A program made the translations under genes and the position numbers. A stretch of DNA of 62,996 nt, the filler included, from Folioceros fuciformis (taxonomy: Eukaryota), in NCBI GenBank assembly GCA_049999805.1. It is 16 parts of 16 records of this genome, joined end to end, with 100 filler letters (N's around TTAATTAATTAA, not from the genome) between each part and the next. Parts side by side here need not be neighbours in the genome. Positions count along the whole stretch, not along the records: positions 36,842 to 52,545 come from JBNGIO010004364.1; positions 52,646 to 58,562 come from JBNGIO010004365.1; positions 58,663 to 62,996 come from JBNGIO010004368.1; 13 more parts are not named here. One strand, written 5' to 3'. This document shows, in pieces, positions 1-62,996 of the stretch. The notes beneath the pieces were generated by a model that searched no databases, was not told the DNA's origin, and worked only from the letters and a program-made list of their open reading frames with translations. The number at the start of each line of letters is the position of its first letter. The stretch's first letter is position 1.

Positions 1-448
1 TGTTATTATAATAATATACAAGATAATATTCAATTATTTACAAGCCTAATTTAGATTTATTTAAGGGATATTTATTTTTAATTATATATATTAAAAATAA
101 AAAATAAAAATGTATCATAGTACATGTCATAACTGAAGAAGTTTGATAGAATGCTGCATGTGAACTTGTTGTGCAAATCGATAACAAGCAAGTTTATGAG
201 TCTTGGCTAGCAAGAGCGTGGTCCAGATAAAGCTGTGGTGTTTTGATGAAAAGCCAGTCGTTAAATGAAAAGTTATCGTGGAAGAATGGTTGGCAGGCAT
301 ACTTATTCTGGTAGTTAACTTTGTAAACAGTTTGCATTGTTGAGAATGCTCACCCCAATAGTTGGCAACGGAATGTTACAAATATATAGGGGTTGGAACA
401 AGTGGAAGAGCATTCTTTTGACAGTTCACTTAAAAAGCTCAGTGCCAA

Positions 449-890
449 TAGACAATCAACAAATCTTGACAATATAGATTGATTATGAAGCAAGCTTGAG
501 CCCGTAGACAATCAACAAATCTTGACAGTACAGACTGATCATGAAGCAAGCTTCAGCTAGTAGACAATCAACAAATCTTGACAATACAGACTGATCATGA
601 AGCAAGCTTCAGCTAGTAGACAATCAACAAATCTTGACAGTACAGACTGATCATGAAGCAAGCTTCAGCTAGTAGACAATCAACAAATCTTGACAATACA
701 GACTGATCATGAAGCAAGCTTGAGCTAGTAGACAATCAACAAATCTTGATACTACAAATTGATCATGAAGCAAGCTTGAGCCAGTAGACAATCAAAAAAT
801 CTTGACAGCACAAACTGATCATGAAACAAGCTTGAGCTAGCAGACAATCAACAAATCTTGATAATATAAGCTGATTATGAGGCAAGCTTG
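449..890. repeat. Tandem repeat, 56-bp unit, about 8 copies
   Basis: Unit TAGACAATCAACAAATCTTGACA...CATGAAGCAAGCTTCAGCTAG starts at 449, 505, 561, 617, 673, 729, 785 and 841. Confidence 0.95.
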
Positions 891-1087
891 TAGCGGACTG
901 AACAATTGAATCAAAGCTTTTATGTTACAAATTTGCATCTTCATGTTTCATCACACATGAGAAGGTTGCAATGACGTGGCATAGGAGTAGTTTGATTGAC
1001 CTTATGAAACTTGACGATGATGACCCTAGAACATGTTTGTACTACTTACATCGAGGGAGATGGAGCAGAGAAGTTGCTCCTTTCGCC

Positions 1088-1524
1088 GATCTCGTGTAAA
1101 GTGAACCACCAAAGAGTGGAAGGATTATCAATAGCCTTGGGATCTCGTGTAAAGTGAACCACCAAAGAGTGGAAGGATTATCAATAGCCTTGGGATCTCG
1201 TGTAAAGTGAACCACCAAAGAGTGGAAGGATTATCAATAGCCTTGGGATCTCGTGTAAAGTGAACCACCAAAGAGTGGAAGGATTATCAATAGNNNNNNN
1301 NNNNNNNNNNNNNNNNNNNNNNNNNNNNNNNNNNNNNNNNNNNNNNNNNNNNNNNNNNNNNNNNNNNNNNNNNNNNNNNNNNNNNNNNNNNNNGCAAGAT
1401 GGGGAGGAAGCACCCAAGGGGAGGCATTTGTGTATTAAAAGTTGTGATCACCCATTCGCTACTTCTTTCATTGATCTCATGTGAAGTGAACCACCAAAGA
1501 GTGGAAGGATGATTAGTAGCCTTG
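1088..1524. repeat. Tandem repeat, 53-bp unit (at least 4 copies, runs into an N gap)
   Basis: GATCTCGTGTAAAGTGAACCACCAAAGAGTGGAAGGATTATCAATAGCCTTGG at 1088, 1141, 1194 and 1247, with a diverged copy near 1473. Confidence 0.93.
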
Positions 1525-2310
1525 GTGTGCACGATGGAGAGAGGCACCCAAGGAGAGGCATCTATGTGCATTGTTACTAAAATATACGCGTATATCATTT
1601 AGGGGTTGGCCACCTCGTATATGTACGAATCTATGTTAAGTCCAAAGTATGCTAAATTTAGACAGTCTTGAGGTTAAAGAGATTCAGATGTTGAGAGGCA
1701 AGATATTTTTAGACATGACCTACATGAATATACTTAAATCAATTTTAAATATTTTATTCTCAATAAAACACTAAATGGTACTCAATGCCCTACTCCCAAC
1801 AAGGCACATTTAGCGAGGGTCAACTGTATATGCCTCTATGGATGAAAGCGAAGGTGATGCAAATGAATGCTTTGCTTTGAGAGCCAAGGAACCCCATGCT
1901 TCCATATAAGGCTTCATGAGTATGCATGCATATGGAAAAGGTAATGGGAATATGGACATTCGAGTAGTCATTGGCAGAACATATGACATAGTGGACCATT
2001 TGTAGAATGAGAGAAACAATAGGCACAATAGATGTGCATTGGCTGATCTTTCACAAAAGAGGCCGCTAAGGAGCCTTTTATTGGTAGAATTATATATATC
2101 CAGCATTAATAAATAGTAAATCATATTTAGATGGGAACCGGTAGATTCCTAGCGACATACACAAGGGTCGGCGACCTTAAACTAATCGCCGTACCTTCAC
2201 ACTCACAGGACACAATCGTTCAGTCTTTTTTAAGGCCACACGGCCAAAGTAATGATTATCATTCTACATCTTCTTGCTTGCTCTCGCTTCCACCTCGATC
2301 CTAATTTATA

Positions 2311-2322
2311 TGGTATCAGAGC
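2311..2322 (+). promoter_or_regulatory. Primer-binding site (tRNA-iMet)
   Basis: TGGTATCAGAGC, complementary to the 3' end of plant initiator Met tRNA, upstream of gag. Confidence 0.9.
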
Positions 2323-2326
2323 GGTA

Positions 2327-3256
2327 ATGGAGGATGTGTCGCCACCGCGCAAGAGCAACATCTGCAAGAGTTTGAAGTGCATTAGAAATTTGAGCCTCGA
2401 AGAATTTCATGCAGCAATCTCTGCACTCCGAGTATCTCTTACCTGATTTGGCGCAATGGCCGACGCCTTTCTTGCAAGCGCCGTCAATCACTACTACGAC
2501 TGACTGCGCGCGATGCCGAGAGCGCGAGGTAGAGCCACGCATTTGCCTGTAGACCCCTTTCTTGGCTGTCGCAGTGTGCCAGAGGACGTGCACGACCAGA
2601 ATCTTCACCGGTTCTTTGCAACACATTGCAATTTCAACCCCCTGTACACGCACATAGATCACAGGCGTCAGCATAGGCGTCAGGATAGGCGTCGCACAAC
2701 TCAATTCCGTCAGCGACACCTGAAACCAGATCCTCTTGCTGTCCTTAGATGCCAAGGTCGACAGAATATCCAGAACGCACGCATAATTTCTGAACAGTGA
2801 GCACGCGAGCTTGCACGTTCTAAGTCTTATGATTTCACAGCATTTACCGCACCAGGTTATGACTCCGTGGCAGGATTGTCGGGTCTGATTGAGGCACACA
2901 CAGCCAGAGTGGATGCACTGTTGCGAAATCACTCAGAACAAGTTCGCCAGCGCTTTGTGCACCTGTCCAGTGAAATCACATGTCTTAGTACACACATTAG
3001 GACCCTTTCTGGGCACGTCAAGAATTTGCTGCAGATTTCCTTGAAGAATTCTAATCTGGATTTTACCTCAGAAGGCGCAACGCCCACCCCGGTTCATATC
3101 TCGGACGCACTGATTCAAATTCCATTCGCACCTGTTCAGACCTCGCAGCAAGAACAAGAGCAAGACACACAGCTTATGAAGATGATTCAGGCCATGCTTC
3201 TGTGCAGTACCAGGCAACCAAGATCACTTGAGCCTGAACCAGCTGGAGCCTTGTAA
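2327..3256 (+). pseudogene. Extra ORF (about 310 codons) between PBS and gag, function unknown
   Basis: One frame runs from ATG 2327 to TAA 3256, broken only by three TGA codons (2444, 2501, 2798). Track ORFs 2252, 2513 and 2867 share this frame. Confidence 0.6.
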
Positions 3257-3264
3257 GACTGTAC

Positions 3265-5761
3265 ATGCCAAGGGGCAAAAGTCGCGGTAGAAGAAGAGGC
3301 AACTCACCTTCACCTGATTTCTCAGATCCACTCTCTCTCTTTGCTACTTCATCTTCACAAGGTAGTAGCACTTCTAGAGTAGATCCAGCCCTTGATCGCA
3401 TTCAGCGAGCACGTCACAGGAAGGCACTAGCAGATGCACGTAAGAAGCAAGCTGAGTTAGTAGCAGCTACCCTTGCAAATTAGATCATAGTAAACATGGT
3501 CACTCCAGTTATTACCAACCTGAAGATAGATTTCAAGGAAAAGGACCGCTTCTCAGGGTCCCAGTTTGATATTTGGTCACTTAGAGTCCAGACAATTCTA
3601 AAAGAGAATGGCCTGTGGGGAGTTGTCACGGGAACCGTACCTAAACCAACTGGACCCACTGTGACCGCTACACAAGTAGAAGCTTGGGAGAAACTGGACC
3701 TGAGAGCACTTAGAGTGATCCAGTCCGCATTGGATGGATCAATGATGTCTCATACACAAGATGTGGAGAATACAAAAGAAGCTTGGGACTCACTCACACA
3801 TACATATCAAGTAAGCAACGGCTCATCGCTGGTTGGAGCTACAAGAGCGTTCTATACTTGTAAAATGCGTGAGAATGAACCAGTGGATCACATGTGGTGA
3901 AGTTTCGACAGTTACGATCGAAGCTTACCTCAAGTGGGACGAGGACCACGGAGATGCAGGCAGCAGTTGCCCTCCTTCTCTCTCTTCCTCCCAGCTACCG
4001 CACATTTGTAAGCAACCAGAGTTCTGCTTTGCGCCATGCAGCCCAGAATGCTCAGCCAGGCCAGCAACCTGATATTACATTGGCGGATATAATTGGAGCT
4101 CTTCTCGAGGAAGAGTCAACCCGAACTGTGAACCAAGGTGGCACCTCCCGAGGAGAATCTTCAACCAGGGCATTGTATGCGAACAGGGGTCCTAAAAGAT
4201 TTCCACCAAGGCAGTCCTGGACTCCAAATCTTAACACTGGTTATAAAAAGCGTCCACCACAAGCACAATCAGCCAAAAAGAAGGGACCCTGCAATTGGTG
4301 TCTCATACCTGGCCATTGGGAAGTTGATTGTCGTAAAACGAAGGCAGGCGAGCCAAGACGAACTGCACCATCACCAGCATCAAATGTCGTACAGCGTAAG
4401 GGAAACACCATTTTAGCTGTATGCATGGTCTCAACTGCGTCGAATAAACACGTCTGGTTTATAGACTCAGGTGCGTCTGCTCACATCTGTCATTGCAAGC
4501 AGTCCTTTACTGAGTATAGGGCTGTTCCACCCGGTCAATTTGTTCTTCTTGGAGATGACAGTGGCCTACACATAGAGGGCACCGGGTCAGTGCCAGTTAT
4601 GTTGAGTAACAACACCACCTTGGTGTTGGAAGATGTGTTGCACGTACCTTCTATGGTCAAGAATCTTGTGTCAGTTCGTAAGCTGACCACACAGCACACT
4701 CTGAATGTCTCCTTCACGGGTCTCAAGTGTCAAGTCATTGACCCTACAAACAAGAACAAGGTGTTAGCTATAGGAGAACCTTTCCATGATTTATATCAAC
4801 TCAACATTAACTCTAAGCATGGTCTCCCACTTACACGTGCACAAGTCCACGTCAGTCAAGAGACCAAGAACAATGATGCAGCTATGCTATGGCACTGTCG
4901 GCTGGGCCATGCCAACTTCGACAAAATGAAGACAATGATAGCCAGCAATACACTTTACCGAGAGAAGTTTATGCTCCAGTTTGCAGAGAAGCAGTTCTGT
5001 GAAGCATGCGTATTTGGGAAGCACCAACGTAGTCCATACACAGATGACAACCCAACAAGAGCTACGAAGCTACTTGAAGTTGGTCATACTGACCTATGTG
5101 GTCCCATGTCAACTGCAACCTTGGGAGGTGCACTATACATTCTTTCCTTCATTGACGATTGGAGTAGGTATGTAGTAGTGTACCTTCTGAGGCATAAGAG
5201 CCAAACACTTAGCTGCTTCAAGGAGTATGTGTCTTTTGCCCAGAGGCAAACTGGAGAGCAGCTGAAGACCCTGCGCAGTGACAATGGTGGAGAATTTATT
5301 TCAGGCGCATTCCAGGATTATTGCAAAGAACTTGGAATACATAGGCAGCTCACTGTACCGTATACTTCTTCTCAGAATCCCTTGGCCAAGCTGAACAACA
5401 AACACCTTCAGTCAGCAGCCAAGGCTATGCTTAAAGTGTCAGGCCTCACACGGGGTTATTGGGGTGAGGCTGTAGGAACAGCAGCGTATATCAGAAATCG
5501 ACTGCCTACCAAAGCTTTTATTGGAGCTACACCATTTGAGAGATGGACTACTCACAAGCCGTGAATTAATCACCTGCGAATCTTCGGTTCCCCAGCATAT
5601 GCTCACCTTGCAGAGAAACAAAGAGTGAAGTTAGATTATAAAGCAAGAAAGTATGTCTTTGTGGGGTATACTGAAGGAATAAAAGGCTATAAGCTGCTAG
5701 ATCCACAAACTAGAACAACTATCCATGCCCGAAGTGTAGTATTTAATGAAAAAATGCTACT
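3265..5761 (+). pseudogene. Copia gag-pol polyprotein (gag, Zn knuckle, protease, integrase), disrupted
   Basis: ORF 3265 is in frame with gag 3496 across TAG 3481. There is a frameshift near 3890 and a TGA at 5562. The frame then continues with NHLRIFGSPAY...KLDYKARKYVFVGY. Confidence 0.92.
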
Positions 5762-5861
5762 NNNNNNNNNNNNNNNNNNNNNNNNNNNNNNNNNNNNNNN
5801 NNNNNTTAATTAATTAANNNNNNNNNNNNNNNNNNNNNNNNNNNNNNNNNNNNNNNNNNNN
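5762..5861. other. Artificial scaffold-concatenation spacer (first of 15)
   Basis: N44-TTAATTAATTAA-N44, which puts stops in all six frames. The 12-mer recurs at 5806, 7170, 9054, 10528, 12276, 13596, 14896, 16288, 18242, 19372, 22193, 24229, 36786, 52590 and 58607. Confidence 0.97.
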
Positions 5862-7125
5862 AGAAATAAGAGTAAGACACACTGTACTGTTCCGCTCGTT
5901 GCATTTGCTGCTTGTACTCCATAAAAATTTCCTCTTTTATGTACGAGTCGGGAAGATGGTACACTTCAATGTTTGGCATGCGTTCTGCAAGGAGGCAAAA
6001 TAATTGATCCATCCAAACACATGCAGCCATTGTGTGGTCCCGGGTGCGGTTTTCTCCATGGACAAAGCCCACCCACATAATGTTATTCAAAGCTCTTTCT
6101 TTTGCTGCCTCGTACCTGTTCGCACCGATACAGAAAACTCGTCTACAGGCATCCCGACAACAGCGTATCTTAACAGATCCAATGAGAAAAGCCACCGCTG
6201 TCGAGCGTCCATCTGAAGTACGCTTGACTTCAAACAGGGTCTGCAAAAACATTTCTTGCTCTGTCCTGCACAAGTTTAGAAATTGGTATCTCAAATCCCG
6301 CAAGCCTGGTTTACCTACGGATCTAAGACACTGCTTTGCACAACATAGTCTGCGGTAATCTGCAAAAATGCGGATCTCAGAGCACTTTTCCTCATGTACA
6401 GTCGAGATTTTTTTCTTCCGACTGCGTCCATGATCTCCAGGAACTTCAATCAAGGACTCGGATGATGGTTTCAGATTGTATGTTTTTCNNNNNNNNNNAG
6501 AAATAAGAGTAAGACACACTGTACTGTTCCGCTCGTTGCATTTGCTGCTTGTACTCCATAAAAATTTCCTCTTTTATGTACGAGTCGGGAAGATGGTACA
6601 CTTCAATGTTTGGCATGCGTTCTGCAAGGAGGCAAAATAATTGATCCATCCAAACACATGCAGCCATTGTGTGGTCCCGGGTGCGGTTTTCTCCATGGAC
6701 AAAGCCCACCCACATAATGTTATTCAAAGCTCTTTCTTTTGCTGCCTCGTACCTGTTCGCACCGATACAGAAAACTCGTCTACAGGCATCCCGACAACAG
6801 CGTATCTTAACAGATCCAATGAGAAAAGCCACCGCTGTCGAGCGTCCATCTGAAGTACGCTTGACTTCAAACAGGGTCTGCAAAAACATTTCTTGCTCTG
6901 TCCTGCACAAGTTTAGAAATTGGTATCTCAAATCCCGCAAGCCTGGTTTACCTACGGATCTAAGACACTGCTTTGCACAACATAGTCTGCGGTAATCTGC
7001 AAAAATGCGGATCTCAGAGCACTTTTCCTCATGTACAGTCGAGATTTTTTTCTTCCGACTGCGTCCATGATCTCCAGGAACTTCAATCAAGGACTCGGAT
7101 GATGGTTTCAGATTGTATGTTTTTC
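5862..7125 (-). mobile_element. Fragment of a Cys-rich putative DNA-transposase N-terminal region (DUF7869/Sola-like); 627-bp contig duplicated
   Basis: Open minus frame CCAKQCL...LCRTEQEMFL...CCRDACRRVFCIG...YHLPDSYIKEEIFMEY...VSYSYF resembles DUF7869-type proteins. Copies 5862-6488 and 6499-7125 are identical. Confidence 0.5.
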
Positions 7126-7225
7126 NNNNNNNNNNNNNNNNNNNNNNNNNNNNNNNNNNNNNNNNNNNNTTAATTAATTAANNNNNNNNNNNNNNNNNNN
7201 NNNNNNNNNNNNNNNNNNNNNNNNN

Positions 7226-9009
7226 CAGATGCCTTTTCTTGGCATCGTGCCACCGCTACATAAGACCGTGTCTATTCTGCAATTTATAAAATTGGAAATA
7301 ATCCATATTTCAAGAACCTCAATTCTTTGAGGCTCTACATCAAGAGATCAAGCTGAAAGACACAGATCAGAGATGGCTTTGATACCATGTATATATATAT
7401 TAAATGTGATCTACACACACGATGTCTAGGAAGAATAATATAAAAGTAGGTTCTAATCCTCACATAAGTATCAAAGTAGTGCTGGGCAGTGGTAACTGCC
7501 AAACTAACCTAACTACCTAAGGTGCTAGCCCTAAGCATAGCAATGTATAATAATTACTCAACATCCTGCCTCTCTCACATTCAACACCTATCATGGTGTG
7601 AGACTTGTGTCATTGCTAAGAGATATCAAGCTCCCTTTAAGAACCCCTCTCCACACAGGGAGACATGTCGTCTAGAGATTTTTCATACAGACATTTGTGG
7701 CCCTATCTCTACACCTTCATTTAGTGGTAGCAGATATTTTATGACCTTCATCGACGACTACTCTAGGTTTACTCTCACCTACATTTTAAGTCATAAAGGA
7801 GATGTTTATCGTTATTTCCAAGACTATATGGTATGGGCAAAGAGATTGACGGAGAAGAAACTCAAAACCTTACGTTCCAACAACGGTGGCGAGTTTACCT
7901 CCAAAAAATTTGAGGATTTTTGTCGCCTTCGCGGTATTGCTCAACAACTCAATGTTGTTTATACTCCTCAACAAAATGGCGTAGTAGAGAATAAGAATCT
8001 ACGCCCTTCAAGAGATTACTGGCTGCTTGTTGAATCAAGCAAAGTTACCCAAAGTGTATTGGGCCGAGGCACTCCTCATAGCCACATATCTCATGAATCG
8101 ACTGCCCACTTCNNNNNNNNNNCAGATGCCTTTTCTTGGCATCGTGCCACCGCTACATAAGACCGTGTCTATTCTGCAATTTATAAAATTGGAAATAATC
8201 CATATTTCAAGAACCTCAATTCTTTGAGGCTCTACATCAAGAGATCAAGCTGAAAGACACAGATCAGAGATGGCTTTGATACCATGTATATATATATTAA
8301 ATGTGATCTACACACACGATGTCTAGGAAGAATAATATAAAAGTAGGTTCTAATCCTCACATAAGTATCAAAGTAGTGCTGGGCAGTGGTAACTGCCAAA
8401 CTAACCTAACTACCTAAGGTGCTAGCCCTAAGCATAGCAATGTATAATAATTACTCAACATCCTGCCTCTCTCACATTCAACACCTATCATGGTGTGAGA
8501 CTTGTGTCATTGCTAAGAGATATCAAGCTCCCTTTAAGAACCCCTCTCCACACAGGGAGACATGTCGTCTAGAGATTTTTCATACAGACATTTGTGGCCC
8601 TATCTCTACACCTTCATTTAGTGGTAGCAGATATTTTATGACCTTCATCGACGACTACTCTAGGTTTACTCTCACCTACATTTTAAGTCATAAAGGAGAT
8701 GTTTATCGTTATTTCCAAGACTATATGGTATGGGCAAAGAGATTGACGGAGAAGAAACTCAAAACCTTACGTTCCAACAACGGTGGCGAGTTTACCTCCA
8801 AAAAATTTGAGGATTTTTGTCGCCTTCGCGGTATTGCTCAACAACTCAATGTTGTTTATACTCCTCAACAAAATGGCGTAGTAGAGAATAAGAATCTACG
8901 CCCTTCAAGAGATTACTGGCTGCTTGTTGAATCAAGCAAAGTTACCCAAAGTGTATTGGGCCGAGGCACTCCTCATAGCCACATATCTCATGAATCGACT
9001 GCCCACTTC
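7226..9009 (+). mobile_element. Copia integrase fragment with an opposite-strand LTR element inserted; 887-bp contig duplicated
   Basis: Integrase motifs CETC, HTDICGP, FIDDYSR and LRSNNGGEF are present. A minus-strand TG...CA LTR lies at 7563-7388, followed by PBS TGGTATCAAAGC (7387-7376). Copies are 7226-8112 and 8123-9009. Confidence 0.88.
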
Positions 9010-9109
9010 NNNNNNNNNNNNNNNNNNNNNNNNNNNNNNNNNNNNNNNNNNNNTTAATTAATTAANNNNNNNNNNNNNNNNNNNNNNNNNNNNNNNNNNN
9101 NNNNNNNNN

Positions 9110-9505
9110 CGTCGAGATGCGCTTGATCGTGGTGGCCGGCACGGCAAGACGAGCGTGCACCGCGGCACCCACCCGCTGCCGTGTCACGACCGACAGCATC
9201 GACCGCGCCCCCAGGCCTGCAACGTTCACGTCCGGGGTGATCTCCGCGATCCGCGCATCGGCGACACGAGCCACGTTCATGCCGCGCAGCGAGTCCATGA
9301 CCGCTTCGGAGAGCCGCGACCCGTGCGCGACGGGATTCGCGACGATATGGATCACATCCGGATCCCCGATTTTCACTCGAGGCGAGGACCGCAGCATGCC
9401 TGCGGCGAGGACGCCAATGCCGATAAGACCGCGAGTGGCCGGACGGTACAGCGAGACGTGATCTCCGAGCGCGAGAGAGTCGATGATCTCGTCAGCGTTG
9501 TCCAT
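9110..9505 (-). CDS. Hypothetical bacterial-type protein, 5' part (MDNADEIIDSLALGDHV...)
   Basis: Open frame with high GC3, starting about 40 bp after the stop of the preceding ORF. Second copy at 9802-10197. Confidence 0.5.
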
Positions 9506-9545
9506 CCGGCCACTCTAGTTTCGTTCTGGCGTTCTGGCATATCGG

Positions 9546-9791
9546 TTAGCGGATTCGTGTCAGCATGACGCCAAGCACCGCGATGTCAGCCGCGTAGGTG
9601 TCCCCCGCGACGGCGCCCGCACGGATGATCCGCGCTTGAAACGGAGTAGAGGTCGGCACGAGGAACTGCATCATCGGGGACGAGACCACCTGATTCGCGA
9701 CACCAGGCACCGTGTACGGTGTCACCGCGTTCCCCGTCTGCGAGGAGCCCGCGACGCTCCCCGTGACGAGGGGTGTGTTCAGGTACTGCAG
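9546..9791 (-). CDS. Hypothetical bacterial/phage-type protein, 3' end (...DTYAADIAVLGVMLTRIR*)
   Basis: Open Thr/Gly/Val/Ala-rich frame with high GC3 and a stop at 9546. Second copy at 10238-10483. Confidence 0.45.
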   Translation of the reverse strand: MQYLNTPLVTGSVAGSSQTGNAVTPYTVPGVANQVVSSPMMQFLVPTSTPFQARIIRAGAVAGDTYAADIAVLGVMLTRIR

Positions 9792-10899
9792 NNNNNNNNN
9801 NCGTCGAGATGCGCTTGATCGTGGTGGCCGGCACGGCAAGACGAGCGTGCACCGCGGCACCCACCCGCTGCCGTGTCACGACCGACAGCATCGACCGCGC
9901 CCCCAGGCCTGCAACGTTCACGTCCGGGGTGATCTCCGCGATCCGCGCATCGGCGACACGAGCCACGTTCATGCCGCGCAGCGAGTCCATGACCGCTTCG
10001 GAGAGCCGCGACCCGTGCGCGACGGGATTCGCGACGATATGGATCACATCCGGATCCCCGATTTTCACTCGAGGCGAGGACCGCAGCATGCCTGCGGCGA
10101 GGACGCCAATGCCGATAAGACCGCGAGTGGCCGGACGGTACAGCGAGACGTGATCTCCGAGCGCGAGAGAGTCGATGATCTCGTCAGCGTTGTCCATCCG
10201 GCCACTCTAGTTTCGTTCTGGCGTTCTGGCATATCGGTTAGCGGATTCGTGTCAGCATGACGCCAAGCACCGCGATGTCAGCCGCGTAGGTGTCCCCCGC
10301 GACGGCGCCCGCACGGATGATCCGCGCTTGAAACGGAGTAGAGGTCGGCACGAGGAACTGCATCATCGGGGACGAGACCACCTGATTCGCGACACCAGGC
10401 ACCGTGTACGGTGTCACCGCGTTCCCCGTCTGCGAGGAGCCCGCGACGCTCCCCGTGACGAGGGGTGTGTTCAGGTACTGCAGNNNNNNNNNNNNNNNNN
10501 NNNNNNNNNNNNNNNNNNNNNNNNNNNTTAATTAATTAANNNNNNNNNNNNNNNNNNNNNNNNNNNNNNNNNNNNNNNNNNNNAGGGGAGCGATAGACGT
10601 AGCTGACCAGGCTCAGAGGCGAGCGATTCCGGGGAAACCTACAACGACCGTGGGATTGATGTGGCCACGATACATGTGAGCGGGTGCCTGGTAGGGATAC
10701 CATGCCCGCTTGCCCACACCAGAAACTAGCCAAAATTGCAGGTTACCAACAATAAAACTTTTTGATCTTATCTAGTTCCACGGTTGGTCTGACACTACCG
10801 CCTGCATGTAAACGGAATGATATTTTTTGAAATTGGAATTACTTGAAACTGTGAAATGTTAAAGCTTTTTCAATAACATTCATTTAACCCTGGACGGTA

Positions 10900-10960
10900 G
10901 GAGTGCGCCGGTCTACCGGCACGAAGACAGCAGAAGGGCGCCGGTAGACCGGCGCACTCC
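10900..10960. repeat. Inverted repeat built from the GGAGTGCGCCGGTCTACCGGC motif
   Basis: GGAGTGCGCCGGTCTACCGGC (10900-10920) pairs with GCCGGTAGACCGGCGCACTCC (10940-10960). Confidence 0.9.
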
Positions 10961-11207
10961 TTCCGGTGAAGGGATGAGTAGCAGGTGAACACCCAGATCG
11001 GGTTTGGGGAAAGTGCATCAGAACTATTCAAAATGAGTTAGGGTTAGGCGAGCGCATAGTTAGGGCGAGGTAGCCTTTCTCTATGCGCACCCCCACAAGG
11101 GTGCTTATGAATAGCCAACCACAGCTCTTTGCCAACAGTGTTCATATATATAAAGTGTGGAATACATGAAAGTACTTAATCGGTATAGTCTACGTTTCAT
11201 CAAGTAG

Positions 11208-12231
11208 TCATGCGAGGTCGTCATCAAGTTCATGTACATGGTTTTCTTGATCTTGCCTAAGCATGTACAAGTTCTTTCTGATAAGGTTTCGAGTGCGAGC
11301 GTGCNNNNNNNNNNNNNNNNNNNNNNNNNNNNNNNNNNNNNNNNNNNNNNNNNNNNNNNNNNNNNNNNNNNNNNNNNNNNNNNNNNNNNNNNNNNNNNNN
11401 NNNNCTTCTGCGTGTCCAGCACTTTCGCGATCCAAAAAGGCCTGTTGTCTATGTCTGTCTCGCATGGGACAACAATCATGTGCCCTACTTCGATCTCTGA
11501 TACATCTCCACTGAAGCTGTCAACATCGTTCCCAACGTGTGCATCTTTTCTATACGGCCCCATATACATATCTCTTCTAGGAACTTCTCGTATTCGTGGG
11601 TTTTCCAACACCAAAGCATCTGGCACGAGTAATGGGGTGTTTACCAACTCTGTCTCGTCGCGATTATACCATCGTCATGGCCAGTCATAGTCTCGCTCTA
11701 CACCCGAATTAATAATTTGAACGATGGCCTCTTGCTCGGCCCAAAATGAATCCCCCCAGATGTCTTTGCCCACACCTAAGTGCTAACGTAATTTGAACTC
11801 CAATCTTGATCGAATCTGGCACATATTATATCCTGGGACATCGTTTGAAATACTCTTTTGTTTCCTACTCCTCACCTGCAGATGCATCAGTGGAGCGGCT
11901 TTCATATTCCTCTTCGGAACTACTTTCAGGAGTTCTATCCCTTCATCAGGCGATCAGTATTGATCAGTGGAATAATGTTTTCCTCTCATAACTGTAATAG
12001 GTCCACGATCTCCGTGACTCTCTTTTGTGATCTTGAACTGGTGTTGAAACGATATATTATGCAGTTGATGAACCGCTGCAACACTCTGATATCCTGCTTT
12101 CCCATAGGGTATAGGCCAAACAAACTTTCTGAAGTCTGGAACCTCCTTCACCTCTTCAACGTCTAGCACACGGGTATAAGCGCCCTGCATAACTGCAATC
12201 AATTTTGGTAAAGTCAAAGCTTCTTTCCGAC
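11208..12231 (-). pseudogene. Degenerate C-terminal region of a DUF7869-type putative transposase
   Basis: EALTLPKLIAVMQGAYT...VPDFRKFV...LHNISFQHQFKI...KHYSTD, continuing through in-frame stops to RPFWIAKV. Confidence 0.45.
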
Positions 12232-12331
12232 NNNNNNNNNNNNNNNNNNNNNNNNNNNNNNNNNNNNNNNNNNNNTTAATTAATTAANNNNNNNNNNNNN
12301 NNNNNNNNNNNNNNNNNNNNNNNNNNNNNNN

Positions 12332-13551
12332 AATATATTTCATAATTTTCATATTTTAAATAAATTTAAATATTTTATTTTTGATAAACAATTTAATTTT
12401 CTAATTGTTACACCTCGCTAAATGTTACCCAATGCCCTACTCCCAACAGGTAACATTTAGGGAGGGTAGATTGTATAGGACTAAACAATATCATCAAGAG
12501 AAATTGCGACCGCCTGCGATGGATTGAAAAAAATGTTAAGTAATAAGGGTTCAAATGGTATCAGAGTTTTTGTGTGTGTTTGTTCCAAGGAAATACAGAA
12601 AGTGTTTTAAAGTGTTTTCCTGAAAGGTCGTGACTATTCGCTAAGTGGCTATTCGCTTAATTATGAAATAAACCAAACGGTAACCCTAATGGGGTTTATT
12701 TCCAATACGCCCCCATAAGCGAAGCAGCCTGATTAGCGGCAAGTCACGAGAGTACAATGGGAGAGACTCTCCTCATTGGCCTGAACTTGTGCATCCTTGC
12801 CATTGCGATTTGCTTCCTCCTCCAGAACCAAGGACAAAGGGTGCGGCCGGTAATGACACAGCAACGACTCCAACGACACAAGGACCTGCACATCTCAGAG
12901 AAAACTTGCACGATGGAGCAGAGATGGATGGCAGCANNNNNNNNNNAATATATTTCATAATTTTCATATTTTAAATAAATTTAAATATTTTATTTTTGAT
13001 AAACAATTTAATTTTCTAATTGTTACACCTCGCTAAATGTTACCCAATGCCCTACTCCCAACAGGTAACATTTAGGGAGGGTAGATTGTATAGGACTAAA
13101 CAATATCATCAAGAGAAATTGCGACCGCCTGCGATGGATTGAAAAAAATGTTAAGTAATAAGGGTTCAAATGGTATCAGAGTTTTTGTGTGTGTTTGTTC
13201 CAAGGAAATACAGAAAGTGTTTTAAAGTGTTTTCCTGAAAGGTCGTGACTATTCGCTAAGTGGCTATTCGCTTAATTATGAAATAAACCAAACGGTAACC
13301 CTAATGGGGTTTATTTCCAATACGCCCCCATAAGCGAAGCAGCCTGATTAGCGGCAAGTCACGAGAGTACAATGGGAGAGACTCTCCTCATTGGCCTGAA
13401 CTTGTGCATCCTTGCCATTGCGATTTGCTTCCTCCTCCAGAACCAAGGACAAAGGGTGCGGCCGGTAATGACACAGCAACGACTCCAACGACACAAGGAC
13501 CTGCACATCTCAGAGAAAACTTGCACGATGGAGCAGAGATGGATGGCAGCA
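12332..13551 (+). mobile_element. LTR 3' end, PBS and leader of an LTR retroelement; 605-bp contig duplicated
   Basis: ...TTCA AA TGGTATCAGAG at 12556-12566. Shares a stem-loop motif with the element at 1-5761. Copies are 12332-12936 and 12947-13551. Confidence 0.6.
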
Positions 13552-13651
13552 NNNNNNNNNNNNNNNNNNNNNNNNNNNNNNNNNNNNNNNNNNNNTTAAT
13601 TAATTAANNNNNNNNNNNNNNNNNNNNNNNNNNNNNNNNNNNNNNNNNNNN

Positions 13652-14851
13652 CCTGCCCTGCCCTGCCCTGCCCTGCCCTGCCCTCTCAGCCTCAGCACTT
13701 ATGACAATCTCTTGCTCACAGCATCTTCCGTCTTCGTTACTGCAACCTTCCTCGCCTCCTCCTCGGAGGCCCTGCCCTTTACTTTCCTTTCCTTTCCTTT
13801 CCTTTCCGACTCCCATCTCCCATGGAGCCTAGAGCCTGGGACCCCATTCCGTCCTAGCCTTAATGCTTCTTGGCCGCCTCTCCGGAGCCTTCACCTTGCC
13901 TTTGACGTTCCTTCCTCCGCTTTTATCTTCTCTTCTCTTCGCGTTCCTTCGCTTCTCTTCTCTTGTCTACTGGACGGCACGCCTGCCCAGCGCAGCATTC
14001 TCATTTCATTTCAAGCGCGCGCCCTGCTCTCTCGCCCTCTGCGTCCGCCTCTCCTCTCCGCTCCTCACAACAGCTCCCACCTTGCAATTGCACCACGCCT
14101 CGCACGGGGCACTTGTCTCATCACACTCGTGCCTTTCCCTCCCCCTCTCCCTCTCCCTCTCCCTTCGCCTTCTTATCAAGCTTCTTGCAATGCCGCCGCC
14201 GCCTCTGCCTCTCCCCTTAACTGCGCCTTTCATCCCAGTCTTCGGANNNNNNNNNNCCTGCCCTGCCCTGCCCTGCCCTGCCCTGCCCTCTCAGCCTCAG
14301 CACTTATGACAATCTCTTGCTCACAGCATCTTCCGTCTTCGTTACTGCAACCTTCCTCGCCTCCTCCTCGGAGGCCCTGCCCTTTACTTTCCTTTCCTTT
14401 CCTTTCCTTTCCGACTCCCATCTCCCATGGAGCCTAGAGCCTGGGACCCCATTCCGTCCTAGCCTTAATGCTTCTTGGCCGCCTCTCCGGAGCCTTCACC
14501 TTGCCTTTGACGTTCCTTCCTCCGCTTTTATCTTCTCTTCTCTTCGCGTTCCTTCGCTTCTCTTCTCTTGTCTACTGGACGGCACGCCTGCCCAGCGCAG
14601 CATTCTCATTTCATTTCAAGCGCGCGCCCTGCTCTCTCGCCCTCTGCGTCCGCCTCTCCTCTCCGCTCCTCACAACAGCTCCCACCTTGCAATTGCACCA
14701 CGCCTCGCACGGGGCACTTGTCTCATCACACTCGTGCCTTTCCCTCCCCCTCTCCCTCTCCCTCTCCCTTCGCCTTCTTATCAAGCTTCTTGCAATGCCG
14801 CCGCCGCCTCTGCCTCTCCCCTTAACTGCGCCTTTCATCCCAGTCTTCGGA
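13652..14851. repeat. CT-rich low-complexity contig with (CCCTG)n; 595 bp duplicated
   Basis: Copies 13652-14246 and 14257-14851 are identical, each starting with a (CCCTG)n run. Confidence 0.85.
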
Positions 14852-14951
14852 NNNNNNNNNNNNNNNNNNNNNNNNNNNNNNNNNNNNNNNNNNNNTTAAT
14901 TAATTAANNNNNNNNNNNNNNNNNNNNNNNNNNNNNNNNNNNNNNNNNNNN

Positions 14952-16243
14952 CCAGCTCAGCTCCAGCCCGCGCTCCAGCAGCCCGCCATCACTAGTCGAT
15001 TCCAAGCCGGCCTGCTTGGTGCGGCCTAGTCCCCAATTGCTGTCGATCCCCTGCTAGCTGCCCGTTCGCGGCCTACACCGACCTGGATCGGCCACCGACA
15101 ACCAGCTCCACAGCCACCACGGCCTGGCCTGGTTGTCCCCTCCACAGTAGCTGCCAATCCGGCACCTGCTCTCAACTATGACCAGCCAAACCACCCGGTC
15201 AGCCCGTCCTAACCTGGCGTAGGCGGCCGAATCCGTTCGTCATCTGGCCCGCCAGCCAACCCGGCCGGCCAGGCCGCTCCTGGTCGTCGGCCTACTGGTC
15301 CAAACCTGGCTAGCCAGCCAGCTCCCCAGCCTCCCCTGTTTGTTCTGAGCTCCAGCCTAGTCTATGGTCCAGCCCGGTTGGATCCACCAACTTGCAGGAC
15401 CGCCTCCCATCAACACGGTTGCCTACCTGGCTAGGCTACCCCCCGGCTCACAGGCAGCCCGTAAGCCTGGCTGCCTGAGCTTGTATCCCACCAGCCCGAC
15501 TGGCCGAGCAGCCAGGCCAAACTGGCTGTGCAGACCTGTTTGCAACTCGCCAGGCCGACTGGTCGAGCAGCCCCCAACCAGCCATCCGCCTANNNNNNNN
15601 NNCCAGCTCAGCTCCAGCCCGCGCTCCAGCAGCCCGCCATCACTAGTCGATTCCAAGCCGGCCTGCTTGGTGCGGCCTAGTCCCCAATTGCTGTCGATCC
15701 CCTGCTAGCTGCCCGTTCGCGGCCTACACCGACCTGGATCGGCCACCGACAACCAGCTCCACAGCCACCACGGCCTGGCCTGGTTGTCCCCTCCACAGTA
15801 GCTGCCAATCCGGCACCTGCTCTCAACTATGACCAGCCAAACCACCCGGTCAGCCCGTCCTAACCTGGCGTAGGCGGCCGAATCCGTTCGTCATCTGGCC
15901 CGCCAGCCAACCCGGCCGGCCAGGCCGCTCCTGGTCGTCGGCCTACTGGTCCAAACCTGGCTAGCCAGCCAGCTCCCCAGCCTCCCCTGTTTGTTCTGAG
16001 CTCCAGCCTAGTCTATGGTCCAGCCCGGTTGGATCCACCAACTTGCAGGACCGCCTCCCATCAACACGGTTGCCTACCTGGCTAGGCTACCCCCCGGCTC
16101 ACAGGCAGCCCGTAAGCCTGGCTGCCTGAGCTTGTATCCCACCAGCCCGACTGGCCGAGCAGCCAGGCCAAACTGGCTGTGCAGACCTGTTTGCAACTCG
16201 CCAGGCCGACTGGTCGAGCAGCCCCCAACCAGCCATCCGCCTA
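14952..16243. repeat. C-rich CCAGC/GGCC-type repetitive contig; 641 bp duplicated
   Basis: Copies 14952-15592 and 15603-16243 are identical. No credible ORF. Confidence 0.8.
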
Positions 16244-16343
16244 NNNNNNNNNNNNNNNNNNNNNNNNNNNNNNNNNNNNNNNNNNNNTTAATTAATTAAN
16301 NNNNNNNNNNNNNNNNNNNNNNNNNNNNNNNNNNNNNNNNNNN

Positions 16344-18197
16344 GGGGGCGAAGACAGAGGAGAGAGGAGATAGAGAGAGGAGAGAGCGAGAGGGAGAGAG
16401 AGAAAGAGAAAGAAGGCGGGCGGGGCGAGCGGGCGCGCAGAAATGCAGGCAGGCAGGCCGCAGCGCGGGAAGCAAGGTGGGGAGAGAGGATGGCTGAGAA
16501 AGGGAAGAAAGGGAAGGGCATGCACCAGCACATGCACCTGCTTGTGCTTACCGCGCGCCGCCCAACCCCTGCTGCTCATGCTCCAGAATTGCGGACTAAG
16601 TGTAGACTAGATGGGTGGGAGAAGGGTAGGAGGGCAGGCCTGGCAGGGCCAGAAAAAGGGCGTGCCTGTGGCCTGTCCCCGCGCTTGTGCAAGCCACGAG
16701 CCAGCTGGGCGCTCGTCCTGGGTTTATGGAGCAGTGTGCAAATCCGGTGGATTACTGCGCCCCAAAGTGCTGTGACAATGGGCTCCAGGACGACAGTAAG
16801 TACGTGACAGTGCTCATGCTGTACATGCTGGAGGCACAGGCCGTAGCATAGGTGAAGCAGCAGCAGGAGCAAGTAATGCAGTGGCAGTGGGCATGGGGAT
16901 GCCATCGCTGTTGCTCCTCCTTCCTTTCCCCCCGCTGCTGCTGCGTCGCTGGCTATGGCCCCTCCTGTCCTCCCTCGCCAACCCCGCTTCGCTGTCTAAG
17001 AGGCCAGCAGAGGAAGGCGGACCCCTCTCTCCCCTGCTGCTGCTGCCCATCTCCTCTCCCCTCTCTCCCTTCCTCCTTCTCCTCCTCCTCCTCTTCGCTC
17101 TTCCTGCTTGCCCCGCGTCTTGGCGTTCCCTCTCTTAATCCCGCGCCTCGCCCCTGCTCTTGCAAACACCGGCCTCTCCCTCGCAGCTCGCTCGCGCCAC
17201 GCGAGTATTTCTACCTTCTCGCCTGTGTCTCCCGCTCGCACTCCCTCCTGCATCCAGCTCCTGCCNNNNNNNNNNGGGGGCGAAGACAGAGGAGAGAGGA
17301 GATAGAGAGAGGAGAGAGCGAGAGGGAGAGAGAGAAAGAGAAAGAAGGCGGGCGGGGCGAGCGGGCGCGCAGAAATGCAGGCAGGCAGGCCGCAGCGCGG
17401 GAAGCAAGGTGGGGAGAGAGGATGGCTGAGAAAGGGAAGAAAGGGAAGGGCATGCACCAGCACATGCACCTGCTTGTGCTTACCGCGCGCCGCCCAACCC
17501 CTGCTGCTCATGCTCCAGAATTGCGGACTAAGTGTAGACTAGATGGGTGGGAGAAGGGTAGGAGGGCAGGCCTGGCAGGGCCAGAAAAAGGGCGTGCCTG
17601 TGGCCTGTCCCCGCGCTTGTGCAAGCCACGAGCCAGCTGGGCGCTCGTCCTGGGTTTATGGAGCAGTGTGCAAATCCGGTGGATTACTGCGCCCCAAAGT
17701 GCTGTGACAATGGGCTCCAGGACGACAGTAAGTACGTGACAGTGCTCATGCTGTACATGCTGGAGGCACAGGCCGTAGCATAGGTGAAGCAGCAGCAGGA
17801 GCAAGTAATGCAGTGGCAGTGGGCATGGGGATGCCATCGCTGTTGCTCCTCCTTCCTTTCCCCCCGCTGCTGCTGCGTCGCTGGCTATGGCCCCTCCTGT
17901 CCTCCCTCGCCAACCCCGCTTCGCTGTCTAAGAGGCCAGCAGAGGAAGGCGGACCCCTCTCTCCCCTGCTGCTGCTGCCCATCTCCTCTCCCCTCTCTCC
18001 CTTCCTCCTTCTCCTCCTCCTCCTCTTCGCTCTTCCTGCTTGCCCCGCGTCTTGGCGTTCCCTCTCTTAATCCCGCGCCTCGCCCCTGCTCTTGCAAACA
18101 CCGGCCTCTCCCTCGCAGCTCGCTCGCGCCACGCGAGTATTTCTACCTTCTCGCCTGTGTCTCCCGCTCGCACTCCCTCCTGCATCCAGCTCCTGCC
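16344..18197. repeat. GA-rich to CT-rich low-complexity contig; 922 bp duplicated
   Basis: Copies 16344-17265 and 17276-18197 are identical. Confidence 0.8.
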
Positions 18198-18297
18198 NNN
18201 NNNNNNNNNNNNNNNNNNNNNNNNNNNNNNNNNNNNNNNNNTTAATTAATTAANNNNNNNNNNNNNNNNNNNNNNNNNNNNNNNNNNNNNNNNNNNN

Positions 18298-19327
18298 CGA
18301 TGTTAGTTGTGTAGCGATATGTATGCGCACGACAACTGTCATGTTATTTAGGGCAGATTTGCTAGTTTGATGTTATATGTGCTCGGAGGTTCCTGATTAG
18401 TACTATGGGAGTCGGGAGGCGAGTGTTAGGTTTCGTGGGAGGGCCTTATCCTCCCCTAGGTCGTGAGGAGGCTCACTCTTCAGAGTTGAGCCTCGTGCAG
18501 GAAGGCGGCCGGCTATGGTGTGTGGACAGTGTGTGTCATTTTCGGATGTATTTCAGTGATTTAGTGACGGTTTCTCCTGCCGTTTGTTGCGTCGATTCTC
18601 TTATGTGAGTGCGCAGGCTTGACCTGAATTGAGTGAGGTGTTTGAGAGTGATTTGATGATTGTGCTCCTTGACTATGTGTGGTATGATAGTTTGCATTAT
18701 GAGTAGTGAGTATTATATGTAGACAGCGATGTTAGTTGTGTAGCGATATGTATGCGCACGACAGCTGTCATGTTATTCTGGGCAGATTTGCTAGTTTGAT
18801 GTTATATNNNNNNNNNNCGATGTTAGTTGTGTAGCGATATGTATGCGCACGACAACTGTCATGTTATTTAGGGCAGATTTGCTAGTTTGATGTTATATGT
18901 GCTCGGAGGTTCCTGATTAGTACTATGGGAGTCGGGAGGCGAGTGTTAGGTTTCGTGGGAGGGCCTTATCCTCCCCTAGGTCGTGAGGAGGCTCACTCTT
19001 CAGAGTTGAGCCTCGTGCAGGAAGGCGGCCGGCTATGGTGTGTGGACAGTGTGTGTCATTTTCGGATGTATTTCAGTGATTTAGTGACGGTTTCTCCTGC
19101 CGTTTGTTGCGTCGATTCTCTTATGTGAGTGCGCAGGCTTGACCTGAATTGAGTGAGGTGTTTGAGAGTGATTTGATGATTGTGCTCCTTGACTATGTGT
19201 GGTATGATAGTTTGCATTATGAGTAGTGAGTATTATATGTAGACAGCGATGTTAGTTGTGTAGCGATATGTATGCGCACGACAGCTGTCATGTTATTCTG
19301 GGCAGATTTGCTAGTTTGATGTTATAT
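18298..19327. repeat. Probable tandem satellite with a monomer of about 429 bp; 510-bp contig duplicated
   Basis: The first 81 bp (18298-18378) recur with slight divergence at 18727-18807. The contig is then duplicated at 18818-19327. Confidence 0.75.
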
Positions 19328-19520
19328 NNNNNNNNNNNNNNNNNNNNNNNNNNNNNNNNNNNNNNNNNNNNTTAATTAATTAANNNNNNNNNNNNNNNNN
19401 NNNNNNNNNNNNNNNNNNNNNNNNNNNTATACTAATTAATTTAGATTATAATTATAAGATATACATCTACTAATCTATAAATATACTATCTAATTTAAAG
19501 TATAAATAGACTAAGCATAA

Positions 19521-19525
<5 letters not shown>

Positions 19526-19560
<35 letters not shown>
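19526..19560. repeat. (TA)n microsatellite
   Basis: Pure TA run. Confidence 0.95.
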
Positions 19561-19562
<2 letters not shown>

Positions 19563-20108
19563 ATTCCCTCCCTTTACCACTTACCCTTTACCACTTACAT
19601 TGCTTCATCGTTTCGACCATACTTGGCGTATTGCACAACAATATCCCTGCCATCCACATTCCTGCCTGCAAAAGAAAATTTCCATATGAGCAATGCTACT
19701 ATCTTTCTTTCTGTCTACATTGCTGGACTGAGAGAAAGAAGCATCAATCAATCAACCACTTATGACTGGACCAATTCGTATAGAGGGCAAAAATATGCTA
19801 TGCCCAAACGAAAGGCACGATGCAGAGACTGCTTGAATAGAATGAAGCCACGTGATTTGGGGAAGAACCCTGCGAGAGACCACCACAAAAAGGCACTTGA
19901 GAATCGTTACCGTCAAGACGCTCAATCGCCTTCTGAGCCTCATCGGCATGTTTGTAGCGCACGAACGCAAAACCCCTAGATTCACCCGTCCTGCAGACCC
20001 CCCACAGAATTCAATAACTAGCAACCCTCGTGGTGGATAGTAAGATGCAAGAAGCCACTGTTGGGCCATTTTTCTGAGACATGACAAAGAATGCTCAGCT
20101 CCGCTCAC

Positions 20109-20747
20109 CTCCGGTCTCTTGGTATGAAAATGTCCACCACCTTGCCGTATCTGTCGAACAAGGGGAACAGGTCGTCTGCACTAGTTCCTGAAACATAACA
20201 GATGAAGGAGATTGATTCGTCATGTGTTGCTGTGAAACCAAGGGCAAATGACATACCCGTGATGACCAGTACTGAGGGCGAAGGCAAGGTTGGAGACTCA
20301 CCTCACCGTTGAGCTTGCCAACAGGCAGACTTTCCCTTGTATACTACCTATGTATGTTCCCGAAATTCTCTTGTGTCTTTACACTCGGCAAGCAGTTTGC
20401 ACTTCATTAAGCATGCAATCAAAGACCTACTACATGAAAGAGTACCTACCAGCGCAAAGGCCACTGGCTTCCGGTCTGAATCTGTTTCCTTGGACTTCAA
20501 AATAGGTTATACCGATTGATCAGATCACCTTTCAGACGGGTTTGAACCACTTACCTGGCGAGAGGACGCTCGCTTTCATGAGGACGTACCGCATCATCCA
20601 CAAACTTGCAGAGATGAACGAATGTCACCGACATATATATACGCGCTAACGCCATGTGGTTGAGTACTTACGGAAGGTGATGTTGAGAACTAGCAGCGAA
20701 TACGTATCGCGAATATCCGGAGGCCCCGCTCGTCCAAAATGTGACAT
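20109..20747 (-). CDS. SC35: SR splicing factor SC35 (RRM), first two coding exons (20747-20672, 20187-20109); rest lies off the scaffold
   Basis: Spliced translation MSHFGRAGPPDIRDTYSLLVLNITF/RTSADDLFPLFDRYGKVVDIFIPRDRR matches the plant SC35 N-terminus. Splice sites GTAAGT...TTTCAG and GTGAGC are in consistent phase. Confidence 0.93.
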
Positions 20748-21475
20748 CTTGCCACAAAGTCACCACTTGAGAATCGGGCAGCAATGCGAAAAGCGGGAAG
20801 GTGTAGAAACTGTCCTACTACAAAAAGGCCCTGGACAGACAGGTACTACTGTGTATGTGGATTTCAGTATGTTCGTTTTTACCTCACAACTCACGTGACG
20901 GTAGACAGTCGACTGGCCGGCCTTGTTTCATGCTAACTCACACCAGTATGGCACACGCCCTTCCCTCGGGGCATGCATGCTTCACAGTTGTGCATGCTAC
21001 ACGACGACTCTTCACTGCTCTAAGTCTATGCCGTGCTCTGCTGCACCACGAAGAGACGACGAGCTCTACTACACCGAGCCGAGGAAGGTCTCTCTTCGCG
21101 TAGTTGAGATACAGGCAAGGTCGAGCCACGACCAAGCCGTCGACTGGCTGGCCTCAGAATGTGGGCACTAAAATTTCGTGGCAAGCTCTTTCAACTATTG
21201 CACAGCGTTCGCCGGACGCTTTGCTTCCCGCACCTGCACCTGCACCTGCACCTGCTTCTGAGCAGGATCGGGTGCCGGTTTCTTTCGAGGCCGGCAGATG
21301 CAGGGTTTCTAGAAGGCAGGGTTTGTGCTGGGATTGCCGGCCACGGGATTGATGTGTTCGTTGTGGCCAACAATTTGGTAAACTTTTGTGCAATTTGTGG
21401 CAGCTTGGATTTGTTTGTGGCCAACGGTCTGGTAAACATTGTGACAAGTGTGGCAGTTTAGTTTGGATGACGCCC

Positions 21476-22148
21476 AGCAGGGGATGGGACAGGAAGCCAG
21501 CCCTCAAGTGTGCAGCAGGGGATTGGGCAGGAAGCCAGCCCTCAAGTGTGCAGCAGGGGATNNNNNNNNNNGCAGGGGATTGGGCAGGAAGCCAGCCCTC
21601 AAGTGTGCAGCAGGGGATGGGGCAGGAAGCCAGCCCTCAAGTGTGCAGCAGGTAAGGAGTTGGAGGCATGGGAAGGTAATTCACTCTTCGTTCTAGAATA
21701 CATGGAAAATAGAGGCTATCTTCTTTAGATAATGCTCTTTATTCTAGTCTACAATACATGAAAAATAGGGCTACCTTCTTGAGGTAATGTTCTTTATTCT
21801 AGAATACGTTCTTTGTTCTAGAATACACCAAAGCAAGTTTGGAGATCTTCTAGAATACACCAAAGCAAGTTTGGAGATCTTCTAGAATACACCAAAGCAA
21901 GTTTGGAGATCTGCAGTCAACCTATTTCTACAATGGACTAAATGATAAGCTTACTAGCTTAACTCTTTCAACACAAGGTTTGTTCATTAAGCCTCTTCTT
22001 CAAGAATGTCTTGAACGCTCTCACAGATAACCATGTCATCGCAAACTTGCAATTGCTCCCGAGATAACCATGTCATCGCAAACTTGCAATTGCTCCCGTG
22101 CAATGCAAACTTGCAACGCACTTCCCGTGCAATGCAAACTTGCAACGC
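21476..22148. repeat. Cluster of short tandem repeats (38-bp, 32-bp and others), LTR-like region
   Basis: 38-bp GCAGGGGATTGGGCAGGAAGCCAGCCCTCAAGTGTGCA at 21476-21651; 32-bp TTCTAGAATACACCAAAGCAAGTTTGGAGATC x3 at 21817-21912; further repeats at 22025-22148. Confidence 0.85.
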
Positions 22149-22248
22149 NNNNNNNNNNNNNNNNNNNNNNNNNNNNNNNNNNNNNNNNNNNNTTAATTAA
22201 TTAANNNNNNNNNNNNNNNNNNNNNNNNNNNNNNNNNNNNNNNNNNNN

Positions 22249-24184
22249 CTGAAGTTGTAGAACATGTAGTACTTGCAGCAATTCCACCACAACTTGCTAA
22301 TCAACAACCAGCCGACTATCCAGATTCTGATGGAGGAGAACTGTCACAAGGATTGGACAATGATGTTGCAAGTGATGATAATGCGGCAAACTTACATGTT
22401 GGTTTCCTGGATGTTCAGGAGGCACAATCTGATTCCACTGGTTTAGTGCTAGAGGATGATGAGGATGTGTTGCCTATCTCAGAAGTGGGAGCAACTGAAT
22501 TAGACGTTGCTGCTGAATCTCGTTACCCCACGAGGGATAGACGACCTCGTGAGCAATGGTTTGAGCCCCCATATCAGTCTACAGACTTTAGAAAGGGGAT
22601 CACAAGCACATGTTGCAGACGTTTCTGTACCTGAAGTCCGGCCTGACCCTGAGACATATGATGAAGCCATCAATGGCCCTGATGGCCTTCACTGGCGCAA
22701 ATCCATTGATGATGAGTATGCCTCACTCATTAAGAGCAAAACTTGGGAGTTGGTCGACTTACCTGAAGGAAGGAAGCCCATTAGCTGTAAATGGGTATTT
22801 AAGACCAAGTGTGGGCACCGAGAGAGGTGCAGCTGACCGCCGGACAGCGAGGCCTGTCCTACGCCTAATCGGAGCTGGAGGGGAGCCCTCGAATCCATCA
22901 TCGAGTTGATCAAGTCCGACCCTCCATCCACAGCAGCAAGGAACCCCATCGCTCCTTCGTGGGAACGAAACCCAATGTCTCAACGACAGTGGGATAAGTG
23001 TGGCCACTAAAGGTGGAACCCGTTGGCAATCAGTGCCCGGGGTTTTGCCTCCACACCACACTTACAACAGAAGTCCCACCACAGTCAGTTTACGTGGGGG
23101 ATTCTAGAGGCATAGAGGTTTGTGGAGCAAGGTTAATCGTGATTACCTTAGCCGATGAGTCAGACATCCTTCTAAATAATGTTCTGTATGTGCCCAAGAT
23201 GTCAAAGAACTNNNNNNNNNNCTGAAGTTGTAGAACATGTAGTACTTGCAGCAATTCCACCACAACTTGCTAATCAACAACCAGCCGACTATCCAGATTC
23301 TGATGGAGGAGAACTGTCACAAGGATTGGACAATGATGTTGCAAGTGATGATAATGCGGCAAACTTACATGTTGGTTTCCTGGATGTTCAGGAGGCACAA
23401 TCTGATTCCACTGGTTTAGTGCTAGAGGATGATGAGGATGTGTTGCCTATCTCAGAAGTGGGAGCAACTGAATTAGACGTTGCTGCTGAATCTCGTTACC
23501 CCACGAGGGATAGACGACCTCGTGAGCAATGGTTTGAGCCCCCATATCAGTCTACAGACTTTAGAAAGGGGATCACAAGCACATGTTGCAGACGTTTCTG
23601 TACCTGAAGTCCGGCCTGACCCTGAGACATATGATGAAGCCATCAATGGCCCTGATGGCCTTCACTGGCGCAAATCCATTGATGATGAGTATGCCTCACT
23701 CATTAAGAGCAAAACTTGGGAGTTGGTCGACTTACCTGAAGGAAGGAAGCCCATTAGCTGTAAATGGGTATTTAAGACCAAGTGTGGGCACCGAGAGAGG
23801 TGCAGCTGACCGCCGGACAGCGAGGCCTGTCCTACGCCTAATCGGAGCTGGAGGGGAGCCCTCGAATCCATCATCGAGTTGATCAAGTCCGACCCTCCAT
23901 CCACAGCAGCAAGGAACCCCATCGCTCCTTCGTGGGAACGAAACCCAATGTCTCAACGACAGTGGGATAAGTGTGGCCACTAAAGGTGGAACCCGTTGGC
24001 AATCAGTGCCCGGGGTTTTGCCTCCACACCACACTTACAACAGAAGTCCCACCACAGTCAGTTTACGTGGGGGATTCTAGAGGCATAGAGGTTTGTGGAG
24101 CAAGGTTAATCGTGATTACCTTAGCCGATGAGTCAGACATCCTTCTAAATAATGTTCTGTATGTGCCCAAGATGTCAAAGAACT
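22249..24184 (+). mobile_element. Rearranged copia fragment (IN-RT linker, RT start, solo-LTR-like insert, protease-region piece); 963-bp contig duplicated
   Basis: PETYDEAING...WELVDLPEGRKPISCKWVFKTK, then TGTGG...CCACA at 22810-23060, then VYVGDSRGIEV...LNNVLYVPKMSKN. Copies are 22249-23211 and 23222-24184. Confidence 0.85.
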
Positions 24185-25578
24185 NNNNNNNNNNNNNNNN
24201 NNNNNNNNNNNNNNNNNNNNNNNNNNNNTTAATTAATTAANNNNNNNNNNNNNNNNNNNNNNNNNNNNNNNNNNNNNNNNNNNNCGCCAGCCCCGACCAG
24301 GGGCGCGGGCCGCCCACCTGATGCAGGTGCCGGCCTGTCACTGCCAGGCACAGCCGCCAGCCTGCCTAACTCAGGCCGCTTGCTTGACGCGGGCGCCGGC
24401 ACGATGGAGCCAGCCCGGGGCACGCCAGGCGCATAGGCGTGGACGCCCGAGGAGCGGGCGCAGCGCCCAACCTGTGAGCGCCGCCGGCGACGGGGTCAGA
24501 TCGCGAGCGCCGGCTCGGACATTGGACACAGCCGCCAACACATTGCGGGCGTGCAAATGTCAGTCGCAAGCACTAGAGGGCATCGCGGGCACCAAATCGC
24601 AGTCGCCGGGGCTCCATCGCCAAGAGCGAGGGCACGGGCGCGAAAACAATCCCGACTGCGAGGCGGAATCGGATCCCAATCCGAGAATTTCGGTCCGACG
24701 TGTCGGCTTAATTTTGGACTGCCGATTCGAACGAGGTGTGAGTGTAACAAAATCTACATTTCATTTCGACAACTTTCTAACTAGCCTTTGGTTGATTTGC
24801 ATCGATTTTGAAACATGGCGTCCTCAGAAAACGTCATGTTCAATATCGAGAAGTTAGATGGTGATACTAACTTCCCGTTTTGGAAAGAACAAGTGTACAA
24901 TGTTCTAGTGCAGAAAAAGCAAATCAAGCCGATAAAGTTGCTAGGAGTGAAACCCGTTAGCATGACTTAGGATGAGTGGCAGGATCTAGATGAGCTTGCT
25001 AGGGCTATCATCATGCTAACATTGTCGAAGTCGGTCTACTTCAACGTGAAAGATAAGACCACAAGTTACGAGCTATGGCAGAAGTTGTGTGACCTATAAG
25101 AGAAGCAAAGTGCGGCTTCTCAGGTGTATTGGTTGAAACAGCTGGTGGACTTGAAGATGAAAGAAGGAACGAGGATGTCCAATCATCTGAATGAGTTCAA
25201 TACCATTTTCATCCAGCTCTCATCTTAAGGTATCTCGTTCCCAGATTCCATGAGAGCTATGTTTCTGTTGGTCACATTATCATAGAGCTGGGACACCTTT
25301 CGTACAACTCTGAGTATTTTCGCTCGTGCCAATGGTCTTACCGTTGTAAATGTAGAAGGTAGCATGTTAACAGAGGAGGTGAACAAGAAGAACATGGAAC
25401 CCTCGAAAGATTCCAATGCCCTCATGGTGAGAGGAAGGTCCACTTCAAAGGGGAAGTACAAGGAGCGAAGTCGTTCCTGTAGTAAGTCTCGTAGTCGTAA
25501 CAATGTTGAGTGTTACCATTGTCACAAGAAAGCTCACATCAGGAGGGACTGTGAGAAGTTCAAAAAGGACAAAAGAAA

Positions 25579-25658
25579 GGTGATGTGCAGCTGAAGTTGG
25601 TGATGTGCAGCTGAAGTTGGTGATGTGCAGCTGAAGTTGGTGATGTGCAGCTGAAGTT
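25579..25658. repeat. 20-bp tandem repeat x4 at a gag/protease deletion junction
   Basis: (GGTGATGTGCAGCTGAAGTT)4. Confidence 0.95.
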
Positions 25659-27642
25659 CGACAATGGATCTTCATTCGTACTGAAGGATGTTAGGCATGT
25701 TCCGAAGTTGACCAAAAGCATGATTAGCGCGGGGCAGTTGGATGACGGTGGCTACCATTGTTGGTTTGAAGATCGTTCTTTGAAGATCTCCAAAGGTTCT
25801 CTTGTGTTAGCTCGTGGATCGAAGTGTGGCTCTTTGTACTCACTTCAGGTAACCACTGTCAAGGATCATGTGATTTGTGTAACGGAATAGCCAAGTGTTT
25901 CCTTGTGGCATAGTCGGTTAGGACATATGTCTCAAAAAGGAATGAAGATCTTATCTCGTTTTGGGTACATCCCTGCTTTTGACTTCTCCGATTTCTCCGT
26001 GTGTGAGCATTGTTTGTATGGGAAACAGACGAAGTCACCACATGGAGCAAGAGGTAAACACAAAAGTAAACCTCTTGAGTTGGTTCACAATGACATTTGT
26101 GAACCTATGCCCACTGTATCGTTAGGCGGTGCATCTTATTTTGTCACTTTCATAGATGATTTCTCACGCAAGGTGTGGGTTTATCCTTTGAAGAAAAAGC
26201 ATGATGTTCTAACAGTGTTTCAAAAATTCGTCACCCTTGTGGAGAATCAGTTTGGCCTCCGACTGAAGTGTCTAAGAACAAACAATGGGGGAGAGTATGT
26301 TTCGAAGACTTTCCAATCATTCTGTGATTCCAAGGGAATCAAGAGAGAATTGATTGCGCAGTATCCTCCTTTCCAGAATGGTGTGGCTAAACGGATGAAT
26401 AGGACCATCCAGGAGAGGATGCATAGTTGTTGTCAAACTCTGGATTGCCTAACGGATTTTGGACCGAAGCAGTGTCTACGGCAGTGCATCTTATTAACAG
26501 ATCTCCTAATAGGGCTGTGGATGAGCAAGTTCCAGAAGAGATGTGGTCTGGGAAGAAGCCGTCTTACAAGCATATACGTTTGTTTGGCTGCGAGGCATAC
26601 TACCATGTTCCGAAGGAGTTTCGGGACAAGTTGGCTCCTAAGTCAAGAAAATGTATTTTTCTTAGTTATGGTGAATCTGGTGAGATGGGATACTGTCTGT
26701 GGGATCCAGAGGCCAAGAGGATGGTTCACAGCAATGACGTCTTCTTCAATGAGACCAAGATGCACAAGAAGCCTACTCCAACTGTGGAGGTGCGACGGGT
26801 GGTCTTCCAAGAAGATGGACTTGACTGTCCCGCGCAGGTTGAACGTCGTGATCTGCAAGAACAAGTTCCTCCCCTTGTAGAAGAAGAGAGAGTGCAACTA
26901 GCTCCAGTCGAGGCGCCAGTGCTTCGTAGGTCTGGAAGGATTTTGCATCCTACTAACAGGTATGTTGTATCTCTTGATTATGTCATGCTGACGGATTGTG
27001 GGGAGCCCTCTTGTTATTAAGAGGCCATGTCAGTGACTGACAAGGACAAGTGGGAGAAGGCGATGTAGTCGCAGATGGATTCACTCCACAAGAACCAAAC
27101 TTGAGAGTTGGTTCGGTTGCCTAGGGGCAAGAAGGCGTTGCCATGCAAATGGGTGTATAAGATGAAGGACATACCCCATTATGGCAAACCCAAGTACAAG
27201 GCGCGATTGGTTGCTAAGGGTTTTAAGCAACAGCAAGGTATTGACTTTGATGAGATTTTCTCACCAGTTGTCAAAATGACCACCTTGCGATGTGTTCTTG
27301 TTCTGGTTGCGAGGAACGACATGGAACTTGTCCAGATGGATGTGAAGTCGGCATTTCTTCATGGTGATCTCCAGGAAGAGGCATACATGCAGCAACCAGA
27401 GGGTTTCATTGAGAAGAGCAAAGAGAGTCTGGTGTGCAAGTCAAAGAAGAGCCTTTATGGTTTGAAGCAGGCACCCAGGGAGTGGTATTACAAGTTCCAC
27501 TCATTTATGCTTTCTCAAGGCTACAATCGTAGCGATGAGGATCATTGCCTCTATACGAAGCAAGCTAAGGATGGAAGCTTGCTCATTCTAGTCCTCTATG
27601 TGGATGATATGCTAATTACTGGAACTAACAGTGATGAGATTA

Positions 27643-30600
27643 CACTAGTCAACTCTCCCAACCCCGTACCTACCAATATGGCCACACGTCCCATCAATAG
27701 GTAGGCACCATTCCTTCACTTGGAAGGGCACTAGTACCTCCCCTACCGATTTCTACCTTCCAATCACGTTCCTACCAATCTTGCAACACGTCTCGTCAGT
27801 AGGTAGGCACCATTTCTTCACTTGGGAGGGCCCCAGTACCTCCCCTACCGATTTCTACCTTCCAATCACGTTCCTACCAATCCTGCAACACGTCCCGTCA
27901 GTAGGTAGGCACCATTCNNNNNNNNNNNNNNNNNNNNNNNNNNNNNNNNNNNNNNNNNNNNNNNNNNNNNNNNNNNNNNNNNNNNNNNNNNNNNNNNNNN
28001 NNNNNNNNNNNNNNNNNCCCCAATACCTCCTCTACCGATTTCTATCTCCCTACACTCAATACCTTTTCCTCACAACGCTCCATACAACACCTTCCTCTAC
28101 CCACAATCTAGCTACTCGTCTCCCTACGCCTAGCAACCAACAAGTTTTTCTCCGAGCCTACTCCGCTCCCTCCAACTCTGTTTATCGTTCACCTACGACC
28201 TTCAACCTTTCCCGCGTACCTTCAACACGTCCAGTTAGTAGGAAGGCACCATTCCTTCACTTGGAAGGGCCCCAGTACCTCACCCTACCAACTTCTAACT
28301 ACCTACACCCAGCACCTTTCCCCACAAGTCTCCTCACAACACCTTCTACACGATCCAACTCCGCGTTTCCCTACGTTCAAGACTCCCAACCAGACATCAC
28401 AAGAACCTTTGCGATCGGCAACAGAAAGGACACTTGCAACTCCCCCTCCTGCCAGGATGTCCACGCAGGCTTACAAAAATTGGTTCTCTATTCGTCACGA
28501 AACACTTACAATCAAAGAACGAGCCCCCTAGCTCAAGTTCTTCATTCTACTTATATAGGATGGCAGATGGCTTCCTACCTACCACTCGCCGCGGCCAGCT
28601 TTAACTACGCACACCTACCAAGAGGCTAACACCTAGCAATAGTGGCTAAGGCAGTGCGCGCAGATGAAAATTAGGACTATTGGTGCCGCCATAGAAGATT
28701 CGTTGACCCCCTTTTTCAAAAAGGTATGGCTAGGATGGCTCTTGAAGGGAGGTAGAGTCTGAAGGTTGAGCCACTGGGCCCCCCTCCATTATTGGGATTC
28801 GTCTTCTTTTGGATCCACGAGCTTCCACCGTACCTTCCTCTGTGTGGATCTCTTGGGCTATCCCTTCACCACCACCTACAAGTTTGGAAGGGGAGGGTTC
28901 CCCTTGTTCCTCAACTTGAGGGTTCTTCCCTACGTAGGGTGGGAATGTTCCCTCCGTAGGTAGGGTCCCTACCATTCCTTCCCCTCCTCTCGTAGGTAGG
29001 TTCCCTACCCCTCCTCTCGTAGGTAGATTCCCTATGGGAGTAGGTACCCTTGTTGCGTGCTCTTCCTAGCCCATAGCAGCTCCTTAAGTTCCCATTGCGA
29101 GCTCTCCAGGTCCATACTGCTGTCCTCTTGAAAGTCTGTTGGTAGGGGCACTATCTCCAGGGCCTCACGGTTGTCATCATGTGGCCCAAGATACCTTCGC
29201 CTTGCCAATGCTACCAGTTCCTTATGATGAGCGAGTAGACGTTGGTGTAGGTAGAGGTTGCGATTCTGTTGAGCTAGATCTATGGTATCCATGTCAACAA
29301 CCCAATCCCCACCCTCGCATCTATTCTTGTAGATATCCCGTTCAGCCTCCATCTCCCCTACCTTCAACTGTAGGTCAAGGTTTTCTTGATGAGTTGCATG
29401 AAGCTTGGTCATGCACCCCATCAAGTAGGCATAGTCAGTACGAAACCTACGAGCTCGAACCACCAGCATCCTGTGAATGGTCTAGTGCTCAGCTTCTTGT
29501 TATGCTTTCTCCTACCGAAGGTCTTCTAATTGGATGGTCAATTGTTCCCTCTCTACTCGCTCTCGTTGCCCTGCTTCAAGGCATTGCTGGAGTTCTTGGT
29601 TCGCTCTAGCATTCTGTGCCTCCAACTCATCTAGCTTGCCTTGTAGATCCTTTGCAAGGTAGACTTGTTCCCGTAGCTATTCCTCCACCACCTTCCTAGT
29701 TTCCTCAGACTAGGTGAGGTCCCTTCGACATGCAATGATCTCATGTGATAAACCTTGTTGGCAAGTCTGCAACGTGGTCACCTGCTGGGTCAACTTCTCT
29801 AGTCCCTGCCTTTGCTCACCATCCTTGAGGAGATACTGTTCTCGCTCCTTTTTCAATTCCTGCACTTTGGATTCTAGTCGTGCCTGGTTTGCATCCCAAC
29901 TTATGTCCTCCTGTAGTAGGGCTGCAATCATTGCACGAGCCTCTCCCCAATTGATGTTTTGTAGTTGTTGGCCACACCGAATGATGTTGCTCCACACTCC
30001 CAACAAACTGTCATTACCTTGGCTTGTGGCGTGTGCTTCCCGGGCTACCTCCCAATTCATTGGGCTCCTTCTCCCCAAATCTAGTGCTCTACTCTATGCT
30101 TGCACTACTGGTGTCATCGCCAAATCCCCTACCTGGTACCCTACTTCAACTATTGGCTGGCTTGGTCCAAGATCCCTCACTGTCTCCATCTCAGTTGGGG
30201 TGGAATCTAGGGCTGCGGGGGTGGTGACTGATGGTAGCCTTTAGTCCCTTTGCTGCTCCCTGGGTCTCCGTATCAACGGGGTGTCATCTTCATCAGACTC
30301 ATCATAGGCTGTCATGGCTGATTCGAAATCAAGTGGGGACTCCTCATCTGTAAGAGGGGTCGACACTCCACTGGAAATAAAAGCCTCCCCTTGCAACGAG
30401 ACAACTACAAAAGGTTGTTCCGCCTCCTCCAACTCCTCTTGTGTTAACCACCCTTCTGTCTTCCATAAGTGCACCAAGTAAGTCGAGAGGTAGCAGGGTC
30501 GCGCACTCCCCCCCTCCCTACTGTTCGGCTTGAGCAACTTCTCCCTGTGGTAGGTATACGCCTCATACATAATTAACCTCCAGTCTCGCTTTGCTCCTTG

Positions 30601-31830
30601 AGTCACTCTCCAAAGGAAGTGGAGGAAAGCATTGCTAAAATATGAGGTGCGTTGATAGTTCACCAATCCAAGAACCACCTTAGTGAACAACCACCATTAG
30701 AGCTCCTTGATCCTCTCAGTCCTCCACCCGTTCTTGGTTCTTGCTAGCTCCCCTCCCAACAGCAATTCTAGTGCCCCATATGGTAGGGTGGTGTTGGGTG
30801 ACCTCCGCCCATCTATGGTTTTATCCAGGATCCCAATACCATCGCTCTCCTCTTCCGACCTTTCGTACACCTGTCGGATGCTCCAGACAGTCCAACACCG
30901 AAGGTTAGTCATCGCGTTTCGTTCAGGTAGGGCTTCCAACTCCTCCTTCGATTGCTGTAGGTTGGTATAGCACTCCTTCACCAAGCCTTCATGAACATAT
31001 GACCAATGTCTGCCATATATCCAGTCAAGCTGGATGTTTGCGTTACATGCCCAAGTCCGTAGGTCTATCAAATCCCTAAAGTTCAGTTGGCCCCCAAAGC
31101 AGGAAAAGGACGGAACATTGGTTCGGGGAGAGCTGGCTACCCTCGTGGGTCGTCCCCTACTGCCGGAACCCACCTGAGTATGGTTGAAGGTCCGCGCCAT
31201 AGTTGATGGAACAAAACCCCAAGAACGTCGATTGCCCTCCTTTACGCAAGGTTATACCACTACCTCCGTAGGCAACTGCTCCTAGCTTCTGTCCAGCTGA
31301 TTTCACGTCCCCTGCACCGTTCCTCCCTATGGCTCTCACAACAGCAAAGCCCTTTCTCTCGCTCTGAGTGAGCTTGGTCACAACAAGTAGGTCTTCGGCG
31401 TAGGTGTCTTGTTGCACAGTTACTTCCTTGTTCCCCGCTATGTAGGTAAATGTAGTTCCCTACGTGGAGGTGAGCACCCTTCGTTGATGGGACACCTTAG
31501 GTAGGGACCCCTTTAAATAGCCTCTTGTCGTAGGTATACTTCTATATGTAGTAAATACCCTACACAGGTGTCCCCTTTTATGTAGGTAGCTTGCCCTTCA
31601 CAACTATATTTCTTATTTAGGTACTACCTCCCACATAAATATCCTCCCTATGTGGGCATACTTCCTTATAGGTAGCCATCCCAAAGAAGGTAACTTCTTT
31701 ATAATACTACCCCTTATTATCGCCACTCATCTAACTTGCCAAACCAAGACCAAACAAAATTGAAAATGTTATTAGCTGATCCCTACCTATTGCAGGTACT
31801 TGCCAAAAACCCGCATTCCACATCGCTAAA
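27643..31830 (-). mobile_element. 4.2-kb insertion, probably the accessory region of a Ty3/gypsy-type element
   Basis: Replaces part of element A's RT. It has C-rich tandem repeats at 27680-28290 and a long degenerate minus-strand ORF. Related sequence occurs at 49050-49530. Confidence 0.55.
29032..31200 (-). pseudogene. Degenerate accessory protein of about 720 codons with a C-terminal coiled coil
   Basis: Track ORFs 31200, 30690, 30078 and 29469 are all in one frame, separated by in-frame stops. Motifs include KNGWRT...DWRLIMYE...PCYLSTYLVHLW. Confidence 0.6.
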
Positions 31831-32478
31831 CGTCCTGACATTGCCTTTGTAGTGGGAGTGGTTAGCAGGTTTATGTCAAACCCTAGTAGGAAGCATTAGG
31901 AGGCAATGAAAGGAGTTATGAGGTACTTGAATAGTACGAAAGCTTTGTGCTTATGTTTTGGTAGTGAAGATGCATTTGTCGTGGGATATACGGATGCTGA
32001 TCATGCAGGGGATATGGACAAAAGGAGGTCCACATCAGGTTATGTCTTCATGTGCACTGAAGAAGCAGTGTCATGACGATCTCGTTTGCAATCGTGCATA
32101 ACGCTATCTACCACAGAGGCCGAGTATGTTGCAACGACTAAGGCTTGCAAGGAAGCCTTGTGGCTTGCTCATTTAGTGGGAGATTTGGGCATCAAGGTTG
32201 AGTTGCCAGCGTTGCATTGTGATAGCCAGAGTGCTATTCAACTGGCGAAGAATCTAGTGTTTCATGCGAAGACCAAACATGTGGAAGTGAAGTATCACTT
32301 TATTCGAGAGGTGTTGGAAGACAAGAGGGTACAGCTTGTCAAAGTTCACACCACTTAGATCCTTATAGATGTTCTTACCAAGGGGCTCTCTATGGAGCAA
32401 TTCGCACAAGCTTGGACACTTATGGGCATGAGGTAGACCACGCTCCTATGAAGGTAAATTGGCCTTTAAGTGGGAGAT

Positions 32479-32773
32479 TGTAGGGTTATTAAAGCCCAAT
32501 GTGCTTAGACTAATGTGTTTAGTCTAATATTAGTGTCTAGTTAAGTACCATTGGTTTAGATTAGCTTAAGCTAATCTGTAGGAAGCTTCTTGCGTAGCTT
32601 CCTATGCGCTTCTTTTGAAGCTTCTTAGGGAGCTCTTCTAGAGGGTATAAATACCCCCTTAAGCTCCCTTGCATATAGAGACTTTGTGTGAGAGTGTGAC
32701 CTCTCTTTTCTCCTCTCGTCCTTGCCTCCTCCTCTTCTCTCCTTCACCATGCAGCTCCTCTAGCGGTCCTTCA
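32479..32773 (+). repeat. 3' LTR of copia element A
   Basis: TG after the PPT AAGTGGGAGA, TATAAAT near 32647, and a CA end at 32773 where element B's integrase (ERGIQHQLTVPYTPQQNG) resumes. Confidence 0.8.
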
Positions 32774-35700
32774 GAGAGGGGGATTCAACATCAACTCACA
32801 GTCCCTTACACGCCACAACAGAACGGAGTGGCAAAGTGGAAAAATCAAACTCTATTGTCTATGACTAGGAGTATGTTGTTATGGGCAAACTTATCTCAAG
32901 AGTATTGAGCTGAAGCTATTGTTGCTCCTACATACATCCTGAATCAACTTTTCACTAGCTCCGTTCCTTCCAAGACCCTATGTGAAGCATTCTGGAAACG
33001 AAAACCTAGTTTGCTGCACTTACGAGTATTTGGTTCTCGTGCTTTTGCTCTCATCCCAAAGGAGAAGAAAAAGAAACTGGATCTGAGAGCCCAAGCACTT
33101 GTCTTCGTTGGCTATAGTGAACAGTCCAAAGCCTACAAACGTACGATCCTGAGAAGAGGCGGGTAGTGTTAGCACGTACTATTACATTTCTTGAGGTTGA
33201 TAAACCAATAGGGTTTTCCGAAGCTGAGGGAGTAACTTTACCGGAGACAGGGGAAAATACTTCTCATTTTCAAATGGACGAATCTCAGGATGAGGAAGAT
33301 GTACAGGTTGGTCACCCAATGACCCAACCACCTCCTCAGCTTGCTCAGCCAGTTGACCTAATACTTCCTCCTTTTGTGTTAGTACCTGATCAACCACAAG
33401 CTATCATTCATGATCCAAATCAAGCTGCTCCACCCATAAACGTAGCTGCTAACGAAGCTGAGGGAGCTTTGAATGACGAGTTATATGTACCTGAAGGAGA
33501 TGATGAAGACCATGCTCCAGTTGTTCGTGATGAGGATCCAAATCCTCCTTTGCGAAGGTCAACAAGGAATCGCCCTCCACCAGAACAATGGAAAGAGCCA
33601 AGATATGAGTCAATCGACTTTAGGACAACATATACAGACATTTGTCATTCTGCATCTAGTACTATACATCTGGAACCAAAATCCCGCACAAAAGCATTCT
33701 TAGGACCAGAAAGGGACAAATGGAAATTTGTTGTTGACGAAGAGTATAATTCTCTGGTGAAGAACAAAACCTGGACATTGGTAGACTTATCTCTTGCCGA
33801 AAACCTATCTCTTGTAAGTGGGTATTCAAACTAAAGCTTAATGCGAAGGGAGAGATAGCAAGGTATAAGGCCAGATTGGTCGCAAGGGGTTTCACTCAAG
33901 TTGAAGGACTAGATTATCAAGAGACATTCTCACATGTTGTGAGAGCACAATCCATAAGAATGATTTTTGCCCTCGTAGCTGAATTCGACCTAGACCTACA
34001 ACAGATGGATGTTTGCATGGCATTTTTATATGGAGCACTAGATGAGGATCTTTATATGATACAGCCTGAAGGTTATGAGGATCCTAACCACCCTAAGCAA
34101 GTACTAACGCTACTAAAGACCATTTATGATCTAAAACAGAGTGGTCGAGTATGGTATCTCACCATTCATGAGTACCTTATAAACAATTCTTTTGCCTAGA
34201 GTTTTGCAGATAGTAATGTCTATAAACTGACAAAAGGAACTGAATATGTGATCCTCGCTTTGTATGTGGACGATGTCATACTTGCCACAAACAGTCAGCC
34301 ACTGTTAGCAGAGGTAAAAGAGATGCTAAGTAATAAGTTCGAGATGAAAGATATTGGCGAGCTAAAATTTTGATTAAGAATCCAGTTGCTACGAGTAAGG
34401 GAAGAAAAACTAATCCTCATTCATCAATATCAGTATGTTCAAGAACTTTTGAAAAGGTTTAAACTTGAACAAGCTAGACCTTCTACTACTCCCTTTGCCC
34501 TTGGGACAAAGCTCACTAGTTTACAATGTCCTCAAGCAGCAGATGAAATAAGGGAGATGGCACAAGTATCGTATAGACATGCGATTGGAAGTTTGATATT
34601 TATAGCTAACTGGACACGGCCAGACATTTTGTATTCAGTCAGTACCTTATCTCAGTTCCTGGAAAATCCAGGTAGGGTACATTGAACAGCAACCAAATGT
34701 GTCTTTCACTATCTAAAGGAACACAATCATATGGACTTGCTTATAGAAGTAGTAATGAAGGAAAGCTTACACTCAGAGGATTCACAGATGCAGATTGGGC
34801 ATCAGATACAAAATCTCGTTGGAGCTTTCCACATACTGTTTCCTGCTGTCTTCAGCTGCTATTAATTGGAGCTATAAAAAAGCAAACATCAGTAGCTTTA
34901 TCATCGACAGAGGTGAAGTATAAAAGCTTAACAGAAGCCTCAAAAGAGGTTGAGTGGGAGCGTACCTTCCTGTTTGACCTAGGACAGAAGCAGATAACTC
35001 CAACTCCCATCCTGTGTGATAACATGTCAGCACTGGAGCTTGTAGCTAATCCTAAATTTCACGCAAGAACGAAACATATCAAAATACAACACCATTATAT
35101 CAGGGATGTTGTTGAGCATGAAATTGTTAAGGTTAGCTATGTGGCAACAAATGAAAACACTGCTGACATCTTTGCTAAGGGTCTATCCAAGGAGAAGCAT
35201 TACAAACACTTAGAATCCCGTGGGCTGAGGGCATTTTCCATGCCCACTACCGATACGTGACCTACCTAGTTCAGTCTTCATGGAGATAGTTTGCAAGTCA
35301 GCTTGTCCAATTTTCAATAATCCATACTTGGTCCAGTTGTCCGCATGAAATACAGAGCTTGCTCTCCCTGTCTCCTGTTCATAGCAAGTCAACATTGTGG
35401 TGCCCTCAGTGGATGAAGCCTAAGTTCATAATCCAGTCGTGAGTACGCGCATCACATGCTAGAGTATTGTAAGGTGATAGGTTTTCCTCTCACTTGTTGC
35501 TGAGCGAAGGATGTAGCCAAGCTCTTCAAGCTCCCGCATCATTGTACTGTACTCTACAGTTGTTAAGGGTTGCGACAATTCATCCTCGGCAGGCGTCTTA
35601 GCCGGTAGCGCCTCTAGTTCCCGTACTTTCTTCTTTGCACATGAGATGAGGTCTTCCAGTTCGTTGCACATCTCGAGCGCCTTGATCTGATGCCACAGCA

Positions 35701-36741
35701 GCTCCATGTCAGCCTTGTTTGCCACCATGACTTCCCAGTTACAGAGGGAGATGACGGAGTAGGAAGCTGTTCAGGTGGCGGATTTCTCATATGCTTGATG
35801 CTGCTACTGCCCATCTCTAAGGAGTTAAAGCTGCTGCAGGCCATCCTGTAGGAGAGAGTGGTGACGATGGTAGCGCACCGCCGCGATTGGAAGAAAAGCC
35901 CCTACTGATCTGTCGAAGTCCTGCTTCTGCTAAGCGCCAAGTCCCCTTTTTGTAGCTTGTAGACTGTGATCGCAATCAACACCATGGCATAGAAGGTTAT
36001 CGTGACAAGTAATAATTTAACCTGCTTAGGTTAAATTATATTCAAGGGCCATACCCTTAGGGCTGCCCATACATATTGACAAAGTTTTGTTTTTTTTTTA
36101 AACACTTGAGATATACACATATATAGTATTGTACACAAAAGTCTAAGCCTCCTAGCTCTCTTGCATATTTTATGCTAAATGACTATCTTCTCATAGTCTA
36201 CATTGCTCATAGCCCCATGAGTCATTACAGCAAGGAGGATGAATATGAGAATACTTATGGACTTTGGCGCTTATCTTGCAAGGGAGAATACTTATGGACT
36301 TTGGCGCTTATCTTGCAAGGGAGAATACTTATGGACTTTGGCGCTTGCACAACCCTCCGCCACCTATCTAGGGGGCTTGATGATCACGTGCTCGCAAATC
36401 GAATCCCTAGTGCGATCCATAACAACCACATCAACAACACAAACCTATTCCATTAATGGTCATTAATGGAATAGGTTTGTTTGTTATTCCTAGGCATTAG
36501 TGGTCATTAATGCCTATTTAGTGAAGATGATTAGAAAATATAATATAATATAAAATTAGCTAGATAGACACATAACTAGATGTGTGGATATGGCTGCAGC
36601 AAGTCTCAAGTAGCAGGCATAAAAGCTTAGCTCAACTGTGTCCACTACAGTTGTAAGCTTGTATTCTCTTTGCATTCTGTGGAATAGGCTTTCTATTAAG
36701 GGAGCATTCTCTTGAGTGCATCCTCTTGGAAGTGCATTCTC
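32774..36741 (+). mobile_element. Ty1/copia element B (IN end, RT, RNase H, long 3' region, probable LTR), degenerate
   Basis: PQQNG, YKARLVARGFTQ, LYVDDV, TRPDI, GFTDADWA and ARTKHIKIQHHYIRD motifs, with many stops. 37-bp tandem repeat at 36247-36346. Confidence 0.9.
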
Positions 36742-36841
36742 NNNNNNNNNNNNNNNNNNNNNNNNNNNNNNNNNNNNNNNNNNNNTTAATTAATTAANNN
36801 NNNNNNNNNNNNNNNNNNNNNNNNNNNNNNNNNNNNNNNNN

Positions 36842-39800
36842 ATGGCCAAATTGGTTCCTTGCCTCCCTTACCTCTCTGTGAAGCATGTATACTTTCTATG
36901 CGCCATAAGGTTGCCTTCAAGAATAAGGCTCCACATCGAGCTTCTGAAGTGCTTGAATTGGTCCATACTGATATCTGTGGACACCTTTCACGGCCCTCTA
37001 TTGGTGGAGGTCGTTATTTCCTCACATTCACAGATGACAAAACACGTTTTGTTACAGCTTATATATTGAAGGCTAAAAGTGAATGTTTCTCTCTATTCAA
37101 AGAATAGATAAAATATGTAGAGAGATGGACTAGACAATAATTAAAAACACTTCGCTCAAACAATGGGGGCGAATACACTTCAAATGAATTTCAAACATTT
37201 TGTGAAAATGAAGGGATTAGTAGACAACTTACCATTGTTTACACGCCACAGTAGAATGGCGTTGCAGAACGCCTCAACCTCACTCTTCAGGAGATGGTCC
37301 CTTCACTGCTGCATCATGCAGCTTTACCCCTACCATATTGGGTCGAAGCCCTTATGACATCTGTTTACCTGTTAAACAGATTGCCAACCACTGCTGTTGA
37401 AGGGCATACACCATATGAAGCATTTCTTTGCAGAAAACCTTCTATTGAACATCTTCGTACCTTTGGGTGTATTGCTTATGCCTTCATCCATAAGGAGAAG
37501 AGAAAGAAATTATCTGCAAAGGCCAGAAGACTTCTTATGATTGGCTACACAAAGGGGATAAAAGCTTACAAACTCTATGACATCTCTCATGACAAAGTGA
37601 TTTACTCACGCAATGTTACATTTGATGAGGGAAACTTTCTACCTTCAGTAGGAGCTTCTCCCACTTTAGAGGCTGATGATACATCTTTCTCTTTCGATGA
37701 TGTAACCTTGTTTGATGATTCTCCTCATGAGGATGTTGCTCCTGCAAGGGGGGAAGATCAACAAGGTCAACTAGTGCCTCAACAGGAAGAGTTAGTAGTT
37801 GATGCAGAAGATAATCATAACTTTGATGATCTGCAGCAGCAACCTCCTCTTGACGAGCAGCTACCTGTCCTGACCCCACAACTAGTACGCCATTACCCTG
37901 CTAGAGAACGTCGAGCACCTGATTATTATCAAGCGCCTGACTTTAGACCTATCTCTTCCTATGCTCAGGCACACTCTCTCACTTTCCTGGACCCACTTGA
38001 GCCTTAGTCTCTACAGGAAGCTTTAAGTCGACTTGATTATAAGGAAAGGGAGAAAGCCATTCAATTGAAATACGATTCCCTAATTGAAAATGGTACCTAG
38101 GAGATAACTAAACTTCCTCTTGGCAGAAAACTGGTATCCTGCAAGTGGGTATTTAAATTGAAAGTAAAGGTTGATGGTACCTTGGATAGGTACAAAGCTA
38201 GGCTTGTTGCGAGAGGCTTCTCTCAAATTCCTGGCCTTGACTTCTTCGAAACCTTTGCTCCAGTTATCAAACTTGCTACACTGCGAACCATGTGTACAAT
38301 TTCAGCTCACAGAGACTACGAACTGCAGATGTTTGATGTCAAAACAACATTCTTAAACGAGAAGATAGATGTAGAGATCTATATGCAGCAACCGCCTGGC
38401 TATGAGATTCAAGGCAAGGAGGAATATGCCTGCAAACTTAAGAAGTGTTTGTATGGACTGAAACAGTTTGCTATGAAATGGAATGAAGAACTGGACAAGG
38501 AACTTCTAACTTTAGGCTTTACAAAAAGTAAAGTTGATGGTAGCTTATACATATACAAAACCACAGAGGTAATATGTTACTCAGCTGTATATGTTGACGA
38601 TCTTATACTCTCCAGCAATACTCAGTCATATATTGATAAGATCACTAATCTCCTGGCCACAAAATTCAAAATGTCAATCTTGGTCCACTTCAAAGTTGCC
38701 TAGGTATCTATATTCAAAGGAATAGACGAACTAGGGTTATTACTCTAACTCAACCAAGATACTTACTTGTCTGTGCTGAACAATTCGGCCTCAAAGATGC
38801 TAAAACAATGGCTACACCCCTCCCAAGTGGCTTAAAGCTCAGCAAGAGCATGTCAGCTGTTACATAAAGTGACAAGGATCAGATGGTCAACGTTCCCTAC
38901 AGACAAGTAGTTGGTAAACTTATTTACGCTGCTAACACAACCAGACCTGAAGTCGCCTATGCAACTAGTGTCCTGTCGCAATATCTCGAGAACCCTGGAC
39001 AGTAACACTGGAGCTGTGTTAAACGAGTACTTCGGTATCTGAAGGGAACAGCAAACAGAGGCATACAATACTATTACCAATCAAGAGTTCCTCTTGACTT
39101 GAAGGTTTACACAGACTCTAACTACGATGGAGATCTGGACACTAAAAAGTTCGTATCTGGATATTGTGTTTGTGTCGCTGGAGGACCCATATGCTGATCC
39201 AATAAAAAGCAGCCAATAGTGGCGCTGTCCAGCACTGAAGCTGAATATCGAGTACTAACAGCAGCAGCTAAGGAAATAGTATGGTGCAAGCTTCTATTTT
39301 CAGAAATGTGGATTGACATTCCAACTTGCACAACTATACACACAAACAACCAAGGCTCGATTGCTCTTGCTAAGAACCTAGTCTACCACTCAAGGATGAA
39401 ACACGTGGAAGTCGAATACCACTACATTCGTGAGTTAGTATCTGCAGGAACAATCAAACTCTAATATATTTCCACACAAGACAATCCAGCAGATGTCTTA
39501 ACCAAAGCTCTTGGACGAGAGCTACATGAAAAACATGTAAAGGGTCTTGGACTAGGGGAGTCAGAGACTTTCCTAGCTGATCCAACCTAAACTATGCTAC
39601 TTACAAGACCCGCCTACTACTCACTGTCATACTCACTGTCATACTCACTGTCAGACACATACACTGCTGCTGAGGTTTTCTTTGGGTTGCCAGAGTCATT
39701 ATCAGTACTAGATGATAGCTATATATAGTCCTCACTAAGCACTCTGTTTTCCATGATCTTGTGCACAGAACCTGTAGAGTGAGTTACATGTCAACAACAA

Positions 39801-40260
39801 ACGATTTTCAGAACCAGTGGGAGTAGAGAGCGGAAAAGACACATGGAAGGTTGAACTTAGGGTAGTAGCTGATAACATGGCCTAGAAACTCGCCACTCTC
39901 ACGGACCCTAATCCTCTCCATCACAATCGTGAACAAGACGAGAATGAATGTTGCACACCTGTTTTCAAGAGGTTTCTTTTGGGCACGCTCCAACAAGCAC
40001 CCTACTATGGAGTTTTGAGGCGAAGAGTAGGAGGGAACCAAGCACTCGCAGTTCATGGCTGAAGTCTCAGCTGGTTCTCGCACGTAAAGACTGATACCAG
40101 CGAAGCAAGACTGTGAATTTATTGCTCGACATCATCAACAAGTGGGAGTGTTGAGAGATAGTGTTGATAATATCTAGCCAATTAAAGGCACATATATAGT
40201 GGTTTACAGGGGTACTTAGAATAAATAATTATGTTTGTTAGGGTTGCGACTTATAGCGAA
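36842..40260 (+). mobile_element. Ty1/copia element C (IN-RT-RNase H, PPT, start of 3' LTR), degenerate
   Basis: HTDICG, YKARLVARGFSQ, VYVDDL and ALSSTEAEY motifs. PPT AAGTGGGAG at 40140-40148 is followed by TGTTGAG. Confidence 0.9.
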
Positions 40261-41739
40261 CAGTTATGTCGTTTAAGTTAGAGCTATAGTGTCTTTTCAA
40301 CATATGTCTTAAGCTCTTCTTGATACACACAATGTAATCCAACAATATTATTCTTAATATAGACAAGTTTATTTGTTAACTTGCCAGCTTCCCGAAGCTT
40401 GAGAAGGAATGAAAACAAGTGATAACTTTTTTCAAGCTGCTGAGCGGATCTTGCATGCTGCCTTGGGCATTTGGGAGAGCTAGGATTCTTGACTTGTGCC
40501 AATTTGCTGACACCTTGTCGAATCTGATTCTGCACATCCAACACGAGCTCTTGATCTTTGATGACAAATCCTCTCTTCTTGCACAAGTGCCTCCATTCCT
40601 CATCTGACAACTTTAACTTTCCTTCTCCTCTATCTGTCCCATTAGGCCCCTTACGCCTCTTTCAAGGATCCTAATTAAGCTCCATATCCTCAGCTTCTTC
40701 TCCCTCATCTCTATCTAGCACACTCATTGTATGCGAAACTCTTTTCCCTTCTTCCAACTCACTCCTTGTTGCAGGGTTCCTCCCCAACTTCTTGTTGTTT
40801 CCTTTTTTCCTAATTGACCTCGGGCATCTTGCCCCTCTCTTACATCTTTTGTCTTTACCTCCCACCACCGTTGAGCCCTCAGCAAGATTTTCAACTTTCC
40901 CAACTTCAACTCCATTGTTAGACCTTAACGTCAAACGAGTTTGTCTTATGTTGGCTCAAGTTATTCTAAAAGTTTTAGTTGTAGGTCTTCTCATTTTGAC
41001 AATGTTTACACCTATTATGTAATGTTTCAAAATTAAAATTAAAAAAGTTTCAAATACAGTCCACTCCTCACACTGGTTTGTATCCAAACCAACAAGGAAA
41101 CAGAGTGGAGTACACGAGCTCAAAGACGTGATGTCTTGAGTTGTTCCACTCCAAGTTTTGCTCACCACTTTTTCTCTTTAGACACTCTTTCTTAAGCACC
41201 ACCATGTCCTCACAAAAGACCTCTTATTGGCTTCAATTGTGAGGTCTAGAACTCCCTACTATGAGCCGTTGCAAACTTTGTTGTCGCTTCTCCCTATCTT
41301 CCTCCTCTTCTTTGAATTCTTAATTTTTACTTTCTTGTGATTGAGCCTCAAACTCCAACTTTGAAAAACATTTTTTTTCCAGCAGATTGGAGCATTCTTC
41401 CTTCTTTACAAACTTTCCTACCACAGCCTTGTCCATTGACTAGCACCCTTTAATGTGTTCCGATTGGTCTGCAAAACCTCTCACACATCATTCAAAGTTG
41501 GAATGCTCAAACAATTTCAACTCAATAGCTTTTCACTTCAGCTCCACAATAGCTGCTACAAAAGAAATCAAAACTTTGTATGCTCTACACTTATAAATTA
41601 TTTCTACACTACTGTGCTCTTCTCACTAGTGCTACCCTTTGTATCTGACTGCACCTTGATATGCTTAGACTCAAACACAAATGTCTCCAAGTTTAACCTA
41701 TGAGATCTCCTAACTTGCAAATTGCTTATAATTGCACCC

Positions 41740-44080
41740 TCACCAACCTTCCATGTAGCGAAGGCTGTACGATAGGTTCCCCTCCCGACTTAGTATGGCC
41801 CCTACTTTCGTCCCCAACTCTCCTACCAGTCCTCCTCCGAAGCGAAAGGCGAAAGCTCCACTGGCATAGATTCCCTTGCCCAAATGGTGGAACATTCGAG
41901 TGATGGCCACAATGGGCAGACGGATTTTGCTACAAAGTGTCCCACCACCCACTAGTCCGGAGTTGGAGGACTTCTTGGCTCCAATACCTGGGCTTGCAGG
42001 TGTGCCCAAAACCAGGGAGGAGGCGAATCGCATGGAGTTGGTCCGGTTAGCTACGTAGTTGGACTACAACGAGCGGCACGGGATCGGGCTGATCGGAGTG
42101 AAACGGCCTCCTTCACCTCACGGAAGGAAGAAGGGACGAAGTTTGCACTCCCCCAGCTCGCCACTAGCTAGAGTGATCTCGACTCGAGCACCCAAACCTG
42201 CCCAAGAGGAATCTGATCGCCATAGGACTTTTCTGCAATCCATCGTCTTGGAAGACCTCATTGAAGGAGGTATCACGGACCCGGAGGGCAACTGGACGAC
42301 ATCCTTCGGGAGGGCGCAACTTCCGCCCAACTATCGGTTCTACTCCGGTGCCACATCAAAAGGTGCCACCTAAGCAGCCCAAGGGATTGTCATGTCTGTG
42401 GCAGAAGGACTGGCATGGTCCTTTGTGCAGGTTGCAGCTTGGGAAGGCGAGAACATTCCCCTCCGGAGGTAGCTGATTGAGTTAGTAACTCAGCTATCTG
42501 CCTTAAAAGAACGAATTGTAGGGCATATCGCTGAACTCCAAGAGGAGTCCAGTAAGCGTCGGGAGGAGCATGACAAGTGCTTACGGGGGCTAGCAGAGCT
42601 GAAGGCCTACGTTGCGGAACGAATGGCGGCTATGGAGAGGTAGCTCGAAGAAGCATAAGGCGAGAGCACTTGGTCACAAGCAGCCATGGAGTCTATCCAT
42701 GTGAAGGAGCGTCAGGCCTACACAAAGTGGGAGACAAATGCCCAAGATACCTGGCGGCAGCATATAGTGGATCGGGTTCACTATCGGAAGGAATGGAACT
42801 GGGTAATTGAGGGGGAGAAGGACTCCTCTCGAAAGGTAGCTAAGGTGGCCCAGCAGCAAGAAGAGCTGCGCGGAAGACTTCGAGCGGTGCAGGCCGGGGA
42901 AAAGGGGGCACAACACAAAGTCTAGACCTTGAAGGCTAACCTCGCAAAGATATGCAAAGCCATGGGCAGGCATGGGAGGAAGAGCGGACGACGTTTGTGA
43001 GACGCGACAACAACCTATGGACCAAGACGGAAGAGTTGCAGGCCCAATTGGTAGATTATTGAGCATAAGAGGACCATGCGGAAGTGACCCTCCTCTGAGC
43101 CCAGGCAGAGGTTATCTCCAACCTCCAGCTCCAAGAATCGACCATGGTCACTTCGGTGGCCCTTGGGGAACTTTGGAGGTACGTTGTGTCGGCAACAACA
43201 CAACACACCAACGTGCTAGGCACCGGTGGCGGGCGAAGTATCGAACACTGTGGCGGATGGTGGTGGATGCCATCCAGCGGCTTGATGATAGTCATGCATT
43301 CTTCCATAGTGAAGTCCTCCGGATCTTGAGTGAGATTGTGGAGGCTGTGGCAACCACAACTACTCTGGTACCTTCCTTCGGCGACCGCACCGCATCGAGT
43401 AGTCCAAAGCTCCAAACTCACAAACCTACTTCCCTGGACCTTGACCTCCAACTCTTGGTTCATTCACCCCAGGCTGGCTCCGTTGACTTGCCCATCCCAA
43501 TCGGTGGGGTGGAATCTCCTCTCGACCCCACCTCACCCACAGGATCCGCTCCAGCGACACCCTCCCCCGGTCCCACCCCTTCTACTCCGCCGTCTTCTCA
43601 TTAAGGCGCGGTGTCAGTTATTAGCCGGCTCCTGACTGAATCAGACTGTTACCCCAAAAATACCTATCGGAGCTTTCCTCCGAGCGTCCACCAGAGTTTT
43701 TTTCGGAGTCCGACGAAATGGAGAGGACTTGAAAAAGTAAGTATTTACAACGAAGGCGAGTTTCCGGAGTGGGTGGCATGTCGGACCCTACCCCACCAAT
43801 TCGGCCTCCGGACTGACAGTTGGGATAGTTCGTTCAAGAAGTAGTACCCTACCATCATGTAGAAGGCGAGGTGTAACCGCCATGGACGGTTGGAGGCGTT
43901 CTCGCATAAGAACGTAAGAGCTTGTTGTTGCCTACACCGGCCAATACGCCCATCCCCCTTCTCTCTCTCCCTCCCGCCCGTCACCTTGGCCTCATTCCGT
44001 TAGCTCTTCCTTGCTCTGGCCTGCCTCCGCTCTCTCTCGCTCTTGCCCATCTCCACCTTCGCCTTCTGCTGTGCCACAAC
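41740..44080 (+). mobile_element. Degenerate coiled-coil/Pro-rich ORF region, probably retroelement accessory DNA
   Basis: Chain of plus-strand ORF pieces (41876, 42059, 42686, 42972) broken by TAG/TAA/TGA. No recognisable catalytic motif. Confidence 0.35.
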
Positions 44081-45175
44081 GCTGATAAAATCCTAGCAGT
44101 AGGATTGCATCTAATCTAGCATGATTAGGATTGCATCTAGTCTAGCGTGATCGAGATGCAATGCTCATAAAGATATTTTGTGTTTAGCTGCCAAAAGTGT
44201 ATACAAAGTGTGTCTTAAATAGTGTCACTAGGTGTCTCTTCCAAAGAGGCACACCCGTTCGTGATTACTAAATACTATTAATTACTGTCTACGATAACTA
44301 GCTAGTCGGCAGGGGGCAGATTATCCATTCCATAATAGACGTGTTCCTGCTTCCAACCTATGGGAAGGCACACATCAGGCTCATCATCGTACATGAAATT
44401 TCTATGTTTTAAGATAGCCAAAATTGAGTTTCACCATGTTATTTGGCTATGGAGATACCCAAATGAGACTAAAAAAATATGGTTCGTGATTTGATGTGCT
44501 GAATCCAAATGCATGATGATCCGAGAGTTTTAATTTTTGAAATAATTCATTAGGTTGTAAAAAAAAGGTTAAAGTTTCTTTTGAACACGAGTCTTCTATC
44601 CTGGTTGCAAGTCGGGGAGCCGATTTCGGTTAGTGGTCCGGCCGGAATCGGGCCAAGGATTGTCTGTAGTCTATATGAAAGTAAAAAGTAAGGAAGAAAA
44701 CGGATAACCCGGGTTTCCTGGTCCTGTGCACTTAGTGTGCGACGGATAGGGTGACACCGCAGATCTTGGTTGGTCTTGGAAGACATGCCATTGCAGAGAC
44801 AAGAGACATTTGCACGATCTCGATTCGCCAACCAGACACAGCGTCAGGCTGGCTGAATGCTATCGAATAGTGCTGAGGGCTGGCCCGGGGAAAGGTGAAC
44901 CATGTCGGACGTGCTGCCCGTGTGTGGGCGCGTTGTAGACGTGCAGAAGCTTTGATGAATCAAAGCCCAAATTTAGCATTTCATGTGACAGCCCAGTCTA
45001 GCATCCAGCCTGGCCCGCTAAACGCAGGAGCCGTTACTTATTCCGCGGGTCTCGGATACTGTCGTTCATCATTGCAGGAGCAGGAGCCATTTGTGGACAG
45101 TATGTACAGTATTCTGCTGTACTTGCTATTCATCATTGGACTCTCGATCAGTATTGTTGGGATATCGATTCCACC

Positions 45176-45340
45176 ATGACCATCATAAGGGGTGACGACA
45201 ATTTCATCGCCTCCTCCATCTTCTCGGCCGATTGCTCCGTAAGCAGGTTCGGAGGTGCTGTTGGAGACATTGCCGACCGCGCTGAACTGCAATGTGGGCC
45301 TGCCCAATCCGGCTCCTCTGGCCTAGTGTGTGCAGACGCT
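45176..45340 (+). pseudogene. Truncated paralogous fragment of the root-cap protein C-terminus
   Basis: DDNFIASSIFSADCSVSRFGGAVGDI-ADRAELQCGPAQSGSSGLVC aligns with DEDFLASSIFSADCSVNRFGGAAGDIISNLAELQCGPAKSGTSGMVC at 47790-47935. Confidence 0.85.
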
Positions 45341-46622
45341 GTGAGACATACGCAATACGCCGCACTTCTTCTTCACATGATAATTCTTCCGGATGGAAGG
45401 GTTCTGTTAGCCTTGCTAATGTGCAGTTTACAATTGTGAATCGAGCTCGCGAGTTCAGGACGCAAGGCTTGTGCGAGTCAGTGGCACTGGCTGCACGCGA
45501 GGTTGACAAGCAGCAATCCTATTTTGCTCTCTGCATTGATGTTGGAAGGACACAAACCAGTCCTGGTGGCCAGTGGGTTCATGTACTACACATATTTTCA
45601 GTCCGTCCTGTCTTTCGTTCCACACAATGTCGCGAGTTTGTCAGTGAGTGAAAATTACTCATGCTATCAGCTAGTTACAGTCACTTACGCTTGCCCTACA
45701 CCACCACAGTACTGTAGATATATCATGTACCTACCGTAAATTTGGAAGCAGACCGTCAGGGTAGATGATCGATCCACGGCACATACTATATCCATACATA
45801 AATGGAATGTGTGTCCGAAGACAGCAGCCGCTGCCAGCCCTAGGGTCAAGCTAGCCCCCAAAGATGCAATCAGGGATATTTGTTAATGTGTTTGTGAGGC
45901 TACTACAGTAATGTACATACTGTACAGTATAGGGCTACCACTCCAAAGATCCGCAAGGAAGGACTATTCTAGGTGCAGACTTAGGTAGGTATAAATTGTC
46001 GGTGAACACGTTCGGCCTCGTGGCCTTAAAGGGCACCCGCAAAACAGGTCAAGTCCTCGGTAATCAGATGATTTTCCATAGCCAGCGTGCATCATAGCGG
46101 GAGCCTGCTGGCAGGTTTCCAGCTGTTCCACTAAAGTGTGCATCCACTAGGTTGGTGATGAGACGTACCAACGTGACTTGTTCATCAAGGGACCAATGTA
46201 CGTGTTACAACAAAGCCTGACTGTGTCCCTGAGCGCCTTATTTGGAAGTGGATTGTCACCACACCGCTCTGGTTGCCATCAAAACTGCCTCCCGAGTCAG
46301 ACTCCTTCGGATGTGGTGGTACATTGAGAGTAATGTACGAGACCAGTTTGCATAGGCCTAGTGGCGAATCTGCCTTAAAAAGGGTGTTGGTTCGACGGAC
46401 GGGCCATTCGTGTGCGAGCTAATACTGTAGTCTTGACGTGTGTCACAGAAGCCGATTACAGATGTATGTACACCGGGATTGTGGGAGACCCCTTCACTCC
46501 AATCCAATCAAGCCAATCCAAATCCAATATTCCAGCCTGTTAAAGTCGGGAATGCCCTTTTCCTCATGCTGGAACTTGGCTCGGCGTCCATGGACCCATC
46601 CAGAAATGCCGTTGCAGCAAGC

Positions 46623-46629
46623 TATAAAA
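46623..46629 (+). promoter_or_regulatory. Candidate TATA box
   Basis: TATAAAA about 125 bp upstream of ATG 46748. Confidence 0.45.
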
Positions 46630-46747
46630 TCCTGGAGCGCAAGCACTTTTGTCATCGCAGTGGTGAGTTGCAGGGACAGTCATTACATCCAGCATTCAAT
46701 ATCGGTGGGAAGCCCACTGCCCCGGTTGCTCCCACAGATTCGTAACC

Positions 46748-47941
46748 ATGGCAGCATCCACGAGGATAGCACTGCTTGTAGCACTACTGGTGGCCTTGCT
46801 GGCCGTACAGGCACTCGCCAAAGTCGACAGCAAGAAGGGAGGTGACGAGCAGGGTGGAGGAGACGACACGGGCAAGAAGGGAGNNNNNNNNNNAGGGCAA
46901 GGAGGGAGGTGATGAACACGGTGGAGGAGACGACAAGGGCGAGGAGGGAGGTGACGAGCACGGTGGAGGTGAGTTTGAATCTTGGAATGAAGAGTTTGGC
47001 AAGCAGACGGAATGGATACGTGATCGACGCCGGCGACCGACCAGTCCTTGCTACTGAACGATCCACGAGGCTGCAATATTGTGGAATGTTTGGTGTGCTG
47101 CCGGCAAGCAAATCTGCAACCTGTTGACAGGACTGCATGGTGTGACTGAACAGGCAGCGGTGGTGGAAACCCCTGCGACCAGCACGTATCCGTGTGCCAC
47201 GACCCGGTGCTCAAGACCCCCGGGGGCCAGCGCTTCTATTTCCACGGCCACAAGGATGCCGACTTCTGCCTCGTGTCCGATGCCCACATCCATGTGAACG
47301 CCCACTTCATCGGCCTGCGCAGCCCCTACAGAAGCCGTGATTTCACCTGGGTCCAGGCTTTGGGACTGCAGTTCGGCGCACACCAGCTCTACATCGGAGC
47401 CAAGAAAGTGTCGCAGTGGGACGACGCCCATGACCAGCTCGTCCTCACCTTCGATTCCGCTCCCGTCGTCCTCCCTGACGGAGCGGGAGCTGTGTGGCAG
47501 TCGTCCGCCGACGGCATCACCGTGGAGCGCCTGCGTGCCACCAACCTCGTCAAGATCGCAGTGGAAGGAGTGGTGAACATGTTGGTTAAGGTTGTGCCTG
47601 TTTCTCCGGAGGAGAACAGGACGCACAAGTACGGTGTGGACTACACCACCAACTGGATGGCCCACTTGGCCGTGAGCTTCAAGTTCGCTAAACTCACCAG
47701 CAACGTTCACGGTGTCTTGGGACAGACCTATGCGCCCGGCTTCAAGCTGCGGGACAAGCTTCCCGGCGAGCTCATGCCCGTCATGATGGAAGATGAGGAC
47801 TTCCTGGCCTCCTCCATCTTCTCCGCCGACTGCTCGGTAAACAGGTTCGGGGGTGCTGCTGGGGACATCATTTCCAATCTGGCTGAGCTGCAATGTGGCC
47901 CGGCCAAATCTGGCACCTCTGGCATGGTGTGCCGCCGCTAG
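46748..47941 (+). CDS. Secreted root-cap / LEA-related protein; exons 46748-46968 and 47154-47941
   Basis: Signal peptide MAASTRIALLVALLVALLAVQALA, then GGDEHGGGDD repeats and a phase-1 GTGAGT...AACAG intron. Exon 2 encodes VCHDP...FYFHGHKDADFCLVSD..HVNAHFIG...RDFTWVQALG...VHGVLGQTY...SSIFSADC, typical of the Root_cap family. Confidence 0.88.
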
Positions 47942-48820
47942 GTGTTAGGCCCAGGTTAGTCATAGTCAGCCTGCAGTTTTGCTACCTGTAGGGACATACA
48001 TTGGGTCCCATAATTTGGTCAGTACGAGCACCTACCGTAGCTTGAGAAATGATTCTATACGGCTAGGCCGAAATTCATATTATTTTTTGAAAAGGTAGTA
48101 TTCAGAAAAGTACTTTTTTAAATACTCCACACTTTAAATAGTCCACACTTTCTCTATATCTCGTAACCACATACTTTTTCTGAATACTACTAATGAATAC
48201 TCTTCTGATATTTGAATTGTTAAAAAAAATAATTTTTTCCATAAATAAATTTAAGAAACATGTACAACCTTTTGTGAAACAACGGGAAAGACCTCTAGTA
48301 GGTTTGGTACAATAATAGAGATTGTTTACAAAGTAGTGATAGATCCTCTATAAGAAGGAAAAACTAATCTATATACTTGAAAAATGATATAAATATAGAT
48401 TTTGATGATATAGAGAACAAAATGTAGCTAGTAAAATGAAAACAAAATGAAGACCCATGTATAGTGAAAAATGGAACATGCATATGTGGTTACGAGATAT
48501 AGAAGAATAGAGAGCTTCCCTCAATGTACATTTTCAAAGTAAATGGGTCCAGCACATATATTTGACCCATGATACTTTGATAACATGTCTTGATGCATGG
48601 AATATGGTACTTGGAATATAGTATTTGAGATATTTTCAATTGCATAGGTGTTACTTAGCAATGCAAAACATTTAGTTTATATATCTGCACTTCACGTAGG
48701 TTGTGCATGTTTCTCATCCTCAATTAAAGCTTCGTAATCAAGTGCTCCGTAGGCATATTAGTGTTGGGATAGTATCTTGCACATCTGGGCTCTAAGGCCC
48801 AAATGAATATCATCGTTCAT

Positions 48821-48922
48821 TTCTTTGTGTAGCCCCTTCTTATAGTATCTTGTAGTTCTTTGTGTAGCCCCTTCTTATAGTATCTTGTAGTTCTTTGTGT
48901 AGCCCCTTCTTATAGTGTCTTA
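48821..48922. repeat. 35-bp tandem repeat x3
   Basis: TTCTTTGTGTAGCCCCTTCTTATAGTATCTTGTAG. Confidence 0.9.
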
Positions 48923-49540
48923 TAGGAGAGCTTGACACATGGACCCTCCCCTACTCCTACACTAGCCGCCACAAACTTAAATACACACCTATCAAGATAC
49001 TAAGGCCCACCAATAATCTACTAGAGCAATACGCACCACTGAAAGTTGGGGATCATCGACGCCGCCATAGCAAATTCTTAGGCACCCCTCCAAAAGGGAG
49101 TGGCTAGCACTACTCCTGAAGGGAGGCGGGGTTTGAGCTGGGCCCTTCTCCATTATTGGGATCCATATTCTCTTGGATTTGCAAGCTTCCACTGAACCTC
49201 TCTTTGTAGTTATCTCTTAGGTCGTCTCTTTAGCACATCTACAAGATCACTCCTTGCGTGTGTAGGAAAAGGCTTGCTTATCTTTCAACTCAAAGAACTC
49301 CTCCCTTCAATGGAGGGTTTGTCTCCCTATGATCCTCCCTCCCTACGTAGGGTGAGGATGTCCCCTTCATAGCTAGGTTCTCTATTGCTCCTTTTGTCAC
49401 AGGTAGGCTCCCTACCCCCTTCCTAGGGAGGTTTCCTACCATTCCCAACGTAGGTATGTTTTCTACGTTTGTAGGCTCTCTAACACTTTCTTTTTGTAGG
49501 TAGCCACCTTTTGTAGGTTGGATTCTACATAGGGATCTTC

Positions 49541-51815
49541 TGCTAACAGAGCGGAAGCTTTCAAACTAAGACCATAACTAATTTTAATGAGGAATCAGAG
49601 TAGCATATAAAGGTTTAACCAAGTACCTCTTGGTCTTAATCTAGGTTGTGCTAACCTGAGTTAACTAACCCATGTTGGGTTAAATCTACTCAAACACTCC
49701 TACTTAAGCCAACATGGCTAGGGCGTACAACTCTGACAACTAAGGCTTAGAGTTAGACACGGGTTCCTCACGAGTACTTGACGTCATTATGCATGCGTAC
49801 GCAAGCTCAGCATAAAGTAAGAGCAAGGCCATGGTACTCAACCTTACAACATGTATCAAAGATGTGAAAACAGAAAGGCAAATCAGCAAAAGACACAAAC
49901 ATGCTAGTCTTAGCAAGTAGATGAAGTATGAAGAGCCAGTTTGCACTTTTGCCAATCAAGACCTAAGACTACAAGTAGAGACTTAGAAGGGAGATAGACC
50001 GTAAATAGGATCCTACTAAATTGATCTAAGTTATTATGGATACTTAAACTATGCTAGTCCTAATGTTGCAGAGTGTTGAAAATGTCGACTCTTCAAGAGT
50101 CCTTTTGTAAGTATGTCCGCCGTGTTTTCATTTGTGTTATCATATTCCACCTTCACTATTCCTCGTTCTATGGCATCTCTTATATAATGATGATACAACT
50201 CAATATGTTTTGTGCACGCATGAAAATGAGGATTGGAAACCAGAGCAAAAGCACTCATGTTGTCACAGAATAGTTTCGTGGGGCCCTGCTGCTTCTGCTA
50301 GATGGACTCAAGAAACGGACTCTACCACTCAGCCTCCTTGCAAGCATAGGTAAGTGCTTTGTATTCAGCTTCTATAGATGATAAGGCAAGAGAAGTATGT
50401 TTCTTACAACTCCAACTCACCACTGTAGAAGAAAGTAAGAAGTAGTAGGAAGAAAGGATCTTGCGTGAATCTATATCTAAGGCCCAATCAACATCTGCAA
50501 AAGAGGTATGTAACAAATGCCTATTTCCACTTGTAGAGTAACCATAGGAATTTTGCCTTTTAGGTATCTGTATATTTGTTTGACAGTAGCCCAATGAACA
50601 TGCCCGAGCTGCTCCAAAAACTGTGACAACACATTGACGAAATAACTAATGTCAAGGCGAGTCCAATTGGAGAGGAAGATCAGACAACCCACGGCCTCGG
50701 CATAAGGGACAACAGCCATTCTGCAGCATCAAAACTAGACTAATAAACAACTGTTAATTTAACCCCCACTGCCGAGGGAGTGGATACAAGACAAGCATCC
50801 TGCAAATTAAAACGATGTAGGATCTCCTTCAAATATTTGGTTTGATGCGATGTAATTAAACCAGCTGACCGATCCCTCAAAATCTGGATGCCCAAACAAA
50901 ATTGCAGATCTCCTTGGTCTATCATCTCAAACTCACAGCACAACATGTCCTTAACAGTTGCAAGCTACTCCAAGTTGGTACTCAACAACACACAATCATC
51001 CACGTAAAGTGCAAGGATAACAAATTGAGCACAAGTCGAGAGAAAGAACACATTGCTGTCAGCAAGAGACTAAAGAAAGCCAAGTTGTTTAAGGTATTTC
51101 ATAATCCGCTTATACGAAGCCCTAGGTGACTGTTTTAACCCGTAAATGGTTTTAAGGAGCTTGCATACTTTCTAAGGATGCTGCTTATCAACAAAACCCT
51201 CGTGCTCATCCATATAAAGAGTTTCCTCTAACTCACCATGCAAGAATGCAGTGCAAACATCCATTTGCTGGACCTCCAGATCAAGCTTAGCTGCTAGGGC
51301 CATCAAAAGCTGAATGGATGAAGGTTTGACCATAGGAGAGAAGGTGTCTCCACAGACAATACCATGTATCTGACTAAACCCTATAGCAACTAATCAAGAT
51401 TTGTATCTAGCTATGGTTCCATCAGCATGTAACTTGGTTTTAAAAGCCCACTTATAGCTAATTGGTTTTTATCTTACTGGCAGATCCACCAACGCCCAAG
51501 TTTGATTTTTATCAATGAGTTATACTTGTTAGCAATAGAAATCTTCCATTTCTCACCATCAGGACCATTAAGGGCTTCAGCATAGGATTGTGGATCTGGA
51601 TGAACATCATGTACACGTAGATCAGCAACATAAGCTTGAGGTCACCTAAAATCTATGGATTGATAAGGGGGTTCTGACCACTGCTCCCTAGGACGTCTTT
51701 CACGAGTGGGATACCAAGATTCAAGTGGGATACAGCAGGATCTAGAGAAAGGACAATAGGCTGGACAGCCAGGTCTTCATCACCATCTGAACCAGGATAA
51801 TCTGCATGGGAGGCT
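49541..51815 (-). mobile_element. Ty1/copia element D (RT-RNase H, PPT, short 3' LTR), degenerate
   Basis: Minus-strand RT and RNase H motifs (LYVDDC, NWTRLDI, ALSSIEAEY, HACTKHIELYHHYIRD). PPT at 49705-49697, then a TG...CA candidate LTR at 49696-49541. Related to the 22249 fragment. Confidence 0.88.
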
Positions 51816-52699
51816 TGCTAGAAACCACACTTAGGGTCCTAAAGAGCTAACTTGGGTGTGTCTTGTTGTGAACCTCCAAAGTTTGGGGTAGTAGTTTGTT
51901 TTGGTTGAAAAAGGGTTAATAGTGGTATGGTATGGTTTTCTTTTTCAACCTATTTTCCCTAATTTTCCTTTATTTTCTGGTCATTCCTATTTTTCTTTGT
52001 GCTAATTAGGTTAATTGACCAGGAAATAGTTGGTTTGGTTATAAGAGTAGGTATAGGTTTGGTCCCAAACCTGGGAAGGTTTAGGTTTGGTACCAGGCCA
52101 TAGGGTTGGGAAAGTTTGAGTCTAGGTATGGTGATTAGTTTAATATTAATTAAAGATATAATTATTAAATAATTAAACAATAATATAATAATATTAAATA
52201 ATAAAATAAGGGTTTGAACATAGGAACAGGTATCTGGGTATGTCAGGGTCTGACAATAGGCTGGCTGATTGCTTGGCTGGCATGAATGGCCATGGAGGCC
52301 ATGCCCTAGCTAGAGCTAGAGGCAGGGGTTGCGGCCGTCGCCACCCCTTTTCCCCCTTTCTCCCTTCCTCCTCCATTCCCTTCTTGCTACCTCTTCTTCT
52401 TCTTCCCCTTCCCTCTCATCTCCCTTCCCATCTTTTTGTGCCTCTTCTTCTTTGGATCTAGATTGCAGGCAAGAGGAGGGATCGACAGGTGATGGGAGCG
52501 AATGTGTGCAGGAGAGGAGGCTGAGGCGAGCTGTAGGATTCGGCTNNNNNNNNNNNNNNNNNNNNNNNNNNNNNNNNNNNNNNNNNNNNTTAATTAATTA
52601 ANNNNNNNNNNNNNNNNNNNNNNNNNNNNNNNNNNNNNNNNNNNNAAACACACATTGCCTTTGATTTAATTTATCATTTTTGTGCACTTGTACGTTCAG

Positions 52700-54024
52700 A
52701 GTAGAATAGCTTCCGCTTATTTATTTAGACTAAAGATTGCTGCTCTTGTCCTCCACTGCCTAACCTTAAGCAAAAGGTGTCGAAGCCAACATTTTCTACA
52801 TGCCATAAACATAGCAAGATTCTCACAGCCTCTGCCCATATGGCTCGTAGAGCACCTATTTCAACAGCAGCATCATCCACAAGGAAAGCACTGGGTTGCC
52901 ATAGTGGACTGTGATGCTTTATATGCATTTGAAATGCATACAACCACGCCTGTATATCCTCCACCACTGTCCGTGATAATCCAAGCAGCAGGGACTCAAC
53001 TGTTGCAATTATCAAAGACCAACAAGGTGTACAAGTGGAACTTGTACTTATTGGTGCCAAAAGTGGCATCAAGGAAGATCACACTATTATTTCCAAATTA
53101 AAGCATCATAGACTTCTGAAAAGTTGTTTGCACCCCTAGTGTAAAGGGGTCTGGATAGAAATGGTACCATACGATGTTATTGTGAGCTTCTATCCACATT
53201 TGGACACTTACCTCATCGTTGGGATGATACTAGTAAAAGCCTGTGGTCACAGTTGATGCAATGTTATCGATGTCACGAGGTTGAAGGAAGTCATCACGAC
53301 AGGGTTCATAACCACATGCCTGTGCTTTCATATCTACTCTTTGAACATGCTCTAAATAGATTTGTCTTTTAGTGGCTCCTGCAAAAAGTCTGTGTTGGAC
53401 CCATGTTCTTATCTCACTACTCAAATAAGCAGCAAACCTTGCCTGTGGGTTTGCATTGTACTGAGAGCCATGACAAATTTCACCGGAGTTGTCAATGTGT
53501 TGGTTATGGACAATAAACACCGCTGCAAGATGAGGCCAACAAGCAAGCTGCTTAACATCAAAGTGGTATTGACAACCATGCTTCACACTAGAGAGTCTTA
53601 ATATCTTGCTTTTGCATTTCCCTGTGCTTTGAGATACCTGTATAGCTAGCTCCTTGTTCCGAAAATCTATTCCTCCAAAGGCACACCAATACTTGGAGTG
53701 CCTAAGCCAAGACTACATGTTTTGTCTACGTACAAAGTTAGTTTCCCTTGCGTTTTTGTCAGTTTCTTTCCAGAACGAGGTAGGAAATGAACGGTCCATA
53801 CTATCTCTGTGGAGCAAGTTCTCCCCTCTATCCCACCGAGTGATGGCGACATTAGACAACAATGGAGTACATTTTCTTTCAGGCAACACTTGTTTGTCGA
53901 TAACAACAAAAGATAATGTCAAATCAAGAACTCTGAAAGGACCTTGCGAACAAGGTCTGCGCCTAACGGTCGTATTCCATGAAGCCCGTTTGGCGCACTT
54001 TTGAATGTACACCATCCTAGTCAC
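52700..54024 (-). pseudogene. Mutator-like (MULE/SWIM-type) transposase, degenerate, 3' end off the scaffold
   Basis: YWCAFG...KHGCQYHFDVKQL...HIDNSGEICHG...RDDFL...PFTLGVQT...LDATFGTNKYKFHLYTLLVFD...VPAAWII...WQPSAFLVDDAAVEIGAL...LLCLWHV. This gives the MULE DDE core and the CxxH motif. It has stops and a frameshift. Confidence 0.85.
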
Positions 54025-54324
54025 ATATCCACAATTAAGCTGTTTTTAAAAAAACATATTGTTTGGACATGTCGTGGACACCAGACATAATAAAAAATGA
54101 CTAAACCAACTCAATCCAATTGAGACAAAAAGTAGAAGACCGATTAAATTTTGCCTAAAAACCGAATCCTCCTTTGAGTGCGCCGCCGCTCTACCGGCGC
54201 ACTGAACAGTGTGGTTCACTAAAAAGAACCTGGCTATGTGCCTGCTATGAATAAAAAACCTTTACCAGTCGCTTTTAAATAAAGGCATATTGTACCACAA
54301 ACTGCAAGTATTTTCAAATCTTGT

Positions 54325-57300
54325 CTATATCAAGTCATGTACATCTTGGATGGCCTCAGAATCGACAACTATCTCTACGTCCTTCAAGCGCTGGCCCTCT
54401 ATGTCGCCTCCTTCGTCTCCTTCCACCTCAAGAACCAAGAAATGAGGATCATCCACTGTCTGAGGCAGAAGCGTGCCATTCTCATCCCAAATGGTCATTG
54501 CATACAGATCTTCCACTGGTCTGTCGTCTGAGTGAGTAATAACTTCACCTTTCTTCCCCAGCAAACTGTACACCTGCATCCGCCGATCCACGCTTCCGTC
54601 GGCGCAAACTTTTTTAGCCCAAAACTTTATGGGCACATGAGAGAACGGGTCTGTGCTGATTTCTTCATCAGCGTCTTGCAAAGAACCAAGGCCATTCACT
54701 CTCTGCATCATGTATGTCGTGCATCGTATATCAATGTCCATCGCGACAACATGCCTCTCCCTCTGAATAGTCATGTTTTTATAGATCGATAAATTGATTA
54801 ACAGCGAGCACAAGGCANNNNNNNNNNAACACTTTAAACCTAATCTACGAGGTGCGAAACTATTCTATCCAACAAATAGCAGCCTAAAGGAACAATCCGG
54901 ATCCTGCACAGGCATCCACTATCCAGTCTCCTTCAACCGAAAACATGTTCACCAGCATTCCCATTAACCCCAACGGCTTCTTATGTGGGGAGACGACCAT
55001 CGAATCAGCCGAGTGAAAAAGATGTTTTTTCATGACAGCCCCATGCCTTATCACTCTTGGCAGAAGAAATCCCTGATTCGCAAATAAGGCTGCTTTGGTG
55101 GTATGAGCTTCCGAGTGGACTGCACTTCCAACTGTCAGGTACTCCACAGTCTCTACTGCCCCTGCATTAGGAGGAATGTTGGTCTTTTCCCAAACCAATG
55201 TCTGCATGGTGCCTTTCTTGCACCATGGCCTAAGTGCCTCTCTCGCCTGTGAGATGAGGTCAACCCCATGCATGAGGACCACTCGATAAACATTGCGACT
55301 TGTGCATTCAGAAAACCCCTTGATCATGTCTTCAAGGTCCTCGCTAGTCAACTGCATGTCATAATCATGTCGTTGGAGACCACGAGGCAAATCAGCGAAC
55401 AATAGGGTATAAGGTCTCTTTACCAAAAATCCGCTCATCTCCAGAACGCTTCTCTGCATCACTTGATATTTCGTTTTTTGGTTGTTGTTGGGAACTATGA
55501 ACTCTGACAAACCAGCATCCGTATCGGCGTTCGCTAGTTTTTGCTTCTCCTCTTCTAACCGTTTCCAATTCCTTGCTGAGTACACGTAATCCTGGAACGG
55601 CTTGGGCAACGATTCCAGGTCGTTTATATCTACATGTTTCTGCCAACAAATATCTTCGTCAGCAAACTATATTACTTTCATTAGTCAAAGTGGTTGGAGT
55701 GCGCCGGTCGATCGGCGCACTCCAACCACCTAACCACAGAAGTTGGACAGTCCGGAGGTTGGCTTGGCTAGTGGTTGGAGTGCGCCGGTAGACCGGCACA
55801 CTCCAACCCTAATGAAAGACTGAGGCCAGACTCAGGCTAGAGTGCGCTGGTAGACAGGCGCACTCCAGCCACCATGCAGTCTGTATGACAGTATTTGGCT
55901 GGAGTGTGCCGGTCTACCGACGCACTCCAGACAGAGTCTCTGCCTTAGTCTTTCATTAGGGCTGGAGTGCGCTGGTAGACCGGCGCACTCCAGCCACTGA
56001 CCAAGCCTACCTGTCGACAGTCCAACATTAGCTGAGATTCATGAAGCAACTGAAAGAAAACTTACCACTTTTGCAAAGGCCGTCTAGAATCGAAGAAGAT
56101 TCGCGTCTTCAGTGTGCTTGGGGTATATCTGCTCAGCTTCTTTGAAGGTTGCGCATTTCAGAGCTATCCGGAACGCATGTTGTATCAGGTGAATCTTCTT
56201 CCCCTACGTCCATGTCCTTTAGCTGGAGCTTCCCCTAGATGACCTTCTAGGTTACTGCGATGAGCATCTCTTCCCCTTTTGCACCTGCTGGAACTCCTTG
56301 AAAGGCCCTCCAAGGCTTGCCCTGCATTGCGGTAACCTTTTTTGTGGACTCATCAGCCACAGGGGTGCTATTGGAAGCTATGCCAACTTCCCGTGGTTTC
56401 CTCTTCGCTTTGGCCCGCTTCTTCATGCCTGTGCTCCCTCCTACTACCTGTTCTGGAAGCTCGCTCCTCTCCCACATCTTAAAAATCCTGTCAACATTTT
56501 CCCACAGGACTCCACTGCACCTTGCTACCCGATATGGTAGTGTCTGCCTATCTACCATCTTCTGTACCCAGTCAATATCCCTTGGGTCACCTGCCTCATC
56601 CGTCATCCCCAACAACTTGTAGAGATTAAACTTCCACTTCACCAGTGGCTTCTCGTTCAGTCCATGGCTCCTGTAGAAAATATCCAACTCGTCATGGATG
56701 TATCTTACTTGCTAGATGAAGCCCATCCTCTTCCGTTTGTCCGCAAAACCATTGTGATCTACTGCGAGGACTCGCATTTCCTCATCCATCAGGCCTGCAT
56801 AAACATGCCCTTCCATTCACTCATATTTGTCCTCTGTTGGGTACATCTGATGGAGCTTCTGCATAGCTGCGAAGCAATGGTTGCCCCCAAGCACTCTCAT
56901 CTTGTAACCCTGCGCTGTGATCTTCTCCATCGAAACATCTTCCTTCTTCGAAGCCTGTTTCGGATCAATCATGCATAGGAGAGGTAAAATACCTTCCTTC
57001 ACAGACCCTATCTGCATCTACCTGACCAGGCACTTCATCCAGGCTTCGTCAACCTCACGAATCTGTGCATTCGCTGTTATATAACTTGCAGGGTGGAGGA
57101 TATCCACATGAAGATCAAATGTCGTCGAGCGGATCCTTTTCGCATGCGCTTTTCTTCGAACAGCATTGAGGTAGTCCTCATCCTGCGCAACCCTCTCCAT
57201 CCGTTTAGCGTTTGTCTCTACTGTTTGGGGTGGCTCGTCCTCGAAAGTAGGCCCTTGAGCCTGCCGCCTTTGTTTCCGCCTAGCAGAAGCCTCATTGACA

Positions 57301-57344
57301 AGCCCTCCCGACCTGCTCTTCCTCTTCTGGGGTGAAGCTGCCAC
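54325..57344 (-). pseudogene. ParB/Srx-like domain fused to a beta-class N6-adenine/N4-cytosine DNA methyltransferase; intron-containing, disrupted
   Basis: ParB-like part: IREVDEAWMKCL...RVLGGNHCFAAMQKL...VYAGLMDEEMRVLAVDHN. Intron 56065-55640 (GTAAG...GGCAG). MTase part: LLFADLPRG, LVWEK, PHKKPLGLMGMLVNMFSVEGDWIVDACAGSG and RHVVAMDIDIRC...QRV. Confidence 0.75.
55690..56026. repeat. Foldback array of five 28-bp palindromes
   Basis: GGAGTGCGCCGGTAGACCGGCGCACTCC variants at 55696, 55777, 55839, 55901 and 55964. The intervening segments are reverse complements of each other. Confidence 0.92.
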
Positions 57345-57424
57345 TGAACCACATCAGCTGTTACATCCGATGTCCACGACAGGAAACCAGACAGGAAACC
57401 AGACCAGACCAAATTGCAGATTGA

Positions 57425-58295
57425 TTAGCAAGATACGAGCCTGTGGCTCTTTTTTGAGACCTCGCAGGAGAGGTCGTGGCTGTCTTTCTTCTTCCTTTGG
57501 ACTGGGGTGCCAGTAGGTCGGCGCACCGTCTTCTGCTTCTTCCTCGGTGGCGTCACCTCAACGGGCGATTCCTCTTCTTCTTCCTGTTCATCGTGTAAGC
57601 CTCTTCCAGCATCTAGTGCCTCATTGAGGTTGTCTTCAGTGGAGGAGTAACCACCCATCTCCTTCTCTTGGTCACTGCTCAGCTCCTCCACCTCACGCAG
57701 TTCGTCTTCCGACAGCTCTGGCTGTATGCACGGCATCTCCGTCACCCTTCCTGCGCTAACACCGAAATCTGCGAAGGTCGCAATTTGTTGGCGCTCTCCG
57801 GCAATCCTGGATGCAAGGCCTTGGTTCTTCAGGACGCAATCGGCACAGAATCGCAAGATAGTTCGACGGAACTGTTCGCCTCCCTGTTACACCCACAAGA
57901 TGCAAGTAATTAGGGTTTAGGGTTTGTTGGGTTAATAAGCCTAAATAAGTAAGCAATAACAGTTGGGATAATTAACTGCTAGGTTAATAAACTGAAATAA
58001 ATGATTAAGCTAATCATATACTAACATCTTGCACATTAAGACAATCTTTCAAAGTCGTTTTTAGCCACATCGGTTCACAGCGCCGCAGCACAGCTTTTGC
58101 AACATTGACCACAATCAGGCTGTGGCTATCGTAGTCATCGGTGATATGGCTTGGTGGGTGCCGCGTGCAAATGAAATTGACGTGTGTTTCGTCTTCCACA
58201 CCGTCAACGGATGCACAAAGAATCCACCCAGGCCTCCCTGCCTCATCGTCCGACAAGCCTGGGAAACCGTTAATCCACAGAGCCATGAGCGGCAC
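57425..58295 (-). pseudogene. Uncharacterised coding segments (Cys-containing, acidic, basic NLS-like), a separate gene or 5' exons of the ParB-MTase gene
   Basis: ORFs 58295-58014 and 57856-57425 are separated by an AT-rich intron-like stretch. Contains an acidic tract and PPRKKQK. Confidence 0.4.
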
Positions 58296-58959
58296 TGTTA
58301 ATCACTGTGAACTTTCGGAACCCCCATTTTGAGCGATGGAATGAGCAGGTAGTGATTTTTTTTGTGAAGGGACAAGCGAATCGGCTTGGTAGGTAAATGG
58401 GCTTTGAGGTTTGGGGTGTACTGGAGACTGGGACAAGGAGGGGGAATGAGCGAGTGCCTCCTTGGCCCTCGGGTCATTGAGAACATTAAGGACCAACTCT
58501 GTAGGTAGGTGAGTGGGGTATGTCCTTGGCCTTTGGTGGTCCGGGGCCCCTTAGGTCTCTATNNNNNNNNNNNNNNNNNNNNNNNNNNNNNNNNNNNNNN
58601 NNNNNNTTAATTAATTAANNNNNNNNNNNNNNNNNNNNNNNNNNNNNNNNNNNNNNNNNNNNAGCGTCTGCTGTGGATACTGGGAGATTTCTTTTGTTAA
58701 GTTTTTCTGGTGCGGGGGCTGGAGTAGACTAGGTTGGCGGGGAGGGTGCTTTACTACCTCTTGACCACCGGGTCGGGGCAGCAGACTCTCGGAGAGGAGT
58801 ACTGTGACATTTCTCAGGTCGGTGTAGTGGTTGGTCGGTTGTAAACCGGTTGCAGTGTTTTGGGGCAGGATTTGATGTGGAAGTTTGTGCTTGCAGGTTG
58901 CTGGTTCCAACGGCCTTCCTCCCACTCCGGCCAGGCGGATTTTGTTTGTGGTGTTCCAG

Positions 58960-60363
58960 ACTGTCTTGCCCTATGTCGGCCACCGCCTCAGGTGCTTGTA
59001 GCAACGCTGTGGTGTTGTGGCCTATCCTTGAGTACGTTGTGGCGTTAGTAGCTGGGAGGTTAAGATGCTGAGCGGATGGGGGCTGCCTGCTGTGTCACAG
59101 TACAAGGGCGGCAGTGAGAGGACTGTCTCTCGCAAGTCAGAGCCCAGAGGATGACGTCCACGATGGGAATTTGGATCCGACAGCTGGTTCGAGAGACAGG
59201 GATAGCCACGCTGGCAGACATGTAGCGCTCGGACAAGAGGATGGACACGTTGGACGAGCGGGGAATGATTTGCGACAAGTCTCCTCCAGTAGTGCAGAGG
59301 TAACGGTGTCAAGAGCATCTGAGGTGATGCAGAGGGTGCAGAGGGCTTGGCTTACAGCGCTGCAGTATTGGCCTGTGGTACGAGGCGTGCTTCTTCCTCG
59401 TGACCACGTCTTTGCCGCATCCCTGGCTGCCCTATGTTATATTTCCAACTCCATGCAGTTTTATGATTCGTTGTTGCTGCAGGTGTTGCCATCTGTGCGT
59501 GAGGCTCTGTTATTGATTGTTCGTACACATCTCATGTTTTTTTATTTCGAAGGTGTGTAGCATGGCTCTAATTGCTGGCTTTGTGGGATGTTGTTTTGGG
59601 CTTCCTCTTATATTGTTCTTATTGTTGCAGGTGCCTATTACCATTTGGCGAAGCGTGCGGCAGGAATTCGTTACATTTTCATGGGGAGGCCTACTCAACA
59701 GAGGCCCAGGTTAGTCATGCTAGTGTCTGCAAGACTTTGGTGTGCACTTAACGAAAGGCGAAGGCAGGCCTTTTTCTGTTGGGAGCCTGATTGGGGATTT
59801 CCGTGACGTTTTGCTTCAGGTACTACATGCTTGGCTTGTTTCTTCTCATTCAGCTCACTATTCTTGGAGGAGACTGGTTACGAAGAAGCATCATTCCTGC
59901 GCTAGCGAACTCCATGCACCTGCACTCGCAGGATCCGCCTCTATCAACGGCAGGTGGAGGCTACGCTACCTTGGAACAGACATCGACAGCATGCTGGTCC
60001 ACTAATTCTGATGGTGCATTTTATGGTCGGCATTTGCACAGGTCATCGTGGTATCGCCATGCTAGATGAGGATGGGAANNNNNNNNNNNNNNNNNNNNNN
60101 NNNNNNNNNNNNNNNNNNNNNNNNNNNNNNNNNNNNNNNNNNNNNNNNNNNNNNNNNNNNNNNNNNNNNNNNNNNNNNACTTACTGTTGATAGAGAGGTT
60201 GGATTCCGGGTCAACTGTTGCATTCCAGGTAACTGATGTCTGTGTCACTGTTGGTGACAGGAAGTGCATAGTGGGCTGGTGCAATGAGAAGCCAGAATGT
60301 CCACTTTGTCGCGCCCCAACATCTCATAGGAATTTGGTTTGCATCTACCGGGCAGACTTTTAG
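58960..60363 (+). CDS. PEX10: Peroxisome biogenesis factor 10, 3' exons (58960-58991, 59101-59377, 59483-59552, 59631-59709, 59820-59953, 60042-gap, 60261-60363)
   Basis: Spliced translation ...QYWPVVLPSVREALLLIVRTHLMFFYFEGAYYHLAKRAAGIRYIFMG...QRPRYYMLGLFLLIQL... and the RING end CIVGWCNEKPECPLCRAP...LVCIYRADF* match plant PEX10. Introns are GT-AG. Confidence 0.92.
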
Positions 60364-60854
60364 ATTAACTCATTCCTGTCTACTCTCCATGCCCGTGCCT
60401 TGTAAGTGTACAAATTCGGTATGACCTTCGCCCACATAGATCAAAACGCGCACCCGTAGGACATAATAGCTTCCTTGAACGCGACGTATGGGACCCATGC
60501 AGGAGCTCAAGGGATCCACTGCCTCCGACCCAATTGGACCGTCACTGGCTTGACATCAGTCTCAACTGGTTGTTTCACTAAATGTGGATTTATGCCATAA
60601 CGGGCATCGACAGCTTTGCTCCGATAGCTGACTCTTTCTACGACCAATAGCATAACAATATTCGACACCTTTGCGCCGACAGGTGACTCTTTCTAGATAA
60701 GAATATTCGAGTTTAGGGTATGTGTTCCAAAGTCTTAAATTTTATTTTTTCAATTATTGAAAAAAAAATGGAAAGTCTATCTATAAACTCAAGCTGAGCC
60801 ACAAGCAAGTTGAGCCACAGGTCAAAAGGGTACCCGAAGGATACTAACTCCTTC

Positions 60855-61695
60855 GAGTACTTAGCTTCTTAGTACATCTTTCAAAATTTCATGATGCAGA
60901 ATAAGAATAACAAAAGGCCTACTTATTACCATGGCACTTAGCTTCTTAAACATCTTTCAAAATATCATGATGCGGGATAACAAAAGGCCTACTTACCACC
61001 ATGGTACTTCGCTTCTTTAGAATATAATTCTCAAAAACTATGTACTGCTCTCAAAATGTCATAATGCGGAATAATAAAGCCTTCCTACTACTGGGTATTG
61101 GGTATGAAGAAACCGCTTTATGTCATGATGTGGAATAACAAAGCCTTCCTACCATTGGTTATGAAGAAACTGCTTTAACCTATTAGCCAATACTCTCTAG
61201 CAATGAATATACTTTGTGGGAAAATACTCTCTGCAAAGCAATGAATATACGTTGTTGGAAGAACATAGTTCTCAAAAACTATGTATTGCTCTCAAAATGG
61301 CATGATGCAGAAAAACAAAGCCTTCATACCACCGGTTATGAAGAAACCGCTTTAACCTGTTGGCCAATACTCTCTACAAAGCAATGAATATACATTGTCG
61401 GAAAATAGTCTTTGCAAAGCAATGAATATACATTGTTGGAAAATACTCTCTGCAAAGCAATGAATATACGTTGTCGGAAAATACTGTCTGCAAAGCAATG
61501 AATATATGTTGTCGGAAAATACTCTCTGCAAAGCAATGAATCGGAAAATACTCTCTGCAAATCAACGAATATAGTTGTCGGAAAAAAAAGAGGAGAACAT
61601 CATTCTATGACTCTGCTAAACCTTGGCATAGCAATGAATATACGTTGTCGGAAAAGGGAGAACAACATTCTATGACTCTGCTAAACCTTGTCATA
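60855..61695. repeat. Compound tandem-repeat block including a 38-bp unit
   Basis: CAAAGCAATGAATATACATTGTCGGAAAATACTCTCTG repeats at about 61377-61560, with longer diverged duplications upstream. Confidence 0.85.
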
Positions 61696-62626
61696 CTCCT
61701 TCCTTGATGAACCTTGAAAAGTACTTACATATAGCTCGTAAGTCTCAAGAGCAAAGGATATTGTGTTCCATAGAAATCATTTATATAATTATGTTTTCCT
61801 CCATTAGTGTTTTGATATTATATATCCTATTGTACATGTGTCTTTTATGGACACATGTCCTACACTTAACTTTTTTTTCTTTGGTTGAATCATTTGGTCC
61901 AACCTGTTTTCTATTTTAAGTGCATACCCTTTTGGGGTTGTGGTGTGGAGGAGCTTGGAATACATCAAGGTGCAAATTGTCAAGGTAGACAATGATGGAA
62001 AAAATATTTATTTTTAAAAAATAGTATAATGTATCATTAATTAATGTATTATTTTACTGAAAGAATTTTATTCAAGTCCACTAAAGATGGACTTTCCATG
62101 GTCAGACTTATAATTTCCAATAGCACTTAATATTTTATAGCTACTCACACCGAAAGAATTGGAAACCCTAAGGTCATAATGGATGGATATTCCCCAAGTA
62201 CAAGATCTTTCACGAACTTGGTACTTGATAGTTACTAGAATTTAGAAGAGCTATTTTTAAGCTCATTACCAACAAATTTTCCAAAAGTACATGTTGTGTT
62301 ATTTTATAATATATTGTATATTCATGCACGATTCATTAGTTAATAACTAATTTCTCATTCAAACTCTAGATAACGTTGTAGACATTTATTATTGCATTCT
62401 AGTTGGAGCCTCGTGATAGTCGAATCATTTACTTTGTTTCTTCACCTCAACAAATCCACTTCATTCACATATCTTAGAGCTATAGCTTAGGCTCTCCAAT
62501 CCACCACAATGTCATACAATCTTACACACACAACTCAACTAGGTTTTTAAGAGACAATAAAAGCTTATAGCCATAGTAGACACCACTTAGCTAGGCTTCT
62601 ATGTTTGCTACTTGGCCTAGTGCTTC

Positions 62627-62738
62627 CAAAAAGACATTACAAACTTATTGTTACCAAAAAGACATTACAAACTTATTGTTACCAAAAAGACATTACAAAC
62701 TTATTGCTACTAAAAAGACATTACAAACTTATTGCTAT
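62627..62738. repeat. 28-bp tandem repeat x4
   Basis: CCAAAAAGACATTACAAACTTATTGTTA. Confidence 0.92.
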
Positions 62739-62996
62739 AGTAGACAATAATGAGCTAAGCTTCTATGATTGTTGCTTAAGGCCTAATGCTTCCTAAGAGA
62801 CAATACAAGCTTAAAATTGCTGATTGTCCAAGGGATAGGCCAGACTAACAACGGGTCAGTGGAAGGAGGAGACCAAGGAAACAACTTAAAATCTAGGAAG
62901 ATTACTTAGTATTCAGAGTAGTTTAATAGTTGGAGGATCCTTGTGGTAGGTCATGTTTTTATAGATCGATAAATTGATTAACAGCGAGCACAAGGC

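Follow-up and report, generated by a model that had tools for sequence, protein, structure and literature searches.

Fusions of a ParB-type domain to a DNA methyltransferase are described as typical of phages in the part of a 2025 bioRxiv survey of ParB proteins available to us, and the phage proteins are thought to act by ParB-guided delivery of the methyltransferase to DNA. Land plants have few adenine or N4-cytosine DNA methyltransferases, according to the available portions of the 2016 review by Iyer, Zhang and Aravind, and the eukaryotic acquisitions in Marchantia (MpDN4MT1a/b) and bdelloid rotifers (N4CMT) had drawn wide interest. The N6A clades in the same portions of the review include further eukaryotic acquisitions of phage ParB-locus methyltransferases, namely the haptophyte clade 6 from ParB-Tls loci and the chlorophyte-type Dam with ParB-HTH. 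Mobile elements with a methyltransferase or a second gene are also on record, as the excerpted literature shows for DNMT-bearing retrotransposons of dinoflagellates and streptophytes and for MULEs with second ORFs (mudrB, vanB/vanC); the accessible text of a MULE survey contains 0 occurrences of methyltransferase, methylase or ParB.

Here we describe a 5917-bp unplaced scaffold within the window, the 62,996-nucleotide stretch of Folioceros fuciformis DNA that was analysed. The scaffold very probably holds one decayed copy of a multi-copy, mobile-element-associated gene, encoding in its intact form ParB/sulfiredoxin, helical and N6-adenine-type methyltransferase domains, which belongs to an uncharacterised eukaryotic family. 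The data establish the identity of the gene, its family, its lesions and the abundance of its copies.

As in the phage and prophage fusions (ParB-CTPase fold plus PF01555), a ParB-like N-domain is followed in the window family by a beta-class methyltransferase with motif IV before motif I. Unlike them, the window family is eukaryotic, has introns and low-complexity tails, and is multi-copy in a plant-like genome; its ParB part has no detectable match to phage records or to Pfam ParBc, and its motif IV is D-x-P-Y/R rather than DPPY. The N6-adenine enzymes CcrM, M.RsrI, MboIIA and DpnA are the best profile and structure matches, at ∼14–18% identity in structural alignments, and have in common with the family the permuted order, D at the first position of motif IV, x-K-P and D-x-x-x-G-S-G. 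In contrast to these enzymes, the first proline of DPPY is replaced in most of the window family, the tyrosine is arginine in the window's subclade, and ParB-like and helical domains are added. MpDN4MT1a/b and N4CMT share the Pfam superfamily fold and, like the window family, are prokaryote-type amino-methyltransferases in eukaryotes. Their motif IV is of the S type (TSPPY/SPPY in the excerpts available), that of the window family starts with D, and a function has been demonstrated for these host genes, in contrast to the repeat-borne pseudogene of the window; the available parts of their descriptions report no ParB domain. The DNMT-bearing retrotransposons embody the same concept, but their methyltransferases are C5-cytosine enzymes, and carriage of the window gene by an element is a candidate. 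The window family resembles the N6A clades of the 2016 review in being a eukaryotic acquisition of a phage ParB-locus methyltransferase. Compared by description, as given in the available portions of the 2016 review, clade 6 is haptophyte-restricted and has an FHA domain, and the ParB-HTH family belongs to the EcoKI/TaqI group of chlorophytes and chytrids, both unlike the window family. Those portions of the review do not describe the streptophyte family of the window gene. In the literature searched, neither the family nor any MULE with such a gene is described; such proteins might be listed in the supplements to the 2016 review and the 2025 survey.

Gene layout, lesions and copy abundance

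The scaffold corresponds exactly to positions 52646–58562 of the concatenated pseudo-molecule, in which many small scaffolds are joined, as delimited by N runs and linkers (N44-TTAATTAATTAA-N44), and contains an internal 10-N gap at 54818–54827. The gene lies on the minus strand. The ParB/Srx-like N-domain (GGNH, VYAGL, EE, HN) and the helical middle domain occupy 56211–57353, with support from alignment to relatives, and the remainder of the same exon is found at 56066–56200 with the frame shifted by 1; residues 9–150 of the relative P0043 align in frame −1 and residues 158–200 in frame −2, on either side of ∼56205. A 426-nt, phase 0 GT-AG intron (56065–55640) follows, the excision of which renders the P0043 alignment gapless. 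The methyltransferase core exon (54875–55639), matched by PF01555, phrog_67 and relatives, contains motif IV as DLPR (55393–55382), HKKP and SAM motif I as DACAGSG (54916–54896). The C-terminal part of the methyltransferase, from RHVVAMDID onward, and an acidic tail are encoded by 54325–54765, with the stop codon at 54327–54325; residues 282–317 of P0004 and 235–276 of P0006 align within this segment. These positions agree with those in the first-pass annotation, including the canonical intron and VAMDID beyond the gap; GGNH is at 56888–56877, and the V and L that the annotation had included in this motif are just upstream of those coordinates. An upstream minus-strand open frame of 153 amino acids (57425–57886, from the ORF list), acidic and then basic with a KKQK stretch, is possibly a first exon. 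It has no Pfam family and no counterpart in any relative, and tblastn with the relatives begins only at 57350.

The reading frame is heavily damaged. Read through from 57353, the ParB part contains five stops (TAG 57020–57018, TGA 56819–56817, TAG 56714–56712, TAG 56249–56247 and TAG 56237–56235), and the remaining lesions are the frameshift near 56205, a TAG at 56086–56084 in the rest of that exon and a TAG at 54886–54884 in the core exon. The earlier description of a frame broken by TAG and TGA stops is thus correct, with damage exceeding that listed, but what had been read as a late frameshift is an inserted repeat at 54766–54874. This 109-nt segment is a fragment of a different high-copy repeat and has the 10-N gap at its centre; a 5-nt direct repeat borders it on both sides. 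Two contigs of run X2 are without it and join 54765 to 54875, and its removal makes residues 280, 281 and 282 of P0004 contiguous across the site. The gap is bridged by one contig each in runs X1 and X2, with loose ends at 54771 and 54874, and 54770–54816, inside the insertion, recurs at 62950–62996 with 100% identity. An intron was also considered for this segment and ruled out, as none of the six boundary placements allowed by the 5-nt ambiguity starts with GT. The scaffold copy is a pseudogene. With seven in-frame stops, one frameshift and the inserted repeat, it is now functionless, and this lesion load is what a silenced repeat would be expected to show.

The entire scaffold is a high-copy repeat in the source organism. 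Contigs placed on it at ≥90% number 881, 754 and 456 in runs X1, X2 and X3, and all 30 bins are covered; these are short contigs from one sample, possibly the assembly's own data, and the counts reflect abundance, not copy number. No contigs of run X4, which we guess to be RNA, were placed on the scaffold. Because the copy is a pseudogene and the sequence a high-copy repeat, the proposal of a domesticated module does not fit.

Domain assignments and the eukaryotic family

Beta-class amino-methyltransferases carry the catalytic motif IV (D/N/S)-P-P-(Y/F/W). In the window fragment, where the insertion splits the domain, PF01555 (N6_N4_Mtase) is matched at E 1.3e-3 and 19.1 bits against a cut-off of 26.7, and phrog_67 matches the methyltransferase core at 2.7e-6. 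A search of 1.84 billion proteins with the window's own core (P0002) gave 38 matches at E ≤ 1e-3, the best relative at 3.7e-29, and the match to these relatives is not due to chance. Four of the 38 (P0009, P0017, P0030 and P0036) were dropped as multi-stretch repeat-protein artefacts (TPR, VWA/EGF and similar), and the motif counts below are taken over the 34 true representatives. PF01555 is passed at its cut-off by 8 of the 10 relatives scanned, and P0016 passes too. The family profile, searched by sequence against the PDB, retrieves methyltransferases only: CcrM (1e-5), DpnA, MboIIA and RsrI. The window's own pieces gave no PDB sequence match and no NCBIfam match, nor did P0002 retrieve any relative in word-based protein searches, run at near and at longer lengths.

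The predicted structure of P0002 (pLDDT 76.7) matches CcrM at E 1.1e-8, as well as M.BceJIV, MboIIA and M1.HpyAVI, and the Adineta N4CMT enzyme is found at rank 37 of the fold search. Sequence and predicted structure both reveal a Rossmann-like methyltransferase fold of the beta-class, in which DLPR at residue 92 precedes GSG at residue 255. SAM motif I (D/E-x-x-x-G-x-G) is present as DACAGSG, in a column that is invariant in both family alignments, A1 and A4. Language-model neighbours of the core are N6_N4_Mtase clusters (0.93), mostly viral ones. On the basis of these models and profiles, the methyltransferase domain is predicted to have a beta-class, N6-adenine-type fold. The CcrM matches, by family profile and by predicted structure, bear out the initial reading of a prokaryote-type amino-methyltransferase with beta-class motif order. 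The parallel that had been drawn to the N4-cytosine enzymes of Marchantia and rotifers fares differently, as motif IV begins with D, compared with TSPPY in Marchantia, and the best profile and structure matches are N6-adenine enzymes.

Motif IV of the window departs from the consensus, DLPR replacing DPPY. Among the 34 representatives, D[ILVF]PYG occurs in 15, DLPRG in 6 and DPPYG in 1; the window and every one of the 27 representatives that span the region begin the motif with D. The motif is therefore typically D-x-P-Y in the family, and DLPR marks the window's subclade. The change of Tyr to Arg makes ordinary adenine methylation doubtful in that subclade, although the SAM motif is kept. By fold and sequence, the window gene is a homologue and, with DLPR, a putative methyltransferase.

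The evidence for the ParB-like domain comes from alignment and from a relative. The window's ParB part and the Chara, Ginkgo and JGI relatives have 20 invariant columns in common, and the motif GG[GNCD][HN] occurs in 6 of the 34 representatives. The predicted structure of the relative P0050 has Noc, ParB, KorB, PadC, Spo0J and sulfiredoxin as top matches, with seven at E ≤ 1e-3 and the best at 7.8e-5. P0050 is 23% identical to the query, and its model derives from only six sequences, with a mean pLDDT of 59.9 (60–90 for residues 100–245); the fold is thus seen in this relative, not in the window sequence itself. Pfam ParBc gave no match in the window or in the relatives scanned, and no solved ParB protein was matched by the family profile among PDB sequences. 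We predict from the P0050 model that the N-domain of the gene has a ParB/sulfiredoxin fold. The ParB-type module of the first-pass annotation is accordingly retained for its motifs (GGNH, VYAGL, EE, HN), the invariant columns and the fold in P0050, and lacks a ParBc profile match. The available part of the 2025 survey gives GxxR for the arginine of ParB box II, the P-motif. This arginine is present in relatives of the GGGHSREAR type and missing from the window copy, which reads GGNHCFAAM. With DPPY absent and the box II arginine missing, activity is unproven in the subclade, and it is impossible for the scaffold copy.

Several family members carry both the ParB-like and the methyltransferase domain. 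The named members, found in Chara braunii, Riccia sorocarpa and Ginkgo biloba, span stoneworts to Ginkgo. A dN/dS of 0.30 was obtained between the intact relatives L001 and L005, and purifying selection appears to act on intact members. The family is uncharacterised, eukaryotic and multi-copy in the source organism, and represents a novel version, in eukaryotes, of the phage-type ParB-methyltransferase fusion.

The transposase remnant and the question of carriage

A decayed MULE-type transposase remnant, co-oriented with the gene and cut by the scaffold end, occupies 52646–54045 of the minus strand. It has a zinc-finger-like N-part (∼53600–53490) and a DDE/MULE domain (∼53133–52740). The MULE profile gives two collinear matches in two frames (profile 1–39 at E 1.2e-3 and 40–96 at E 0.025), and ZSWIM1-3_RNaseH-like gives E 4.6e-5, all below their cut-offs. 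The co-oriented MULE-like frame reported downstream of the gene stop is thus present, at sub-threshold Pfam scores and a spacing of ∼280 bp. A search for a terminal inverted repeat pair within the scaffold found none; the transposase is truncated by the scaffold edge at 52646. The gene is probably element-borne, and the setting is repeated, transposon-like DNA of a plant-like genome, as had been proposed. Carriage by the MULE is the putative part of that proposal, given the sub-threshold match, the lack of a TIR or TSD on the scaffold, a divergence of contigs at 53949 and flanks of intact relatives in which no transposase domain was found. We consider it possible, at a little under even chances, that the gene travelled as the second gene of a MULE element.

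That the methyltransferase repeat and the MULE remnant are instead independent neighbours, lying together as nested or adjacent debris while the gene resides in another undefined mobile element or a dispersed gene family, is a reading we take seriously without regarding it as probable. Eight X2 contigs have loose ends, with low agreement (0.46), at 53949, which separates one gene from the other. A step in depth occurs at this position, and the MULE part is covered roughly half as deeply as the methyltransferase part; 53949 is a possible repeat boundary. Linkage of other copies to a transposase, which the carriage proposal called for, was not seen beside intact relatives: Pfam scans of 3.4 kb downstream and 1.4 kb upstream of the gene on L016, of 2.1 kb upstream on L005 and of the flanks on L001 gave no transposase domain, these flanks are likewise without terminal inverted repeats, and none of 68 metagenome loci was hit by tblastn with the MULE pieces of the window. 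At another relative, L010, a LINE adjoins the family gene. Against independence, just ∼280 bp lie between the genes, which share one orientation, diverged contigs extend over the spacer (54032–54427) as well, with intermediate depth, and second ORFs are known in MULEs from the excerpted literature. The relatives examined are also only 22–30% identical to the query, and their carriers may therefore differ from that of the window gene.

A viral source is suggested by the enrichment of ParB-N6_N4 methyltransferase fusions in phages and prophages (as far as the accessible text of the survey goes), by the mostly viral language-model neighbours, and by 554 phage records that match the methyltransferase domain of the relative P0021 (best E 3e-9). 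However, no phage place covers ≥80% of P0021, with tblastn reaching the methyltransferase domain only, and an IMG/VR scan gave 70 pattern matches, of which only 5 were weak matches to the motif-I region alone, with no close or two-domain relative. Considering also the spliceosomal-type introns in the window gene and in L001, and that the sequence is a short, high-copy repeat, we find it improbable that integrated DNA of giant or other viruses, rather than transposon cargo, left the family behind as a relic in streptophyte genomes. Still less credible, to the point of being nearly dismissed, is the reading as a conventional host gene, present once and since inactivated, or as a bacterial or phage contaminant of the assembly. 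The scaffold is indeed tiny and unplaced and its domain architecture is prokaryote-like, but hundreds of diverged contigs cover it, the gene has a GT-AG intron and eukaryotic relatives, a MULE remnant shares the scaffold, a copia-type element lies in a neighbouring one, and the word-based searches retrieved no prokaryotic or other protein.

Proposed activity of intact family members

We return to the decayed copy of a mobile-element-associated family as the preferred reading. The intact gene product would comprise a ParB/sulfiredoxin-fold module at the N terminus, then a helical (ParB-like HTH) region, and at the C terminus a SAM-dependent DNA methyltransferase fold. In intact members the ParB-like module may bind DNA, perhaps nucleotide-dependently, and could thereby bring the fused methyltransferase domain to DNA. 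We infer DNA as the substrate and adenine as the target, as well as any role for the element and the identity of the carrier. A bolder and, in our estimate, unlikely scheme is that DNA elements of streptophytes from stoneworts to gymnosperms (MULEs in the source organism) carry the phage-type ParB-methyltransferase, that the clamp would load and spread on element DNA and write N6-methyladenine in cis (in the DLPR subclade, perhaps DNA binding without methylation), and that host silencing by cytosine methylation would thus be opposed. If true, plants would have a type of epigenetic counter-mark, encoded by transposons, that has not been described in them. If intact members are active and element-borne, the family would give plant mobile DNA a novel means of self-marking. 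The scaffold locus itself is dead; what makes it useful is that it leads to a separate multi-copy streptophyte family that joins a phage-like ParB-methyltransferase architecture to an unusual catalytic motif.

Genomic copies of the scaffold differ mostly by transitions. The interior of the intron (55689–55998) contains five copies of a ∼36-nt palindrome at a spacing of ∼62 nt, and the number of these palindromes also differs among genomic copies. A copia-type element is present in a neighbouring scaffold of the pseudo-molecule.

State of the gene

A dead gene copy lies at this locus. It belongs to a new eukaryotic version of the ParB-methyltransferase fusion, a predicted enzyme, and is probably borne by a mobile element; the domestication proposed by the first-pass annotation overreaches for a dead copy. 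The window consists of at least 15 small scaffolds in series, with an N44-TTAATTAATTAA-N44 linker at each joint, so that adjacency across linkers carries no meaning. The gene and the MULE-like frame occupy exactly one scaffold (52646-58562, 5917 bp), which contains a 10-N gap at 54818-54827. On the neighbouring scaffold, ORF translations alone reveal a Ty1/copia-type polymerase remnant (50049-51393, minus strand). For other copies, the data were publicly available reads and relatives found elsewhere.

The motifs were found on the minus strand where they had been placed: the ParB-like GGNH (56888-56877), DLPR at the motif IV position (55393-55382), SAM motif I, DACAGSG (54916-54896), and, beyond the 10-N gap, VAMDID in the methyltransferase C-terminal part. 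Read-through translation with X at stops gives four stops in the ParB-like part (57353-56247), and alignment of relatives locates a fifth at 56237-56235, a frameshift near 56205 and further TAG codons at 56086-56084 and 54886-54884, for a total of seven stops (six TAG and one TGA) and one frameshift. The GT-AG intron, from 56065 (GTAAGT) to 55640 (CAG), 426 nt and in phase 0, is confirmed, since the protein relative P0043 aligns gaplessly once these nucleotides are removed. It is filled by five ~36-nt palindromes (GGYTGGAGTGCGCCGGT..ACCGGCGCACTCCARCC type), ~62 nt apart (55689-55998), whose number varies from one genomic copy to another; a further, partial palindrome is present downstream of the gene's stop, at 54184-54203.

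The broken frame described previously stands as to its stops, but the "late frameshift" is an insertion in this copy (54766-54874), as evidenced by two contigs of sequencing run X2 that join 54765 straight to 54875 and by residues 280, 281 and 282 of the relative P0004, which match its exact flanks in a single frame. The 10-N gap lies in the middle of this insertion, and a 5-nt direct repeat flanks the insertion. At 54771 and 54874 other contigs diverge into unlike sequence, and a second copy of the 47-nt left arm, 100% identical, occupies the window's cut end (62950-62996). The piece at 54771-54874 within the methyltransferase frame is a short high-copy repeat. A canonical intron at 54766-54874 was rejected: its boundaries can be placed in six ways, and in none of them does the segment start with GT. 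The scaffold join across 54818-54827 is supported by collinearity with relatives and by one bridging contig each in runs X1 and X2, which are non-independent support, as the assembly itself may have been built from these runs.

Predicted domains and target type

The window's own open methyltransferase core (P0002, 260 aa) matched Pfam N6_N4_Mtase at E 1.3e-3 (19.1 bits, below the cut-off of 26.7) and PHROG phrog_67 (DNA methyltransferase) at E 2.7e-6, with no match in PDB sequences, NCBIfam or two word-based protein searches. An exhaustive search of 1.84 billion representatives returned 38 matches at E<=1e-3 and 12 at E<=1e-10 (best 3.7e-29); four multi-stretch matches, in which Pfam gave TPR, VWA and similar domains, were removed as repeat-protein artefacts. 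The profile check held on the relatives, 8 of the 10 scanned passing the PF01555 cut-off, and a profile of the window's ParB part with five relatives retrieved CcrM (1e-5), DpnA, MboIIA and RsrI from PDB sequences. Structure prediction agreed: the core model (12 sequences; pLDDT 76.7, pTM 0.71) found CcrM best at 1.1e-8, followed by M.BceJIV, MboIIA, M1.HpyAVI and METTL3, with the rotifer N4-cytosine enzyme only at rank 37. Language-model neighbours of the core are N6_N4_Mtase clusters (0.93, 178 shared features). Taken with the relatives' matches, these models and profiles show a methyltransferase fold with beta-class motif order for the window itself.

Pfam ParBc matched neither the window nor the relatives scanned, and no ParB protein was retrieved from PDB sequences by the family profile. 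The window's N-part nevertheless aligns with the corresponding domains of the Chara, Ginkgo and JGI relatives, sharing 20 invariant columns, among them the G of GG-x-H, V-Y-x-G-L, E and H-N; the box-II arginine of the relatives is missing in the window copy. A predicted model of the relative P0050 (6 sequences; overall pLDDT 59.9, 60-90 over residues 100-245) retrieved first only ParB-family folds (Noc, ParB, KorB, PadC, Spo0J), then plant and human sulfiredoxin, with a best E of 7.8e-5 and seven matches at E<=1e-3. These results support a predicted ParB/Srx fold, for the family through the model and for the window through the alignment, and the gene identity first proposed, ParB-like plus methyltransferase domains, is borne out. 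The ParB-type motif and the methyltransferase occur together in at least 6 of 34 representatives, so the fusion is a feature of the family. Passages of a 2025 ParB survey call such a fusion phage-typical.

The window copy lacks the canonical motif IV form, (D/N/S)PP(Y/F/W). Of the 34 representatives left once the artefacts were removed, the window's DLPRG occurs in 6, D[ILVF]PYG in 15, DIPHG in 2, DPPYG and DIPFG in 1 each and other forms in 2, while 7 are fragments without the region; the first residue is D in all that cover it. In the window's subclade a conserved arginine replaces the motif IV aromatic, which casts doubt on catalysis in that subclade; the SAM motif is retained. Marchantia N4-cytosine enzymes have an S-type motif, TSPPY, whereas this family is D-first. 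Since motif IV starts with D and adenine enzymes are the closest structural matches, sequence and models point to an N6-adenine rather than an S-type N4-cytosine enzyme, and the N4-cytosine parallel drawn earlier went too far.

Distribution of the family

Chara braunii has several named members, one of them with two tandem units, and further named members are known from Riccia sorocarpa and Ginkgo biloba; the others are unnamed contigs. The tandem units belong to P0016 (Chara braunii, 1825 aa) and have long low-complexity stretches between them; this gene model may have joined two neighbouring copies. A metagenome scan gave 68 loci, about a dozen covering both domains, and three of these (L001, L003, L005) are AT-rich contigs with intron-bearing, apparently intact genes. 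The L001 gene (773-3808) has an intron immediately past the GSG of motif I, and L003 loses similarity to L001 within the last exon. At L010 a plant-type LINE adjoins the gene. The dN/dS is 0.30 for L001 versus L005 and 1.35 for L001 versus L003, a near-identical pair with few differing sites; in this small sample, long-term constraint with recent neutral drift fits element-borne genes.

Viral contigs yielded no close or two-domain relative, and phage records matched the methyltransferase domain only. In the literature we found neither this family described nor any MULE that carries a gene of this kind, though supplementary lists may name such proteins. Sections of a 2016 review describe other eukaryotic clades and few such enzymes in land plants, and methyltransferases are never mentioned in those of a MULE survey.

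Copy abundance and MULE linkage

Contigs from three sequencing runs, all on a single sample from the source organism, were aligned to the scaffold at >=90%, giving 881 in X1 (196 at >=99%, 293 at 95-99%, 392 at 90-95%), 754 in X2 and 456 in X3. Because they span all 30 bins and differ mostly by transitions, the scaffold is a high-copy, diverged repeat (these are contig counts, not copy number).

Of the MULE claim, the co-oriented degenerate frame downstream stands, and the cargo status was put too firmly. The profile matches are collinear and all sub-threshold (MULE positions 1-39, E 1.2e-3; positions 40-96 in another frame, E 0.025; ZSWIM1-3_RNaseH-like, E 4.6e-5), with weak leads only in its N-part. 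The scaffold ends inside this frame, and any TIRs and TSDs would fall beyond it. The ~280 bp separation in the same orientation and the coverage of the spacer by diverged contigs favour linkage, but eight X2 contigs diverge at 53949 into loose ends in low agreement, there is a depth step at that point, depth over the MULE part is about half that over the gene, no transposase domain was found beside the relatives examined, and no TIRs were found at L016. We hold MULE carriage of the gene to be possible but somewhat doubtful.

Summed contig depth peaks at 58190-58387, reaching 1453 (X1) and 1031 (X3) compared with 100-300 outside this segment, which indicates a different, more abundant repeat upstream of the gene, perhaps a terminal repeat or a MITE.
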